Shown: positions 1 through 64,000, numbered from the stretch's first letter. The stretch: DNA of 64,000 bases from Patescibacteria group bacterium (GCA_018817715.1 JAHITT010000004.1:19751-83750); one strand, 5' to 3'. The notes: generated by a model not told the origin, from the sequence alone. Made by a program: numbers and translations.

Positions 1-688
1 GAAATAGTTAAACCAGCTTCACCCACGGCCGTTAAAGCCGAGACCACCCAGGAAGTTGAACCGGCATCGGATTCACCGCCCGGCGCATAAGGCCAACCGC
101 CATCGTTGTTTTGAGCTTGCTTTAAATAATTAATAGCTGATTGCAAGGCACTATCGCTAGCCGACAAACCAGCGTACTTTAAAGACATTACTACGGCCGC
201 CGTATCATTAGTATCGGATTCACCGGCCTTAGCATAACTCCAACCGCCGTCGCTGTTTTGATTGCTAAGCAAATAAGCTTTAGCACCGCTGACAGAAGTA
301 TCACTTAAACTAACCCCAGCCTTAAGCAAAGCCATTAAACCCCAAGCATCATCATTTAACAAATCTTTATCACCTAATTGATTGTTATTAAACAAACCTT
401 TTAAGCCGGTTACCAAATCCACTCCAGCAAAGCTGGCTGGGTTTTGCCCCACCGCCTTAATAGCTAAAATTCTTTTAGCATAATCCGTGGCGGCCGTGCC
501 ACTAAAAGTTTTTAAATGATCTGTGGCCACCTGGCTTTGCCCGCCAGCTACAAGAGCCATAGTTAACCAATCATCAGCCGGCTGCTGCTTTAAATAATTA
601 ACTGCTTCGGGTACGCCACCCTGTACCACCATTGGTGGCGCCACTAAAAACAACAACAGTAAAAAGGCAATTATTTTTTTCTTATTCA
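1..688 (-). CDS. Secreted prenyltransferase/squalene-oxidase-repeat protein (alpha6/alpha6 barrel, transcobalamin alpha-domain-like); C-terminus lies beyond window start
   Basis: Minus-strand ORF starts at ATG 688-686 (MNKKKIIAFLLLLFLVAPP, signal peptide). Repeated GGW motifs (SDGGWSY, NDGGWPY) are typical of PT repeats. Runs off the window, so absent from the ORF track. Confidence 0.5.
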
Positions 689-777
689 TAAAATTTCTAA
701 TTAATAATTTAAAAAATAAAAGTAAATTAGGTTGGGCGGAAATATAAATTATTTATTCCCGCCCAGTTAAAATTGGC

Positions 778-1185
778 TTAAAAATTAACTTGATAAACTT
801 TAACTACCCGATTGTCCGAAAAATCATTAGGTAAAGGATTTACGGTGTTGGCTGATAAAAAACCCTTAAACAGCAAAAGCCCAGAACCTATTTTAACCAT
901 ATCCATACCAATTGACTGATAGTACCATTTGCCGTCATTGCCCTTTAAGTAATAAAGATAACTGGCTAATGTACCATCAAAAACTGTCAGCTGATAACTA
1001 TTAAAAGAGCTATTAAAAGTAAAAGTAATTTTATTGCCAAAATTACTGGCTAAATAATCTTTAACCAACATATCTTGACTGGCTTCTTCTGGCTCTACTA
1101 TTTGACCGCAGGCGCTAAAACCGCCCAAAGTTATAATTCCTAATCCAATTAAAGAACTTGTTTTAAAAAATCTCCGTCTGTCCAC
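778..1185 (-). CDS. Small lipoprotein (GTG start), downstream of B12 riboswitch
   Basis: ORF track 135 aa. Signal peptide plus lipobox-like GGFSAC. GGAGG RBS 8 nt upstream of GTG at 1185. Confidence 0.5.
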   Translation of the reverse strand: MDRRRFFKTSSLIGLGIITLGGFSACGQIVEPEEASQDMLVKDYLASNFGNKITFTFNSSFNSYQLTVFDGTLASYLYYLKGNDGKWYYQSIGMDMVKIGSGLLLFKGFLSANTVNPLPNDFSDNRVVKVYQVNF

Positions 1186-1250
1186 TTTCTACCTCCGTAG
1201 GATTGTTTGTATTTTTATTTTAGTGTTTTATTTTAAATTCACTTCTTACT

Positions 1251-1450
1251 AAAAAACCCGTTCTTAGCAAGAACGGGGAAGATTAGATGACACGACAAGT
1301 CTTAATTGTAGCGGATTCCAACCCTCTCCTTTCTCGCGAAGGAAGAGTGTATATCTATGTATCAATCATTCAGTAATCGGACTTGTCTTAAGCTTACTTA
1401 AAGACATACCGTAGCGGGACTGTGCTGGATTCTCACCAGCTTCCCTGAAT
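1251..1450 (-). ncRNA. Cobalamin (B12) riboswitch: aptamer plus intrinsic terminator expression platform
   Basis: Minus-strand read CAGGGAAGCUGGUGAGAAUCCAGCACAGUCCCGCUACGGUA matches the conserved B12-element core AGGGAA-n3-GGUGnAAnUCC-n3-RCnGnCCCGCnACnGUA. A long-range inverted repeat gacaagtcttaa/ttaagacaagtc is present. The 3' end is a hairpin cccgttcttgctaagaacggg followed by U6 (plus coordinates 1251-1277). Confidence 0.65.
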
Positions 1451-1456
1451 GATTAA

Positions 1457-2023
1457 TTATTTCAAAGAACTATTAGATAACACTTTAAACAAAGATAAAT
1501 GATAATTTTTTAATTTTACTAAATATAAAACCAAACTATAAACCCCGAATAAAACTCCGGTAAACATTAAATCTCCTATCATAGTGTTACGGAAAAAGGG
1601 AATGGCTAAAGTGTAAGCCATTATCAATCCTTCTAAAGTTTTAGGATACCAACTAGCTGTTGCCCAGACTGCCAAATTAGTTACTATAAAAAATAAAGTA
1701 GATGAGGCTAAAGAAAAAGCTACTAATTTTCCAGCTGAAAACTTTTTTAAATAAGCACCCATCAAACCAATAAAAGTAAAACTCCCATAAACAGCCAGCA
1801 TTACTGGCCAGTGATAAAAGCCAATTACTATATCCGCTAATAACATACCTGTCAGTGGCACGGCCAAGGCCCATTTTCTAGGCAATAAAGCACCAGCCAA
1901 AAGCGCCGCGGCCGCTACTGGTGCCACGTTCCAAATATGAGGCATTAAACGACTAACTACTATCAAACCTACTAAAATTAAACTAATGATTATTTTATTT
2001 TTCATAATTATACTTTTTGACAA
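1457..2023 (-). CDS. Integral membrane protein, Trp-rich, about 6 TM; possible vitamin/cobalamin transporter S-component
   Basis: ORF track 188 aa, hydrophobic throughout. Function inferred only from position in the B12 cluster. Confidence 0.45.
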   Translation of the reverse strand: MSKSIIMKNKIIISLILVGLIVVSRLMPHIWNVAPVAAAALLAGALLPRKWALAVPLTGMLLADIVIGFYHWPVMLAVYGSFTFIGLMGAYLKKFSAGKLVAFSLASSTLFFIVTNLAVWATASWYPKTLEGLIMAYTLAIPFFRNTMIGDLMFTGVLFGVYSLVLYLVKLKNYHLSLFKVLSNSSLK

Positions 2024-2091
2024 ATTCTTCCATACTTCCCAGTATCAAAGAGTTTTTCCTAATTCACAATTTATACTTCTTAATTCTATTC

Positions 2092-2541
2092 TTAAAACTC
2101 CGACTTTCTGAATGTCCACAAAATAGTTTCTCCGCCTTGCAGTTGATATTTATCAGCCGCCACCTGAGGCTGTAAGCCATTTACCCAATACTGCCAATAT
2201 TTTTGCCCGTCACTACCGTTAGCTTTATTTCCGATCTTTTTTATAAAAGCACCATAAACTGATTTATCCGGCCCGTCATAATCTAAAGCCAAAGCTTTTT
2301 CCTGATTAAGCATTACCAAAACATCCAAAATGCTTTGTCCGGGAGTTATTTCTATACCACCATAACTTATTAAGTTATCACCCGTGTCTACCAGTACAGC
2401 TACTTTGCTTAAAGCTTGTTCGGCCTGGTTGTCCGGCCGTAAATAAACGCTCTGACTTTTTTGACCAAAACTAAAACCCACTAAAAATAAACCTACCCCG
2501 GCCAATAAAGCCACTAAACTATAAATAATTCTTTGCTTCAT
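2092..2541 (-). CDS. DUF4430-like secreted protein (transcobalamin beta-domain-like B12-binding)
   Basis: Signal peptide. Motifs YGG..W..NG and KYWQYWVNG are typical of DUF4430. Adjacent to a PduO-type adenosyltransferase. Confidence 0.55.
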   Translation of the reverse strand: MKQRIIYSLVALLAGVGLFLVGFSFGQKSQSVYLRPDNQAEQALSKVAVLVDTGDNLISYGGIEITPGQSILDVLVMLNQEKALALDYDGPDKSVYGAFIKKIGNKANGSDGQKYWQYWVNGLQPQVAADKYQLQGGETILWTFRKSEF

Positions 2542-2552
2542 AAAATTATTAA

Positions 2553-3104
2553 TTAACTTCGACCCTGCCAGACTTTATCTGTTTGACCAGCTTGTTTATT
2601 AGCTAACCTGGCCAAGACGAATAAAAAATCAGACAAACGATTTAAATATTTAACGACTTCCTCTCTGACTTCTTCCATTTCCCTAAGTCTTACTACTTGA
2701 CGCTCAGCCCGACGGCAAACCGTGCGAGCCAAATGCAAACTAGCCGCCACTTTACTACCGCCTGGAAAAATAAATTGCTGTAAAGTGGGTAATTCTTTTT
2801 CCATTTTGTCTATTTGTTCTTCCAAATAAAGAATCTTATCTTCATTTACTAAAACTAAACCTTCTATAGTCTTATCTGGTGGTGTAGCCAATTCTGAAGC
2901 CAGCGTAAATAAATCTTTTTGTATATTTAGCAAAACTGCCTGATAATCATTTGCCCCATCTTCAGCTAATACCACGCCCAAAGCAGCATTAGTTTCATCC
3001 ACTGTGCCGTAAGCTTCCAATCTTAAATTACCTTTGGGCACTCTTAAACCGCCATAAAGACTGGTTTCGCCCCGATCACCGGTTTTAGTATAAATCTTAG
3101 ACAT
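2553..3104 (-). CDS. pduO: ATP:cob(I)alamin adenosyltransferase, PduO type
   Basis: N-terminus MSKIYTKTGDRGETSLYGG is the canonical PduO/MMAB signature. Confidence 0.85.
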   Translation of the reverse strand: MSKIYTKTGDRGETSLYGGLRVPKGNLRLEAYGTVDETNAALGVVLAEDGANDYQAVLLNIQKDLFTLASELATPPDKTIEGLVLVNEDKILYLEEQIDKMEKELPTLQQFIFPGGSKVAASLHLARTVCRRAERQVVRLREMEEVREEVVKYLNRLSDFLFVLARLANKQAGQTDKVWQGRS

Positions 3105-3118
3105 TAAAAATAATTAAA

Positions 3119-5416
3119 TTATTTTAATTCACAAGCACCGCTAATGCAGGCTAATTCTTTGGAACCCTGGGTTTCGTCATCATATTCGTAAGTTACTATT
3201 TTAGCAAAATCAATGTCAGGAAAATTCTTAACCAATTCTTCATAAGCTTCTTTGGTTATTTCCTCATAAGGCGCCAACTGATAAACATGCTCGTCTCGAG
3301 GCAAAAAAGACAAACCGCCCACCATTTCCCAATTCTCATAAACCCAGTTGCCTACCTTAAGCCAATCATCGCCGCCGACCGATATGGTAACTGACGGGTT
3401 ATGTTCAGTATAATTAATTTTTAAATTTTTCCAATGACCCAACAATTTCATAGCGGAAATATCACGCCTGACTATGGCCCCCTCGGGCGCTTTAATGGGA
3501 AATTCCAAAACATAAGTACTGGCTGTATCGGGTGACTGACCGACTTCGGGTTGATAAGGCACACCCATATCCTTAAGCATCAAAAATAAAGGGTTATGTC
3601 GTTCCACTCTAACTCGCCTAATATAATAAGGCGCGTGCCTGGGATGCATACCAGACGAAGAATCAAACAATTGTGAACCATTACCCGACGGCTTAACACA
3701 AGTTACGGCCGCCGAAGGATTAATACCGAATTTTTTAGCATATTCTTGATTTACTTTTACAGCCTCCTCGCGTAATTTTTTTAAAACCTCTTCTTGTCGT
3801 ACCGCCGGACAATCCCACTGACCAGTAATAGAAACTCCTAACAAAGCCTCGTCCTGGCAATTTTTTAACCAGTCCTTGGATAAATAAGGAAAATTCATCA
3901 AACTGGCTTGATAAGTTCCCAAAATAGTAGCCAGGCGAACTTTTCTTAATAAAGTTTCCTCGGTATCCTCGATCCGGGCCACTACTTCAGATAAATTACA
4001 AAACTGCTTAGATTTTAAAATAATTTCGCCACAAGGATTGGTACCGGAAGTGTGCATATCCGGAGCAAAAATCGGCCAACGTCTTTTGGGCAACTGTTTT
4101 TCCAAACTACCTCGATTAAATATACCCCGCTCGCCCGAGCCAGACTTCATAATATTTATCCACTCTTCCAAAAATTGGCTTAACTCCGGCTTAGTGTTAT
4201 AAGTCGCTGAGTTGTTGGCCATAGCTCTTTCCGGATGTTTTAAATAAAATTGACCGTCTTTGGCGTGACGCATTTCTAAATCATCCAAATCGGACAAAGA
4301 AATCAAAGCCGAACGCCTAACCCCACCCATTACCACTACCTCACCAATTTTACAAATTATATCGTGAGCATCTAAAGTGGTTAATCTTCTACCTTGGCGT
4401 TCCATCATTCTAGCGCGCACAAACTTCATTAAAGAAATTAAAGGTCCGGGGCCAGAAGCTCGTCCGCCCATTGTTTTAAGCCTAGCACCTTGTGGCCTAA
4501 TAGCAGAATAATCAAACTCAATATCTTGACCTTTAGACCAAGTAACCAAACCTAAGGCCAAAGCGTTACTCCAACCTTCTTTACTGTCTTCCACTAAATA
4601 CTTGGGTAATTTTTGGCCACCTTGCCTCTGAATAATGGGTAATTGCTCCACCGTCTGCCTTTCCACCGAAAAACCTACACCAGTACCACACATCAATACA
4701 TACATTATCTCAGCAAAATCCTGCCAAGCCTTGGGAGCGATAAAAGAACAATTATAAGCGCAAACATTAGTAGCTCGGGCCGCTTCACCAGCTCCCCACA
4801 AAAGACGCATTGAACCCAAAGCTTCCATATTACGAATACCCTCTCTAATCTCATCGTACTCAACTGTACTTAACTTATCTCCCAAATTTTCCCGCATAAA
4901 CCCAACATAACGATCAACTGTTTCCATCCAAGTTTCGCGTCGAGCTTTCTCTGGCAACCACCTGGAATAAGTACTGTAAAAAACATATTCCGAAAGTTGA
5001 TTACGAAAATATTTTTTACTAGTCTGAGCCAAATCTTTAACTTCTTGAGGTACTTCTGGACGATGACGTCTTAAATGCGCATGCTCTTCCCGGTAAACAA
5101 TATAAGCCCGAGCTGTTTTAAGCCACTTGGAACGCATTAATACCAATTCCACTATATCCTGAACCTGCTCGACTGTCGGTGTAGTGTGACCGTCATAAAT
5201 TTGTTCCAACTCCTCCGCCACTCTAAAAGCCAACCTAGCTGCTTCGGGCCGGCCGAATTCTCCTGTTTCTTTACCTGATTTAAAAATAGCCTCCACTATT
5301 TTAGTAGGATCAAACTCCACCGTCCGACCGTCACGTTTTATTATACGACTAAGTTTCAACTTGTTATTAGTTGTAGTAGTGGCGGTTGATTTAACAGACG
5401 AAGAGGTGTTAGGCAT
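3119..5416 (-). CDS. nrdJ: Ribonucleotide reductase, probably adenosylcobalamin-dependent class II (NrdJ) with N-terminal ATP-cone
   Basis: ATP-cone (KLSRIIKRDGRTVEFDPTKI), catalytic NPCGEI, C-terminal CISGAC redox pair. No beta-subunit gene nearby. PduO and B12-uptake genes are adjacent. Confidence 0.75.
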   Translation of the reverse strand: MPNTSSSVKSTATTTTNNKLKLSRIIKRDGRTVEFDPTKIVEAIFKSGKETGEFGRPEAARLAFRVAEELEQIYDGHTTPTVEQVQDIVELVLMRSKWLKTARAYIVYREEHAHLRRHRPEVPQEVKDLAQTSKKYFRNQLSEYVFYSTYSRWLPEKARRETWMETVDRYVGFMRENLGDKLSTVEYDEIREGIRNMEALGSMRLLWGAGEAARATNVCAYNCSFIAPKAWQDFAEIMYVLMCGTGVGFSVERQTVEQLPIIQRQGGQKLPKYLVEDSKEGWSNALALGLVTWSKGQDIEFDYSAIRPQGARLKTMGGRASGPGPLISLMKFVRARMMERQGRRLTTLDAHDIICKIGEVVVMGGVRRSALISLSDLDDLEMRHAKDGQFYLKHPERAMANNSATYNTKPELSQFLEEWINIMKSGSGERGIFNRGSLEKQLPKRRWPIFAPDMHTSGTNPCGEIILKSKQFCNLSEVVARIEDTEETLLRKVRLATILGTYQASLMNFPYLSKDWLKNCQDEALLGVSITGQWDCPAVRQEEVLKKLREEAVKVNQEYAKKFGINPSAAVTCVKPSGNGSQLFDSSSGMHPRHAPYYIRRVRVERHNPLFLMLKDMGVPYQPEVGQSPDTASTYVLEFPIKAPEGAIVRRDISAMKLLGHWKNLKINYTEHNPSVTISVGGDDWLKVGNWVYENWEMVGGLSFLPRDEHVYQLAPYEEITKEAYEELVKNFPDIDFAKIVTYEYDDETQGSKELACISGACELK

Positions 5417-5455
5417 AGTGATTTTTAAAAATAATAATGAAAATTTAAATTAAGT

Positions 5456-5938
5456 TTATTTTTTATCCGTTAAACGACGCTTAGCGGAACGAACATTCAA
5501 ACCTTTCAATTCTTTAGTAAAACTGTCTACATCTTGAAACGAACGATAAACCGAAGCAAATCTTATATAAGCCACTTGATCAAAATTTTTAAGCCTCTTC
5601 ATAACTATTTCACCAATATCGCGCGAAGTTATTTCTGGTTTACGTCGTCGTTGAATATCACGTTCAATTTTTTGCACTAACCCCTTAAAACGATCAGCCG
5701 TATAGGGCCTTTTTTCCAAAGAATGCCTTAAACCAACTGATAACTTTTCTTTATTATATGGCTCATGACTACCATCCCTTTTAATAACCGCCAAATCCAA
5801 TATTTCACTCTCTTCCACGGTTGAAAAACGAAAATTACATTTAGTACACTCCCGACGACGTCTAATATTCAAACCATCCGCTACAACGCGTGAATCAGTT
5901 ACTTTAGTGTCGTAATAATTACAAGAAGGACAATGCAT
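5456..5938 (-). CDS. nrdR: Transcriptional repressor NrdR (zinc ribbon plus ATP-cone); true start likely the internal Met at 5938, not the ORF-track 5974
   Basis: MHCPSCNYYDTKVTDSRV...ECTKCNFRFSTVE is the NrdR zinc-ribbon signature. Confidence 0.9.
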   Translation of the reverse strand: MHCPSCNYYDTKVTDSRVVADGLNIRRRRECTKCNFRFSTVEESEILDLAVIKRDGSHEPYNKEKLSVGLRHSLEKRPYTADRFKGLVQKIERDIQRRRKPEITSRDIGEIVMKRLKNFDQVAYIRFASVYRSFQDVDSFTKELKGLNVRSAKRRLTDKK

Positions 5939-5949
5939 ATTTATTATTC

Positions 5950-6002
5950 CTACTACAATATATAGTAGCACCAATAACTATTCTACCCCTATATGTAGTG
6001 GT
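5950..6002 (-). promoter_or_regulatory. Two tandem NrdR boxes upstream of nrdR-nrdJ
   Basis: ctaCTACAATATATAGTAg (5950-5968) and ccCCTATATGTAGtgg (5987-6002) both fit the acaCwAtATaTwGtgt consensus, with centres about 35 bp apart. Confidence 0.55.
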
Positions 6003-6148
6003 ACGTCAAAAATCGTCAAAACCTTTATTTTTGTTGGTTTTTTATAAAATAAGCAGCCAGTACATTCAAAATTGTGGATAAACCTAAAACCCGTCCTCAT
6101 AAAAGAGGGCGGGCTGTCAATTCTAGAGTCGTAAAATATTTAAAACTT

Positions 6149-7336
6149 TTACTTACCTAATTTTCTCCTAATAAAAGGCGGAATTTCATAATCATCTTCC
6201 ACTTTACTGGCCGGTTTGTCCTTAACAGTGGGATTGCTAACCATCGGCCGGCTAACCAGAGGTGAAGCTGGTTTTTCAAAAGGAATTTCTTCAGTTTTAA
6301 CAGTTGATTTAACTTCACCGCGAGCCAAAGACGAAGGCGTATAAGAATTATTCGGCAAAGGATTAATATTTTTCTTCGTTTTGGATTGTTCAGCAAAACC
6401 AGTCGCTATAACAGTTACCTTAAGCTGATCCTTCATACTCTCATCAATAACCGCACCAAAAATAATTTTAGCATTGGAATCAGCTGAACTAGTTATCACC
6501 CGAGCAGCTTCATTAACTTCATACATAGTCAAGCTAGGTCCGCCAGTAATAGTAAATAATATGCCCTTAGCACCATCAATACCAATTTCCAACAAAGGAG
6601 AATCAATAGCTGCCTTGGCTGCTTCCACCGCCCGATCCTCACCGCTGGCCTGACCAATACCCATTAAAGCTGAACCTGTTCCGCTCATAATAGCTTTAAC
6701 ATCAGCAAAATCCACGTTAATTAATCCTGGTATAGTAACCAATTCAGAAATACCCTGAACACCTTGCCGCAGAACTTCATCAACAATACTAAAAGAATCC
6801 AACAAAGAAGTCTTTTTATCTATTAATTGCAGCAAGCGATCATTAGGTATGGTAATAATAGTATCCACCTTATCCATTAGTTCATCATAACCTTGTTCAG
6901 CCACTCCTCGTCGCTGAGCACCTTCAAAACTAAAAGGCTTAGTTACAACAGCAATAGTTAAAGCGCCGGCTTCCTTAGCCAGTTCAGCTATTAAAGGTGA
7001 AGCACCTGTACCAGTACCCCCACCCAAACCACAAGTCAAAAATACCATATCGGCACCCTTTAAAGCCTCTTTTATCTCGTCCCGACTTTCTTCAGCGGCT
7101 TTACGCCCCAATTCTGGATCCATACCCGCTCCCAAACCACGGGTGATAGCCGAACCAATATGGATTTTGGTTGAAGCTCTGGAATAATGTAAAGCTTGAG
7201 CATCAGTATTAATAGCCAAAAACTCAACGCCTCTTATTTTTCCGGAAATCATGCGATTAACAGCCGAGCCGCCCGACCCCCCCACGCCAACGACTTTTAT
7301 TTTGGCCAATGTTTCAATTTCTGGTTTAACTTCCAT
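6149..7336 (-). CDS. ftsZ: Cell division protein FtsZ
   Basis: GGGTGTG tubulin signature (GLGGGTGTGASP). Confidence 0.95.
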   Translation of the reverse strand: MEVKPEIETLAKIKVVGVGGSGGSAVNRMISGKIRGVEFLAINTDAQALHYSRASTKIHIGSAITRGLGAGMDPELGRKAAEESRDEIKEALKGADMVFLTCGLGGGTGTGASPLIAELAKEAGALTIAVVTKPFSFEGAQRRGVAEQGYDELMDKVDTIITIPNDRLLQLIDKKTSLLDSFSIVDEVLRQGVQGISELVTIPGLINVDFADVKAIMSGTGSALMGIGQASGEDRAVEAAKAAIDSPLLEIGIDGAKGILFTITGGPSLTMYEVNEAARVITSSADSNAKIIFGAVIDESMKDQLKVTVIATGFAEQSKTKKNINPLPNNSYTPSSLARGEVKSTVKTEEIPFEKPASPLVSRPMVSNPTVKDKPASKVEDDYEIPPFIRRKLGK

Positions 7337-7360
7337 AAAAACTTGGTTAATAAAATAAAA

Positions 7361-8602
7361 TTAAGGAATAACTGATTTAAAAATTTTTTTAAAAACTCCA
7401 CTTACTTGTTTTATTTGTGAAAATCTAGGCCATTTAAATCCACTACTACCACTATCCGTCTGCTGATTAATTCCCCAACGTAATAAACCGATAGCCGTAG
7501 TAAAAGAAATATCATTAATTCTTTCTAAAGGACTAGTTACGTCCAAAGCATAACCTAAACTGGCGGGTAAACGAAATTTCTTCTTAGCTAAATCTAATAA
7601 TCCTGGCAATTTTGCCCCACCACCAGTTAAAACTATTCCAGCAGGTAATTTACCTGAACGATCCAATTTAATAAGTTCTTTATCAATCATTTCAAAAATA
7701 TCTTCTAACCTGGCTTCAATAATTTCCGCCACCTGCCGACGATTCACCCGACCTTCTTCATTAGAAAATTCAGATAAATCAATTTCCTCTCTTTTACCAA
7801 CTTCATCCGGCATGGCCTGACCATAATCCATTTTTAATCTTTCTGCGACATCAATAGAAGTTCGTAAACAAATTGCTATATCATTGGTAATGTGGCCAGA
7901 ACCTACTGGCAAGACAACAGCATGCAAAGGATCTCCTTCTTCTAAAACCAACAAACTAGTGGTAGAACCACCGATATTAACAACTGCCACACCCAATTCT
8001 TTTTGTCTTTTACTAACAACTGCCTCGGCGTTAGCTAAAATACCTAAAACCAAATCATCAATATCTACACCAGTACGATAAACACACTTTGTTAAATTTT
8101 TTATCTGAGCAGATTGACCTTGAATAATCTGCGCCTCCACCTCCAAACGAACACCAGTCATACCGACTGGATCTTTTATACCCGGCTGACTGTCCACACT
8201 ATAACTACGGGGTAAGACATGTAATATTTCATAATTAGGTGGCACTGCTACAGCCTGAGCCGCTTCCACTACACGTACAACATCATCTTCGCCGATTTCT
8301 CCGTTTGGTTTAGAAACAGCAATTACTCCGCGACTAGATTGAGAAACAATATGATTACCATTAATGCTAACTAAAACATGCTCGACTGGGGCGCCAAGCA
8401 TTCTTTCGGTTTTTTCTAAACAACTGGAAATAGAAGTAACGGCGTCTTCTATACTGGTTACCACACCACGATTTATTCCATCCGAAGGAACCTCGGCTAA
8501 ACCAATAATCTGTAACTGATCAGTCGAAGAAACTTGAGCAACCGCCAAACGAACATCGGTTGAACCTATATCTAATCCGGCAATAATACTTAGTTTGGCC
8601 AT
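7361..8602 (-). CDS. ftsA: Cell division protein FtsA (actin-like ATPase)
   Basis: IAGLDIGST actin fold N-terminus. Sits immediately upstream of ftsZ. Confidence 0.9.
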   Translation of the reverse strand: MAKLSIIAGLDIGSTDVRLAVAQVSSTDQLQIIGLAEVPSDGINRGVVTSIEDAVTSISSCLEKTERMLGAPVEHVLVSINGNHIVSQSSRGVIAVSKPNGEIGEDDVVRVVEAAQAVAVPPNYEILHVLPRSYSVDSQPGIKDPVGMTGVRLEVEAQIIQGQSAQIKNLTKCVYRTGVDIDDLVLGILANAEAVVSKRQKELGVAVVNIGGSTTSLLVLEEGDPLHAVVLPVGSGHITNDIAICLRTSIDVAERLKMDYGQAMPDEVGKREEIDLSEFSNEEGRVNRRQVAEIIEARLEDIFEMIDKELIKLDRSGKLPAGIVLTGGGAKLPGLLDLAKKKFRLPASLGYALDVTSPLERINDISFTTAIGLLRWGINQQTDSGSSGFKWPRFSQIKQVSGVFKKIFKSVIP

Positions 8603-8698
8603 GAGAACAATTAAAAAATAAATCTATATACTTTTTTAGTATACAACTTATTAAACCAATCTGCCAACTAAACCCATGAACAATTAAATTGTTCAGGT

Positions 8699-9058
8699 CT
8701 AGTTATTGAATATTAAAAAAAGCCCAACCACGACGGCTAAGCCAGCGGCCAAAAGTACCAAAGCTGCCAACATGTCCTTTAATCGACCTACTGCCTCGGA
8801 AAACTTGGGCTCCAAAAGATCCATTAATCTTTCCAAAATAGTATTTAATATTTCACCAGATAAAACAAAAAAACAAATCAATAATAATAATAACCAAGCT
8901 AATAAATCCCAGTTATTCCACCAAGCGTAGCCTACAACTAAAATAGCCGCTAAAATTTCCCAACGAAAACTAACCTCCCGACGCCACAAATAAACCAAGC
9001 CCCGACCAGCATAACTAAAACGCCTTAACCATTGTTTTGCTATTCTAAATATAAACAT
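8699..9058 (-). CDS. dgkA: Diacylglycerol/undecaprenol kinase family (DgkA)
   Basis: 119 aa, 3 TM. GEILNTILERLMDL matches the DgkA E..NTAIE motif. Confidence 0.7.
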   Translation of the reverse strand: MFIFRIAKQWLRRFSYAGRGLVYLWRREVSFRWEILAAILVVGYAWWNNWDLLAWLLLLLICFFVLSGEILNTILERLMDLLEPKFSEAVGRLKDMLAALVLLAAGLAVVVGLFLIFNN

Positions 9059-9060
9059 AA

Positions 9061-9483
9061 TTAAAATAAAATTCTTTTTTCTAAATCTCTCATTATTTTT
9101 CTTTCACTAACCACTAGATGATCATAACCGGCCAAATGAAGTAAACCATGACCAAAAAGAATGCTAAGTTCTTTAGCTAGAGAATGTTGGCGCCGTTTAG
9201 CTTGAATAATAGCTTGATCTAAACAAACAATAAGCTCCCCTACAATTGGCTCAACTTGATAAGTAAAAGATAAAATATCTGTTACTTTATTTTGATGACG
9301 GTGCCGAGTATTTAATTGACGCATCACTGGCCGACTAACAAAAACTAAAGACAATTCCTGCAAACTAAATCCGGTTACCAGATGAAATTTTTTTATAATT
9401 TTTTTGGTTTGCTTTAGAAAAGCGAACGGTATTACACCGCCGGCTAAATTATTATACTCAAAAACAAAACCAACTCCGAGCAT
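9061..9483 (-). CDS. ybeY: rRNA maturation endoribonuclease YbeY
   Basis: HGLLHLAGYDH metal-binding motif. Confidence 0.85.
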   Translation of the reverse strand: MLGVGFVFEYNNLAGGVIPFAFLKQTKKIIKKFHLVTGFSLQELSLVFVSRPVMRQLNTRHRHQNKVTDILSFTYQVEPIVGELIVCLDQAIIQAKRRQHSLAKELSILFGHGLLHLAGYDHLVVSERKIMRDLEKRILF

Positions 9484-9493
9484 TTATTTAAAA

Positions 9494-10807
9494 TTATAAA
9501 GCTGGTGGATTATTACCACCTGGTGGCAAATTAACAACATTCTTAACTACCTGAAAAGACTTAACCATAGCCTGAAACAAATGATAATAGGAAGCTTGCG
9601 TACGCGTTCCGATATTATAACTTAAAGTCACCAAACTATTATTCAAAGTCGTATACAAATTAAGCCCATCCAAACTTCTAGCCCAGGTTAAATCACCAAT
9701 AGTCACAATCGGAACCTCGGCAGGTTTTAAATTTGGCACCTGTTTAGCATACCAATCAACTGCTGTTAACTTCCCTGGATTATCCACTACTAAAACTTCA
9801 ATAAATTCACCTTCTGCTCCAGAAAAAATTACTTCCGTGGTCTCTTGGTCTGTAGCTTTAGCTAACCAAGCTAAGGGGTATAAAATATCATAATTAAATT
9901 TCTCATTCTTATACCAGGAAAATTTTTCCGAGTCTATTAATTTGGCACCATCGGCTTTAATTGGATCATAACCCTGATTAACTTCACTTCCATCCAAATA
10001 ACCGTCACTGTCACTGTCCGGCTTATTAACATCGGTACCAAAAATTGCCTCCTCCATATCCGTTAAACCATCTGCATCCTGATCACTAGTTAAACTAGGC
10101 GGTACGACTGACCGAACTTCTGTTATGGTTTCTTCTAATTGAACATTTATACCCAAAGGTCCAGCCAATTGTTCACCTGTTAACAAACCAGCCACCCCTT
10201 CTTCTAAAGAAAATTTTATAGTATAAACTAAACCGTCAGGGCTTTCATACAAATAAGGTAAACCGCCTGGTTCTGGATTAGTTGGCACTTTGTCCATATA
10301 CAAAGGTGGCTGAGCTACGGCCGTAAAACCAATGGCTGCTAAAACCTGATAAGGTTGGCTACCTAAAATTATCGGCTGAACTGCTAAAGGATAACGTTTT
10401 TGTTCAGCTTTATAAATTTCCAAAGCTGCTTGAATATTACGAATATCTTTGTAACGCAAACGATCTCGTTCAGCTGGGGTAGCTGGTGCTGGTTCTTCTA
10501 AAGTCTCAGACTCCGAGGGGTCCGATATATTTTGAATAGGTTGATTAACGGCAACTGGTAAATTATTAGGTGCAACTGATTGAGAATTACGCAATAAAAA
10601 ATATATACCAAAAGTAGCCGCCAAAACTACTGCTCCAATCGCCCCTAACCACCAATATTTCAAAAAAATATTATCTTTAGGTAAAGGAGCTTGATAAGTC
10701 ACAGGCATAGTATAAATTTGCCCCCAAACTGATTCCTTAGTATTCTCAAGCGGGTTAATTTCTTCCTTGTCTATATTATCAGTAGTTTGATTTTTTATAT
10801 TAAACAC
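9494..10807 (-). CDS. Pilin-like (pseudopilin-type N-terminal helix) surface protein with thrombospondin-type-3 Ca-binding repeats
   Basis: TM helix followed by RDRLRYKDIRNIQAALEIYKAEQKRYP (pilin alpha1 motif). DADGLTDMEE and DSDSDGYLDGSE are DxDxDG loops. Confidence 0.5.
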   Translation of the reverse strand: MFNIKNQTTDNIDKEEINPLENTKESVWGQIYTMPVTYQAPLPKDNIFLKYWWLGAIGAVVLAATFGIYFLLRNSQSVAPNNLPVAVNQPIQNISDPSESETLEEPAPATPAERDRLRYKDIRNIQAALEIYKAEQKRYPLAVQPIILGSQPYQVLAAIGFTAVAQPPLYMDKVPTNPEPGGLPYLYESPDGLVYTIKFSLEEGVAGLLTGEQLAGPLGINVQLEETITEVRSVVPPSLTSDQDADGLTDMEEAIFGTDVNKPDSDSDGYLDGSEVNQGYDPIKADGAKLIDSEKFSWYKNEKFNYDILYPLAWLAKATDQETTEVIFSGAEGEFIEVLVVDNPGKLTAVDWYAKQVPNLKPAEVPIVTIGDLTWARSLDGLNLYTTLNNSLVTLSYNIGTRTQASYYHLFQAMVKSFQVVKNVVNLPPGGNNPPAL

Positions 10808-10825
10808 AATTTTTTTAAAAATAAT

Positions 10826-11416
10826 TTAAGGTAATTCTAATAACTTTCCGTCACCCAAAGGATTATAACCATTAGTTACTTCTTGCCCATCAGAAAAACC
10901 ATCGCCATCCGTATCCGACAACAAAGGATCTGTTTTATAGACTTTAACTTCTTCTCGGTCATACAAACCATCGCCATCCGTATCCGACAAAAAAGCATTA
11001 GTACCTAAAACCCCTTCTTCACTATCGGTTAAACCATCACCATCCTGATCTGGTAAGGGAGTATCCGGCCTAATATCAACTGGCTGATTATTTGTATTAT
11101 CTACCACTGGCTCATTAGTGACAGATTCAGAAATTGAGTTTAAATTAGCCTGGCTACCATTACTAGAAGCGGATAACCAATAAATTAAACCGATAATTAC
11201 ACCGACGACGACGACAGCCACCACAAACCACAACCAACGTTGGCTAGCTAATTTTGTCTCCTCCAGATTGATTGTCCGAACTGGCGGAACAATTGCCGTA
11301 GCCGGATCCAAAGAAACTGAGGGTTGATTAGTAGCCGGACTATGACCAGAATCAGTATCTTTAAAAATATCTTCTACTGGAGCTTGATCGGCGCCAGGTT
11401 TAGTTTCTTCAAACAT
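10826..11416 (-). CDS. Membrane-anchored protein with three thrombospondin-type-3-like DxDxDG calcium-binding repeats
   Basis: [36 protein letters not shown]. Single TM helix. Confidence 0.5.
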
Positions 11417-11478
11417 AATTTAAAAGACTAATAATAACTAATTTGTATAATAGCAAAAAAATCCAACCAAGTCTTTAA

Positions 11479-14400
11479 TTATTCAACCGCCTCTAATTGC
11501 TTGGGGTCAATTTTTATATTTTGACTAGTTGAATTGTACTTATAACTATCACAATTATCATTGTTAGAAATTGTTACTTCGCCACTTGATAAGGACCAAA
11601 TAATGTTTTTATATTCAAAATTAGCTAATAAACTATAGCCAGTCAAACCACCCTGGCCATTATAGATATATTGATAAACATGTGAACCCAAAGAACACTT
11701 AAAATTCTTAATTACTTCATTCCAACAAGTATTAGCATTATAACCACTACCACAATCAACTAATTTATTTTTTGGGTCCACTGGCAAACCAGCACCTAAA
11801 ACATTGCCTAACTCCGATTGCCAAGACGGCCACGCACTGACTGTCCGCCCAGTTAAATAAGTTCCCGCTGATAAAACTGGATACGAACCTTTGGCTTGAT
11901 AATAATCTTCCAAAGCGGTTCTTATAGTTCTTAAATCGGTTAACCTTTGATAATCACGCTTCAATTTACTTATTGAATCAGTTGAAGATAAATTAATATT
12001 AAATTGCCAATTATTTATTAACTCATTGAATATTTGAGTCATTGATTGTCCAGCTGATTTATTATAAGACAACACATAAATATTAGAATAGGCTTTCCCA
12101 GCAGTTAAATTAACCGCTCCAACGTAAACGCTATTACCATCCTGAATAGCCGAATAATCATCCAAATTACCAATTAATTTAGGGTTGGCTTTAATAATAT
12201 CTGAACGGTTATTATACCAATCCATCGGATTTAACTGATTATTATTGCTATAAACTCTTAAACCAATAACATCCTCACTACCATCTATCCGCAATAAATA
12301 TTCATTTAATAAATCGCCTTGACCCGGCAAGGGACCGGCTTTGATTAACTCTGGTAAACCAGCACTAGAATCGTTCACTGTCACGGATCGACAATAGCGC
12401 AAACGAAAATTATACTTATTATCATCAGATTGCCAAGGTACTTCACATAAATAAACCTCCAACAAAGCTGAAGTGCTGGCCTGACCAGCTAATTGATTTG
12501 AAGCATCAGCAATTACTTGTAAGGCCGCCCGACCATTTTTATTACCAGATACAGCCACTACAGATTGCTCAGATACTAAACCTGATAAGCTAACCACCCC
12601 AGCCGCATCACTCTTGGTCCATTTGTAAGAAGCATTAACGGCTACATCCTCTTTATCCCGGGCTTGGGCATAAAATTCTTGACCCTGACCAGGTTTATTA
12701 TAAACATGATCTGCTGGATCAATAAAAACTTTATCAACCTGACAAACTTCCTGCCCAACTCTAAAATTCCACTGACAATTATTAACTGTGCCACAATCAA
12801 ACCGACCAGACGGCAAAAAGACTTGATAACTACTATGACTGCTATTGGGTGGCAATAAATTGTTTTTAGGCGTAAAAATCAAACGACTACCTCGTAAACT
12901 AGTAGTACCTAGTATAGTTTCTATAATCTCCGGACAAGCATCTTCATTACAACCCGTTTTTAATACTAAATCACTAGCCTTAACTTCATTGGCTAAAGGT
13001 GGACGGTTAAAAGTCGCCACCACCACAGCATTACGACAAACATTTTGCGCCGAACCTAAGGGCTCCACTTTTATTAAACGTAAAACCGTACTATCTGGAT
13101 CGCTTCCTACGTCTATATCTTTATCTGTTATATATAATCTACTTTGGTTTTCCTTATTCTCGCTAGAAATTTTAGCCTTAATCATAACTGGCTGATCAAC
13201 CGCCGTCCAATCTTTAGCCGTCGCTCGAGATTTAAAACTATTAGATAAGGGAGTTACTGTAGCTTTAGTAGTATTATCGCTAGACCATTGCCAACTATAA
13301 CCACTAGGCGACAAAATATTACAGTTACTTGCCACTGCCTGACCAATAAAATCTTTGGTATTATTAGGAGTCGTCAAACTAGAAATTTTAGCCTGGCTGG
13401 GTGACACCAAAACTTTATCTAAACTACAACTGCCAGTTGGTTTAACCCGCCATTGCCATACATAATCCTCAGCCAAATTTAATCCAACTAAGCTGACTAC
13501 CGACTGCTTAATAGTTGCCTGATACCAATAACCAGGCTGTAAATTAGCTACCGATTTGGCTGTAAAACCCTCAGCACCGCTTTGACTACTAGGCAGTATT
13601 TCAATAGTTTCCCAATTAATTTCCGTTTGACAATCTGATTGATTAAATATATCAGCCTGGCCACAGACTCGTAATTTTATATTAGCGACCGTCAGACTAC
13701 TTGCTAACATACTTTCGGTAAAACGAACCGACACCAAAGTATTGTTGCAGCTTAAATCATTCAAAGCCGGACTAGGACTCTGCGTACCAGATAAACAGGC
13801 AGTATATTCCACAACTTTAGGTTGTTTAACCACTGTTTGTCCGGCACCCGAAACCTGCAAAATCTTACAATTTGATTTTAATCCGTTAGAAGTAACACAA
13901 ACCTGATGACGACCAGCTGCTAAAGCATTAAGAGCTCCTAAAACTGGCGTCTGAGTATAAATTTCATCATCTTGCCAATAAAATTCTGGACTAAACTTAT
14001 TCGCCAAAAAATCACTAAATGATAATTTATTACCTATGGACTGATTACCAAAACGTTCACCTGTCACCTTAACCGCCAGCGGCAACTCCTCTATCGCAAC
14101 TTGATTAGGAGCTAAAGAACAAATACCTGGTCCAACCGGATTATTATTAACTGTAAAATTTTCTAAGTTGCTAGGCTTATTAGAACTATTAGTACCAGTT
14201 GAGGCAGTTGTTAATTGCAACATGTAATCACCCAGTGGCAAACCTTGAGGAACTTTTACGGTAATATCCGTCTCTTGCCACCAATTACTACACTGACCGG
14301 GCGCCTCAGCTATCCAAGAATTACTGCCCGACCAAAATTTAACTACACCTGGTTGATCACCAAAATTATATCCTTGCAAACTAATAAATTGATCAGACGC

Positions 14401-16014
14401 CCCCTGATTAGGCGACACCTTATCTAAATAAGGACTTAAAGATTTAAAAGATAATTCATTAGATTTGCTGAAGCCAACCCTTAGACTAACTCGACCACCT
14501 TTAGCTGTTAAACCGTCCTGATCATAAGCCGGACCAGTATCTGTACCCACAGGCAAACGCACCTTAACCTGTCCGTCAACACAAGCAACCCGTAAACTAT
14601 GGCCTACTGGATAATGAGATTGTCCATTCCAACATAAAATATTCTCTAAATTATCAAAACTATTATTACCTGACAGCAAACCATTAAAGTCGACTTCCCC
14701 ATCTAAAAATAAATTCTCACCAGCCAGAGTCACAGTTTGTCCGTAATTAGTCGCTGACGGCTCAACCGAACTTAATATCGGACTACACTGTAAAGTTAAA
14801 CCTGTAGTAAACTGCCAAATATAATCATCACCACTGCCATCTGCTTGGCCGTTACTATTACCATCTAAAGGATTACCACAAGTATCTGTTATCCCTTCTG
14901 GTCCGCTTTTCAGAATTACCTCATACTGAGTACTGGCCGATAAACTTAATCTCTGTCCACCACTAGTCTGAGCATAAAAAGTAACAATCTGGAAATTATT
15001 ACCAAAAGAGGGCTGACTTAATTGCATAACTGAAGTTGGATTGTCTTTTTCTCTTAATATAACATTGCCGTAAAAACTAGCAGCGTCCATTGGTTCATTA
15101 AACGCAATTTGAATAGGTGTTTCCCGACAAACTTCAGTCTTATTTTCAGCAGGTTCGGTAGTAACCACTTTAGGCAATTGGCTGTCAGACTGTGTACCAG
15201 TAGTAAATTGCCAAGTTTTACCCGGATCAAGTTTAAACCGTAAGCTATTAACGCTTACTATACCAGCGCTACCACCCTGCAAACTAACCTCATATTGTGT
15301 ATTGGGTGAAAAATCTTGACCTAAATGACGATAAGAAATAATTGCCGCGTCACTGCTTGGAAAAAATTGGCCACCACTAAAAGCCTCCCCGTCCGATATT
15401 TTAACTATTTTAAAACTATTAACATTTACCTGATCACGTTTAACTGATTGATTAAACTCCACCTGAACATTGCTACACAAACTTACACCAGTACCCCCAG
15501 GGTAAGTTCTTTTTGTTTGCAAGTACTGTGCCCCAGCTGTTGGTAAACAAGGGGGTAGGCTACCATCAGGACACAAACTACTGTCACCTGGACCACCATC
15601 ACCATTATTATTTATCGCACCTGTTAAACGATTAAAAATAAAAGTCGCTATACCAAAAGAAGCCAAAATAATTACCAAACCAATAACAGCTGAAGATAAT
15701 ATTTTTTTTGCTTGAGTAATTTTTTCTTCATTACCTTGCGAAGTCAACCAAATATAGCCGGCATAAATAATTAAAACAACGGCTATAATACCCAAAACAC
15801 CTAAAAATATATTTATAATATTAGCCACCGTTTCAATTAACGGCTGATTACCTAAATTAACATTACCTTGCTCTAAATTATCTAAACCGAACTCTTGGGC
15901 GTAAACGACATAATAACTAAAAATAAAAGCAGACAAACCAACCAACCAACCGGTTGATTTAGTCAAAATTTTTTTGACTGAAATAATAAAAAAATTTGGT
16001 TTGTAAAACGTCAT
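11479..16014 (-). CDS. Giant (1511 aa) surface protein: VirB2/TrbC-like double-TM N-terminus, Ig-like repeats, pilin-like motif near the C-terminus
   Basis: N-terminus has two hydrophobic helices separated by a short loop. Long Ser/Thr/Asn-rich beta-rich middle region. C-terminal RDYQRLTDLRTIRTALEDYYQAKGSYP pilin motif. Confidence 0.6.
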   Translation of the reverse strand: MTFYKPNFFIISVKKILTKSTGWLVGLSAFIFSYYVVYAQEFGLDNLEQGNVNLGNQPLIETVANIINIFLGVLGIIAVVLIIYAGYIWLTSQGNEEKITQAKKILSSAVIGLVIILASFGIATFIFNRLTGAINNNGDGGPGDSSLCPDGSLPPCLPTAGAQYLQTKRTYPGGTGVSLCSNVQVEFNQSVKRDQVNVNSFKIVKISDGEAFSGGQFFPSSDAAIISYRHLGQDFSPNTQYEVSLQGGSAGIVSVNSLRFKLDPGKTWQFTTGTQSDSQLPKVVTTEPAENKTEVCRETPIQIAFNEPMDAASFYGNVILREKDNPTSVMQLSQPSFGNNFQIVTFYAQTSGGQRLSLSASTQYEVILKSGPEGITDTCGNPLDGNSNGQADGSGDDYIWQFTTGLTLQCSPILSSVEPSATNYGQTVTLAGENLFLDGEVDFNGLLSGNNSFDNLENILCWNGQSHYPVGHSLRVACVDGQVKVRLPVGTDTGPAYDQDGLTAKGGRVSLRVGFSKSNELSFKSLSPYLDKVSPNQGASDQFISLQGYNFGDQPGVVKFWSGSNSWIAEAPGQCSNWWQETDITVKVPQGLPLGDYMLQLTTASTGTNSSNKPSNLENFTVNNNPVGPGICSLAPNQVAIEELPLAVKVTGERFGNQSIGNKLSFSDFLANKFSPEFYWQDDEIYTQTPVLGALNALAAGRHQVCVTSNGLKSNCKILQVSGAGQTVVKQPKVVEYTACLSGTQSPSPALNDLSCNNTLVSVRFTESMLASSLTVANIKLRVCGQADIFNQSDCQTEINWETIEILPSSQSGAEGFTAKSVANLQPGYWYQATIKQSVVSLVGLNLAEDYVWQWRVKPTGSCSLDKVLVSPSQAKISSLTTPNNTKDFIGQAVASNCNILSPSGYSWQWSSDNTTKATVTPLSNSFKSRATAKDWTAVDQPVMIKAKISSENKENQSRLYITDKDIDVGSDPDSTVLRLIKVEPLGSAQNVCRNAVVVATFNRPPLANEVKASDLVLKTGCNEDACPEIIETILGTTSLRGSRLIFTPKNNLLPPNSSHSSYQVFLPSGRFDCGTVNNCQWNFRVGQEVCQVDKVFIDPADHVYNKPGQGQEFYAQARDKEDVAVNASYKWTKSDAAGVVSLSGLVSEQSVVAVSGNKNGRAALQVIADASNQLAGQASTSALLEVYLCEVPWQSDDNKYNFRLRYCRSVTVNDSSAGLPELIKAGPLPGQGDLLNEYLLRIDGSEDVIGLRVYSNNNQLNPMDWYNNRSDIIKANPKLIGNLDDYSAIQDGNSVYVGAVNLTAGKAYSNIYVLSYNKSAGQSMTQIFNELINNWQFNINLSSTDSISKLKRDYQRLTDLRTIRTALEDYYQAKGSYPVLSAGTYLTGRTVSAWPSWQSELGNVLGAGLPVDPKNKLVDCGSGYNANTCWNEVIKNFKCSLGSHVYQYIYNGQGGLTGYSLLANFEYKNIIWSLSSGEVTISNNDNCDSYKYNSTSQNIKIDPKQLEAVE

Positions 16015-16046
16015 TTTTTAATAATGGCTAATAATTTTATAAAAAT

Positions 16047-16508
16047 TTAATTCTTTAAACTTTCAACCACTAAAGCGCTGACAGTTCCACCATCCACCGA
16101 ACCTTGATAATAATCCAAAACAGCTTTGGTTAATTTACCGCGATCCTTATCTTGAGACAAAGCTAACTCATTTTTCAATTTAATAATTTGTTTTTTAATA
16201 TCCTCCAAGGCCGGGGCCGGCGGCAAGTAAGTAACCAGAACTTTATCTTCGGCTAATTCTTTATTGGCTAAATCAACTCGACCAGCCTCCTTGTAAAGCT
16301 GGGCCGCTTCTTTACGTCTTTTACTTTCCCGCCGAATAATTTGCATACTATTAGCTTCAGTTAACTCCTTATTTTGTGCTCTTAAAGAAATTACTTCATT
16401 AGCCAAAGCGGCCTTAAGCATTCGCAAGACTTGAAGGTCTTCCGAATGCCCCCGGGCCGCTTTTTTTATATCTTCGACTAAGCGCTCACTAATTGTCTGA
16501 TTAGACAT
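16047..16508 (-). CDS. yqeY: GatB/YqeY domain protein
   Basis: 153 aa, downstream of rpsU as in many bacteria. DIKKAARGHSEDLQVLRMLKAAL region. Confidence 0.65.
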   Translation of the reverse strand: MSNQTISERLVEDIKKAARGHSEDLQVLRMLKAALANEVISLRAQNKELTEANSMQIIRRESKRRKEAAQLYKEAGRVDLANKELAEDKVLVTYLPPAPALEDIKKQIIKLKNELALSQDKDRGKLTKAVLDYYQGSVDGGTVSALVVESLKN

Positions 16509-16513
16509 ATTAA

Positions 16514-16789
16514 TTAACGTAAGGTTCTTTTAATAAGAGCTTTAATCTTAGGGTTACGACTGCGCAAATCTTCTTCCGTTAATTGACCAGTTTTGCGCAA
16601 ATACTCCTTACGTCCCCTAATTTTCTGACGACGAACAGCATCCACCCTTTGCTCCCCTTTACTTTTCGTCGGCTCAAAACGTTGGCGCTTTTTAGTACGC
16701 AGTATAATGCCTGATTGCTGGACTTTTTTAGAAAAACGACGAATCAGTCCTTCGACCGATTCTCCATCTTTTCTTTTCACTTCTATCAC
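16514..16789 (-). CDS. rpsU: 30S ribosomal protein S21
   Basis: Basic 91-aa protein. VKRKDGESVEGLIRRFSKKVQQSGIILRTKKRQRFEPTKSKGEQRVDAVRR resembles S21. Confidence 0.8.
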   Translation of the reverse strand: MIEVKRKDGESVEGLIRRFSKKVQQSGIILRTKKRQRFEPTKSKGEQRVDAVRRQKIRGRKEYLRKTGQLTEEDLRSRNPKIKALIKRTLR

Positions 16790-16943
16790 TTTGCGTCACC
16801 TCCTTTTTAAAATAAGGTACTAATCTTTAAAGCTTTCAATTTGAAAGCACCCTAATTGTACCGATTTTTTTGCCCTAAGTCAAGGCAAAAAACTCTCCCA
16901 AAACCTAATCCAAAAGAACTAAATGATTTATCAATTATTTATT

Positions 16944-18350
16944 TTATTTACCCAAAACATCTTGAGCCAAAGAAACTTCAGTCCGATAAGCCACTAAACG
17001 CTTCTTTACTTCATTGACTATTTTTTTAAGATCAACCGTTTCCTGAATTCCGTTTTCCATATCTCTCACAATTACCGTACCATCCATCATTTCTTTTTGA
17101 CCTAAAACCAAAGTATACTTAACACCTAAACGATTAGCACTCTCCAATTGAGCCTTTAAACCATCCTTAGCAAAATTTTCTCCAACCCTCACACCCTGAT
17201 TTTTTAAATCTTCAAATAGTTTCAAAGCTAATTTTTTAGCTTCATTACCTAAACAAGCCAAAAACACATCCGGATTATTAGGAGCTGGTAAGTCTACTTG
17301 ACGTTGTTTCATTTCATTAACTAAACGATCCACACCTGCAGCAAAACCGACGGCTGCTGTTTCTTGCCCACCTAATTCAGCTATTAAATTATCATAACGA
17401 CCACCCGCCGCCAAAGCGGTTTGACCTCCTTCATCATCTTGACTCCAAATTTCAAAAACCGTTCTAGTATAATAATCCAAACCTCGCACCAAATAAGGAT
17501 TCAATTGATAAGTCAATTCCACGCCATCCAAGTATTCCAAAACAGTCACAAAATGCTGGCGGCAATTTTGACATAACGAATCTACCAACTGAGGAGCGTT
17601 TTTGGTCAAATCTCGACAAGCTGGTTCTTTACAATCCAACAAACGTAAAGGATTACGTTGCAATCTTTTTTTACAATCCTCGCATAAATCTGATTTTTTA
17701 GTTCGATAATAATCCTGCAAAGCCTGGCGATAATCCACTCGACAATCCGGACAACCAACACTATTTATTTGAACCGTTACCGGCAAACTCAAGCTTTGAC
17801 ACAAAGACAAAGCTGTTAAAATTATCTGACTGTCGGCCATGGCCGAAGGGTCACCTAATATTTCATAGTCAATCTGCCAAAAGCTTCTATACCGACCAGC
17901 TTGCGGACGTTCATGCCTAAAAATTGGCCCTAAAGAATATACTTTAACTGGCTGAGGCCAAGCTAACATACCATGCTCTATATAAGCCCTAGCTAAACCT
18001 GCCGTGTATTCCGGCCGTAAGGTTAAATGATCACCTGACTGGTCTACAAAAGAATACATTTCTTTCTCGACAATATCCGTGGCCGTACCAATTGCTCGAG
18101 TAAACAAAGAAGTCTTTTCTAAAATTGGCGTTTCCAAACGACTATAACCATAAATATCAGCCTGCTTAACTATCTGCTCATTAATATAATTCCACCACAA
18201 CCAATCAGTTGGCATAATATCATGCATCCCTCTAACTAACTGAGGAGTAGAAATTCTTTTCTGCTTCACACCAGACTTAGCCGCCAAAGCCAAAGCCTCC
18301 TTTTCTGAACGACTAGTTTTTTTATTAGAATTTTTATTGTTAAACATCAT
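16944..18350 (-). CDS. hisS: Histidine--tRNA ligase with a Cys-rich (4x CxxC) insertion
   Basis: Class II aaRS motifs including AAGGRYDNL. Insertion CPDC...CEDC...CKEPAC...CQNC. Confidence 0.9.
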   Translation of the reverse strand: MMFNNKNSNKKTSRSEKEALALAAKSGVKQKRISTPQLVRGMHDIMPTDWLWWNYINEQIVKQADIYGYSRLETPILEKTSLFTRAIGTATDIVEKEMYSFVDQSGDHLTLRPEYTAGLARAYIEHGMLAWPQPVKVYSLGPIFRHERPQAGRYRSFWQIDYEILGDPSAMADSQIILTALSLCQSLSLPVTVQINSVGCPDCRVDYRQALQDYYRTKKSDLCEDCKKRLQRNPLRLLDCKEPACRDLTKNAPQLVDSLCQNCRQHFVTVLEYLDGVELTYQLNPYLVRGLDYYTRTVFEIWSQDDEGGQTALAAGGRYDNLIAELGGQETAAVGFAAGVDRLVNEMKQRQVDLPAPNNPDVFLACLGNEAKKLALKLFEDLKNQGVRVGENFAKDGLKAQLESANRLGVKYTLVLGQKEMMDGTVIVRDMENGIQETVDLKKIVNEVKKRLVAYRTEVSLAQDVLGK

Positions 18351-18356
18351 AGGCTC

Positions 18357-18917
18357 TTAATTGATTACCGATAGATTAAAAATAGCTAACCGATCAAATG
18401 GCCAAGCTCTTAGCCAACTACGGCCAACTATCTCCCTTTTAATAATCGGCCCAAAACTCCGGGAGTCCAAACTAGCACCTCGGTTATCCCCCAAAACATA
18501 ATACTGATCAATTTGCAAAGTAATATCCTGATCACCTTGAGTAATTACACCCGTTGGCAAATAATCTTCCGTTATTTTTTCCAATGACTGTCCATTTATT
18601 GCCAACCAAACAGCCCCTTCTTTAATAACCACCCGGTCATGAGGCAAACCAATTATTCTTTTTATAAAAAATTCCCTTTCATTTCTAGGATATCTCAATA
18701 CTACTACTTCACCGCGTTTCACTTCTCTAAAGCGAAAACTTATTTCATCAATCAATAAATAATCACTATTCAAATAAGTCGGCTCCATTGATTCACCTTT
18801 AACATAAAAAGGTTGCACTAAAAAATAACGAACTGGCAAAATAATCGCCAATGATATCAAACCGACTTTAATTACTTCGCTTAAAAATTGTCCAGTCTCT
18901 TTCCAATAATTAGACAT
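18357..18917 (-). CDS. lepB: Signal peptidase I
   Basis: GESMEPTY and VLGDNRGASLDSR boxes. Confidence 0.85.
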   Translation of the reverse strand: MSNYWKETGQFLSEVIKVGLISLAIILPVRYFLVQPFYVKGESMEPTYLNSDYLLIDEISFRFREVKRGEVVVLRYPRNEREFFIKRIIGLPHDRVVIKEGAVWLAINGQSLEKITEDYLPTGVITQGDQDITLQIDQYYVLGDNRGASLDSRSFGPIIKREIVGRSWLRAWPFDRLAIFNLSVIN

Positions 18918-19007
18918 AGTTTAATAGAATTACGAATTACGAATAATGAATCAAGACTAAACTTATAAACACTAAATTCTTAATTCTCTATTCTTAATTC
19001 TAAATTA

Positions 19008-19084
19008 TGGTGGACGCACCTGGATTCGAACCAGGGACCTTTGCAATGTGAATGCAACGCTCTAACCAACTGAGCTATGCGTCC
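19008..19084 (-). tRNA. tRNA-Val (anticodon CAC), CCA encoded
   Basis: Reverse complement GGACGCATAGCTCAGTTGGTTAGAGCGTTGCATTCACATTGCAAAGGTCCCTGGTTCGAATCCAGGTGCGTCCACCA folds as a cloverleaf with anticodon loop TTCACAT. Confidence 0.85.
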
Positions 19085-19135
19085 TTAACTCTTCACTTTA
19101 CGACCACTATTATAATTGACACAGAAACATAGCTA

Positions 19136-20527
19136 ATGCTACCATTTTTTTTACTAACTGTAAAGATACTTATGGCGGAATTTAAAGACTTACCAACTAA
19201 CTCAATCAGTTATCATGAACCACCAGCCGCTCGGGGGAAATTTTTTTTGTATGGGGTTTTTATTCTGCTAAGTCTAACGGTAATTTGGCTAGCCAGACAA
19301 CCTCATGTTCAAGCAACTTTTATTGATTGGAATAATTATTCATTATGGGAAAACGTTAAACGTTTAACTAGTAGTGAAGACAAAGCCTTGCTCGGTGAAA
19401 ACGACGGCCGGATAAATTTTTTGCTGCTCGGCCAAGGTGGTCCAGGACATGACGGACCGTATTTAACCGATACAATTATGCTAGCCAGCTTAGACACCAA
19501 GCATAAAAATGTTGGTTTGTTGTCTTTGCCACGAGACTTAGTAGTTAATATACCCGGTTTTGGTGCCCGTAAAATAAACAATGCCAACGCTTTTGGTGAA
19601 TTAAAAGGCAATGGTTTGGGCCCCTTATTAGCTAAAGAAACTATTAGCCAACTTTTAGACCAACCAATTCATTATTATGTCCGCTTAGATTTTTCTAGTT
19701 TCGTTTCTTTGGTGGATGATTTAGGTGGTTTGCCAATTAATATAGAACAAAGCTTCACCGATAGTCAGTATCCAGGGCCAAACTATAGTTTTACTGTTGT
19801 TAATTTTGAAACCGGTCAACAAACTTTATCTGGCGAAAAAACTTTACAATATGTTCGCTCTAGGCATGGTAGTAATCAACAAGGCTCTGATTTTTCACGA
19901 GCTAAACGTCAACAACAAGTTCTACTAGCTCTAAAAGATCAATTATTATCTGCTAAAACATTATTTAATCCGCGTAAAATTCTCCATCTTTATCAAGATA
20001 TTTCCCAAGGACTACTAACCGATATTACCGCCCAAGAAACAGTTCGGCTAGCTAATTTATTAAGCGGCCTAAAAACCCAAAATATCCGACATCGAATAAT
20101 CGACACTTCACCCGGCGGCCTGCTTAAAGAAGCTACCGGCGGTGACGGAGCTTATTTACTCCTACCTAAAACAGCTGACTATTCTGATATTAAAAAATTA
20201 GCCGCTGATTTACTGGCTAATTCCGGCCCATTGGCCGAAAACCCCTACTTAATCATTGAAAATGGCACCACCATACCTGGTCTAGCTGAATCAGTTACCC
20301 AAACCTTAAAAAATAAAGGCCTAACCAATATAATCTTTGGCAATGCTAATCGCCGTGATTTCCCCCGCACGATATTGTATGATTACAGTGGTGGACAAAA
20401 ACCAGACAGTCGCCAACTACTGGAATCATTTTTCGGTCTAAACGCCGTAACTTTAGAACCAGTAACTACTAATTCCGAACAGGCGGATTTTCGTCTTATT
20501 TTAGGACGTGATCGAGCACCTAACTAA
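19136..20527 (+). CDS. LytR-CpsA-Psr (LCP) family cell-envelope phosphotransferase
   Basis: TM anchor followed by YLTDTIMLASLD...SLPRDL, the LCP signature. Confidence 0.8.
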   Translation: MLPFFLLTVKILMAEFKDLPTNSISYHEPPAARGKFFLYGVFILLSLTVIWLARQPHVQATFIDWNNYSLWENVKRLTSSEDKALLGENDGRINFLLLGQGGPGHDGPYLTDTIMLASLDTKHKNVGLLSLPRDLVVNIPGFGARKINNANAFGELKGNGLGPLLAKETISQLLDQPIHYYVRLDFSSFVSLVDDLGGLPINIEQSFTDSQYPGPNYSFTVVNFETGQQTLSGEKTLQYVRSRHGSNQQGSDFSRAKRQQQVLLALKDQLLSAKTLFNPRKILHLYQDISQGLLTDITAQETVRLANLLSGLKTQNIRHRIIDTSPGGLLKEATGGDGAYLLLPKTADYSDIKKLAADLLANSGPLAENPYLIIENGTTIPGLAESVTQTLKNKGLTNIIFGNANRRDFPRTILYDYSGGQKPDSRQLLESFFGLNAVTLEPVTTNSEQADFRLILGRDRAPN

Positions 20528-20533
20528 AATTTT

Positions 20534-21829
20534 ATGTCTAGACCAGTCAGACCACAAGTATTATTAATCGGCCGAACTAATGTCGGTAAATCCACTTTAT
20601 TGAATCGTCTATCTAGCCAAGGACAATCTCTGGTCTCAGCTGAAAAAGATACCACCCGAGACAATAATTTGGGTTTGGCTAATTGGCGAGATAAAAGTTT
20701 TTTTATTGCTGACAGCGCTGGCTGCTCAGCGAATTTTATCAAACAAACAAAGGATTCACCAACTCATAAACTAATTAAAGAAGTTGATGTGGTGGTAATG
20801 GTTATTGATGGACAAACTGGATTAAGTGACTTAGAAATAAACCTAGCCAAATGGCTTTATCGTTTAAAAAAACCAGTCATCCTGGCGATTAATAAAATAG
20901 ATGGTCAGGCTTGGCGTAATCAAGCGGCCAATATTCATCTAGGTTTTAAAGAAAAAATAATGGTCTCAGCTAAAACCGGCGTCGGCCTGGGTGATTTATT
21001 GGATTTAATCTACAAACACTTAAAAGAAAGCCATCTGCCCAAAGCCAGTTATTGTTTTACTTTAATTGGTAAAACTAATGTCGGTAAATCCTCCTTATTT
21101 AATAAGCTTCTTAGACAAGAAAGAAGTTTAGTGTTGGAAACACCCCATACCACGCGAGATCGACAAACTGATTGGTTTAATTGGCAAGGCAAACTTTTAG
21201 AATTAAGAGATACTGCCGGTGTTAGGCGTCAGCTTCAAGCGGCTCCCCATTTAGAAAAACAAAGTGTCAAACAAACTAAACACAGCTTCACTGATAGTGA
21301 TGGCTTACTGCTAGTTCTAGATGGAAACGAGCCAGCCACCTGGCAAGATCAAAGATTAGCTGGCGAAATAAAAAATAGCGGCTTACCGATTGTTGTACTA
21401 TTAAATAAATCCGATTTAATCAAGGACCAAGAAGATAGAAAATTAGTAAGTAAAAACTTAAGTCACTATTTTCCCTTTATTTCCTTCAGTCCACTACTGT
21501 GGGTGTCGGCGCACAGCCACCAAGGACTAAAAAACGTCATTCCCACACTACTCCAAGTCAGACAAAACGCCGAAAGACAGTTGACCGAAACGGAATTAAA
21601 AAAGTTTTTTGCTTTTTTGAAAAAAACTGAACCAACTCGTAACTTAACTCTAAAAAGTTTCACCCAAACCAGTACGGTACCACCACGTTTTGTTTTAGCA
21701 GTAAAAACCAGAGAACGACTGCCTCAAGCTTTGGGCAACTGGGTGGAAAGTAAACTTAGGCGTCTGTTTGATTTTACTGGCACGCCTATTAAAGTTCGCT
21801 TGCAGGGTGTACGCCAAACTAATACTTAA
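20534..21829 (+). CDS. der: Ribosome-biogenesis GTPase Der (EngA), tandem GTPase domains
   Basis: Two P-loops, GRTNVGKSTLLN and GKTNVGKSSLFN. Confidence 0.9.
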   Translation: MSRPVRPQVLLIGRTNVGKSTLLNRLSSQGQSLVSAEKDTTRDNNLGLANWRDKSFFIADSAGCSANFIKQTKDSPTHKLIKEVDVVVMVIDGQTGLSDLEINLAKWLYRLKKPVILAINKIDGQAWRNQAANIHLGFKEKIMVSAKTGVGLGDLLDLIYKHLKESHLPKASYCFTLIGKTNVGKSSLFNKLLRQERSLVLETPHTTRDRQTDWFNWQGKLLELRDTAGVRRQLQAAPHLEKQSVKQTKHSFTDSDGLLLVLDGNEPATWQDQRLAGEIKNSGLPIVVLLNKSDLIKDQEDRKLVSKNLSHYFPFISFSPLLWVSAHSHQGLKNVIPTLLQVRQNAERQLTETELKKFFAFLKKTEPTRNLTLKSFTQTSTVPPRFVLAVKTRERLPQALGNWVESKLRRLFDFTGTPIKVRLQGVRQTNT

Positions 21830-21832
21830 TTT

Positions 21833-22423
21833 ATGAGTCGTCCCACACCAGACAATTCGCTACTACTGGTCGGCCTAGGCAATCCCGGCTCAGCTTATAA
21901 ATTAACTAGACATAATTTCGGGTGGTTAGTCTTGGACGCCTTAGCTAAAAAACAACAAGCTACCTGGCTTAAACAAAATAAATTTTCTGGAGAATTAGCC
22001 TCTTTTAAACTGGCTAGCCAAACCATTCGTCTACTTAAACCTCTAACGTTTATGAATCAATCTGGTTTAAGCGTTAAACTGGTAACAGATTATTTTAAAA
22101 TCAAAAAAAATAATATCTGGTTATTACATGATGATTTAGACTTACCCTTAGGTAGTATTCGGTTATCCTATCAAGCCAGTGCCGCCGGACACAATGGCGT
22201 CCAAAGCATCTTTAAGGCTTTAGATAAAATAATTGATTGGCGGTTCCGTTTAGGTTTAGGCCGATCAGATCAAAATATACCTACTGAATCTTTTGTTTTA
22301 CAAAAATTTTCAACAACCGAACAAAAAATAGTAAAAAAAACGATTACTCTAGCTGTGGCTCTTTTGGAACAAAGTTTGGCCACCAGCCAACCAACTTCAC
22401 AAACTAGAACAATCAACAAATAA
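21833..22423 (+). CDS. pth: Peptidyl-tRNA hydrolase
   Basis: LLVGLGNPGSAYKLTRHNFGW signature. Confidence 0.9.
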   Translation: MSRPTPDNSLLLVGLGNPGSAYKLTRHNFGWLVLDALAKKQQATWLKQNKFSGELASFKLASQTIRLLKPLTFMNQSGLSVKLVTDYFKIKKNNIWLLHDDLDLPLGSIRLSYQASAAGHNGVQSIFKALDKIIDWRFRLGLGRSDQNIPTESFVLQKFSTTEQKIVKKTITLAVALLEQSLATSQPTSQTRTINK

Positions 22424-22712
22424 TTTTACTATCCTTCTTTAAAAAAATTAAAAATACCAACCCTATAAAAAGGTTGGCTTATAAACTGGTTTATAATTTT
22501 TGTGCTTAAGTCTACTTATCAGCGTTAAACGATCCAGAAAACTGGTTCAGCCTAACTTTGCAGATGTCTCTCATTAAGGAGGGGTCACAAGAGGCATCAC
22601 TGACAAGTAGACCAAAACACACAAAATATATTAGTAGGCAAAATCTTATCACAAGATTAAGCTACTGTCAACAGTATAACAAACAAATTAGTCAAACAAA
22701 AACCTATTATTC

Positions 22713-25700
22713 ATGCTTAAAAATAACCTGCCTAACAACCTGTCGGCCCAGGCTTATTTTATCGCCAATCTCCCCCCCACCGCTCTTAATAACGGTGTTT
22801 TGTGGTACTTAACCAACGCCAAATTACAACCAGTCGCCCAAGCCTTATTAAAATTTTTTATCAAACTTAATCAACAGCCAATCAAACTATTTAATTGGCC
22901 AGAAAACTTTATTGATTGGCTGGCAACCAACCAACACCCACAAGCTAATATTTTAACTCTGCCAGCTGAATACCTAAACTTAAGTTTACCTAATGCTACT
23001 AGTTTATCTAAAGGCCAAATTATTCTGAAAGTAGGCCAAATTATAAAACCCCTAGCTGTCCTAAATCATTTGCAATCGGTCGGTTATCAACCTGGACCCT
23101 TAGTGGACCAAGGCGGTTGGTTTGTAAAAAAAGGCGGTCTGTTGCAGATAACTGATCAAGCAACTAGTTGGCTTATATCTTGGAACAACAATACCATCGA
23201 AAACATTCAACAATTTAATTTGGAAACCGAAAGCCCTCTTAAACAAATAAGCGCTATTACTCTAGCGCCCCTAAGACTGACTGCCGATCCTAACTGCACA
23301 ATAAAAAACTTTCTTAAACCAACCAGCCAACTAATAGCGGCGCCAATAAATTTAGACTGGTCTAGAATTAAACGTCTTAACTGTGATCCCCTACAACCTT
23401 CTCCCAGCTTTACCAACTTGCCTCGTTTTGGCAAACAATGGGATTTATTTTACTCTTATTTGCAAAATCAATTGGCTCAAGGCCAAACTATAAAAATAAT
23501 AACTGCCGAACCAATCGACCTAAAATACCACCTCCAAGACTATTTAAACAAAGTTGAATTAATCGAAGCACCAGCTGATTTAATAAATGAGCTAACTGGT
23601 TTTAAAGATTTGATTAAACAAACTATTTTTTTAACCGACCGAGAAATCATCGGCCTAAGTCAAAGACAAAAAACAACCGGCCTTAAATCTTATGAAAAAA
23701 TTTCCGCTGGTGATTATCTCGTTCATATTGACCATGGCATTGGACGCTTTGAGGGATTAAATGAACAAACAGTTGACGGCCTAACCCGAGAATACTTTGC
23801 CTTAAGCTATGCCGATGATGATAAACTTTATGTACCCATTGAACATACCGACCGTTTATCGCGTTATTTGGGCAATCCCCACCCTAAACTACAACGTCTT
23901 AGTAGCGCCAGTTGGTGGCAAATAACCAAAAAAGTAAAAGCTGAAGCTATGGCTTTAGCTAGTGAACTTTTACAACTCTATGCCCAGCGCCAACAAAGTC
24001 AAACTAAAGCTTGGCAACAATTTCCCGAAGAAGAAGTACTAGCTGCTTCTTTCCCCTGGCCGCTGACCGCCGACCAATTAAAAACCTGGCAGGATATTAC
24101 AGCTGATTTAGAACAAAATAAACCCATGGATCGGCTAATTTGTGGCGACGTTGGTTTTGGTAAAACTGAACTAGCTGTCCGAGCCAGTTTAAAAGCAATT
24201 CTGAACGGTTACCAAGTGGCCCTACTGGCCCCGACGACTATTCTAGCTCAACAACATTTTGACACTTTTAGTCAAAGGTTAAAAAAATTTCCTATAACTT
24301 TAGGCCTACTGACCAGAGCTCAAGGCTCAGCAACTATTAAACAGATTAAACAAAATTTAACCAATCAAAAAATTGACATTGCTATAGGTACGCACGCTTT
24401 ATTATCCAATGATGTAATCTTTAAAAAATTAGGCTTATTAGTAATTGATGAAGAGCAACGATTCGGCGTTAAACAAAAAGACCAGCTTAAAAAAATCCGG
24501 CCCGACTTACATGTTATCTCCTTGTCCGCCACACCTATACCCAGAACTTTAAATTTAGCCTTAGCTAACATTCGAGATTTATCCCTTATTAATACTCCAC
24601 CTAGCAACCGCTTATCCATAAAAACTTTGGTCCAACCTGAAAGTAACCAACTTATTAAACAAGCTATTACTTTAGAAATTAATCGTGGGGGACAAGTTTT
24701 TTATTTAGTCAACCGCATTAAGGATTTGCCAGCCGTCCAAAATAAATTAAAAAAACTACTACCTCATTTAACCCTAGGGGTCATCCACGGCCAAATGTCA
24801 CCTAAAAATGTCGCTGACACCATGCACCGGTTTGACCAAGGACAATTAAGCTTACTCTTGGCCACAGCCATGATAGAACACGGATTGGATTTTCCTAACG
24901 TTAATACTTTACTGGTAGAAAAAGCTGACCGGTTTGGTTTGGCTGATTTATACCAATTGCGTGGTCGCGTTGGCCGCAGTTCCACCCAAGCCTATGCTTA
25001 TTTTTTAATTGGCCCCAAACCAACCAGCCAGGCCACCAACCGGCTAAACAGTTTACTAGAAGCAGAAAGTTTAGGTAGTGGCTTAAGCTTGGCTTTAAAA
25101 GATATTGAATTGCGAGGCGCTGGTGCTATTTTAGGCAAAGAACAACATGGCAATGTATCGGCGGTTGGCCTGCATCTTTACGGCCAGCTTCTCCAACAAG
25201 CGGTGGCTGAAATAAAAAATAACCAACCTTCTCCCACTATACCCGAAGTTATGTTGCGTTTACCTTTGGAGGCCAGACTTAGCCCACAATTAAACCTAAG
25301 CCAAAGTGCCAGGCTAAACCTGTATCAAAAATTAGCCGCTGTTCGCCAACCAAACGAATTACTAAACGAAGCAACTACTTTATTAGGTCGACCTTTAAAT
25401 AACGACCAACCAGATCAATTACTTAAAAATTTACTAACCCTGCTAGAAATAAAACTTTTAGCCGAACAAGCCAGACTGCGAGAAGTCTCTTGTCAAAGCG
25501 GTTCCCACTTTGGTCAATTTATTTTGCGTTGGTTAGAAAAACCCTCGCCAGAAATTAACCAACGATTAAAAAATTTCGACCCCAGCTGGCGCCAAACAGA
25601 AACTGGTTGGCAAGCTCATCATCCTTTAGCCGCCGGCGCTTGGCTTCCCTGGCTTAAAGAAAGTCTGCGACAAATTAAAAAATCAACCTGGCTTAACTAA
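22713..25700 (+). CDS. mfd: Transcription-repair coupling factor Mfd (shortened N-terminus)
   Basis: DYLVHIDHGIGRF (RNA polymerase-interaction domain), GDVGFGKTE motif I, DEEQRFG, superfamily 2 helicase C-terminal domain. Confidence 0.85.
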   Translation: MLKNNLPNNLSAQAYFIANLPPTALNNGVLWYLTNAKLQPVAQALLKFFIKLNQQPIKLFNWPENFIDWLATNQHPQANILTLPAEYLNLSLPNATSLSKGQIILKVGQIIKPLAVLNHLQSVGYQPGPLVDQGGWFVKKGGLLQITDQATSWLISWNNNTIENIQQFNLETESPLKQISAITLAPLRLTADPNCTIKNFLKPTSQLIAAPINLDWSRIKRLNCDPLQPSPSFTNLPRFGKQWDLFYSYLQNQLAQGQTIKIITAEPIDLKYHLQDYLNKVELIEAPADLINELTGFKDLIKQTIFLTDREIIGLSQRQKTTGLKSYEKISAGDYLVHIDHGIGRFEGLNEQTVDGLTREYFALSYADDDKLYVPIEHTDRLSRYLGNPHPKLQRLSSASWWQITKKVKAEAMALASELLQLYAQRQQSQTKAWQQFPEEEVLAASFPWPLTADQLKTWQDITADLEQNKPMDRLICGDVGFGKTELAVRASLKAILNGYQVALLAPTTILAQQHFDTFSQRLKKFPITLGLLTRAQGSATIKQIKQNLTNQKIDIAIGTHALLSNDVIFKKLGLLVIDEEQRFGVKQKDQLKKIRPDLHVISLSATPIPRTLNLALANIRDLSLINTPPSNRLSIKTLVQPESNQLIKQAITLEINRGGQVFYLVNRIKDLPAVQNKLKKLLPHLTLGVIHGQMSPKNVADTMHRFDQGQLSLLLATAMIEHGLDFPNVNTLLVEKADRFGLADLYQLRGRVGRSSTQAYAYFLIGPKPTSQATNRLNSLLEAESLGSGLSLALKDIELRGAGAILGKEQHGNVSAVGLHLYGQLLQQAVAEIKNNQPSPTIPEVMLRLPLEARLSPQLNLSQSARLNLYQKLAAVRQPNELLNEATTLLGRPLNNDQPDQLLKNLLTLLEIKLLAEQARLREVSCQSGSHFGQFILRWLEKPSPEINQRLKNFDPSWRQTETGWQAHHPLAAGAWLPWLKESLRQIKKSTWLN

Positions 25701-25774
25701 ATAAATAACTTGCCCATAAACCAGTTATTTATTTATAATCACTAATATAAGCAGTCTAAATTTAGGAGGAATTT

Positions 25775-26860
25775 ATGACTAATTTAACAGAAGAGCGCTT
25801 GTACTATCTGGCCTGGTCTTGGTTTTATAAAGTTGGACCAACTAAAATAAACCAGCTAACAAAAAAATTCGGCAGTTTAACCAAAGCCTGGCACGGCTCA
25901 ACCAGCGCTTTTAATAAATTAGGCTGGGAAGAAAAATTAATAGCCGACTTTTTAACTTATCGCCAATCAACCGAACCTAGTGCCCTTAAAGCTAAATTGC
26001 AACAACTTAATATAGATTTTTGCACGCCGCTAGATAAAGCTTACCCCGACTTACTTAAACAAATTTGTTCCCCGCCGACTGTTATTTACTACCAAGGCGA
26101 TATTACCATTTTAAGTAAACGTTGTTTGGCAATTGTTGGCAGCCGGCGCCCCACCGCTTACGGACAAAGATTAACCGAAGAATTAGCTTCAGCTGCGGCT
26201 CGAGCCGGTTTAACCATTGTTTCTGGTTTGGCTTATGGTATTGATGCCATTGCCCACTTAGCTTGTCTAAAACAAAACGGCTCAGCAGCTGCTGTACTGG
26301 CCGGTGGCTTGGATGATATTTATCCCAAAATCAATTATCACCTGGCCCAAAAAATAATAGACTGCAGTGGACTACTGCTTAGCGAATATCCACCGGGCAC
26401 ACCTTCGCTAAAACAACATTTCCCTTTGCGTAACCGTCTGATTGCCGGACTTAGCCAAGCCATTTTAATAACTGAAGCCGCGGCCAATTCTGGTTCTTTA
26501 ATTACTGCTCGTTTGGGGCTGGATTACAATCGGGAAATCGCCGCCGTACCCGGTAGTATTTATTCTGCCTTATCCCAAGGCTGCTTGGAGCTTATTAAAC
26601 AAGGTGCTAAAACTATTTGTTCAACCAAAGACCTTCTGGAAATTTTTAATTTGGTGGCCAGTGACCATCAACCAACCGAATCTCTAACTTTAGACGAAGA
26701 AAAATTTTTAAAAGATTTACCTTTGCAAAGTCTGCCTTTAAAACAAATTATGGAACTAACCGGCCAATCAGCCAGTCAAGTTTTAGCCAACTTATCCGTC
26801 TTGGAAATAAAAGGTTATATTAAATCCTTGGACGGCGAAAATTTCTCGCGTTTATACTAA
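25775..26860 (+). CDS. dprA: DNA-processing protein DprA
   Basis: AIVGSRRPTAYG, GLAYGIDAIAH. Confidence 0.85.
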   Translation: MTNLTEERLYYLAWSWFYKVGPTKINQLTKKFGSLTKAWHGSTSAFNKLGWEEKLIADFLTYRQSTEPSALKAKLQQLNIDFCTPLDKAYPDLLKQICSPPTVIYYQGDITILSKRCLAIVGSRRPTAYGQRLTEELASAAARAGLTIVSGLAYGIDAIAHLACLKQNGSAAAVLAGGLDDIYPKINYHLAQKIIDCSGLLLSEYPPGTPSLKQHFPLRNRLIAGLSQAILITEAAANSGSLITARLGLDYNREIAAVPGSIYSALSQGCLELIKQGAKTICSTKDLLEIFNLVASDHQPTESLTLDEEKFLKDLPLQSLPLKQIMELTGQSASQVLANLSVLEIKGYIKSLDGENFSRLY

Positions 26861-26944
26861 AATCTTAATGAACCAGTTTGACAAGTGGATAAAGCTGTAG
26901 TATCTGTTAGAAATGATTAGGTTTGATAATTTATTTATATTTTT

Positions 26945-29497
26945 GTGGCTAATAACTTAGTTATCGTTGAATCTCCTACCAAAGCCAGAACCATTGGCAA
27001 ATTTTTAGATTCCTCTTACCAAGTGGTGTCGTCCTACGGGCATATTCGTGATTTACCTAAATCCAAATTGGGTATTGATTTGGAAAACAACTTCTCACCC
27101 GATTATATTATTTCACCAGGAGCCAAAAAAAATGTCACGGCCTTAAAAAGTCAAATCAAAAAAATCGATATAGTTTATTTGGCAACAGACGAAGACCGCG
27201 AAGGTGAAGCCATTGCCTGGCATTTAGCTGAAGTTTTGGCTTTAAAACCTAAGCAAACCAAAAGAATTGTTTTTCACGAAATCACTCAAGAAGCTATTAC
27301 TGCCGCTTTACAAAAACCTCGGCAAATTAATGATAATTTAGTCAAAGCCCAAGAAGCTAGGCGTTTGCTGGACAGATTATATGGCTATAGTGTCTCGCCG
27401 ATTCTGTGGCGCAAAATAAAACCCGGTTTATCAGCCGGCCGAGTGCAAAGTGTAGCGGTTAAACTTATTGTGGAACGAGAAAAATTACGCCTTAAATTTA
27501 AATCCAGTCAATTTTGGGATATTGCGGCTGACTTTATGGCTAAAGGCGGACAATTCCAAGCCCAACTAACCGAATTTAATAACCAACCAGTAGCCAGCGG
27601 CAAAGATTTTAACGCCGACACTGGACAACTTAAAAATAAGCTAGCTGTTTGGTTAAAACAAACTGAAACGGAAAAATTAATTCAAGATTTACAAAACCAA
27701 ACCGGTACTATTAGCCAAGTCGACAGTAAACCGTTTAACGAAAACCCTTGGCCACCTTTTACCACCAGTACCTTACAACAAGAAGCAAACCGCAAATTAA
27801 GATACTCGGCCAGGCGCACCATGCAATTAGCCCAAAGTTTATATGAACAAGGTTACATTACCTACATGCGTACCGATTCCACCTTGCTGTCTCAACAAGC
27901 TTTAACCGCCGCCCGGCAATGGATTAAAGAACAATACGGCGATAAATATTTAAGCCCGCAAGTCAGACAATACCAAACCACTAGCAAAAACGCTCAAGAA
28001 GCTCACGAAGCCATTCGACCAGCTGGTTCAACTTTCCAACCTTTAACTCTAGTTAAACAACAAGTCGACGAAGACGCTTTTAAACTTTACGAACTAATTT
28101 GGAAAAGAACTGTGGCTTCGCAAATGGCTTCCAGTCAAGGTGTACGCTTAACCGTTAAAGTAACTGTTAGTCAGGCGATTTTTACAGCCAAAGGAAAAAC
28201 TTTTAGTTTTGATGGCTACCGCCGAGCCTATATAGAAGGTTCCGATGACCCAGAAACCGATTTAACCGAACTGGAAACCGTTCTGCCACCCTTAACCAAA
28301 AACGAATCAGTTAAAGCCTTGGCCATGCAAGCCAAAGAACATCTTACCCAACCGCCCAACCGTTTAACTGAAGCGGCTTTGGTAAAAGAAATGGAAACTC
28401 GCGGTATTGGCCGACCATCTACTTACGCCGCCATTATTGAAACAATCCTGCGCCGTGAATATGTAAATAAAAAAGGCACAGCCTTAGTACCGACCTTTAC
28501 CGCCTTTGCTGTTACTAATTTATTAGATCAATATTTAAGCCAATTTATTGATTACAATTTTACCGCGCAGATGGAAGATAAATTGGACAATATTGCTTTA
28601 GGTCAAGGCGACCATAAAGATTACTTACGCGACTTTTACTTTGGCAATAATCAAACCGGACTACAACCGATTTTAGAACATGTTAAAGATCAAATAGATC
28701 CCCGCTTAACCAGCGGCGTAACCATTGGCCAAAAAGACGACCAACCGATTGAAGTGCGCATTGGCCGTTATGGCCCCTTTATCCGCTGGCAAGATAAAAC
28801 CGTTAGCCTGCCTATAGATATTACGCCCGACGAATTAACAGTGGACAAAGCCTTAGAATTATTACAAACCGGTGGCAACGGCCCTAAAGAATTAGGCACC
28901 CATCCTGATAACGGACAAACTATTTATGTTAAAGTGGGCAGGTTCGGCCCCTATGTTCAATTGGGCGAAACACCGACCAAAACTGGCGATAAAGCCAAAG
29001 ACAAATTATTACCTAAACCCAAAATGGCTTCTTTGCTTAAAGATATGTCGCCGGACACGGTTACTTTAGAACAAGCTTTAGAATTATTAAGCTTACCCAA
29101 AGAAATCGGTCTTAATCCTAAAAATAACGAAATCATTTGGGCCGCCAACGGACGATTCGGTCCTTATATTAAATGCGGAATAGACACCAGAAGTTTAAAC
29201 AATGGCTTAACACCTCTTAATGTTACTTTAGAACAAGCTTTAGAACTTTTGGCTCAAGATAAAAAAACCAGCCGTCGCACCGCCGAAACTCTTAAAGAAC
29301 TAGGCCAGAGCGAAGACGGTAAAACCATTAAAGTAATGAACGGCCGCTACGGCCCTTATGTGTCAGATGGCAAAACCAATGCCACCCTGCCCAAAAACGA
29401 ATCCGCTGAAACAATTACTTTAGCTAAGGCTTTGGAACTGATACAAGAAAAACAAGGCAAGCCTAAAAAAAGACGCCGTAGTAAGAAATCTGAATAA
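26945..29497 (+). CDS. topA: DNA topoisomerase I
   Basis: Toprim N-terminus LVIVESPTKARTI. C-terminal repeated GRFGPY/GRYGPY modules. Confidence 0.9.
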   Translation: MANNLVIVESPTKARTIGKFLDSSYQVVSSYGHIRDLPKSKLGIDLENNFSPDYIISPGAKKNVTALKSQIKKIDIVYLATDEDREGEAIAWHLAEVLALKPKQTKRIVFHEITQEAITAALQKPRQINDNLVKAQEARRLLDRLYGYSVSPILWRKIKPGLSAGRVQSVAVKLIVEREKLRLKFKSSQFWDIAADFMAKGGQFQAQLTEFNNQPVASGKDFNADTGQLKNKLAVWLKQTETEKLIQDLQNQTGTISQVDSKPFNENPWPPFTTSTLQQEANRKLRYSARRTMQLAQSLYEQGYITYMRTDSTLLSQQALTAARQWIKEQYGDKYLSPQVRQYQTTSKNAQEAHEAIRPAGSTFQPLTLVKQQVDEDAFKLYELIWKRTVASQMASSQGVRLTVKVTVSQAIFTAKGKTFSFDGYRRAYIEGSDDPETDLTELETVLPPLTKNESVKALAMQAKEHLTQPPNRLTEAALVKEMETRGIGRPSTYAAIIETILRREYVNKKGTALVPTFTAFAVTNLLDQYLSQFIDYNFTAQMEDKLDNIALGQGDHKDYLRDFYFGNNQTGLQPILEHVKDQIDPRLTSGVTIGQKDDQPIEVRIGRYGPFIRWQDKTVSLPIDITPDELTVDKALELLQTGGNGPKELGTHPDNGQTIYVKVGRFGPYVQLGETPTKTGDKAKDKLLPKPKMASLLKDMSPDTVTLEQALELLSLPKEIGLNPKNNEIIWAANGRFGPYIKCGIDTRSLNNGLTPLNVTLEQALELLAQDKKTSRRTAETLKELGQSEDGKTIKVMNGRYGPYVSDGKTNATLPKNESAETITLAKALELIQEKQGKPKKRRRSKKSE

Positions 29498-29517
29498 TTA
29501 ATCAAATTTTATTTAAC

Positions 29518-29550
29518 CAACCCCTTGCCTAGCAAAGGGTTGGTTTTTTA
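29518..29550 (+). terminator. Intrinsic terminator after topA
   Basis: Hairpin ccaaccccttgcctagcaaagggttgg followed by tttttta. Confidence 0.6.
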
Positions 29551-29567
29551 TTTCTGCCTTTATCAAC

Positions 29568-29856
29568 TATGTCATTGCAAGCGTAAATGACTTGTCCGCT
29601 TGTCATTGCGAGGAATGTAATGACGAAGCAATCTAAATCTTATGAACAACTTACTTAATCAAACCTGTCAGCCTTGCGAAGGAGGAAGCAATCCAGATCG
29701 CCTCAGTCCCCCGCGGCCGCGGGGTCTTTCGCGATGACAAAAAGAATATGTCACTACGAGGAAGAGGTCTCGCGCGTACGCGGGGGACGACTGACGTGGC
29801 AATCTAGACTGCCATGTTTCACCCGCCTTTGGCAGATTCGCTCGCAGTGACATAAT
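29568..29856. other. GC-rich nested-palindrome element (structured ncRNA or MITE-like), unidentified
   Basis: About 290 bp, far more GC-rich than flanking sequence. Terminal inverted repeats tatgtcattgcaagcg / cgctcgcagtgacata. Internal copies of GTCAYYGCGAG in both orientations. Perfect palindromes cccgcggccgcggg and cgcgtacgcg. Segment GCGAAGGAGGAAGCAAUCCAGAU loosely resembles SRP RNA domain IV. Confidence 0.35.
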
Positions 29857-29908
29857 GATTTATAGTTTTATTTCATCTTTTAAATTCTAAGTTTATTCAA
29901 CTAACCAT

Positions 29909-29940
29909 TGACAAATCCCCCATTTAGGTGTATTATATAT
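29909..29940 (+). promoter_or_regulatory. Sigma70-like promoter (TTGACA, 17-nt spacer, TATTAT)
   Basis: ttgacaaatcccccatttaggtgtattatat read directly. Confidence 0.4.
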
Positions 29941-30108
29941 AGTTATTTATTATGCCCAAGTCGTAATAAATAGCCAGTTTTTTAACAAACATTTATCTTG
30001 GTTGATTTATTAAGGGGAAAAGAATAGCTAACTGACCAAACCGGTTATAACTAGTTTGACTCAGCTGGGCTATTTATTTAATTAAACAGTTTTTTAAAAC
30101 AAAGTTTA

Positions 30109-30771
30109 ATGGCTTCCCCTAATAAACTAATCAAGATAAATTATAAATCACAAAAACACAGGAAGGACAAAATGAAAATATTAATTAAAAAACAAGACGG
30201 CGGAATTAAACGCCGTTCAGAAATTACAGCAACGGTAGGTAAAATCTGCCACGGTAATCCTCGAGAAAACGGCGATCTGGAAATTTCTATTATTAATGGC
30301 TCAGCCGAAGACTTAGTTAAATTAACCAATGCTGGCATTCCATTTATGGTCGTTATAGAAAATTCTAAAAAACTTAAAAAGAAAAATTATGAAATATTTT
30401 TCTTTTTCTTGGTAATAATCATAGGTCTAATCTTGGCCATAACAAGTCCTCACTTAGCCAATGAAAACAAATTTGTTTCCATCGGCGGTGGAGCTTTGTA
30501 TTTAATTTTTAGTACTTTGTTTTTATACTACCGTAAAACAAAAATTTCCGGACCAGCCAGAATATTATTCTACTCATGCAGTTTATTCCTTACCCTAATT
30601 GGTACTTACGGCGTTGTTAAATTTCCTTTAATAAACAGCCTAGACCAAATGGGTTTACTGATAAAAATTCTGGAATGGATACTGTCATTATTCATCCTTG
30701 GGGTTACTATTCAAATAAGTTTAAAACACTTAAAAATCAATAACACAACATTCCCCGGCGCCGAGGACTAA
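30109..30771 (+). CDS. Hypothetical membrane protein (start more likely the internal Met near 30172)
   Basis: ORF track 220 aa. C-terminal half has multiple TM helices. Confidence 0.45.
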   Translation: MASPNKLIKINYKSQKHRKDKMKILIKKQDGGIKRRSEITATVGKICHGNPRENGDLEISIINGSAEDLVKLTNAGIPFMVVIENSKKLKKKNYEIFFFFLVIIIGLILAITSPHLANENKFVSIGGGALYLIFSTLFLYYRKTKISGPARILFYSCSLFLTLIGTYGVVKFPLINSLDQMGLLIKILEWILSLFILGVTIQISLKHLKINNTTFPGAED

Positions 30772-30790
30772 ATCGGGCAAGGAGAAAAAA

Positions 30791-31513
30791 GTGAAAAAGG
30801 TAAATTTATTCTTTTATCTGTTAACAGTAATCGCAATAATTTCCTTTTCTGGTTGTAGTAATGATGACGGAGTTGATGTCGTTAATGACATCACACCAGT
30901 TAATAACTGGTCGCCGGCTAAATTAGCGGTGCTAGACAGTTTAAAAAACGTACCAGTTACCAACAGACAAAATTATCTGCAGGCAAATTGGCCATCATTA
31001 AGCACCGACCTGGTTTTATTCTTGAAAAACCGCAACAAAATACCATCCACTGCCGCTATTGATTCAATCGTCTATAAATACGGCAGCGCCAAAGAAATTA
31101 AAGCCGAAGACGGTTCGGGAACAATTCATCAGGGGTATTTCGACAACCAACTGGTAGCCTATGTTTACGTTAAAAATTCTAAAAAACCTTTAACTATATT
31201 GGTGCGATGTACTAACGGTATGTTCAGCCTACCCGAAGATCTTGAATACGTAAAAACCGATACCAATTTCGAATTTACCATTGAAAAAACCAAAGGTATT
31301 GCCTACTACGTCGGTACCAATGAAACAGCCATCAATCTGGCAGAACACTTCGGCCTTAACCTTTATAAAGGCAAAGGCATTAACAAAAAAAGGTTAATCT
31401 CCCCGATACAGGCTAGATTGTTAAACACCAATGAAATTCAATTAACTGTCTTGGTATATACTGGCGATTATTTTAACTTAAACACCATGACCTATCGCTC
31501 AGCTAAAAAATAA
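30791..31513 (+). CDS. Hypothetical lipoprotein
   Basis: Signal peptide with lipobox ISFSGC. Confidence 0.55.
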   Translation: MKKVNLFFYLLTVIAIISFSGCSNDDGVDVVNDITPVNNWSPAKLAVLDSLKNVPVTNRQNYLQANWPSLSTDLVLFLKNRNKIPSTAAIDSIVYKYGSAKEIKAEDGSGTIHQGYFDNQLVAYVYVKNSKKPLTILVRCTNGMFSLPEDLEYVKTDTNFEFTIEKTKGIAYYVGTNETAINLAEHFGLNLYKGKGINKKRLISPIQARLLNTNEIQLTVLVYTGDYFNLNTMTYRSAKK

Positions 31514-31534
31514 AATTAACTAACATATTTTATC

Positions 31535-31570
31535 TCAGCGGCTTAAAACTTATAGCCGCTGTTTTTTATT
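31535..31570 (+). terminator. Intrinsic terminator
   Basis: cagcggcttaaaacttatagccgctg followed by ttttttatt. Confidence 0.6.
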
Positions 31571-31589
31571 TCCCATTTTCCCTGCGGGG

Positions 31590-31621
31590 ATTTATGTCCA
31601 GGTGGACATAAATCCCCACAA
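31590..31621. promoter_or_regulatory. Perfect 14-bp inverted repeat with 4-nt loop upstream of the rel-like gene
   Basis: ggggatttatgtcc-aggt-ggacataaatcccc. Confidence 0.4.
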
Positions 31622-31719
31622 ACACTTTTTAACTCCTAATTTTACCTTCTATCTTCCATTATTCAACCTCTTGCTTTTTAACTTAGTTAGTGTTATAGTA
31701 CTGTGTTATCATAAATGTT

Positions 31720-33195
31720 ATGACTACTTTCTCAGATATTAAACAATTAGTCCTAAAAAACAATCCTAACGCCGATACCACTATGCTGGAATTGGCGTAT
31801 GACTTCGCTGTTAAGGCCCATGCCGGCCAAAAAAGGTTAGATGGTACTGATTACATCCAACACTCCTTAGAAACAGCTTATACTTTAGCTCACATGAACC
31901 TGGATTTATCCACGGTTATTGCCGGCCTGCTACATGACGTGCCCGAAGATACACCCATAACTTTGGAAGAAGTTGCCAAAGAATTTGGTCCCGAAGTCGG
32001 TAAACTGGTTAAAGGTATTACTAAATTAAGCAAACTTAAATATCGTGGGTTGGAACGTTATGCGGAAAATTTAAGAAAAATGTTCGTAGCTATGGCCGAA
32101 GACGTGCGGGTGGTGCTTATTAAGCTGGCTGACCGACTGCATAATTTGTCCACTCTCTCGGCCCTGCCACCAGTAAAACAACAGCGTATTGCTCGGGAAA
32201 CTTTAGAAATTTATGCTCCCATAGCCAATCGCTTGGGTATTGGTGAACTAAAAGGTCAATTAGAAGACTTAGCTTTTAAATATGTTTATCCAGAAGAATA
32301 TGCCTGGGTGGTTAAAACCTCTACCAGTAGAATGGAAGACCAAATCTCCTACAGCCAAGATTTAATTAAAGAAGTTATTAAATTATTAGAAAAAAATAAC
32401 ATTGCCTATAATTCCGTACACGGCCGGGTTAAACATCACTACAGTTTATATAAAAAACTGCTGCGCAAAGACATGGATATTAGCAAAGTTTACGACCTAG
32501 TAGCCCTAAGAGTAATTGTGCCTGATGTAGCCGCTTGCTACCAAGCCTTAGGGGCTGTCCACAGCCGCTGGAAACCAATGACCGGTCGCATTAAAGATTA
32601 TATTGCTCAACCCAAACCCAATGGTTACCGTTCTTTGCACACCACAGTATTTTGCGACCAAGGACGTATTGTAGAATTTCAAATTCGCGATCAACAAATG
32701 CACGATAATGCTGAATATGGTATTGCCGCCCACTGGAAATTCAAAGATTCCAGCAAGGCCCAATTAAGCATTCCGCCCGAACAATTAAAATGGATTAAAG
32801 AACTACTAGATTGGCAAAAAGAAATCACCGACAATGATCAATACTTAAAAGCTTTAACTATTGATATTTTTCAAAACCGTATTTTTGTTTTTACACCCAA
32901 AGGCGATGTTATAGATTTGCCCGAAGAAGCCACGCCAGTGGATTTTGCCTATCATATTCATTCCGATATTGGTAACCATTGCTCCGGTGCCCGAATCAAC
33001 GAAAAAATTGCCCCTCTAGAAACTAAATTATTAAGTGGCGATTTGGTAGAAATAATTGTTGATAAAAATCGTGGTGGCCCCAGCGAAGATTGGCTAAAGT
33101 TTATAAAAACCAATCAGGCCAAAAATCATATTAAAAGTTATTATAAGAAAAAACGCCGCAACTTCCTAAATATTTTTTCCCGAACTAAAGAATAA
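31720..33195 (+). CDS. rel: (p)ppGpp synthetase/hydrolase, RelA/SpoT family (HD, synthetase and TGS domains; no ACT domain)
   Basis: HD motif LLHDVPEDT. Synthetase domain. TGS domain IFVFTPKGDVIDLPEEATPVDFAYHIHSDIG. Only 491 aa. Confidence 0.85.
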   Translation: MTTFSDIKQLVLKNNPNADTTMLELAYDFAVKAHAGQKRLDGTDYIQHSLETAYTLAHMNLDLSTVIAGLLHDVPEDTPITLEEVAKEFGPEVGKLVKGITKLSKLKYRGLERYAENLRKMFVAMAEDVRVVLIKLADRLHNLSTLSALPPVKQQRIARETLEIYAPIANRLGIGELKGQLEDLAFKYVYPEEYAWVVKTSTSRMEDQISYSQDLIKEVIKLLEKNNIAYNSVHGRVKHHYSLYKKLLRKDMDISKVYDLVALRVIVPDVAACYQALGAVHSRWKPMTGRIKDYIAQPKPNGYRSLHTTVFCDQGRIVEFQIRDQQMHDNAEYGIAAHWKFKDSSKAQLSIPPEQLKWIKELLDWQKEITDNDQYLKALTIDIFQNRIFVFTPKGDVIDLPEEATPVDFAYHIHSDIGNHCSGARINEKIAPLETKLLSGDLVEIIVDKNRGGPSEDWLKFIKTNQAKNHIKSYYKKKRRNFLNIFSRTKE

Positions 33196-33293
33196 GCCCT
33201 AATAAATCACAAATTTTAAATCCTAATTTCTAAATAATCCCCAATACTCAATTTTGGGAATTATTTAAGATTTAGATTTTAGGATTTAGGATT

Positions 33294-34205
33294 TTATTCC
33301 CCTGCTTTCTTAATTTTTTCCACCAAACCCATTAAATCCTCACTGGAATAAAATTCCAAAATTATTTTACCCTTGTTTAAACTACCGCTAATTTTTACCT
33401 TGGTGCCTAAAATATTTTGCAATTGTTGTTGCCAAGCTTTTAATTGAACCGAGGTGGTTGGTACAACCGCTGTTTTGTTAGCTTTTAAACTATGAACCTT
33501 AGCTTCGGCCAAACGAACCGGCAAACCTTCCAAAGTTATTAACCTAAAAAACTTTTCCTGTTCAAAGGGCGTGTCCAAACTCATTATTACTTTAGCGTGA
33601 CCAAAAGTTATTTTACCCTCACTTAAAGCCTGCTTGATGCTATCGGGTAAATCTAACAAACGCAAAGTATTGGCAATTTGCGGACGCGATTTACCAACTC
33701 GCTGGGCAATTTGTTCCTGCGTTAAACTGAACTCTTCTTGCAATTGTTTATAAGCCACGGCTTCTTCCAAAGGATTTAAATTCTGGCGTTGAATATTTTC
33801 CACCAAAGCCAACTCCAATCTTTCCTGATCTTTAACCTGCCTTAAAATGGCTGGCACTTGTTTTAAACCGGCTGTTACAGCGGCGCGTAAACGCCGCTCC
33901 CCAGCAATTAGCTCGTATTTACCGCTCGGCAACTGACTAACTGTCAAAGGCTGCAAAATACCGTGAGTCTTTACCGAAGCTACTAAATCAGCCAAATCCT
34001 CGGCATTAAAATTTTGCCTAGGCTGGCGTGAATTAGCCGCAATCTCTTTAGGATTTAAATAATGTACCCGCTCCCCACCGCCACCGCTGGCAGCCACCTC
34101 TGGCGGTTGAGGGGTAGCTTCGTTACCCCAATAATTCGTACTACCGGATTTTTTTTGCGGTATTAAGGAATTTAATCCCTTACCCAATTTAAATGGTTTG
34201 GCCAT
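33294..34205 (-). CDS. parB: Chromosome partitioning protein ParB
   Basis: ELIAGERRLRAA ParB box. Confidence 0.9.
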   Translation of the reverse strand: MAKPFKLGKGLNSLIPQKKSGSTNYWGNEATPQPPEVAASGGGGERVHYLNPKEIAANSRQPRQNFNAEDLADLVASVKTHGILQPLTVSQLPSGKYELIAGERRLRAAVTAGLKQVPAILRQVKDQERLELALVENIQRQNLNPLEEAVAYKQLQEEFSLTQEQIAQRVGKSRPQIANTLRLLDLPDSIKQALSEGKITFGHAKVIMSLDTPFEQEKFFRLITLEGLPVRLAEAKVHSLKANKTAVVPTTSVQLKAWQQQLQNILGTKVKISGSLNKGKIILEFYSSEDLMGLVEKIKKAGE

Positions 34206-34980
34206 AAGTTGTTTGTGATTCTAATATTTTTAAAACTTCCTCGGCTAGCAACCGATAAGCTTCGGCGCCCCGTGAAGCCGCGTCGTACACCATAACAGGC
34301 TGGCCATAGCTAGGGGCTTCGGCCAGGCGCACATTGCGCGGTATCATAGTCATAAATAATTTATTAGGAAAATGATTTTTTAACTCCTGCACCACCGCAT
34401 TAGCCAAACGATTCCTAGAATCGTACATGGTTACCAAAGCGCCCAAAATATCCAAACTGTTGTTTAAATGTTCCTGAATCAAATTAATTGTATTCATTAA
34501 CTGACCCAAGCCTTCCAAAGCATAATATTCAGCCTGAATGGGTATTAAAACTTGCTGAGCAGCTGTTAAACCATTAACTGTTAATAAACCCAAAGAAGGC
34601 GGGCAATCAATTAAAATATAATCATAATCAGCACTCACTTTTTCTAAAGCCTCTTTAAGTTTGTATTCCCTGTTCTCGGCGCCAACCAATTCTACAGCCG
34701 CGCCAGCTAAATCGGCCTGAGCCGGTAAAATAGATAAATTTTCATAACTGGTTTTTTGAATAACTTCTTTAATACTGTTAGGTTCTAGCAAAACATGATA
34801 AACATGGGGCTGTTCCGTTTCGTTATTAGCGCCTACGCCGGCCGAGGCATTACCCTGCGGATCTATATCCACTAACAAAATTCTTCGGCCAGCCCGGGCA
34901 AAATAAGCCGCCAGGTTAACTGCTGTTGTTGTTTTACCTACGCCACCTTTTTGATTTACTAAAGCAATAATTTTTGACAT
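34189..34980 (-). CDS. parA: Chromosome partitioning ATPase ParA/Soj
   Basis: Deviant Walker A KGGVGKTTTAVNLA. Confidence 0.9.
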   Translation of the reverse strand: MSKIIALVNQKGGVGKTTTAVNLAAYFARAGRRILLVDIDPQGNASAGVGANNETEQPHVYHVLLEPNSIKEVIQKTSYENLSILPAQADLAGAAVELVGAENREYKLKEALEKVSADYDYILIDCPPSLGLLTVNGLTAAQQVLIPIQAEYYALEGLGQLMNTINLIQEHLNNSLDILGALVTMYDSRNRLANAVVQELKNHFPNKLFMTMIPRNVRLAEAPSYGQPVMVYDAASRGAEAYRLLAEEVLKILESQTTYGQTI

Positions 34981-35080
34981 AACACCTTATTAGTATAATG
35001 TCCCACAGCCTCTTTGACAATTCAATCAAGTCTTATTATTATAAGGTATGCTTAAAAAGATACAGTTCTTTTAGTTTTTA

Positions 35081-35165
35081 GGGCATGTGGCGGAACTGGT
35101 ATACGCATACGACTCAAAATCGTACGGAGAAATCCATGTGGGTTCGACTCCCACCATGCCCACCA
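35081..35165 (+). tRNA. tRNA-Leu (anticodon CAA), long variable arm, CCA encoded
   Basis: GGGCATG acceptor, anticodon loop CTCAAAA, extra arm, T-arm GGTTCGACTCC, 3' CATGCCCACCA. Confidence 0.85.
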
Positions 35166-35262
35166 AAATAGTTTCTAATTTATAGTCAATAGTTAGTGGC
35201 CAATGGCTAATGGCTTGTCAGACAAATTCAAATAAGCTATCTTTAAGCAGTTAGTTTAATAT

Positions 35263-35337
35263 CGCGGGGTGGAGAAGTGGCATCTCGCCTGGCTCATAAC
35301 CAGGAGATCGCGGGTTCAAGTCCCGCCCCCGCAACCA
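35263..35337 (+). tRNA. tRNA-Met (anticodon CAT), probably the initiator (C1xA72 mismatch)
   Basis: 5' CGCGGGG / 3' CCCCGCA-A-CCA gives a C1-A72 mismatch. Anticodon loop CTCATAA. T-arm GCGGGTTCAAGTCCCGC. Confidence 0.75.
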
Positions 35338-35471
35338 AGCACCACTCGCTCTTTCTAAGAGCTTCGGATGCTTGGCAAGCCAAATCATTAATGATAAGGC
35401 CTGCCATAAGTGTTTATAAGGGAGAGTGATGCTTGCAGTGAACCCATAGTGGTTCACTGTTATCAAATACA

Positions 35472-35756
35472 ATGACAAAGTCTTTTTATTACGTTTACGT
35501 ATTACTAAGCCTTAAAGATAGAAGGTTTTATATTGGTTTAACCAGTAATTTAAAGAAAAGATTTACTGACCATAATAAGGGCAGAAATATATCAACGGCA
35601 GGGCGTTTACCTTTCCAATTAATATTCTATGAATCCTTTTTAGATAAAATCGATGCCCTGCGTCGGGAAAGATATTTTAAAACCAGCAAAGGTAAAATAA
35701 CTTTACGATTAATGTTAAAAGAATATTTGTTAAGGCAGGGTAGCTCAGTTGGTTAG
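35472..35756 (+). CDS. GIY-YIG nuclease family protein
   Basis: YYVYVLLSLKDRRFYIGLTSNLKKRFTDHNKG matches the GIY-YIG core. The 3' end overlaps the following tRNA. Confidence 0.7.
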   Translation: MTKSFYYVYVLLSLKDRRFYIGLTSNLKKRFTDHNKGRNISTAGRLPFQLIFYESFLDKIDALRRERYFKTSKGKITLRLMLKEYLLRQGSSVG

Positions 35757-35810
35757 AGCGAGGGACTCATAAGCCCTAGGCCGTGGGTTCGATCCCCACC
35801 CCTGCTACCA
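35734..35810 (+). tRNA. tRNA with CAT anticodon (elongator Met or Ile2-lysidine)
   Basis: GGCAGGGTAGCTCAGTTGGTTAGAGC D-arm, anticodon loop CTCATAA, GGTTCGATCC T-arm, 3' CCCTGCTACCA. Confidence 0.75.
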
Positions 35811-35952
35811 TAGGAATTTGATGAAAAGAGCCTGTTTTTACAGGTCTTTTTTCATTTGGGGAGGAAAGCGAACTCGTGGCGTTGACCACCAGTTGCCCAA
35901 AACATTTTTTATTTGCTAACATAAAGGCGACAGAGTATTAATTCTAAACCTT

Positions 35953-36414
35953 ATGTACCTAACAATTCACGCCGCTGCTGGACTTACTCTAGCCAAATAC
36001 ATTCCCAATCCTTTTATAGCTTTTATCGCTGGGGTACTGTCCCACCTTATTTTAGATGCCATACCGCACGGCGATGAATATTTAAACGATAGCAGTTTAG
36101 TCGCCTGGCTCAGGCGCCGCAGGTTTTTAGGCGCCGCCATTTTAGACAGCGTAACCATGCTAGGCTTTGTTCTACTTTATTTGTCCAATTTTCCCATAGC
36201 CAACAATAATACCGTCTTAGCCGCCGTGTTTGGCGCTTTGCTCCCCGACATTGTACAAGGCCTGCACTTTTTATCGCGCCGTAAGTGGCTTAAAAAATAT
36301 CATGCTTTCCATGCTGAAAAAATTAACAACTTGCCCAAACTTAATTTAAGCTGGCAAGTCGGCCTGCTAGTCCAAGTAATGACTTTAACTGCTCTATGGC
36401 TTTTAGCCATTTAA
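35953..36414 (+). CDS. Hypothetical membrane protein
   Basis: 153 aa, several TM helices. Confidence 0.45.
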   Translation: MYLTIHAAAGLTLAKYIPNPFIAFIAGVLSHLILDAIPHGDEYLNDSSLVAWLRRRRFLGAAILDSVTMLGFVLLYLSNFPIANNNTVLAAVFGALLPDIVQGLHFLSRRKWLKKYHAFHAEKINNLPKLNLSWQVGLLVQVMTLTALWLLAI

Positions 36415-36424
36415 AAATCAAAAG

Positions 36425-37702
36425 CTAGGGTTTATACAAATTGCGCGGAAAAAATATGTTCCAGGTCCACTCCCAAGCCACCTGAATTTTTTTGCGCCCA
36501 GATAATAATTTGCTTAAATAAACTGTCCGCCACAACCACCAGGCTACTGGCCCTTCAAAAAACCAATTGCCTATTTCGGCCAAGGCTAGCCACTGGCCCA
36601 GGGAAACTAAATTGCCTTTGGATTTATAAACAAATTCCTTAAGCGGCTTATTTTTACGCTCCGCCCATAAATTATGGGCGGTAATTTTAGCCTGCCCAAC
36701 CGCCACCTGAGCCAGCTGTGGCAATAACTTATTAGTCTCCTTGTCCAGCAAAGCCGCGCTATCACCCAACACATAAACATTGGAATAATTAAACAATTGC
36801 AAATTAGATTGTATTTTTATTCGGCCGTTATTAACCATATCTAAATCACCTTGCCAAGCAATGGCTACTGGTTTTACCCCGGCTAACCAAATAACCAACT
36901 GACTGTTTATAAATTCACCAGACTTTAATTGTAAGCCAACCTGGTTAACCAAAGTAACTTCGGAATTAAATTTTATACTAACTCCTTGGGCAGTTAGTTT
37001 CTGCCTGGCCTGCTGACCAAACCTAGGGCTAAACTCTTTTAACAATTCCGAGCCGCGTTGCACTAAAATTATTTTTATCTTAGCGGCTAAAGCCGGATAC
37101 AGTTTAACTACTGTGCCTTTTACCAAATGGCTTAATTCCGCCGCCATTTCCACGCCGGTCGGTCCGCCGCCCACTATAACCCAAGTCAAAAGTTTTTCCA
37201 GCTTTAATTGTTGCTGGCTATCCTCCCATAAATTAGTAGCCTGCTCCAAATTAGCTATCAGCTGATTTTTTATAGCTAAAGCCTCAGCCAAAGTTTTTAA
37301 AGGCCAACTATTTTCTAAAGCACCCGACACTTTAAACCAATTAGTCCTAGTACCGGGCGCCACTACTAAATAATCATAAACCAAGGACCGGCCGGCTTTA
37401 GTAACTACTTGGCGACTGTCTAAATTTACAGTTTTAACTTCGTCTAAAATTATTTTTATGTTAGCCGGAAATTTATTTCTTAACGGCTCTACCACATTAC
37501 CAGCCGACAAACTACCAGCGGCCACTTCATGAAGCAATGGCGTAAACAAAAAATAATTAACCGACGTTATTAAACTTATATCAAAATCTGGCCAGCCACC
37601 TTGTTTTTTTAAATACCATAGACTATATAAACCAGCAAAACCACTACCAATTATTAACAACCGAGGTTTAGTTAATCTACCTGGATTAATCATAGTCCCC
37701 AT
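36425..37702 (-). CDS. ndh: FAD/NAD(P)-binding oxidoreductase, type II NADH dehydrogenase-like
   Basis: Two Rossmann motifs, IIGSGFAGL and VIVGGGPTGVEMAAEL. Confidence 0.7.
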   Translation of the reverse strand: MGTMINPGRLTKPRLLIIGSGFAGLYSLWYLKKQGGWPDFDISLITSVNYFLFTPLLHEVAAGSLSAGNVVEPLRNKFPANIKIILDEVKTVNLDSRQVVTKAGRSLVYDYLVVAPGTRTNWFKVSGALENSWPLKTLAEALAIKNQLIANLEQATNLWEDSQQQLKLEKLLTWVIVGGGPTGVEMAAELSHLVKGTVVKLYPALAAKIKIILVQRGSELLKEFSPRFGQQARQKLTAQGVSIKFNSEVTLVNQVGLQLKSGEFINSQLVIWLAGVKPVAIAWQGDLDMVNNGRIKIQSNLQLFNYSNVYVLGDSAALLDKETNKLLPQLAQVAVGQAKITAHNLWAERKNKPLKEFVYKSKGNLVSLGQWLALAEIGNWFFEGPVAWWLWRTVYLSKLLSGRKKIQVAWEWTWNIFFPRNLYKP

Positions 37703-37765
37703 TATAAACTATAAGCCCCTTATCGTGCTATAATAAATCTACTAAGTTTTAACCAAACTAAGCCT

Positions 37766-38665
37766 ATGTTAAAAAATATGTTAAGTAAAAAAAATCTCTG
37801 GCTGGCAGCCTTGGTTTTATTAACAACTGGTTTTCTAGTACCTTTTTTCAGCCAAGCCAGTGAAGAAGCTGTAACCACCGAAGCGGAAAATGTTATTATT
37901 TCCGAACAAGATGCCCCCTTAGTTAGGCAAGCTAAATTAAAGCAAGCCTGGGTTATTTATCGTGAAGTAGGCAGTCAGGATATTTATGCCTTAACCAAAA
38001 ATAAAACTAAACGAGCTATTAAAACTTTAGATTTTTTTACCGCCTATAATGCTAATTATCATCTAAAAGTAGTAGCTAAAGATCGCCTAACTGCTTACGC
38101 CACAGCCGAACCAATTAACTCGGAAACAATTTTAAATCCCGAAGATTTTATTAAAGCTGGCTGGCACTGGCGCTTAATTAAGGCCCAGGGCGACCCGGCT
38201 GTTTATTTGTTAGCCCCCGACGGAACTAAAAAACCAATCTTAGCTGAAGGAGTTTTCCACCGTTTCGGTTGGGAATTCAGAGACGTAGAAGAATTAACCA
38301 AAGAAGCTGTGGCTGCCCTGCCGACCGGCACCACCATTACCGACAATACTTTATTTGACGAAGAAATAATTGTTAGTTCCACCAACCAACGTTTAGAAAA
38401 AGAAACCTTACAAAAAAGACTGGAACTAAAAGGCAAGACTCAAGTAAAAACCCGTTTAATAAAAGCTATCGGTGATAACAAAGTCTATGTAATGGACGGC
38501 CAAGGCAATAAACATTTAGTAACCAATGAAAAAGCCGCTCAGAAATTTAAACTTAATTTTAAAAATATTACCGAAGTAACGGCCCAAGAACTTAAAGCTC
38601 TACCATTAGGCGGCCAAATTAACGAAACAACCACTTCAGTTAATTTAGAACAAATTATTAAATAA
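37766..38665 (+). CDS. Hypothetical secreted protein
   Basis: Signal peptide. Followed by a terminator hairpin at about 38673-38705. Confidence 0.5.
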   Translation: MLKNMLSKKNLWLAALVLLTTGFLVPFFSQASEEAVTTEAENVIISEQDAPLVRQAKLKQAWVIYREVGSQDIYALTKNKTKRAIKTLDFFTAYNANYHLKVVAKDRLTAYATAEPINSETILNPEDFIKAGWHWRLIKAQGDPAVYLLAPDGTKKPILAEGVFHRFGWEFRDVEELTKEAVAALPTGTTITDNTLFDEEIIVSSTNQRLEKETLQKRLELKGKTQVKTRLIKAIGDNKVYVMDGQGNKHLVTNEKAAQKFKLNFKNITEVTAQELKALPLGGQINETTTSVNLEQIIK

Positions 38666-38705
38666 TTTCTTACTCCTTACCAACTCCGTCCTGTTACCAG
38701 GGCGG

Positions 38706-38764
38706 AGTTTTTAAATTAAAAAAATAAATGTGCTATAATAGCCAAACTATGTTATTAAAAAAGA
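38706..38764 (+). repeat. Copy 1 of a 57-bp direct repeat carrying an extended -10 promoter (TGcTATAAT) and a leaderless ATG
   Basis: Near-identical to 41054-41112, with 2 mismatches. Confidence 0.7.
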
Positions 38765-38775
38765 TTTTGATATTG

Positions 38776-38850
38776 CAAATATAAATTACCAGAAGTATTA
38801 AAACTGTCATACTAATAAAAAGTGATTCCCTCATTAGTTTTTTAGGTTTT
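38776..38850 (-). pseudogene. Decayed fragment of the internal repeat of the adjacent 643-aa surface-protein gene
   Basis: attgcaaatataaattaccagaagtattaaa...aaaagtgattccctcattagtttttt aligns with 40600-40680 and 40214-40270. The minus-strand reading NEGITFY*YDSFNTSGNLYLQ contains a stop. Confidence 0.6.
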
Positions 38851-39059
38851 ATATAGCCTTTGCCGTTCTTAACTTACTAATGTTAATAATTATTTGGATT
38901 GGCAGGTTGGCGCTTAAAATGTTATTTTAAAATTTCCGACCACTTCTTAATCTCTCCAATAATATCCTTCAAATTTTCGGAAACATCAGACTTTAAGACT
39001 ACTTTATAAAAACAACTCAATCATTGAGTTGTTTTTATAATTTAGTTTAAATTTTATAT

Positions 39060-40991
39060 TTATCTACTCGCTCCCGAATAAGTAATCGCTTGCATTATAT
39101 TCCAATCTTCAGTAGAACTTGGTGTATGCCCGTAAATAGCTTTAAAGATCTTGATGCCGTTAGTTTCACTATTCAAATTCCTATTCTCAGCTTTTTGTCT
39201 AAGACCATAAGCCATAACAGTCACAGCTGCGTTATCATTGGCATTGCTCATATCAGCTACTCTTTTGTAGATCTTTTGAAATTGTTCTTTAGCTTTGTTC
39301 TCAGCCCCTTGATTAGTAATACTTGGCCAACGACCGTTAGCGATTTTAATGGCGTCAGTTAATTCCTCTTCTGTCTCTGGCAATTTATTAAAAGCGTTCT
39401 TATAAGAATACATAACTGCTGCTCTTTCGCCGGCTCCTAATTTTTGAGTGTTTGTATCTGCCCCATAAGTAATAAAACTATTTATGGCCGTTTCCATTTT
39501 AGCTGATAACTTTTCAACATTATTAGTTAAGTTTTCAAAATACTTAATTTTAGTTGCCTGCTCTTTAACAATATCTCTTAACTGTTTAAGTTCCGCTAAT
39601 ACCTCGCTTAATTTATCATCATACAGTCTATTAGCACTAACAGCCGCTTCGGTTATTTTAATAGTCGGTTTTATTATTTCGTTAGCAGTATCAGGGGCTA
39701 AAACCGGACTATCTGTCCCAGGATAGTTTTTATCAATTGTTATTATACCTGAATAATTATTATTGGATTCATTTAATTCATCTAACTCATTTCCATTATC
39801 TACAGTATATTCGAGATAATAATTATTAATTTTAGTAAATTTACCCAACCAAAGGCGAGAAATTGACTCGCCGGGCATTAAAGGATAGTCCGTTGTCGGC
39901 AATGGTCTATTAGTCTTCAAACTAACTATTGGGGTTTCAGAGTTAAATAAAAAGTTTTGATTAGATAAATTGAAGTATGTATTTAATAGACCCTTAGAAC
40001 TAGTTAGTAGTGCCGTGCCATTATTTTTAATAGTAACTGAGATTGTTCCAACTTGGTTAGCATAATTTGTAGAAAAAGTAATACCAGTAACTGTTAAATC
40101 TGGTTTTTTATCAACATTATTAATCGAATCATTAATAACAATTGATTTTGAAAGAGTGTTGTTATTTTCATTTGATTCATCTAATTCGTTAGCGTTATCA
40201 ATTGTAAACTGAAGATATAAATTACCAGAAGTATTAAATTTTCCTACCCAAGAAAAAGTGATTGACTCCTCCTTTTTTAAAGGGTTCGAAATGGTTGGAT
40301 CTGGACGATTAGCACGGTAAGCAAGAATCGAGGGTGTTTCACTACTAAAAATAAAGTTTTGTGCCGATAGATTATTATACCAATTAAATAATCCTTGGCC
40401 GCTAGTTAGATCCCCGCCTAAATTTTTAACCGTTACGGATAGTGTTCCGTTTTCATTTTTTACAGATGAACTGAAGTTTATATTTGTTACAGTTAAATCT
40501 GGTTTAGAAATAATCGCACCGATCGAAATACTGACGCTTAAACTATTGTTATTCTCGTTGGTCTCCACCAACTCATTAGCATTATCGACTGTATATTGTA
40601 AATATAAATTACCAGAAGTATTAAATTTTCCTACCCAAGAAAAAGTGATTGACTCATTAGTTTTTAATGGATTATTGGTTGAAAGATCCGGCAGAGCTCT
40701 ATCAGTTTTAAATTGAGTAGCTGAAGGAGTTGAGCTATCAAAGACAAAATTTTGAAAACTAAAATTATTGTAAGTGTTAAGTAGGCCTGCAGTGTTGTTT
40801 AAATCACCACCTAAATTTTTTATAGTAACTGCTAATTTTCCGGTTTCTCCCTGTTGGGAGCCAGAAAAAGTAATACCAGTAACCGTTAAATCCGGGTTGC
40901 CTGTTTCGGCTTGAGTTTTTGTAGCAAAAAAGAAACCGCAAACCCCAAAAATTATAAATAACACCGAAACCGACTTTTTAAAATTAAACAT
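39060..40991 (-). CDS. Secreted surface protein with three tandem ~130-aa Ig/CARDB-like repeats, coiled-coil region and a C-terminal domain
   Basis: Signal peptide. Repeat unit KPDLTVTGITFS...SITFSWVGKFNTSGNLYLQ(Y/F)T(V/I)DNANEL occurs three times. Terminator hairpin at 39008-39037. Confidence 0.6.
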   Translation of the reverse strand: MFNFKKSVSVLFIIFGVCGFFFATKTQAETGNPDLTVTGITFSGSQQGETGKLAVTIKNLGGDLNNTAGLLNTYNNFSFQNFVFDSSTPSATQFKTDRALPDLSTNNPLKTNESITFSWVGKFNTSGNLYLQYTVDNANELVETNENNNSLSVSISIGAIISKPDLTVTNINFSSSVKNENGTLSVTVKNLGGDLTSGQGLFNWYNNLSAQNFIFSSETPSILAYRANRPDPTISNPLKKEESITFSWVGKFNTSGNLYLQFTIDNANELDESNENNNTLSKSIVINDSINNVDKKPDLTVTGITFSTNYANQVGTISVTIKNNGTALLTSSKGLLNTYFNLSNQNFLFNSETPIVSLKTNRPLPTTDYPLMPGESISRLWLGKFTKINNYYLEYTVDNGNELDELNESNNNYSGIITIDKNYPGTDSPVLAPDTANEIIKPTIKITEAAVSANRLYDDKLSEVLAELKQLRDIVKEQATKIKYFENLTNNVEKLSAKMETAINSFITYGADTNTQKLGAGERAAVMYSYKNAFNKLPETEEELTDAIKIANGRWPSITNQGAENKAKEQFQKIYKRVADMSNANDNAAVTVMAYGLRQKAENRNLNSETNGIKIFKAIYGHTPSSTEDWNIMQAITYSGASR

Positions 40992-41053
40992 AAATTTTAT
41001 TATTTTTAACTAATAATGTTGTAATAATGTATCACAAATATTCTTAAATGTCA

Positions 41054-41112
41054 AATTTTTAAACTAAAAAAATAAATGTGCTATAATAGCCAAACTATGC
41101 TATTAAAAAATA
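41054..41112 (+). repeat. Copy 2 of the 57-bp promoter/start repeat (native promoter of the downstream carboxypeptidase gene)
   Basis: See 38706-38764. Confidence 0.7.
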
Positions 41113-42017
41113 AATTTTTTCTTGTTTTATTGCTAATTGGTCTTAACTTAGCGCCTATTCACGTAGTGGCTCAATCCACTATTAATAAAAATTCTTCTTA
41201 TCAAGATTTTGGCGCTTGGTATCAAAAAAATTATAAGCTTAAAGCCTTGCCTTTTCGGGCCGTAGCTCTAATAGATGCCCAAACCTTGCAACCACTATAC
41301 TATTACCAAGAAAGCACGACCATGCCCACAGCCAGCTTAATGAAAATGCTGGCGGCGGGCGCCTTTTTAAGCTATGGCTCACCAGATTGGTTTAAATTGG
41401 TGGATTTAACTGAACAAGAAAACGAAACTCTTTTACGGCCTTATGTGGAACCTAAAGATAATTTTGCCTTGCTACGATTAAAAGCTGGAGAAAAAATAAG
41501 CTTAGAACAAGCTTTTGCCACTATGCTCATGGGTTCAGCCAACAACATTGCTGTAGCTTTGCCTCGTTATTTGGGTATCAGCCGGACTGATTTTATCAAC
41601 CGCATGCAACAAACTGCCCTAAATTGGGGTATGAACCAAACAATTGTGGATGAACCCAGTGGTTTATCTTTAAACAATGTTTCTTCAGCCAAAGATTTAG
41701 CCCTAGGCACCTGCCAGGCTTTTGGTAATTTTATGACCAGCTATTATGGTAGCCAACCTTACCTAACTTACGATACCGATATTAAAACCCACAAAATCAT
41801 TAGTCACACGGTGCATGATGTTAGAAATTATTCTCAAAAATACTGGGGAGCTAAAACCGGTTACTTAAGAGAAACACAATATCATTTAGCCGCCGGTGTT
41901 ATAACGCCTCAGGGTCGTAAACTGTGCTTAACTGTTTTAACCTCGCCCAGTCGCGCCCTGTCCGAACAAACCGGCGAAGCTTTACGACAATGGGCGGATA
42001 AAATGTATCAATGGTAA
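41076..42017 (+). CDS. D-alanyl-D-alanine carboxypeptidase (peptidase S11 / PBP-like); true start plausibly the second ATG at 41097 (leaderless)
   Basis: SxxK (ASLMK), SxN (GSANN), KTG (GAKTGY). Signal peptide begins at MLLKNKFFLVLLLIG. Confidence 0.7.
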   Translation: MCYNSQTMLLKNKFFLVLLLIGLNLAPIHVVAQSTINKNSSYQDFGAWYQKNYKLKALPFRAVALIDAQTLQPLYYYQESTTMPTASLMKMLAAGAFLSYGSPDWFKLVDLTEQENETLLRPYVEPKDNFALLRLKAGEKISLEQAFATMLMGSANNIAVALPRYLGISRTDFINRMQQTALNWGMNQTIVDEPSGLSLNNVSSAKDLALGTCQAFGNFMTSYYGSQPYLTYDTDIKTHKIISHTVHDVRNYSQKYWGAKTGYLRETQYHLAAGVITPQGRKLCLTVLTSPSRALSEQTGEALRQWADKMYQW

Positions 42018-42113
42018 AAACTCAAAATTAAAAAACAATTTACAATATACTAATCAAAAAATCCACCTATCCGGTGGATTTTTTTAAATGAATTTTCTAA
42101 TCTTTACATTCTA

Positions 42114-42881
42114 CTAACCCTTTTTTAATCTGTCATTATTTTTTAAAATATCTTCCACAAACCCAGCTTGATAGCCTAAATCCTTAGCCGCTTTAGCTAT
42201 AGCTTCTAAATCTTTAGGCAGACATTTACCACTAAAACCGGGCTTATCTGGATAAACAAAAGTATGGTAACGGCTCATCCTAGGATCCATTAACCAAGCT
42301 TCCCTAACCATATGCCAATCCGCGCCAAAAACCTGACAAATATTATAATATTCATTAACCAAAGTAACCATATTAGCTACTGCTGTGTTAGTCATATATT
42401 TGGCAATTTCCGCTTCGGTCGCGCTTAAAAACATTATTTTTACACCAGAGTTATAAACCGATTGGTAAAGTTCCACTGCTTTAGCACAATTATCCTTGGC
42501 CCCGCCTAATATTAAAAAAGTTTTTTTACTTTCATCGGCTAAAGGATGCGCCACGGTTTCACCAATATATTCTGGTTGGAAAATAATTTTTTTATTAGGA
42601 TATTTATCAATCAATTTTTGAGTGGTTCCTGGTTTAACTGTGGAGCGAATTATTATTAAATCGCTCTCTAGCCAAGCGATTGTTTCTTCCACTATGGAAG
42701 TATCACAACCACCGTCGGCCAAAGAATTGGTTGGCACACAAACAAAAACCACCTGACAAGAATTTATTTCCGCCTGACTAGATGATTCTTCGGGCAAAGC
42801 CGGATCGTATATTAAAGCCTCGCTAAATAACTTTTTAATCGCTTTACCTACAAAACCATAACCAACTATACCAATTTTCAT
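42114..42881 (-). CDS. Short nucleotide-sugar dehydrogenase family protein (UDP-glucose/GDP-mannose dehydrogenase-like)
   Basis: N-terminal Rossmann KIGIVGYGFVGKA. GFSGKCLPKD resembles the UDPGDH catalytic-Cys motif. Only 255 aa. Confidence 0.5.
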   Translation of the reverse strand: MKIGIVGYGFVGKAIKKLFSEALIYDPALPEESSSQAEINSCQVVFVCVPTNSLADGGCDTSIVEETIAWLESDLIIIRSTVKPGTTQKLIDKYPNKKIIFQPEYIGETVAHPLADESKKTFLILGGAKDNCAKAVELYQSVYNSGVKIMFLSATEAEIAKYMTNTAVANMVTLVNEYYNICQVFGADWHMVREAWLMDPRMSRYHTFVYPDKPGFSGKCLPKDLEAIAKAAKDLGYQAGFVEDILKNNDRLKKG

Positions 42882-43342
42882 ATTTCGTCCTCTTCTTTGT
42901 TAATATTTAATTCTTTTAATAAATCTAAAGGATAATAAACGCCTTGCAAATAAGCTTGAACTGCTTGGTAATAAGGCTCATACCAAAAATCCTCTTGTTT
43001 TAAAGAAGCTAACTCTAAACGGCTAAACCATTTGGCTTTTTTAACCTCACCAATAGCTAATTTTAAATCACCACTTTGCCACTGGCCCACAAAATAAAAA
43101 CGCAAGGTAGGTTTATCTTTTTTATTCTTATATTCTTGAATTTGTACCAAACCAGTCGGCTGAACAACAAAATTCACCTCTTCGACTACTTCTCTTAATA
43201 AACCTTGGCAAATTGTTTCACCTTTTTTTAAACCGCCGCCTGGCAGTTTCCAACCTGGGGAACGCTCATCTTCGGTTAGTAAAACCGCCTCACCTTTAAC
43301 TATAAAACAATAAGCCTTAGTACGTATTAAAGTTGCTGCCAT
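42878..43342 (-). CDS. NUDIX hydrolase
   Basis: Nudix box GETICQGLLREVVEEVNF. Confidence 0.8.
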   Translation of the reverse strand: MAATLIRTKAYCFIVKGEAVLLTEDERSPGWKLPGGGLKKGETICQGLLREVVEEVNFVVQPTGLVQIQEYKNKKDKPTLRFYFVGQWQSGDLKLAIGEVKKAKWFSRLELASLKQEDFWYEPYYQAVQAYLQGVYYPLDLLKELNINKEEDEI

Positions 43343-43397
43343 AATAGTAAAAATACTAGCAGATAATCAAAGAAAAATAAATACCAAAGAAAAACTA

Positions 43398-43444
43398 TTG
43401 ACAAAAATAATTAATTGCTCTATAATTAGATATATATCTAATTA
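43398..43444 (+). promoter_or_regulatory. Promoter (TTGACA-17-TATAAT) with overlapping 22-bp perfect palindrome operator
   Basis: ttgaca at 43398-43403, tataat at 43421-43426, palindrome taattagatatatatctaatta at 43423-43444. Confidence 0.5.
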
Positions 43445-43456
43445 TCTAAATATTCC

Positions 43457-43729
43457 ATGCCTTTAAGCCAAACCCTAGCCGCTCTAGCCGACCCTAATCG
43501 GCAAAAAATAATTGACCTACTAAAAAAAGGTGAACGAGCTGTAGCCGATTTAGGCCACTACCTTAATATTACCCCACCAACCCTATCGCATCATTTGGAT
43601 ATTTTAAAACGGGCTGATTTAATAAGCGCTCGTAGGCAAGGTCAACAAATTTTTTATTCTCTTAACTTAAGCGTACTGGAAGAATTGGTGGAAAAATTTT
43701 CTAAATTTTTAAATACTTCTAAAAAATAA
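43457..43729 (+). CDS. ArsR/SmtB-family transcriptional regulator (SdpR-like)
   Basis: Winged-HTH region ADLGHYLNITPPTLSHHLDILKRADLI. Confidence 0.8.
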   Translation: MPLSQTLAALADPNRQKIIDLLKKGERAVADLGHYLNITPPTLSHHLDILKRADLISARRQGQQIFYSLNLSVLEELVEKFSKFLNTSKK

Positions 43730-43741
43730 CCTGTTTATTTT

Positions 43742-44425
43742 ATGAATTCCCCTCTTAAACTATCTGTTAAAAGCGAAATTTGGCCACTCTTAATGATTGC
43801 TATCACTATAGGTATAAGTTATTATTTTTATCCCAGTTTACCTGAAACTGTGGCCAGTCATTGGGATTTCCGCGGCCAAGTGGACGGCTGGACTAGTAAA
43901 CAAATCCATAGCTTGCTGTTACCAGGAATAATGGCCGGAATATATATTTTATTTTTAATCCTGCCGTACTTTGATCCTAAAAAAGAACGTTACCAAGAAT
44001 TTGCCAAGGTTTATCATATTTTTAAATCCTTAATAATAACAACTTTTTTAATAGTTTATTTAGCCACTACTTTATATAATGTCGGCTATGACCTAAACAT
44101 CGGTTTAATAATAGCCTCAACTATTGGTTTGCTAATGATAATTATAGGTAACTACATGGGCAAAATAAAAAAGAATTGGTTTGTCGGTATTCGCACACCT
44201 TGGACCTTATCCAATGAAAATGTTTGGAATAAAACCCATCGAGTTGGTGGCTGGATGTTTATAATTTTCGGTTTAGTTATAATACTCGCTCCCAATTTAC
44301 CAGCTAATTTGGCTTTGTATGTGTTTATCAGTGGTGCCCTGCTAACTACTTTAGGTACTTTTGCCTATTCCTACTTTGCCTGGCGGCAAGAAAAAAAGAA
44401 TAACCCCACTAACGACCATGCCTAA
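43742..44425 (+). CDS. SdpI/YhfL-family membrane protein
   Basis: Multi-TM. WTLSNENVWNKTHRVGGWMFIIFG matches the SdpI family. Confidence 0.65.
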   Translation: MNSPLKLSVKSEIWPLLMIAITIGISYYFYPSLPETVASHWDFRGQVDGWTSKQIHSLLLPGIMAGIYILFLILPYFDPKKERYQEFAKVYHIFKSLIITTFLIVYLATTLYNVGYDLNIGLIIASTIGLLMIIIGNYMGKIKKNWFVGIRTPWTLSNENVWNKTHRVGGWMFIIFGLVIILAPNLPANLALYVFISGALLTTLGTFAYSYFAWRQEKKNNPTNDHA

Positions 44426-44963
44426 AATTACTTTAAAAAAACTTCATTTAATACTAATCGCCGGTCATGTAGGTAGTGGCAAAACCCATTTAGCTAAAAA
44501 ACTAGCTAAAAAAATAAATTGCCTAAGGATCGACAAAGATATTATAGATGATTCTTTTACCACCAGCCGGCTTAGTAATCTTTACCAATCAGCTGCCCGA
44601 CCCTACATCCATAAAATAATGTACAATCTGGCCGAAAGTAATTTGTCCGATAATACTTCAGTGATTATCGACGCGCCTTATACTAAAGCCGAAAAATATT
44701 TAAACAATCCAACCTGGCTTAAATTAATCAAAAATATAGCCAAAAAACATAAAGCCACTATTAAATTAATCTGGTGTACAGCTGATAATAAAACACGCCA
44801 ACACAGAATTCTTAAAAGAAACCATGAACGCGACCAGGAAAGAAAAGATCAATTCAAAAGATATGTTGGCGCCGGGCATTTAATACCCATACCTTTTAAA
44901 CATTTGCTCTTTGATTCTACTAAAGATTCTTTAAATAAAGTTATTAAATTCTTGGCTGACTAG
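44418..44963 (+). CDS. P-loop NTPase (AAA_33/kinase-like); ORF-track start 44361 overlaps the upstream gene, so start placed at MPKITLKK
   Basis: Walker A GHVGSGKTH. Walker B-like VIIDAPY. Confidence 0.5.
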   Translation: MPKITLKKLHLILIAGHVGSGKTHLAKKLAKKINCLRIDKDIIDDSFTTSRLSNLYQSAARPYIHKIMYNLAESNLSDNTSVIIDAPYTKAEKYLNNPTWLKLIKNIAKKHKATIKLIWCTADNKTRQHRILKRNHERDQERKDQFKRYVGAGHLIPIPFKHLLFDSTKDSLNKVIKFLAD

Positions 44964-44973
44964 CAAACCATTA

Positions 44974-45492
44974 CTATATATTACGGCTATCATAAGCCCA
45001 ATGTAATAAAGCTTGACGTTGTTTGCGACGACAATTTAAATCTTTAGGATGGCAATATTTTTTTATAGCACCGGCATGGCGGCTAATGGCTCGCCAACGT
45101 TTTATTTGCCTTATGTCTTCTTTAGGTAAACGCCTCCCCAAATAATAACGACAATACCACTGAAACCAACCTCTGGGATCCACTGGATTTATCCAACCTT
45201 TTTGTTGCCAACTTTCCAAAGGCAAACTGGCATCTACACCAAAATAATTTAACTTATAATTTTTCCTGCCAGGCGATAACCTAGCCCCAGTAAACCAACT
45301 TTTAGGAAATTCTTTACGGCAATCTGTTAAATACTTACCACCAAACACCCCCAGTTTAAGCATCTGCCGAGGTGTTAGTTGCGGTTTGAAATCAGTTAAA
45401 AAGTTTTTACCAGCCGGTTCAATTAAATAATAGCGATAACCTTGCTGCATTTTATCATTTACAACCACTAATTTTTTTACCCGCCGAGGCAT
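44974..45492 (-). CDS. Conserved hypothetical protein (Trp/Arg-rich)
   Basis: ORF track 172 aa. No motif recognised. Confidence 0.4.
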   Translation of the reverse strand: MPRRVKKLVVVNDKMQQGYRYYLIEPAGKNFLTDFKPQLTPRQMLKLGVFGGKYLTDCRKEFPKSWFTGARLSPGRKNYKLNYFGVDASLPLESWQQKGWINPVDPRGWFQWYCRYYLGRRLPKEDIRQIKRWRAISRHAGAIKKYCHPKDLNCRRKQRQALLHWAYDSRNI

Positions 45493-45493
45493 A

Positions 45494-46606
45494 TTAATTA
45501 AAATTAATCACTACTATTTCACTACTACTACCCAAACGTTGTGGTGGCCCCCAAGTACCTACACCACTAGTAGTTATTAACTGCCCCTCGCCTACCTTAT
45601 GCCAGCCGTAATCCAGGCCTTTGTATACTGCTCGGGCTAGGTAATTAAATGGCCACATCTGGCCAACATGGGTATGGCCCGATAAAACCAAATCAACACC
45701 AGCCTCAGTTGCCGTATCAACCACAAAAGGCACGTGCTTTAATAAAACAGTGGGCTTAGCTTTATCTAAATTTAAATTCGACATTAAGTCTGCTAGACCG
45801 TCTGAACTATTAGAATCTTTAAAAGTTACGCCAGCTATTTGTAAACCCTTAACTTCCACTGATTTATTATTAAGTATGGTAATACCAGCTCCGGCCAAAG
45901 CTTTGGTATAAGGCGAACTATCGCCGAATTCTTCATGGTTACCATTGCTAAAATAAATTCCTAAGGGCGTTTGCAAATTTTTCCAAGGTTCAGCCAATTT
46001 AATATAATCAGCTGGCGGTCCATCATAAAAATCTCCTGGTATAAAAACCGCTGCTGGTTTAAGGTTGTTTACTAGTTTAACTATTTTAGCCGACCTGCCA
46101 ACCCCATAAATATTACCTAAATGACTATCGGACAATAATATAGCCTTTTGTCCTTGCCAGGCGGCTGGCCAATTAATCCCCGCTATATCGTACTGTTTTA
46201 TTTTTATAGCCTGAGAATTATAAACACTATAAACACTTAATATAACAGCCACTATAAAAAAAGACGCCCCAGTTATGCCCCAGTTAAAATTAACCGGCCA
46301 CCAAAAACTTATTATTTTTACCAACCCATAAGCCAAACTGGCCAGCACCAAAAAATGCAAAGTGCCCAACCAAACAGCCGCTCCAGTATAAAACCAATCA
46401 ATTAGTGGGTTTATAAAACGATTAGCTAAAAGTGAAGCTACTAAAAAACTTATTGATAAAATAAAAAAAACAATTTTCAAACGAACAATTCCACCATCAC
46501 TTAAACTACCCCAAAAATTAACCAAGGTTTTATAAACTAAAAAATGGCCTAACCAAAGAATCACTTGAATAACGGATAAAAAAATTAAAACTTGCCAAAG
46601 CCTCAT
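45494..46606 (-). CDS. Membrane-anchored calcineurin-like metallophosphoesterase
   Basis: N-terminal TM helices, then motifs LSDSHLG, GDFYDG, GNHE. Confidence 0.75.
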   Translation of the reverse strand: MRLWQVLIFLSVIQVILWLGHFLVYKTLVNFWGSLSDGGIVRLKIVFFILSISFLVASLLANRFINPLIDWFYTGAAVWLGTLHFLVLASLAYGLVKIISFWWPVNFNWGITGASFFIVAVILSVYSVYNSQAIKIKQYDIAGINWPAAWQGQKAILLSDSHLGNIYGVGRSAKIVKLVNNLKPAAVFIPGDFYDGPPADYIKLAEPWKNLQTPLGIYFSNGNHEEFGDSSPYTKALAGAGITILNNKSVEVKGLQIAGVTFKDSNSSDGLADLMSNLNLDKAKPTVLLKHVPFVVDTATEAGVDLVLSGHTHVGQMWPFNYLARAVYKGLDYGWHKVGEGQLITTSGVGTWGPPQRLGSSSEIVVINFN

Positions 46607-46611
46607 AATGT

Positions 46612-47082
46612 CTAAAAATTAAGTTGCCAAATAGTAAAATTCAAATAAGCCGCAAACATTACCCAAACAGCATAAGGTGCCAATAAAACAGCAGCCAAAC
46701 GAGAAGTGCGACCAATTAAAATTATCAAATAAATAATGGAAAAAAATAACAACCAAATTTCTATGGCCGCCAGCCCTATCATTTGTTGCCCAAAAAATAA
46801 CCAACTCCAACCAACGTTTAAAAATCCGTTAAGTACTAGCATAACCAAAGTCAAACGAAAATTTTTATATCTAATCGATTGATTATAAAAAATTAAAACA
46901 GCCCCGGCTATCAAAATAAACAAAACTGTCCAGGCTAAGCCAATAAACCAACCCGGCGGAGTAAAATCGGGCTTAAGTAAATTTTGGTACCAAACCGTGT
47001 CGGGACTGGTAAACTGGCCGCCCCACCAAGCTACTAACCAAACCAACATCGGTATAACAAAATAATTAATTTTTAACTTCAT
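46612..47082 (-). CDS. tspO: TspO/MBR family tryptophan-rich membrane protein (start at internal Met; ORF track extends to 47157)
   Basis: WYQNLLKPDFTPPGWFIGLAWTVLF, Trp-rich, 5 TM. Confidence 0.65.
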   Translation of the reverse strand: MKLKINYFVIPMLVWLVAWWGGQFTSPDTVWYQNLLKPDFTPPGWFIGLAWTVLFILIAGAVLIFYNQSIRYKNFRLTLVMLVLNGFLNVGWSWLFFGQQMIGLAAIEIWLLFFSIIYLIILIGRTSRLAAVLLAPYAVWVMFAAYLNFTIWQLNF

Positions 47083-47157
47083 ATATACATAATGTCTTAT
47101 TTTACTACTAAAAGCAAAACCTCCTGTTAAATTATACAGGAGGTTTTTAATTACCAT

Positions 47158-47330
47158 TTAGGCGCCGAAGCTAATTCGATTTGCGCCAACTTTCTTTTAA
47201 GTGGTGGCACTATAAACTTAAGACCATAAAGTATTAAACTATACACACCAAAAACCGTGAATAAAACTATTAAGGCTATTAAATATAATAAGCCACTTAA
47301 TATTTTAAAAATTATTTTTGTTTTAGACAT
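47158..47330 (-). CDS. Possible small membrane protein (57 aa)
   Basis: Minus-strand ORF MSKTKIIFKILSGLLYLIALIVLFTVFGVYSLILYGLKFIVPPLKRKLAQIELASAPK, below the ORF-track cutoff. Followed by hairpin aaacctcctgt...acaggaggttt at 47118-47147. Confidence 0.3.
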
Positions 47331-47578
47331 TTTGTCCTCCTGTTTTTTAGAAAATTGTTTTTATTTTTATAAAACAAAAAACCCGCATCTTTATTTAAGA
47401 TACGGGCTAAGTTTGGTTTAATTAAAAAATTCTAAACAATCCAAGCTTGTCCCTAAGGGGCCGGCGGTACTATTAACACAAATTGGCTGTTTAAAAAATT
47501 CATAATGTAAAATTAAGTATAAATTACTAACTTAACTTTGTCAAAAAAATCTTTATACTTAGCCATTTTTTCCTCCCT

Positions 47579-47604
47579 AGGCTTATTCGTACGAATAAGC
47601 CTAT
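47579..47604. promoter_or_regulatory. 26-bp perfect palindrome TAGGCTTATTCGTACGAATAAGCCTA upstream of lexA
   Basis: Read directly. No U-tract on either side, so more likely an operator than a terminator. Confidence 0.45.
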
Positions 47605-47632
47605 GTTATCCACAAGGGTAGGCTATTGACAT

Positions 47633-47650
47633 ATTGTACGTTCGTACAAT
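47633..47650. promoter_or_regulatory. Palindrome ATTGTACG-TT-CGTACAAT between TTGACA and TATAAT hexamers; candidate SOS (LexA) box
   Basis: GTAC-n4-GTAC core. Shares the heptamer TTCGTAC with the upstream palindrome. Overlaps the probable lexA promoter. Confidence 0.45.
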
Positions 47651-47694
47651 ATACTTATAATATAAAATAAAATCTAAATCTTAAACAAAAACTT

Positions 47695-48270
47695 ATGCCT
47701 CCAGAACACCAACAGCAGATTTTCAAAGTTAAACAATTTTACTGGGAAAATCACCGTATGCCCAGTTACGGCGAATTAGCCGATATTTTAAATTTTAAAT
47801 CCAAATATTCAGCTCAATATCTGGTAAAAAAATGGCTTAAAGTTGGCATTGTTAACCGCGATTACAAAGGCAAAATAACTCCGGGTAAATTGTTTATGCC
47901 TTTAAAACTCCTGGGTACTATTCAGGCCGGTTTGCCTACTCCGGCCGAAGAACAGGATTTGGACAGTATTTCTTTGGACGACTGGCTGATAAATAAAAAG
48001 TCTGATAATTTTATGCTAAAAGTTACCGGCGATTCTATGATAGAGGCTGGTATTCAGCCGGACGATCAAGTTATTGTGGAGCGGGGACGCGCTCCTAAAA
48101 ACGGTGACATCGTCGTAGCTGAGGTAGATAACGAATGGACTCTTAAATATTTTGAAAAACGAAATAATCAAACCAGGCTAATACCGGCCAATAAAAACTA
48201 TAAACCTATCATACCCCGCCAAGAATTAAAAATCGGCGGCATCGTCACGGCTGTAGTTAGAAAATATTAA
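47695..48270 (+). CDS. lexA: LexA repressor
   Basis: Cleavage site IQAG. S24 peptidase motifs GDSM...K. Confidence 0.9.
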   Translation: MPPEHQQQIFKVKQFYWENHRMPSYGELADILNFKSKYSAQYLVKKWLKVGIVNRDYKGKITPGKLFMPLKLLGTIQAGLPTPAEEQDLDSISLDDWLINKKSDNFMLKVTGDSMIEAGIQPDDQVIVERGRAPKNGDIVVAEVDNEWTLKYFEKRNNQTRLIPANKNYKPIIPRQELKIGGIVTAVVRKY

Positions 48271-48272
48271 AA

Positions 48273-49037
48273 TTACCAAATTTTATTGGGACCTTGGGTT
48301 AATTGCTTATAAATTTCCTGATTAGAGGCAATAAAGTTGGTATTGCGATAATCATAATTTTTGCTACCTAAATTATTTACTACCCCACCAGCTTCTCTAA
48401 CCAACAATGACCCGGTAGCAAAATCATAATCTTTACCATAAGGATTAAAGCATAATCGGGCATCTAATTTACCAGTTGCTACCATGGCGAATTCCCAGCC
48501 GGCGCTGATAGTTTTTAATAAAACAGTCTGTTTTTTTAGACGTTCAAAAATTTGTCTGTCTGTTTCATTGTCCAACCGGCTTTCGTAAGAAACATAAGCC
48601 TGGCTTAAATTACGACTGCTAACACTTAACCTAGTCTGCTCACAATAAGCCCCACCATTTTTTTTGGCCCAATACATTAGATCATTTACAAAATCATAAA
48701 TTGCGCTAAAAACTACTTGCCCCTCCTCCACTAAAGCAATCATACAAGTACAAAAAGGTAACCCCCTGACAAAATGACCAGTAGCATCTATTGGATCCAT
48801 TAACCAAAATCTATCTGCCTTTCGGTTGCCACCAAATTCCTCTCCCACAAAATCTATAGTTGGATATATTTTTTTAAGTTCCGCCGAAACAAATTCTTCT
48901 ACTTGTAAATCCAGCTTTGTTACAACATTAACAGCTGAATCATCTTTTTGCTTTATAATAGCCGACTGGCCAAAACCAGGTAGTAATAAATCCTTAGTCT
49001 GGCGCAAAATTGGCAGAACTTTTTTAGAATAATCCAT
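48273..49037 (-). CDS. suhB: Inositol monophosphatase family protein
   Basis: WLMDPIDATGHFVRGLPF metal-binding motif. Confidence 0.8.
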   Translation of the reverse strand: MDYSKKVLPILRQTKDLLLPGFGQSAIIKQKDDSAVNVVTKLDLQVEEFVSAELKKIYPTIDFVGEEFGGNRKADRFWLMDPIDATGHFVRGLPFCTCMIALVEEGQVVFSAIYDFVNDLMYWAKKNGGAYCEQTRLSVSSRNLSQAYVSYESRLDNETDRQIFERLKKQTVLLKTISAGWEFAMVATGKLDARLCFNPYGKDYDFATGSLLVREAGGVVNNLGSKNYDYRNTNFIASNQEIYKQLTQGPNKIW

Positions 49038-49198
49038 ACTAGCTAATCATAACCCAAATTAACTAAATAACAAAAATATTTTACCTTAGTTAAAAACTTG
49101 ACAACTCAGCCAATTTATAATAATTTATCATTTACCTTAACTTTGTTAGTTATGGTAAAAATAAAAAAAATCAAATAACTTTAACATAGGAGTTAGTT

Positions 49199-49552
49199 AT
49201 GGAAGTTGCAGCCTACGACCCGACCAAATGTCAAATTTTAAATCCTGAAAACTTTACAGTTGAAGGAGCTAGTTGGCAAGGAATAATAGAAAAAATTATT
49301 TATTCCAGCAAAGCCAACAGATTAACAACAAGTAGAACTAACGGGACAATCCTATTGGTTGACATTACCAAAGGAACTGTCAATTTAACTAGCAAAGAAA
49401 TAGAAATATTTGCTAATGGCAAAAAAATTTTTGACAGTATGGTTCGCTTGGAAAAAAATAAAAACGAAATCTACGCAGGCAAACCAGGCGATAAAGTAGG
49501 TATATGTCTAAAAAAGACGCTGGTAAAAGAATTTGCCAAACTCCTTAATTAA
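49199..49552 (+). CDS. Hypothetical protein
   Basis: ORF track 117 aa. Followed by terminator hairpin acggcgcgac...gtccgccgt plus T-run. Confidence 0.4.
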   Translation: MEVAAYDPTKCQILNPENFTVEGASWQGIIEKIIYSSKANRLTTSRTNGTILLVDITKGTVNLTSKEIEIFANGKKIFDSMVRLEKNKNEIYAGKPGDKVGICLKKTLVKEFAKLLN

Positions 49553-49669
49553 CTAAAATTAAAAATATTTTCATTACTACGGCGCGACTTAACAAAGTCC
49601 GCCGTTATTTTATTTAATAAATTTTTTAACCAAAGTCTAATAGCTATAAATTTAAAATATATCTAAATA

Positions 49670-50647
49670 TTATAAATTAACCAAACCCGTCAAATTAAAC
49701 AAATAACCAGTAAAGATAATTCCCAGGCCAATCACCCCAGCAAAAATTAAAATCAACTTAACCTTCATTACTTTTTTTAAAATCATAAATTCCGGTAATG
49801 ATAAGGCAGTAACAGCCATCATAAAAGCCAAGGCTGTGCCCAAAGCTACCCCTTTTTCCATTAAAACAGCTACCAAGGGAATAACCCCGGCAGCATTAGT
49901 ATAAAGCGGAATACCAATCAAAACCGCCAAGGGTACAGCATACCATTTATCGGCCCCGACATAGCTGGCCAAAAAATCCATAGGCACATAACCATGAATC
50001 AAAGCACCTAAACCAATACCAACAGCCACATAAGGCCACACCTTTTTTACAATATCCTTAGTATATTCTTTAGCATAAAGGAATCTACCCGACCAACCTA
50101 TGGACCTATTTTCATAAACCAAAGATGCTTGAGGTTTAAAAATAAAATCAGCCACTAAACTTTCCGGATTTAATTTTCCTATTATCAAACCAGTTAAAAT
50201 TGCGATAATTAAACCACTAACAATATAAAATAAAGCTATTTTCCAACCAAATAAACCAACCAGTAAAATTAAAGCCACTTCATTAATCATAGGTGAAGCC
50301 ACTAAAAAAGAAAAAGTAACTCCTAAAGGCACACCAGCTTCTACAAAACCTAAAAAAAGCGGTACAGCACTGCAAGAACAAAAAGGGGTAATAATTCCCA
50401 AAATAGCGGCCATAGTATGGCCAATTAATTTGTTTCTATTTAGCAAGATTAAACGTATTCTAGCTGGCGGCCAAAAAGAACGAACCAAAGAAACTATAAA
50501 AATTATAAAAACTAACAATACCAATATCTTAATAAAATCATAAATAAAAAAATTGACTGCTTGGGCCACCACCATATCGCCAGCCAAATTTAATACCTTA
50601 AAAGTTACCCAATCAGCCAATAATTTTATGGGATAAAAAATATCCAT
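49670..50647 (-). CDS. arsP: ArsP/DUF318-family permease (organoarsenical efflux-like)
   Basis: TPFCSCSAVPLF motif. Multi-TM. Confidence 0.7.
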   Translation of the reverse strand: MDIFYPIKLLADWVTFKVLNLAGDMVVAQAVNFFIYDFIKILVLLVFIIFIVSLVRSFWPPARIRLILLNRNKLIGHTMAAILGIITPFCSCSAVPLFLGFVEAGVPLGVTFSFLVASPMINEVALILLVGLFGWKIALFYIVSGLIIAILTGLIIGKLNPESLVADFIFKPQASLVYENRSIGWSGRFLYAKEYTKDIVKKVWPYVAVGIGLGALIHGYVPMDFLASYVGADKWYAVPLAVLIGIPLYTNAAGVIPLVAVLMEKGVALGTALAFMMAVTALSLPEFMILKKVMKVKLILIFAGVIGLGIIFTGYLFNLTGLVNL

Positions 50648-50650
50648 AAA

Positions 50651-50902
50651 CTAAAAATTGTCTTGAATTAATTTTTTAATTTTTTTAATATCCGAAGTAA
50701 AACCAACTAAAACAGCTTGGCCGTTCACCACTAAAACCGGACTTTGCATTAACCCAAAATCCAATATTCTTTGAAGATCCTTAATATATTCAACCGTTAC
50801 ACTTAAACCTAAGTCCTTAACAACCTGCTGCGTTAATTTATATAATTTTTGACAAGCTGGGCAACCAGAACCTAAAACCTGAATATTTTTTAAATTATTC
50901 AT
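50651..50902 (-). CDS. Thioredoxin-fold redox-active disulfide protein 2
   Basis: 83 aa, GSGCPACQ CxxC. Typical partner of DUF318 permeases. Confidence 0.7.
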   Translation of the reverse strand: MNNLKNIQVLGSGCPACQKLYKLTQQVVKDLGLSVTVEYIKDLQRILDFGLMQSPVLVVNGQAVLVGFTSDIKKIKKLIQDNF

Positions 50903-51209
50903 ACTTTTGTAAAAAATGCTTTAACAATAAATTAAATTCTCTTAGCTGCTTTTTGTTTATTGAATAAATCATATTCAAACCCTTTTTTTGGGAATTAATT
51001 AAGCCTGCTTGCTTAAGAACCTTTAAATGGTGGGAAACCAAATTCTGAGGAATCGCCAAATCTTGTCGAATATCACAAACACACCGTTCCCCTTTTTGTA
51101 GACTACATAAAATCTTAAGACGATTTTTTTCGGCTATGATTTTTAAAAAATTAGCTGTCTGGCTAATTTGGGTAAGAATTTTTTTATTTAAACAACACTT
51201 GGACTTCAT
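50895..51209 (-). CDS. arsR: ArsR-family metalloregulator with CVC metal site
   Basis: ILCSLQKGERCVCDI. HTH LVSHHLKVLKQAGLI. Confidence 0.8.
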   Translation of the reverse strand: MKSKCCLNKKILTQISQTANFLKIIAEKNRLKILCSLQKGERCVCDIRQDLAIPQNLVSHHLKVLKQAGLINSQKKGLNMIYSINKKQLREFNLLLKHFLQKYE

Positions 51210-51210
51210 A

Positions 51211-51234
51211 CTATATCAATTTATATTGATATAG
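51211..51234. promoter_or_regulatory. Candidate ArsR operator (11-2-11 inverted repeat) directly upstream of arsR
   Basis: ctatatcaat-tta-tattgatatag. Confidence 0.5.
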
Positions 51235-51319
51235 TAACAAACTCAATATTCCCAGTCAATAACCTTAACATAAACCTTTAAAACCATGCCAACGCCACAA
51301 GAAGGCCTAAATGTTAAGT

Positions 51320-51613
51320 TCAAAGTTTCTTATAATAAACACCTTGACCGGCTTGGCCGATTTGTTTAATTTTGCCCTGCTGTTCCAGTTCGTTTAAATA
51401 ACGCTCGGCCGTGGCATCGCTAACGCCCAGCAATTCCTCCACGTTATTATTAGTTACCTGTTCCTGGTCAGCAAACATAGCCCAAACTTTTTGCAAATTC
51501 TGCTCTTTTTGATTAATCGCCTCCGGCGACTTTTTTGATTCTACTTTTACCAAAATCAAAGCCAACACCAAACCCACTACCACACCAAGAGCTAAAGATA
51601 AAATTAAAGTCAT
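51320..51613 (-). CDS. Small membrane-anchored protein with C-terminal HTH-like domain
   Basis: N-terminal TM. EELLGVSDATAERYLNELEQQGKI. Confidence 0.4.
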   Translation of the reverse strand: MTLILSLALGVVVGLVLALILVKVESKKSPEAINQKEQNLQKVWAMFADQEQVTNNNVEELLGVSDATAERYLNELEQQGKIKQIGQAGQGVYYKKL

Positions 51614-51813
51614 AAATGCTTAATTTATTAGCTATTTTAGCTGAACGGCTCAAAAAAATAAGGTATTGAGGCGTTCAGTAGCTAAGCTAATTTTACCTAA
51701 ATTTTACCTAAATTAACAGTCTACTTAAAACCCTTGCCAAGCTATAGTGTTTTAGGTAGGATATATGTCGTGCCCTATAGGGCATTTTAAAAACAAAAAT
51801 TGTTAACTTATAT

Positions 51814-51888
51814 TCCGGGGTAGCTCAGTGGTAGAGCAGTTGGCTGTTAACCAATTGGTCGTGGGTTCGAGTCCCACCCCCGGAGCCA
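51814..51888 (+). tRNA. tRNA-Asn (anticodon GTT), CCA encoded; likely integration site
   Basis: TCCGGGGTAGCTCAGTGGTAGAGC...CTGTTAA...GGGTTCGAGTCCCACCCCCGGAGCCA. Confidence 0.85.
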
Positions 51889-53490
51889 GATAGGATTAAC
51901 ATCAGCGAAAGCTGGTGTTTTTCCTTTATTGACGGGCTCTTTTGGCGGTTCGAAAGTCTTTTTTTCGTCTATTTTTTCTCCCAACATCTCGATTACTCGG
52001 TTAGAGATGATTTTGAAGGCTTTCTGGTATGAAATCTCGATTTTCTTGCCATTTATGGTCGGGTTCGAAAATAAAAGGGACAATAATACTTTTTTGTCGT
52101 CGACCATGTCGAAGGTGCTTCGGTTTATGTAAATCTTTCTTGCATCCTTGGCCATTTGGAGAAATGTCGATCCCATATCGTAATACTTAAGGTTGGCATT
52201 TTTATGCTTGTTGAGGCTGTCCATCACTTCCTCCTGCTCAATCTTGTATTGCTGGTACTTTTTCTGATAGAAGTCCTCGCTGATTTTGCCGTCGATCTTG
52301 TCGTCATATATTTTATCTAGTCTCTGCGTGGCTACCTGGTAGCGTCGCTCGAGTTCGCCGGTAGCCTTTTCCCTGAATTCTATCTCCTCACCGTGGCTTT
52401 CCTTGAGAGCCTCTTGGACCCAAGTGAGCATATTCTCTATGGCTTCATCGTGATTAGAGCTCAAGAGCTCGATATTCTCCGTTACTTGTATATCGATATT
52501 TTCTTGCTTCACCCATTCTCTTTGTTTGCAATTTTTGTAATGGTTGCAGTGACCGTACCAATGACCTTTCTGTATCTCCCAAGTTATCCGACCCTTGCAT
52601 TCGTCACAGTGGAAGATGTTTTTGAACAGTGGGTTGTGCTTGTTATATTTTGGCGTCCCGTTGCTATGCATGATATCTTGGCACCGCATGAATAATTCTT
52701 TGGTGATCAGTGGCTCGTGTTCACCTTTGCCAACTTTGCCGTTCCAACGATTCATTCCGTAATAGAATGGATCACCGAGAAGCTGGTGGACTCGCGAGTG
52801 ACTCACTTTGTTGCCTCCTCGAGATCGCATACCGAGCCTGTACATTTCATCGGCAAGTTTCTTGGTCGAGCTTACGTTGGTGGCATAGAGGTCAAACATT
52901 TTCTTAACCATCGGTGCTTTGTCCTCATCTATCACATGGATTTTATGTCCTTTCTCACCAATCGTTTTATATCCGAGTGGTGGTTTGCTCGGCAACCATC
53001 CTTGAGCGAGTTTTTCTTTCTGGCCTTTCTTTACGTTTTCGGACAAAAGGCGGATGTAATATTCGGCCGTGGCCACTTTCACTCGCCACATAAACCATTC
53101 ATGCGACTTGGAGTCTTTGTGAAGCGTACATCCTTCTTTGACCAAGTGGATCGTATGCTTTTCGTCCGCTAGTATCCATTCGTCAATTACCGGCACATCG
53201 GCAAAATTACGGGTCAGGCGATCGGTTGTCTCCACGAAGACTGTATTGATCTTGGACTTGGTCACGTATTCCAACATTTCGTGAAATATTTTGCGCTGGA
53301 TTTTTCCAGCGGCCGACTCCTGAATGGCAAAAACCTTTACGAGCTCGTAGCCGTTGCGGTCGGCGTAGTCTCGCAAAAGTTTCTCTTGAGCCGGAAGCGA
53401 ATAGCCGGTGTCCTCCTGATCTTTGGAAGACACCCGGGCGTAGCCTACGGCTTGCATCGATTGATTTTCTTGATTCATTGTCATAATCAT
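51847..53490 (-). CDS. Large serine recombinase (resolvase-type catalytic domain, recombinase domain, zinc ribbon)
   Basis: AVGYARVSSKDQ catalytic Ser motif. The C-terminal 14 codons are read through the tRNA-Asn 3' half (…GWDSNPRPIG). Confidence 0.85.
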   Translation of the reverse strand: MIMTMNQENQSMQAVGYARVSSKDQEDTGYSLPAQEKLLRDYADRNGYELVKVFAIQESAAGKIQRKIFHEMLEYVTKSKINTVFVETTDRLTRNFADVPVIDEWILADEKHTIHLVKEGCTLHKDSKSHEWFMWRVKVATAEYYIRLLSENVKKGQKEKLAQGWLPSKPPLGYKTIGEKGHKIHVIDEDKAPMVKKMFDLYATNVSSTKKLADEMYRLGMRSRGGNKVSHSRVHQLLGDPFYYGMNRWNGKVGKGEHEPLITKELFMRCQDIMHSNGTPKYNKHNPLFKNIFHCDECKGRITWEIQKGHWYGHCNHYKNCKQREWVKQENIDIQVTENIELLSSNHDEAIENMLTWVQEALKESHGEEIEFREKATGELERRYQVATQRLDKIYDDKIDGKISEDFYQKKYQQYKIEQEEVMDSLNKHKNANLKYYDMGSTFLQMAKDARKIYINRSTFDMVDDKKVLLSLLFSNPTINGKKIEISYQKAFKIISNRVIEMLGEKIDEKKTFEPPKEPVNKGKTPAFADVNPIWLRGWDSNPRPIG

Positions 53491-53587
53491 TTAGTTAATA
53501 ATTTGTTGGTTCGAATGCGACTTTTCGTACCACGACACACCCTATACTAATTTTTTGGACAAGCTAAGCTCGAGTTGCCCACAGCAG

Positions 53588-54124
53588 TTATTCTCCGGTG
53601 TCGACCCACTTTTTTATTATTTCCGCTTTCGCATCGGGATACTGATTGCGTGCGAGTGCTAGTTGCATTTCATAAGGGATAAATTCCCAGCGATCACTTG
53701 GAGTCATCTCGCTGAAGTTGATCTTGTTTAGTTGAAGAGTTTCTTTTGGATGGCCCTCCACACGATCAAGTAGTTCTTTGATGGCCGCCAGTTTTACGTT
53801 ATCGTTTTGGCTTCCCATAAGCGCAACCAGCATCTCGTTGGCCAGACGAAAGTTTTGCTCACGAATACGCACACCGGCTTTCCGGACTATGTCCACAGTT
53901 TCCTGATGGATCGCATCCATTTCCTGTTCATACAACTCATAGGTTTCTCGTAGTGTTCCCGATTGTCTGAACCAGTCTTTGACCGTTTGCTCAGTGAATT
54001 TGGCTTTTCTACTTTTTTCAAACCGGTGATTGATATCCTCGGCAATGTTTTGGTAGGAATAGCCTTTATATTTCAGCTCAAGCGCGCGTTCGTGATATTT
54101 TGTTATGGTTTTCAACTTGGCCAT
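53588..54124 (-). CDS. Hypothetical protein with N-terminal HTH (terminase-small/sigma-like)
   Basis: GYSYQNIAEDIN. Lies on the integrated element. Confidence 0.35.
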   Translation of the reverse strand: MAKLKTITKYHERALELKYKGYSYQNIAEDINHRFEKSRKAKFTEQTVKDWFRQSGTLRETYELYEQEMDAIHQETVDIVRKAGVRIREQNFRLANEMLVALMGSQNDNVKLAAIKELLDRVEGHPKETLQLNKINFSEMTPSDRWEFIPYEMQLALARNQYPDAKAEIIKKWVDTGE

Positions 54125-54147
54125 AAAAGTGGGGTTTAGTGGAGTCC

Positions 54148-54339
54148 TTATTCCTTGATCGTGATGATGAGGAGTGCTCTGCCGGTTACCCGTTCGATGA
54201 TGTAAGCGGCCGCATGTGCTCGCACCTCAACATCTTTGGATTCCAGAAGCGAGATCAGAACTTTCGCCGCTTTTGGCAGATTCTTTTTGAGTATCTCGTC
54301 TGAGATTTCGACTTCCGTTTTCTTTTTATGCTTGCTCAT
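54148..54339 (-). CDS. Hypothetical small protein
   Basis: ORF track 63 aa. Confidence 0.3.
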   Translation of the reverse strand: MSKHKKKTEVEISDEILKKNLPKAAKVLISLLESKDVEVRAHAAAYIIERVTGRALLIITIKE

Positions 54340-54350
54340 AGGTGTGTTGG

Positions 54351-54938
54351 TTAGTAGTTACGTTTATGTCGGTTCGACGAGAACGACATCCTGGCGACAA
54401 GGTCGGCTTTCATCTGGTTTATTTTCTTGATCTGGTTTTGGCCGTTAACTTCTTTATAATTTTCTTTAATTTCTTTTAATCCCTTAGCTTCTATATCATC
54501 GCCGTCGGACGCAGTGTGCGTGTCATGCCGTTCGGCATTTCGTGCTGATCGGCCACCGTCCTGCTTCAGATGTAGGATGGATAGCAAAGTGATGCTTCGG
54601 GGTTTGAATTTGGCATCATCGCCTCGGATTTTTGTGATCGCGACAAAAGCCCACTCTTCGAGCTTGTCCAAACACTTCTTAATCGTTCGCCAATCTTTCA
54701 GGCCAGAGTAAAGCCGAAGCGTCTTGTTGGATGCTTCTATGGTCTGGCTCGCTTTGTTTGAAGCGATCTCGGTCAAAGCACAGTAGACATTACGCAGATT
54801 GCGATATGCATCGTCGCTTACATGCTTATCGAGCCACTGCTGACGCATAAACCGCAAAGCCGGTTTGTCTTGATAGGCAAACGGGGCTTCGCGGTAATCT
54901 CGGACCTTATACTTCTTGTCGCTTTGGTACATTGTCAT
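54351..54938 (-). CDS. Hypothetical protein (possible replication/wH protein)
   Basis: ORF track 195 aa. Confidence 0.35.
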   Translation of the reverse strand: MTMYQSDKKYKVRDYREAPFAYQDKPALRFMRQQWLDKHVSDDAYRNLRNVYCALTEIASNKASQTIEASNKTLRLYSGLKDWRTIKKCLDKLEEWAFVAITKIRGDDAKFKPRSITLLSILHLKQDGGRSARNAERHDTHTASDGDDIEAKGLKEIKENYKEVNGQNQIKKINQMKADLVARMSFSSNRHKRNY

Positions 54939-55206
54939 ATGGCTCTATGAGCGTTCGACCACTGGTGATGTCCTCGATGTAGAATCGCGACAAAGCATCG
55001 TAATAACTTACGAGATTGAATGCGATGTCGTGCAGGTCTTGGTCATTCACTTCCTGCCCGAAGTCTCTTTTGAGAATCACGCGGAGCTTCTCCAGCGTTT
55101 CCGGTTTTATTTTCACAGGTCTTAGTTCTCGGCGTAAATCCGTACCTTGACCTGTTTGACCTCGTTGAAGAACGCTTGAGGCTCGACTTGAAGCTCGCGG
55201 CTCCAA
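54907..55206 (-). CDS. Hypothetical small protein; N-terminus low complexity, real start probably internal
   Basis: Overlaps 55122-55364 in another frame. Confidence 0.25.
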   Translation of the reverse strand: MEPRASSRASSVLQRGQTGQGTDLRRELRPVKIKPETLEKLRVILKRDFGQEVNDQDLHDIAFNLVSYYDALSRFYIEDITSGRTLIEPYDNVPKRQEV

Positions 55207-55364
55207 TATCGCTTCACCAGAGAATCCAAGTCCGGGCTCTTGCCGAAGCAGAAGAGCACCTTGTGCGGATTTCCCCGATCCACGACCTCAAGAGAATCAG
55301 GAATAAATAATAAAAGCACCGCGACCAATGCCAGGTCGGCGGTTTTGTAGTAATTGTTTTCCAT
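55122..55364 (-). CDS. Hypothetical small protein
   Basis: ORF track 80 aa. Confidence 0.3.
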   Translation of the reverse strand: MENNYYKTADLALVAVLLLFIPDSLEVVDRGNPHKVLFCFGKSPDLDSLVKRYWSRELQVEPQAFFNEVKQVKVRIYAEN

Positions 55365-55527
55365 ATGTTGGCATTTTCATCGTCATTAACTTCCTCTCAC
55401 ACGCTTTTATTTTGGCAAACGAGTCGCTATGCCTTACATACTCCGCAAAGAAATTTGCGCAAACAAAAAACGCCCATTTTTCGGGCGTGCCGCTTAAGTT
55501 ATTAACACTACTTGAGGAATACGAGTG

Positions 55528-56208
55528 TCACCGCAGGAAAATTCTATATTCCGGATTGATCCGGTAGCCGTCGGTGCGACGACCCTCAATCAGTTTGCCG
55601 ATTTTCAAATCATTTTTAGCTTTGGCGTTTATTTTCATAATTGCCGAGCGTACCGAATAATCGCTTCCGGCTTCAGTAGCCATGCGGATATCTGGCGTGG
55701 TCTGGTAGGTTTTGCCGATCAGGTATTTCAGTATCCGATACCGGAGCAACTCTTTACCCATGTGGTAGCAGTATTTGCTTTTCGGATCACGGTACAGGTC
55801 GGCATCGGCCGACAAGTGGAGAATGGTCTGTTTAAGATCAGGTTTTGCTTTTCCTTGCGCAAAGTATTCGGCAAAAGAGATAGCCGCTTCACGTGCGAAT
55901 GTTTTTATAAAATGCTGATCATACTCGGTCAGTCCCTCAAACTTGCTCGTCCGGTGTTCCAAGAGGGACCGGATACTTTTGACCTCGAGCTTTGTTTCGA
56001 TTATTTCTCTGGTTAGATCACCGACGGCTGATTTGTTGTTCTGGATGATCTTATCCCCATCGGCTATACCAGCCGTTTTCATCGACGATCGGAGTATTTT
56101 CTCGGTGGTAACGATTGAGAGACGATAGGTTTGCGCCATCGTCACCGGTTTTCTGATATTGAATTTGTGCCTAGTGGCCAAAGAGGCCTTTTTCATTTTC
56201 ATACTCAT
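55528..56208 (-). CDS. Hypothetical DNA-binding protein (C-terminal winged-helix-like)
   Basis: 226 aa. Divergent from the 56395 gene across a 186-bp intergenic region. Confidence 0.35.
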   Translation of the reverse strand: MSMKMKKASLATRHKFNIRKPVTMAQTYRLSIVTTEKILRSSMKTAGIADGDKIIQNNKSAVGDLTREIIETKLEVKSIRSLLEHRTSKFEGLTEYDQHFIKTFAREAAISFAEYFAQGKAKPDLKQTILHLSADADLYRDPKSKYCYHMGKELLRYRILKYLIGKTYQTTPDIRMATEAGSDYSVRSAIMKINAKAKNDLKIGKLIEGRRTDGYRINPEYRIFLR

Positions 56209-56394
56209 TTTTGTACTGGAACGTAGCTTTAGCGTAACTTCCAGTTAAAGTTTAGTGAATAGAACCCGTTTTCTACTCTTCATTCACTACTAAGCAATTT
56301 TGCTTATTTGCCCATACCCATTGCTTTAATCCTAAGTATAGCATATAATGTAATCCATAAGTAACATTTTGCGTAACCTTTTAGATTATAACCT

Positions 56395-56991
56395 ATGACC
56401 CAGCGAATAGACATCATGAATACACTCCTCCGATCCAAGCAGTCAGTATTTACGTTCAAGGAAGTAAACTTGCTTGCTGGAGGTGAAATCAGCCCAGCTC
56501 TATTGCGACGCCGGGTGAGCTATTACATTCAAAAAGATCAACTGCATCCGCTTCGACGCGGCATTTATGCCAAAGATAAAAAATATGACAAATTCGAATT
56601 GGCAAATCGAATTTATACCCCCTCGTATATAAGCTTTGAGACTGTTCTCAGTCGAGCAGGTGTTATTTTTCAATCATACGGGCAAATATTTATTGCATCT
56701 TATCTTACACGCGAACTGAAAATTGATGACCAGATATATTCTTACAGAAAAATTAAGGACGACATCCTAATGAGAACTCAACTGCCTATAGGCATCGAAC
56801 ATAAAGGCACTTATTCCATTGCTACTCCTGAACGGGCATTTTTAGACGTGGTTTATCTTTCCAAAGATTATCACTTCGACAATTTGTCCGCTTTAAACTG
56901 GGAGAAGGTATTTGAGATTCTCCCAATTTTTGAAAATGTCGAGATGGAAAAACGGGTCAAGGCATATTACGAGCTGTTCAAGCATAGTTAA
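56395..56991 (+). CDS. AbiEi-like antitoxin/regulator N-terminal wHTH domain protein
   Basis: LHPLRRGIYAKD and TPSYISFETVLSRAGVI resemble the AbiEi family (L.RGvY ... PSYvSlesAL). Confidence 0.5.
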   Translation: MTQRIDIMNTLLRSKQSVFTFKEVNLLAGGEISPALLRRRVSYYIQKDQLHPLRRGIYAKDKKYDKFELANRIYTPSYISFETVLSRAGVIFQSYGQIFIASYLTRELKIDDQIYSYRKIKDDILMRTQLPIGIEHKGTYSIATPERAFLDVVYLSKDYHFDNLSALNWEKVFEILPIFENVEMEKRVKAYYELFKHS

Positions 56992-57022
56992 GCCTGAATC
57001 ATGAGTATGAAAATGAAAATGT

Positions 57023-59971
57023 ATGAAAATCACTGACCATCACGCAAAATACTTTGCCTACGAACTCACCAAGCGATGTCCATCGGACAGCTTGGAGAAA
57101 TTGTCGTCTACGCTTTCCAACGCACAAGTTGATCTTAATCCTCATCAGATAGAGGCGGCGCTGTTTGCATTTCGATCGCCACTCTCTAAAGGAGCTATCC
57201 TTGCTGATGAGGTTGGTCTTGGAAAAACAATTGAGGCAGGACTCGTGCTCTCGCAAAAATGGGCTGAAAGAAAACGAAAGATACTGCTTATCTTGCCCTC
57301 GAGTTTACGTAAGCAATGGAACGCTGAATTGCAAGAGAAATTCTTTTTGCCATCGATTATTTTAGAAGCAAAATCATTTAATCAGTATATTAACGGCGGT
57401 AACCTCAATCCATTCGAGCAGGAAGATGTGATCGTTATTTGCTCGTATCACTTCGCTCGATCAAAGGCGGCCTATATTAAAAAAATTAAATGGGACCTGG
57501 CAGTTATTGATGAAGCACACCGACTTCGTAATGTGTATAAAACCAACAATAAAATCGCTCGGGAAATTAAGAATGCACTCTCCGAAGTTCCGAAAATTCT
57601 TCTTACAGCAACACCACTTCAAAATTCACTGCTTGAGCTCTACGGATTAGTGAGCATCATTGATGATCATGTGTTCGGAGACCTTACGAGTTTTAAAGTG
57701 AACTATGCCCGTCTTTCACGTGAGCAGGACGTGTATGACGGCGAAGCTGGATTTGTTGAACCACGACAGGAGATGTTCATGGATTTACGCAACCGGCTCA
57801 AGCAGGTATGTACCCGAACACTTCGTAGGCAGGTTTTGGAGTATATAAAATATACCAAGCGTATCCCACTCACTCAGGACTATATTCCGACCGAAGATGA
57901 GATCCGGCTTTATGATGGCATGTCCGAATATCTGCAAAGACCCAAGCTTTTCGCATTGCCTTCCAGTCAACGACAGCTGATCACGCTTATCCTACGTAAG
58001 CTTCTCGCCTCATCGTCCTTTGCTATTGCCAGCACTCTCAACAGTTTGGTATTTAAACTTTCTGCGCTGATTGAGGAGGCCGAGAAAGCAAAAACAGTTA
58101 AGGAAACCGGTATCGCCGGACTCGAAGACAACTTTGAGAACCTTGAGGAAATATCGGACGAGTGGGTTGACGATGAAGAGAGTGATGAGGAGTCCGAAAA
58201 AGATGCGCCGAAAATAAAATACACCGACGAGGATATCGCGCTGATGAGGACGGAAAAAGCTGATCTGGAAAAATTCCGAGATATGGCCAAGAAGATTCTC
58301 AAGAACTCTAAAGGAGAGGCTTTACTTATTGCCCTCGAAAAAGGTTTTGAGATGACAAATAAGTTGGGAGCAAAAAAGAAAGCTATCATATTTACCGAGT
58401 CGACCATTACTCAGAATTACTTGTATTCCGATCTCCTTTCAAAGGGTGGGTATGACGGCAAAATAGTTCTCTTTAACGGATCGAACAACGACGATAAATC
58501 AAAGCAGATTTATGCCGACTGGATCAGGGTTAATAAAGACACGGATAAAATAACCGGCTCAAAAACCTCGGACATGCGCGCCGCGCTCGTTGACTACTTC
58601 CGTGATGAGGCGGAAATAATGATTGCGACCGAAGCGGCGGCCGAGGGCGTGAACCTCCAGTTCTGTTCACTGCTGATCAACTACGACCTCCCTTGGAACC
58701 CTCAGCGTATTGAACAGCGTATCGGCCGATGCCACCGTTACGGCCAGAAGCATGACGTTGTGGTTATTAACTTCGTGAACCGTAAAAATGCGGCCGATCA
58801 GCGTGTCTACGACCTGCTCGATCAGAAGTTCAGCCTGTTCAAGGGCGTATTCGGAGCAAGCGATGAAGTGCTTGGTGGCATCGAGTCCGGAGTTGATTTT
58901 GAGAAGCGTATCGCGGCCATTTATCAGTCGTGCCGAACCGAAGAAGAAATCACTGGTGCGTTTGATACCCTGCAAAAACAGATGGACGAGAGCATTCAAA
59001 ATAACCTCCGTGATACTCGTCAGAAATTGCTGGAAAACTTCGATGCGGAAGTACATGAAAAACTCAAAGTTAACCTTAAAGAAAGCAAGGCTTATCTGGA
59101 TACTTATACGAGCTGGCTTTGGGACGCCACAAAATATTATCTTGGCGATAACGCGGAGTTTGCGGAGCACGAATATTCATTCACGCTTAAAAATAATCCC
59201 TTCCCTAATGAGCAGATCGACCCGGGACCTTATAAGATTGGTAAAAATATAGACGACGCACATATTTATCGTCCTGGACATCCTCTAGCACAAAAGATTC
59301 TTGGCGAGATTAAAGCCAAGGTATTTGACGATGCTGAAATCACTTTTGACTACTCAAGCAACTCCACGATTATTTCTATTCTAGAACCTCTTGTCGGCAA
59401 GAGTGGTATTTTGAAAGTGTCCAATTATACCGTTGAGGCCTTTGAGGCCGAGGATGCGGTGGTTGTATCGGCTATTGATGAATCAGGAAATCCGGTAGAT
59501 GGAGAAATAGCTAAGAAACTTTTTTCTATCGCAGCTCAAACTGTGAAGACCGCCACACTTTCTCCGGAAGAGAAAACAAAGCTCGGCGAACTCGAAGACC
59601 AGACTGTTGGGATTGTTTCTACTCGAATTGCCGAGCGCAACAGCGAGTTTTTTGACAATGAGGTAGACAAGCTCGATAAGTGGGCGGAGGATATGAAAAA
59701 AGCTGTTGAGCTTGATCTCAAGAAGCTGGATGTTGACATTAAAATTTCCAAGACCAACGCCAAGAAAATCTTAAACCTCGATGAGAAATTGAAAGCCCAA
59801 CGAGGTATTAAGGATATGGAGAAGAAGCGCAATGAGATGCGCAAAAAGTTATATGAGGCTCAGGACGATGTGGAAGGCAGAAAAGAAAAACTTATCGGAG
59901 AAGTGGAGGCTCAATTGAAACAAAAATCAAAACTTGAGTCGCTGTTCACCATCCGGTGGAGAGTCGTTTAA
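57023..59971 (+). CDS. SNF2-family ATPase/helicase with acidic insertion and ~340-aa C-terminal coiled-coil extension
   Basis: Motif I LADEVGLGKTIEAG, motif II DEAHRLRN, motif III LLTATPLQNS, motif VI QRIGRCHRYGQ. Acidic DEWVDDEESDEESE stretch. Lys/Glu-rich heptad-like C-terminus. Confidence 0.85.
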   Translation: MKITDHHAKYFAYELTKRCPSDSLEKLSSTLSNAQVDLNPHQIEAALFAFRSPLSKGAILADEVGLGKTIEAGLVLSQKWAERKRKILLILPSSLRKQWNAELQEKFFLPSIILEAKSFNQYINGGNLNPFEQEDVIVICSYHFARSKAAYIKKIKWDLAVIDEAHRLRNVYKTNNKIAREIKNALSEVPKILLTATPLQNSLLELYGLVSIIDDHVFGDLTSFKVNYARLSREQDVYDGEAGFVEPRQEMFMDLRNRLKQVCTRTLRRQVLEYIKYTKRIPLTQDYIPTEDEIRLYDGMSEYLQRPKLFALPSSQRQLITLILRKLLASSSFAIASTLNSLVFKLSALIEEAEKAKTVKETGIAGLEDNFENLEEISDEWVDDEESDEESEKDAPKIKYTDEDIALMRTEKADLEKFRDMAKKILKNSKGEALLIALEKGFEMTNKLGAKKKAIIFTESTITQNYLYSDLLSKGGYDGKIVLFNGSNNDDKSKQIYADWIRVNKDTDKITGSKTSDMRAALVDYFRDEAEIMIATEAAAEGVNLQFCSLLINYDLPWNPQRIEQRIGRCHRYGQKHDVVVINFVNRKNAADQRVYDLLDQKFSLFKGVFGASDEVLGGIESGVDFEKRIAAIYQSCRTEEEITGAFDTLQKQMDESIQNNLRDTRQKLLENFDAEVHEKLKVNLKESKAYLDTYTSWLWDATKYYLGDNAEFAEHEYSFTLKNNPFPNEQIDPGPYKIGKNIDDAHIYRPGHPLAQKILGEIKAKVFDDAEITFDYSSNSTIISILEPLVGKSGILKVSNYTVEAFEAEDAVVVSAIDESGNPVDGEIAKKLFSIAAQTVKTATLSPEEKTKLGELEDQTVGIVSTRIAERNSEFFDNEVDKLDKWAEDMKKAVELDLKKLDVDIKISKTNAKKILNLDEKLKAQRGIKDMEKKRNEMRKKLYEAQDDVEGRKEKLIGEVEAQLKQKSKLESLFTIRWRVV

Positions 59972-59973
59972 TT

Positions 59974-60000
59974 CAGTTGTCCGGAATTTCCGGACAACTG
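59974..60000 (+). terminator. 27-nt perfect hairpin (13-bp arms) right after the SNF2 stop; terminator or operator
   Basis: cagttgtccggaa-t-ttccggacaactg followed by moderately U-rich gtagaattatt. Confidence 0.4.
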
Positions 60001-60029
60001 GTAGAATTATTAACAATTAACTTAAAATT

Positions 60030-60869
60030 ATGACAGAAAACAACAACAAACTCATCGCAATCTTTGAAGACCAGCCAGTACGCCGCACTTGGGATGGAAA
60101 GGCGGAAAAGTGGCTTTTTAGCGTCGTGGACATAGTCGGAATCTTGAGTCAGAGTGCTGACCCAAGGAACTACTGGAAAGTGCTAAAAAACCGTTTAAAT
60201 AAGGAAGGAAGTGAAGTGGTTACAAAATGTAACCAGTTGAAAATGCTAGCCCCAGACGGCAAGATGCGCGAAACCGATGCGGCAGACGTGGAGACAATAT
60301 TCCGCCTTGTGCAATCGGTGCCCTCTCCCAAAGCGGAGCCCTTTAAGCTTTGGCTCGCAAAGGTCGGTTATGAGCGCATGCAGGAAACAGTTGACCCTGA
60401 ATTGGCGGTAAGTCGCGGACGTAAAAATTGGCAGGCGATGGGACGAAGCCAGAAATGGATTGAGCAAAGGATGTTAAGCGTAGAGACTAGAAATAAACTG
60501 ACTGATTACTGGTCGGATCATGGAATCAAAAAAGGCGAGGAGTTCGCTAAGCTGACAAATATAATCCACCAAGAATGGAGCGGTCTTTCCGTAAAAAGTC
60601 ATAAAAATCTCAAGAACTTGAAGTCGCAGAACTTACGTGACCACATGAGTGAGGCCGAGATAATTTTTACCTCATTGGCTGAACTGTCCACACGGCAGAT
60701 TTCTGAAAAAGAAAAGTCGGAGGGTTACGGACAGAACGAAGTCGTGGCGCGAAAAGGCGGACAGATTTCCGGCAATGCACGCAAAGCCCTGGAGGAACAA
60801 ACTGGCAAAAAGGTCGTGAGCTCGGAAAATTTCTTGCCGACAAAAAAAGAACCAAAGAAGCTGAAATAA
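60030..60869 (+). CDS. Bro-N domain protein, DinD-like
   Basis: IAIFEDQPVRRTWDGKAEKWLFSVVDIVGIL matches the Bro-N core. Stop TAA at 60867-60869 abuts the ATG of the methyltransferase at 60871. Confidence 0.65.
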   Translation: MTENNNKLIAIFEDQPVRRTWDGKAEKWLFSVVDIVGILSQSADPRNYWKVLKNRLNKEGSEVVTKCNQLKMLAPDGKMRETDAADVETIFRLVQSVPSPKAEPFKLWLAKVGYERMQETVDPELAVSRGRKNWQAMGRSQKWIEQRMLSVETRNKLTDYWSDHGIKKGEEFAKLTNIIHQEWSGLSVKSHKNLKNLKSQNLRDHMSEAEIIFTSLAELSTRQISEKEKSEGYGQNEVVARKGGQISGNARKALEEQTGKKVVSSENFLPTKKEPKKLK

Positions 60870-60870
60870 T

Positions 60871-62457
60871 ATGACTAATAAAAAGCAAAAACTGGAGTTA
60901 ACGTGGATCGGCAAAGACGAAGAGCTCAAGCTTGAGCCGAGGATTTTGATTGAGGACCCGGACAAGTCCTACGGCGACAAGTCGGCCGAGAATATGCTCA
61001 TCCACGGCGATAACCTCCTCGCGCTCAAAGCCCTCGAGCAGGACTTCGCCGGACGTATTAAATGCATCTATATCGATCCTCCGTATAACACAGGCAGTGC
61101 GTTTGAACATTATGACGATAATCTTGAGCACTCCACATGGCTCAGCTTAATGAGACCAAGACTAGAGATTTTAAAGAACCTTTTGCATAAAGATAAGGGT
61201 AGTATTTGGATTTCAATTGATGCAGACGAAAGTCATTATCTGAAAGTACTTTGTGATGAGATTTTTGGAAGGTCTAACTTTATAGATGAAGTTATTTGGC
61301 AACGATCATATGCACCAATAAATTTAAAGAAAACATTTTCTAGAAATCACGACGCTATTTTAGTCTATGCAAAAAACAGTTCCGGTTTTGAATTAAATAA
61401 ACTAGAAAGATCAGAAAAATTAAATGATAGTTTTACTAATCCTGATAATGATCCAAGAGGACCTTGGGCATCAGGCCCCATACAAGTTGGACCGCGTGTT
61501 GAGTCTAGGGTTTATGAGATAAAAACTACAAATGGACGAGTTATTGTGCCGCCCCCACAAGCTTGTTGGAGATTCTCTGAGGAAAAATATAAAGAAATGG
61601 TTGCGGATAATCGGATATATTTTGGACCTAACGGGGACAATGTCCCCCGTGTAAAGAGATTTTTATCCGAAGTTAAAGACGGGGTTGTACCGATGACTCT
61701 TTGGTTAAGAGATGATGTTGGAGATAACCAAGAAGCAAAAAAAGAAATCAAGAAATTATTTACCGATGATGTCTTTGATACACCAAAGCCAGAACGTCTC
61801 ATAAAACGAATTCTTGATCTTGGTTCTAATAACGGAGATTGGGTTTTAGATTCTTTCCTTGGTTCCGGTACTACTTCCGCCGTGGGGCATAAAACTGGAA
61901 GGAAGCATATCGGAATTGAATTCGGCGATCATGCCGATACACATTGCTTACCTCGATTGAAAAAGGTTGTTGATGGTACTGATGGACTTAAACTCTCCGA
62001 AGAACTTGATTGGAAAGGTGGCGGTGGATTTAAGTTTTATAATCTTGCGCCGAGCCTGCTTCGCAAGGATTCTTTCGGCAACTTCGTGATCGATGAAAAC
62101 TATAACGCTAATATGCTGGCCGCGGCCATGTGCAAACATGAGGGTTTCAAATTCTATCCGGACGAAGCTCTTTACTGGAAGCATGGCAAGTCCACCGAGA
62201 CCGACTTCATTTTCGTAACCACCGGATTCATCACTGCCGAGCAGTTAGATAAGGTAAATAGCGAAATGAAAGCTGGCGAGAGTCTGCTTATTTGTGCCAA
62301 ATCATTCGCACCCGAATGCGAAAACCGTTTTGCTAATATCACGGTCAAGAAAATTCCACAGATGATCTTGGGCAAATGCGAATTCGCCAAGGATAACTAC
62401 GACTTGAACATCATCAAAGCCACGGAAGCGCAGGCGGAAGAATCTAACGAAGCCTAA
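60871..62457 (+). CDS. mod: DNA methyltransferase, Type III Mod-like (beta-class N6A/N4C)
   Basis: ELTWIGKDE N-terminus. DPPYNTG catalytic motif early in the protein. FxGxG AdoMet motif LDSFLGSGTT late. Confidence 0.8.
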   Translation: MTNKKQKLELTWIGKDEELKLEPRILIEDPDKSYGDKSAENMLIHGDNLLALKALEQDFAGRIKCIYIDPPYNTGSAFEHYDDNLEHSTWLSLMRPRLEILKNLLHKDKGSIWISIDADESHYLKVLCDEIFGRSNFIDEVIWQRSYAPINLKKTFSRNHDAILVYAKNSSGFELNKLERSEKLNDSFTNPDNDPRGPWASGPIQVGPRVESRVYEIKTTNGRVIVPPPQACWRFSEEKYKEMVADNRIYFGPNGDNVPRVKRFLSEVKDGVVPMTLWLRDDVGDNQEAKKEIKKLFTDDVFDTPKPERLIKRILDLGSNNGDWVLDSFLGSGTTSAVGHKTGRKHIGIEFGDHADTHCLPRLKKVVDGTDGLKLSEELDWKGGGGFKFYNLAPSLLRKDSFGNFVIDENYNANMLAAAMCKHEGFKFYPDEALYWKHGKSTETDFIFVTTGFITAEQLDKVNSEMKAGESLLICAKSFAPECENRFANITVKKIPQMILGKCEFAKDNYDLNIIKATEAQAEESNEA

Positions 62458-62458
62458 T

Positions 62459-64000
62459 ATGAATACTAAAGCACAAGCAATCAAAAATAGGTTAAGCCTC
62501 CGCAAGCCACAAGCGGATAGTTTGGAAATTCTAGAAAAACTAGCGGATGTTTTGGAGTTGAAAAAGGACGCAGATGTAGTCAGCGAGCTTTCCAAAGTGC
62601 GAGCCTTGTATCCAACATGCGCTGATTTTGAACGAGACTTTCCATCAGTTTGTTTTTCTTTGGCAACAGGTGTCGGCAAGACTCGGCTTATGGGTGCATT
62701 TATTTCCTATCTCTATGCCGCCAAAGGTGTAAAGAATTATTTTGTATTGGCTCCCAACCTTACCATTTACAACAAGCTCATCGATGATCTCTCAAATCCG
62801 CGAAGCCCTAAGTATGTTTTTCGTGGCATAAGTGATTTTGCCATAACAGCACCACGAATCATTACCGGTGATAACTATGCCGAAGCTCGCCAAAGCACTT
62901 TGTTTAAGGAGTCAGTAAAGATAAACATTTTCAATATCTCGAAGATCAATTCTGAAGTCCGTGGAGGCAAGGAGCCGAGGATCAAACGTCTTTCGGAATA
63001 CCTTGGCGAGTCATATTTCAATTATCTTTCCGAATTGCCAGACCTCGTACTTTTGATGGACGAGTCGCACCACTATCGAGCTGATTCTGGACTCCGAGCA
63101 ATCAATGAGCTCAAGCCAATTTTGGGTCTTGAACTCACCGCAACGCCAATCGATACTAAGGGCGTTAAATTTAAGAATGTTGTTTTTGATTATCCGCTTG
63201 CTCGAGCACTACAAGACGGTTTCGTAAAAGAACCGGCAGTCGCTACACGCCGCGATTTCAACCCTGACCAGTATCGCAACGATCCGAAAGAACTTGATCT
63301 TATAAAGCTTGAGGACGGAGTGCGTATTCACGAAGACACCAAGGTGGCTTTGGATATTTACGCTCGAGATAGCGGTAATCGTTTGGTTAGGCCGTTCGTG
63401 TTAGTTGTCGCTCGAGATACCGATCACGCCAAAGAGATTCGTGGCTTGATTGAGTCGGACCGGTTCTTTGAAGGCCGGTATACCGGCAAGGTGATGGAGA
63501 TTCATTCAAACCAGCGCGGTGAAGAAAAAGAGGAAAATGTACAGAGGCTCATTGATCTGGAAAAGCCGGAAAACCCGATTGAGATTGTTGTACATGTAAA
63601 TATGCTCAAAGAGGGTTGGGACGTTACTAATCTCTACACCATTATTCCTTTGCGTGCGGCCAACTCCCAGATTCTTACCGAGCAGACCATCGGCCGTGGT
63701 TTGCGATTGCCTTATGGCGCACGGACCGGCGTTGAAAAGGTAGACAAGCTCACCATCATCGCTCACGATCGTTTTCAGTCCATCGTGGATGCGGCCAATG
63801 ATCCAAACTCTATAATCCGACAGGAGAATATCATCGAGATTGATCCGGATGCGTTGCCGGAGGCGCAGGAGGTTATTACTGCTTCCTCGGTAATGGAAGA
63901 GGCACTAGCTCTCAAACGCACGGAGATTGCGACTATTGTAAATGAGGCGGATCGCCAAAAAGCGGGCTTGGTTTTAGAGGCCGAACAACTGATCACTGAA
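62459..64000 (+). CDS. res: DEAH-box helicase, Type III Res-like (or DISARM DrmA-like), truncated by window end
   Basis: ATG at 62459, 2 nt after the mod stop. Motif I LATGVGKTRL, motif II LLMDESHHY. The frame stays open to the end of the window. Confidence 0.7.
   Translation, partial: MNTKAQAIKNRLSLRKPQADSLEILEKLADVLELKKDADVVSELSKVRALYPTCADFERDFPSVCFSLATGVGKTRLMGAFISYLYAAKGVKNYFVLAPNLTIYNKLIDDLSNPRSPKYVFRGISDFAITAPRIITGDNYAEARQSTLFKESVKINIFNISKINSEVRGGKEPRIKRLSEYLGESYFNYLSELPDLVLLMDESHHYRADSGLRAINELKPILGLELTATPIDTKGVKFKNVVFDYPLARALQDGFVKEPAVATRRDFNPDQYRNDPKELDLIKLEDGVRIHEDTKVALDIYARDSGNRLVRPFVLVVARDTDHAKEIRGLIESDRFFEGRYTGKVMEIHSNQRGEEKEENVQRLIDLEKPENPIEIVVHVNMLKEGWDVTNLYTIIPLRAANSQILTEQTIGRGLRLPYGARTGVEKVDKLTIIAHDRFQSIVDAANDPNSIIRQENIIEIDPDALPEAQEVITASSVMEEALALKRTEIATIVNEADRQKAGLVLEAEQLITE

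Follow-up and report, generated by a model that had tools for sequence, protein, structure and literature searches.

An SNF2-family ATPase from a Patescibacteria genome is the third gene of a widespread Type III restriction-modification cassette

An SNF2 gene in front of Type III Mod and Res

The SNF2-family ATPase encoded in the window, by which we mean the whole stretch of 64,000 nucleotides of Patescibacteria DNA that was analysed, is the third gene of a very widespread Type III restriction-modification (R-M) cassette. This gene has been reported before, without an explained function. In the conserved cassette, SNF2 comes first and is followed by a variable slot, a Type III Mod and a Type III Res; the order regulator, SNF2, slot, Mod, Res is kept across phyla. 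The best explanation for the locus as a whole, which we consider probable, is a Type III R-M cassette with an accessory gene, located in a Patescibacteria genome on an island that has a serine recombinase and lies at tRNA-Asn. The genes of island and cassette are:

51814..51888, + strand: tRNA-Asn (GTT), found with ARAGORN; left boundary of the island carrying the system
51847-53490, − strand: serine recombinase gene with Resolvase and Recombinase domains (Pfam); its 3′ end overlaps tRNA-Asn
56395..56991, + strand: AbiEi-like winged-helix protein, 198 aa (PADLOC AbiEi PDLC02255, E 7e-61, full length, aa 5-190)
57023..59971, + strand: SNF2-family ATPase, 982 aa (ORF; Pfam SNF2-rel_dom 9.7e-33, Helicase_C 5e-19)
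60030..60869, + strand: Bro-N domain protein, 279 aa, in the slot between SNF2 and mod (Pfam Bro-N 6e-8; PADLOC candidate family PDC-S13 2e-122)
60871..62457, + strand: Type III Mod methyltransferase, 528 aa (Pfam N6_N4_Mtase 9e-44; PADLOC MTase_III 1e-188)
62459..64000, + strand: Type III Res, N-terminal helicase part, the gene exceeding the window end (PADLOC REase_III 2.4e-136; Pfam ResIII 5e-21)

At the tRNA-Asn, the G+C content climbs in the composition profile from ~0.34 to ~0.45. Res is cut off by the window end at residue 513, with only the helicase part visible, and completeness of this copy of the cassette is therefore judged from relatives. A Res relative (locus L013) that is 99% identical over the part present in the window has 883 aa and carries a PD...ExK nuclease motif at its end. 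The translation of Mod reads IDPPYNTG and FLGSGTT, which are the DPPY and FxGxG motifs of a beta-class amino-methyltransferase; it belongs to PF01555, and every one of its top PADLOC models is an MTase_III.

The original prediction had described the AbiEi-like gene and the SNF2 gene as a candidate undescribed defence component that lies next to a separate methyltransferase/helicase operon. The two ORFs, the 31 bp between them and the full set of SNF2 motifs were confirmed. However, what looked like a neighbouring operon consists of Type III Mod and Res and belongs to the same cassette as SNF2, and the gene class of the ATPase had already been described by Murray et al. (2021).

The linkage of SNF2 to Mod and Res is very tight. 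Mod lies downstream of SNF2 on the same strand in 25 of the 26 genome loci that have at least 2.5 kb of DNA beyond SNF2, and downstream of it in 35 of the 39 loci from IMG/VR, which are viral or proviral. When metagenome loci were chosen through Res, SNF2 was found upstream in 32 out of 34. In loci with an empty slot, only 6-29 bp lie between SNF2 and mod. Of 5426 complete E. coli genomes, 258 (4.8%) carry a homologue detectable at the DNA level, and they carry it in islands or on plasmids, which indicates that SNF2 is an accessory rather than a core gene; the gene was also found on proviral contigs.

Relation to Eco86II and the group 3 Type III systems

In E. coli NCTC86 the order is SNF2, a gap of 20 bp, Eco86II mod and res. 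The SNF2 proteins of the window and of NCTC86 share 45% identity end to end (E = 0), an alignment that places the window protein and the extra helicase-like ATPase of Eco86II-type systems in one protein family. The window locus shares with group 3 Type III R-M systems this SNF2 family, its position 5′ of mod, the absence of a nuclease motif and an equally tight association with Mod and Res. Group 3 includes Eco86II and BspHIV (Acinetobacter sp. H) and is marked by ATP-dependent cleavage and by methylation of a single strand at an asymmetric site, the product being m4C in both characterised systems (PMC8259958). The same study (Murray et al. 2021) found the helicase-like ATPase gene class in more than 500 genomes and assigned no function to it. 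The extra ATPase of Eco86II was dispensable for methylation and missing from the partially purified active enzyme; cleavage took place in vitro without it, and it did not co-purify (PMC8259958). A stable complex of Res, Mod and SNF2 is therefore unlikely.

Unlike in Eco86II, Mod and Res of the window come from another Type III lineage, a Bro-N gene stands between SNF2 and mod, and an AbiEi-like regulator precedes SNF2. The two Mod proteins are 27% identical in their core and differ in length (528 vs 1040 aa), and the two Res proteins share their motifs alone. The pairing of SNF2 with such barely related Mod/Res lineages argues against specific contacts with Res.

The SNF2 protein and its C-terminal module

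The SNF2 motifs can be read directly in the protein as GLGKT (aa 65-69), DEAH (163-166), TATP (195-198) and QRIGRCHRYGQ (565-575), and the set of motifs is complete. The family comprises more than 8000 homologues. The best fold match of the full-length model is RapA (6bog, E 5e-25). No nuclease family or fold was detected in the protein by Pfam, NCBIfam, PADLOC, PDB sequence or fold searches. The complete motifs, the RapA-like model and the absent nuclease suggest that SNF2 is a translocase rather than a nuclease. Two further parts of the protein are:

58109..58222, + strand: acidic disordered loop in the SNF2 helical insertion, aa 363-400 (pLDDT 30-44 in the model)
59153..59968, + strand: SNF2 C-terminal module, modelled as an alpha/beta domain, a coiled-coil hairpin and a terminal beta hairpin

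The acidic insertion that had been noted in the original prediction is real and predicted to be disordered. It carries a conserved DEW.DDEE motif, in which E372, E380 and W381 are invariant or nearly so among 135 homologues. In the model of the C-terminal module, aa ~711-843 form an alpha/beta domain, aa 848-965 an antiparallel hairpin of two coiled-coil helices, and aa 968-981 a beta hairpin at the end. Searches of Pfam, NCBIfam, PADLOC and PDB sequences gave no match for aa ~750-982, and a fold search with the alpha/beta domain and coiled-coil hairpin gave none either. The C-terminus had been described as a coiled coil without a recognisable nuclease or reader domain; the latter part held, but the module is more than a coiled coil. 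It is also not a novelty of the window protein: the extension aligns end to end across the whole SNF2 family, and the C-terminal domain alone matches 1714 representative clusters (50% identity).

RapA (HepA) is a bacterial Swi2/Snf2 ATPase that recycles RNA polymerase, and it is the top match of SNF2 by PDB sequence as well as by fold. Neither protein has a nuclease, and both, as bacterial SNF2 proteins, are expected to remodel protein-DNA complexes. That SNF2 is a housekeeping RapA/HepA orthologue standing next to an R-M system by chance is nevertheless practically excluded. The NCBIfam RapA model scores it at 172 bits against a cutoff of 576, alignments begin only at RapA residue ~136 so that the RapA N-terminal domains are missing, and the C-terminal fragment, an unrelated module, did not match RapA. 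RapA is a core gene, whereas the island-, plasmid- and provirus-borne distribution given above (merely 4.8% of E. coli genomes) identifies SNF2 as accessory and mobile. The check for a housekeeping gene thus left standing the original view of an island-borne, accessory and defence-associated SNF2.

The nearest named relatives of the protein, as judged by sequence comparison, are the DrmD proteins of DISARM. PADLOC DrmD PDLC02619 matches SNF2 with E 7.6e-210, the NCBIfam model DISARM_DrmD_b (NF038318) scores it at 698 bits, and a methyltransferase gene follows downstream, as in class 1 DISARM, with which the window shares a very similar ATPase core and an SNF2 gene ahead of a DNA methyltransferase in a locus for methylation-based defence. 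It is still highly improbable that SNF2 is the DrmD of a class 1 DISARM system. The 698 bits lie below the curated cutoff of 950 and come from an alignment limited to aa 29-701, NF038317 reaches 256 bits against a cutoff of 610, and the last ~230 aa match neither DrmD model, the C-terminus differing from DrmD and being unmatched past aa ~750. Adjacent to SNF2 we found Bro-N, Type III Mod and Res instead of drmA (helicase), drmB (DUF1998) and drmC (PLD). The methyltransferase is a PF01555 Type III Mod and not the DrmMI adenine methylase (pfam13659), and the gene beyond it, the effector, is a Type III Res with a PD-ExK motif (read in the relative). Past Res, the ORFs of the two relatives checked encode a reverse transcriptase, a Cas4-like nuclease, TIR and TspO, and Pfam detected no DUF1998 or PLD domain among them. 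ZorD of Zorya is an SNF2 protein fused to an Mrr-like nuclease and adjoins zorABC. The corresponding model NF041790 gave 76 bits against a cutoff of 1500, and the nuclease domain is absent. The original prediction had noted an architecture that recalls DrmD or ZorD but fits neither in domain composition; the ATPase core is DrmD-like, and neither a DISARM nor a Zorya assignment is supported.

The palindrome and the slot between SNF2 and mod

A perfect palindrome separates the SNF2 stop codon from the slot gene:

59974..60000, no strand assigned: perfect palindrome/RNA hairpin with 13-nt arms and a 1-nt centre

Positions 59974-59986 pair with 59988-60000 over 13 nt with 100% complementarity, and as RNA the element folds with −21.6 kcal/mol (z = −4.6 vs shuffles); a U tract does not follow it. 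The perfect arms agree with the original prediction, which had placed the hairpin immediately before the methyltransferase; the next gene is, however, the Bro-N gene. Other palindromes that differ in sequence occupy the same position in six loci (L002, L003, L004, L005, L006 and L013), and none was found in loci where mod directly follows SNF2. At other loci the slot contains RhuM, Old, GmrSD or other genes, or is empty.

An AbiEi relative in the regulator position

The winged-helix protein upstream of SNF2 is a genuine AbiEi relative, as had been proposed. It matches the PADLOC AbiEi model over its full length, although its scores remain under the Pfam AbiEi_4 cutoff (17.7 vs 25 bits) and the NCBIfam cutoff (25 vs 150 bits). 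Two homologues with 62-65% identity (P0238 and P0306) are followed by AbiEii (PF08843), and homologues with at least 70% identity are followed by SNF2-RhuM-Mod. The clade keeps both AbiEi domains, the N-terminal winged helix and the C-terminal domain, with a coverage of 94-99%. A tblastn search with two AbiEii queries gave no hit, neither in the window nor in the SNF2 loci. These comparisons show that the AbiEi-like gene derives from AbiEi/AbiEii toxin-antitoxin pairs, the toxin being absent here.

By its genomic context, this toxin-less clade sits where HTH_17, Cro/C1, XRE or WYL proteins stand in other clades, and most likely the AbiEi relative acts as the regulator of the cassette in this bacterial lineage. 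AbiEi precedes SNF2 in only 17 of 123 loci. About two thirds of these 123 loci have no recognisable regulator directly upstream, and regulation from this position is hence not essential.

The upstream region of the gene contains three conserved elements:

56253..56289, no strand assigned: operator-like inverted repeat TAGTGAAT-N21-ATTCACTA, upstream of the AbiEi promoter (pattern search)
56321..56349, + strand: conserved sigma-70-like promoter of the AbiEi-SNF2 unit, predicted from an alignment of 10 upstream regions
56361..56377, + strand: direct repeat GTAAC-N7-GTAAC, 3′ of the −10 element and 5′ of the start codon, conserved in the upstream alignment; candidate second regulator-binding site

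The inverted repeat pattern occurs once in the window, and 100 shuffles gave no match. Its exact form was found in 10 AbiEi-SNF2 loci, and it is absent from three canonical AbiEi/AbiEii loci (L036, L037 and L041) and from SNF2 loci without AbiEi. The predicted promoter consists of a −35 element TTGCTT (56321-56326), a 17-nt spacer and a −10 element TATAAT (56344-56349); across the 10 aligned regions, TTG, TATAAT and the positions around them vary little or not at all. A simple consensus scan missed it because the −35 element fits in only three of six positions. The GTAAC repeat may, to judge from its conservation, be a regulator-binding site. Related palindromes of the form GT(T/G)AC-AAAAT-GT(A/C)AC lie 3′ of the SNF2 stop codon in L003, L004, L005 and L013.

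AbiE operons are negatively autoregulated through inverted repeats in their promoters. With AbiEi of the type IV AbiE toxin-antitoxin systems, the protein shares full-length homology and conserved inverted repeats in the promoter region; unlike in those systems, the next gene is SNF2 and an adjacent AbiEii nucleotidyltransferase toxin is lacking. Like the C-proteins of R-M systems and the WYL proteins BrxR/CapW, it is a small DNA-binding protein whose gene directly precedes a defence cassette and points in the same direction. It differs from them in fold and origin, being a domesticated antitoxin with a predicted role as regulator.

Discussion

In the mechanism that we propose, Mod would mark the host DNA, and DNA without the mark would be cut by Res-Mod. 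At its own promoter, AbiEi would bind to both the conserved inverted repeat and the GTAAC repeats and thereby set expression of the operon, in analogy to C-proteins and BrxR-type regulators. SNF2 would be a double-strand DNA translocase that acts on DNA-bound proteins. Our preferred version, held tentatively and modelled on RapA and on remodellers generally, is that SNF2 might clear roadblocks such as RNA polymerase, phage DNA-binding proteins or anti-restriction proteins. Once these were cleared, Res-Mod complexes sliding along DNA in vivo could meet. A docking or dimerisation element could be provided by the C-terminal alpha/beta domain together with the coiled-coil arm. A defence phenotype of a related module speaks for the cassette reading: class 1 DISARM protection against phage Nami is nearly lost when drmD and drmMI are deleted together (bioRxiv 10.1101/2021.12.28.474362).

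Alternatively, SNF2 could protect the host by stripping (stalled) Res-Mod from chromosomal DNA that replication or repair has left unmethylated for a time, and so alleviate restriction rather than enhance it. Type III systems methylate one strand only (reviewed in PMC3874151), therefore unmodified sites arise at replication. The dispensability of SNF2 for cleavage by Eco86II in vitro agrees with such a role, the near-obligatory linkage with Res (32/34 loci) would suit an antidote-like dependency, and RapA, which SNF2 resembles, releases a motor protein from DNA. We consider this role unlikely, however, since the deletion of drmD and drmMI in DISARM lowered defence, with no toxicity reported, and since Eco86II mod could be cloned without the ATPase, although this was a clone of mod and not of res. 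The original prediction favoured a different arrangement, in which AbiEi and SNF2 form a self-contained two-gene defence or toxin-antitoxin-like system with SNF2 replacing the AbiEii toxin. The two genes are indeed tightly linked (31 bp here; 5-8 bp in L007, L014 and L038), and the AbiEi clade stems from real AbiEi/AbiEii pairs, with both domains kept. Their distribution largely refutes a functional unit of these two genes and leaves it very unlikely: unrelated HTH regulators or none take the place of AbiEi outside the 17 loci, SNF2 almost never occurs without Mod and Res downstream, and all AbiEi-SNF2 loci continue into Mod and Res wherever the contig permits. The co-occurrence check thus upheld the link to R-M genes and found the winged-helix partner in a minority of loci only.

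Returning to a role of SNF2 within the Type III cassette, it is conceivable, if doubtful as a complete picture, that SNF2 with its alpha/beta and coiled-coil tail is an in vivo cofactor of Type III enzymes with a new mechanism, which removes either protein obstacles or anti-restriction factors from target DNA, or else the enzyme itself from host DNA, that the SNF2-mod gap is a dedicated exchange slot for accessory defence genes, and that a domesticated AbiEi controls the unit in Patescibacteria. For the window itself, the analysis disposes of the false lead of a new two-gene system made up of AbiEi and SNF2, and makes two modest additions: an antitoxin relative recruited as a likely regulator, and a slot in the cassette where other defence genes gather. 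Textbooks describe Type III enzymes as machines of two subunits, yet a large and very widespread branch of them nearly always comes with a third gene, encoding a highly conserved SNF2 ATPase. As about 5% of complete E. coli genomes carry a homologue, the role of this ATPase is directly testable in a tractable host. The order of SNF2 before a methyltransferase recurs in DISARM, so what is learned might account for a step that methylation-based immune systems have in common.

SNF2 is linked to Type III restriction-modification genes

The candidate defence genes lie in an island that starts at a tRNA-Asn.

Features of the island (window positions)
51814-51888: tRNA-Asn, island start
56395-56991, plus strand: AbiEi-like protein, 198 aa (ORF call, profile matches)
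57023-59971, plus strand: SNF2 ATPase, 982 aa (ORF call, profile matches)
60030-60869, plus strand: Bro-N protein, 279 aa (ORF call, profile matches)
60871-62457, plus strand: Type III methyltransferase subunit Mod, 528 aa (ORF call, profile matches)
from 62459 past the window end, plus strand: Type III restriction subunit Res (profile matches)

All five genes from the AbiEi-like gene to res are co-directional. An identical SNF2 protein is already deposited at NCBI under the name 'DEAD/DEAH box helicase [Patescibacteria group bacterium]'; its contig is 252 kb long.

To describe the neighbourhood of SNF2, we used 32 genome loci fetched via SNF2, four annotated E. coli/Salmonella loci and 80 metagenome loci picked solely by a Res relative at 52-98% identity. 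Among the 26 genome loci with at least 2.5 kb after SNF2, 25 had a co-directional Mod homologue downstream of SNF2, in most cases with Res behind it; in the sole locus without it, SNF2 is disrupted. When approached from the Res side, the loci with at least 7 kb upstream (n=34) contained Mod in 34/34 and SNF2 in 32/34 cases. In viral and proviral contigs of IMG/VR, Mod was found downstream of a full-length SNF2 in 35 of 39 loci. The original prediction had taken the AbiEi-like protein and SNF2 as a unit. Their 31-bp spacing is indeed present, but AbiEi is located upstream of SNF2 in only 17/123 loci, and it is instead the linkage to Mod and Res that is near-constant. The functional unit is SNF2, the slot separating the SNF2 stop codon from the start of mod, Mod and Res.

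The slot (59972-60870 in the window; L001-L035 and L044-L185 among the fetched loci) behaves as a variable one and ranges from 6-29 bp, when empty, to about 5 kb. It harbours Bro-N/PDC-S13 in the window and, in other loci, among others, RhuM/PDC-S05, Old nuclease with DUF2130, GmrSD-like DUF262/DUF1524, an Abi protein, an AAA ATPase with an S8 peptidase, Schlafen-AlbA_2, PDDEXK_3, HEC-01A/B or a PD-Lambda-2_B-like protein. The Bro-N protein shows weak similarity to E. coli DinD (pairwise E 0.005 over 62 aa). We found no paper describing this slot.

Island setting

At the island start (51814-53490), a large serine recombinase gene overlaps the tRNA-Asn with its 3′ end, and the G+C content rises there from ~0.34 to ~0.45, as would fit an integrative element by which the end of the tRNA is restored. 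Recombinases with 23-87% identity are also located upstream of SNF2 in several other loci. Divergent to the AbiEi-like gene lies a 226-aa protein (55528-56208, minus strand) without a match in Pfam, NCBIfam or PADLOC; homologues with 28-79% identity are likewise placed in L002-L005 and L013, and not in L014 or L038. In the two relatives examined behind Res (L001, 16470-20157; L002, 18167-22045), the ORFs encode an RVT_1 reverse transcriptase and a Cas4-like PD-(D/E)xK nuclease, and L002 additionally encodes a TIR-domain protein. Because such defence-type genes follow Res, the cassette is part of a larger defence island, possibly continuing beyond the window end.

The regulator position and its promoter

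The AbiEi-like protein matches its PADLOC profile over the full length (7e-61) and stays below the thresholds of Pfam and NCBIfam. An AbiEii toxin gene lies no more than a few bases behind its homologues P0238 and P0306 (62-65% identity). Behind homologues with at least 70% identity (P0231) the order is SNF2-RhuM-Mod. AbiEii was found neither in the window nor at any of the SNF2 loci. Ten AbiEi upstream regions have in common the promoter TTGCTT-17-TATAAT with a GTAAC-N7-GTAAC repeat, and furthermore the inverted repeat TAGTGAAT-N21-ATTCACTA. The latter is exact in all AbiEi-SNF2 loci with available, alignable upstream sequence except L007, which has a variant, and it is not found in three canonical AbiE loci. 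A consensus promoter scan returned fewer sites than shuffled sequences and missed the conserved AbiEi promoter. In other clades, the regulator position is taken by HTH_17 (14 loci), Cro/C1 or XRE (~11 loci) or a WYL protein. We infer that the AbiEi-like gene, which lacks a toxin partner, was recruited as a regulator that is interchangeable with these. In the IMG/VR locus L185 (7074-7964), a WYL-domain protein lies directly upstream of SNF2; proteins of this type are regulators of BREX and CBASS.

SNF2 is followed by a perfect palindrome with 13-nt arms (59974-60000), as originally predicted, which as RNA folds stably with -21.6 kcal/mol (z = -4.6). An intrinsic terminator was ruled out, since neither strand has a U tract behind it. 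Six relatives harbour different palindromes at the same spot, and none was found where mod directly follows SNF2. Near-copies of 21 nt of the window palindrome (59977-59997, TTRTCCGGAAATTCCGGAATA) are located between SNF2 and Bro-N in L002 (12985) and within the RhuM coding sequence of L014 (4126), L038 (8777), L039 (7193) and L040 (4213). By a rough calculation, these near-copies are unlikely to be due to chance. The palindromes of L003, L004, L005 and L013, just past the SNF2 stop, read GT(T/G)AC-AAAAT-GT(A/C)AC. They are similar to the GTAAC-N7-GTAAC element that lies past the AbiEi promoter (56361-56377), which hints at a further site, ahead of the slot gene, where the regulator may bind.

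The SNF2 protein and its C-terminus

The seven helicase motifs of SNF2 are all present. So is the acidic loop at aa 363-400 (58109-58222), which is disordered and carries the family-invariant residues E372, E380 and W381 (motif DEW.DDEE). That a tryptophan is conserved while the acidic stretch around it varies suggests an element for docking or autoinhibition. A 15-residue insertion, DVYDGEAGFVEPRQE (aa 236-250; 57728-57772), is shared by the window protein and L009; the eleven more distant homologues of the SNF2 alignment lack it.

The C-terminus had been regarded as a novel extension with no recognisable nuclease or reader domain. The second part of this claim holds: in Pfam, NCBIfam and PADLOC the C-terminal fragment has no match after about aa 750, only its first ~130 residues aligning to the DrmD_b profile, and a search of PDB sequences with the C-terminal 362 aa returned no more than a chance match (E 0.58). 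Its novelty does not. Thirteen homologues (45-75% identity) align without a break up to the final LFTIRW motif, and the last 293 residues alone retrieved 1714 representative clusters, always as the C-terminal end of the host protein. The best 120 database matches to SNF2, from Patescibacteria, Omnitrophota, Deltaproteobacteria and Elusimicrobia, have 75-87% identity at 100% coverage. Judged from these alignments, the C-terminus is not peculiar to the window protein.

Comparison with DISARM, RapA and Zorya

Of the systems to which SNF2 had been likened, ZorD is a clear failure (76 bits against a cutoff of 1500). The ATPase core is close to DrmD of DISARM (PADLOC PDLC02619, E 7.6e-210), but the NCBIfam DrmD_b match of 698 bits is below the curated cutoff of 950 and its alignment ends at aa 701. 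Moreover, in the two relatives checked, Pfam detected behind Res none of the DUF1998 or PLD domains that mark DrmB and DrmC. The best solved-structure match to the full SNF2 model is RapA (6bog, E 5e-25). However, SNF2 fails the RapA family cutoff (172 against 576), the RapA N-terminal domains are missing and the gene is accessory, which sets it apart from housekeeping RapA. In class 1 DISARM, deletion of drmD and drmMI nearly abolished protection against phage Nami (bioRxiv 10.1101/2021.12.28.474362); this is the only phenotype for a related module.

A related SNF2 is found next to Eco86II

It has previously been reported that an extra ATPase is encoded beside Eco86II, the Type III system of E. 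coli NCTC86, and that this gene occurs in more than 500 genomes. It has SF2 helicase motifs and no nuclease motif, is dispensable for methylation and was undetected in the partially purified active enzyme (Murray et al., PMC8259958). Beyond this work, we found no functional studies of Type III-associated SNF2 proteins or orphan AbiEi regulators in the literature. The NCTC86 locus encodes an SNF2-related protein, followed after 20 bp by a 1040-aa methyltransferase and a 1126-aa helicase-family protein. The two SNF2 proteins share 45% identity from residue 4 to the last residue, whereas Eco86II Mod (1040 aa) and the window Mod (528 aa) share only 27% in the catalytic core and the Res proteins have essentially nothing but the helicase motifs in common. 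One SNF2 family thus serves at least two Type III lineages, and its attachment to two barely related Mod/Res pairs argues for modules that would have been shuffled around a constant SNF2. A DNA-level homologue of SNF2 is present in 258 of 5426 complete E. coli genomes, always annotated as 'SNF2-related protein'. The inspected loci (three E. coli, one Salmonella) are in an island or on a plasmid, adjoining Mod and Res.

Possible role of SNF2

In Type III systems, methylation by Mod affects a single strand of an asymmetric site, and cleavage is by Res-Mod complexes that are bound at two unmodified sites in head-to-head orientation and communicate with each other along the DNA (reviewed in PMC3874151). 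The intact ATPase, the lack of a nuclease and the RapA-like overall build of SNF2, together with its unrelated Res partners and the absence of co-purification with Eco86II, suggest a DNA translocase whose substrate is generic, namely DNA-bound proteins, and not a fixed subunit. We tentatively favour a helper that would clear obstacles or anti-restriction proteins in vivo. The main alternative, that SNF2 protects the host by a stripping role, seems to us somewhat less likely.

What had been observed in the sequence thus stands, while its interpretation as an undescribed defence component is only partly supported. This kind of cassette is already known, and the window copy adds a putative lineage-specific regulator. 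The question of what SNF2 does is real but has already been raised, and E. coli is the better host for addressing it.
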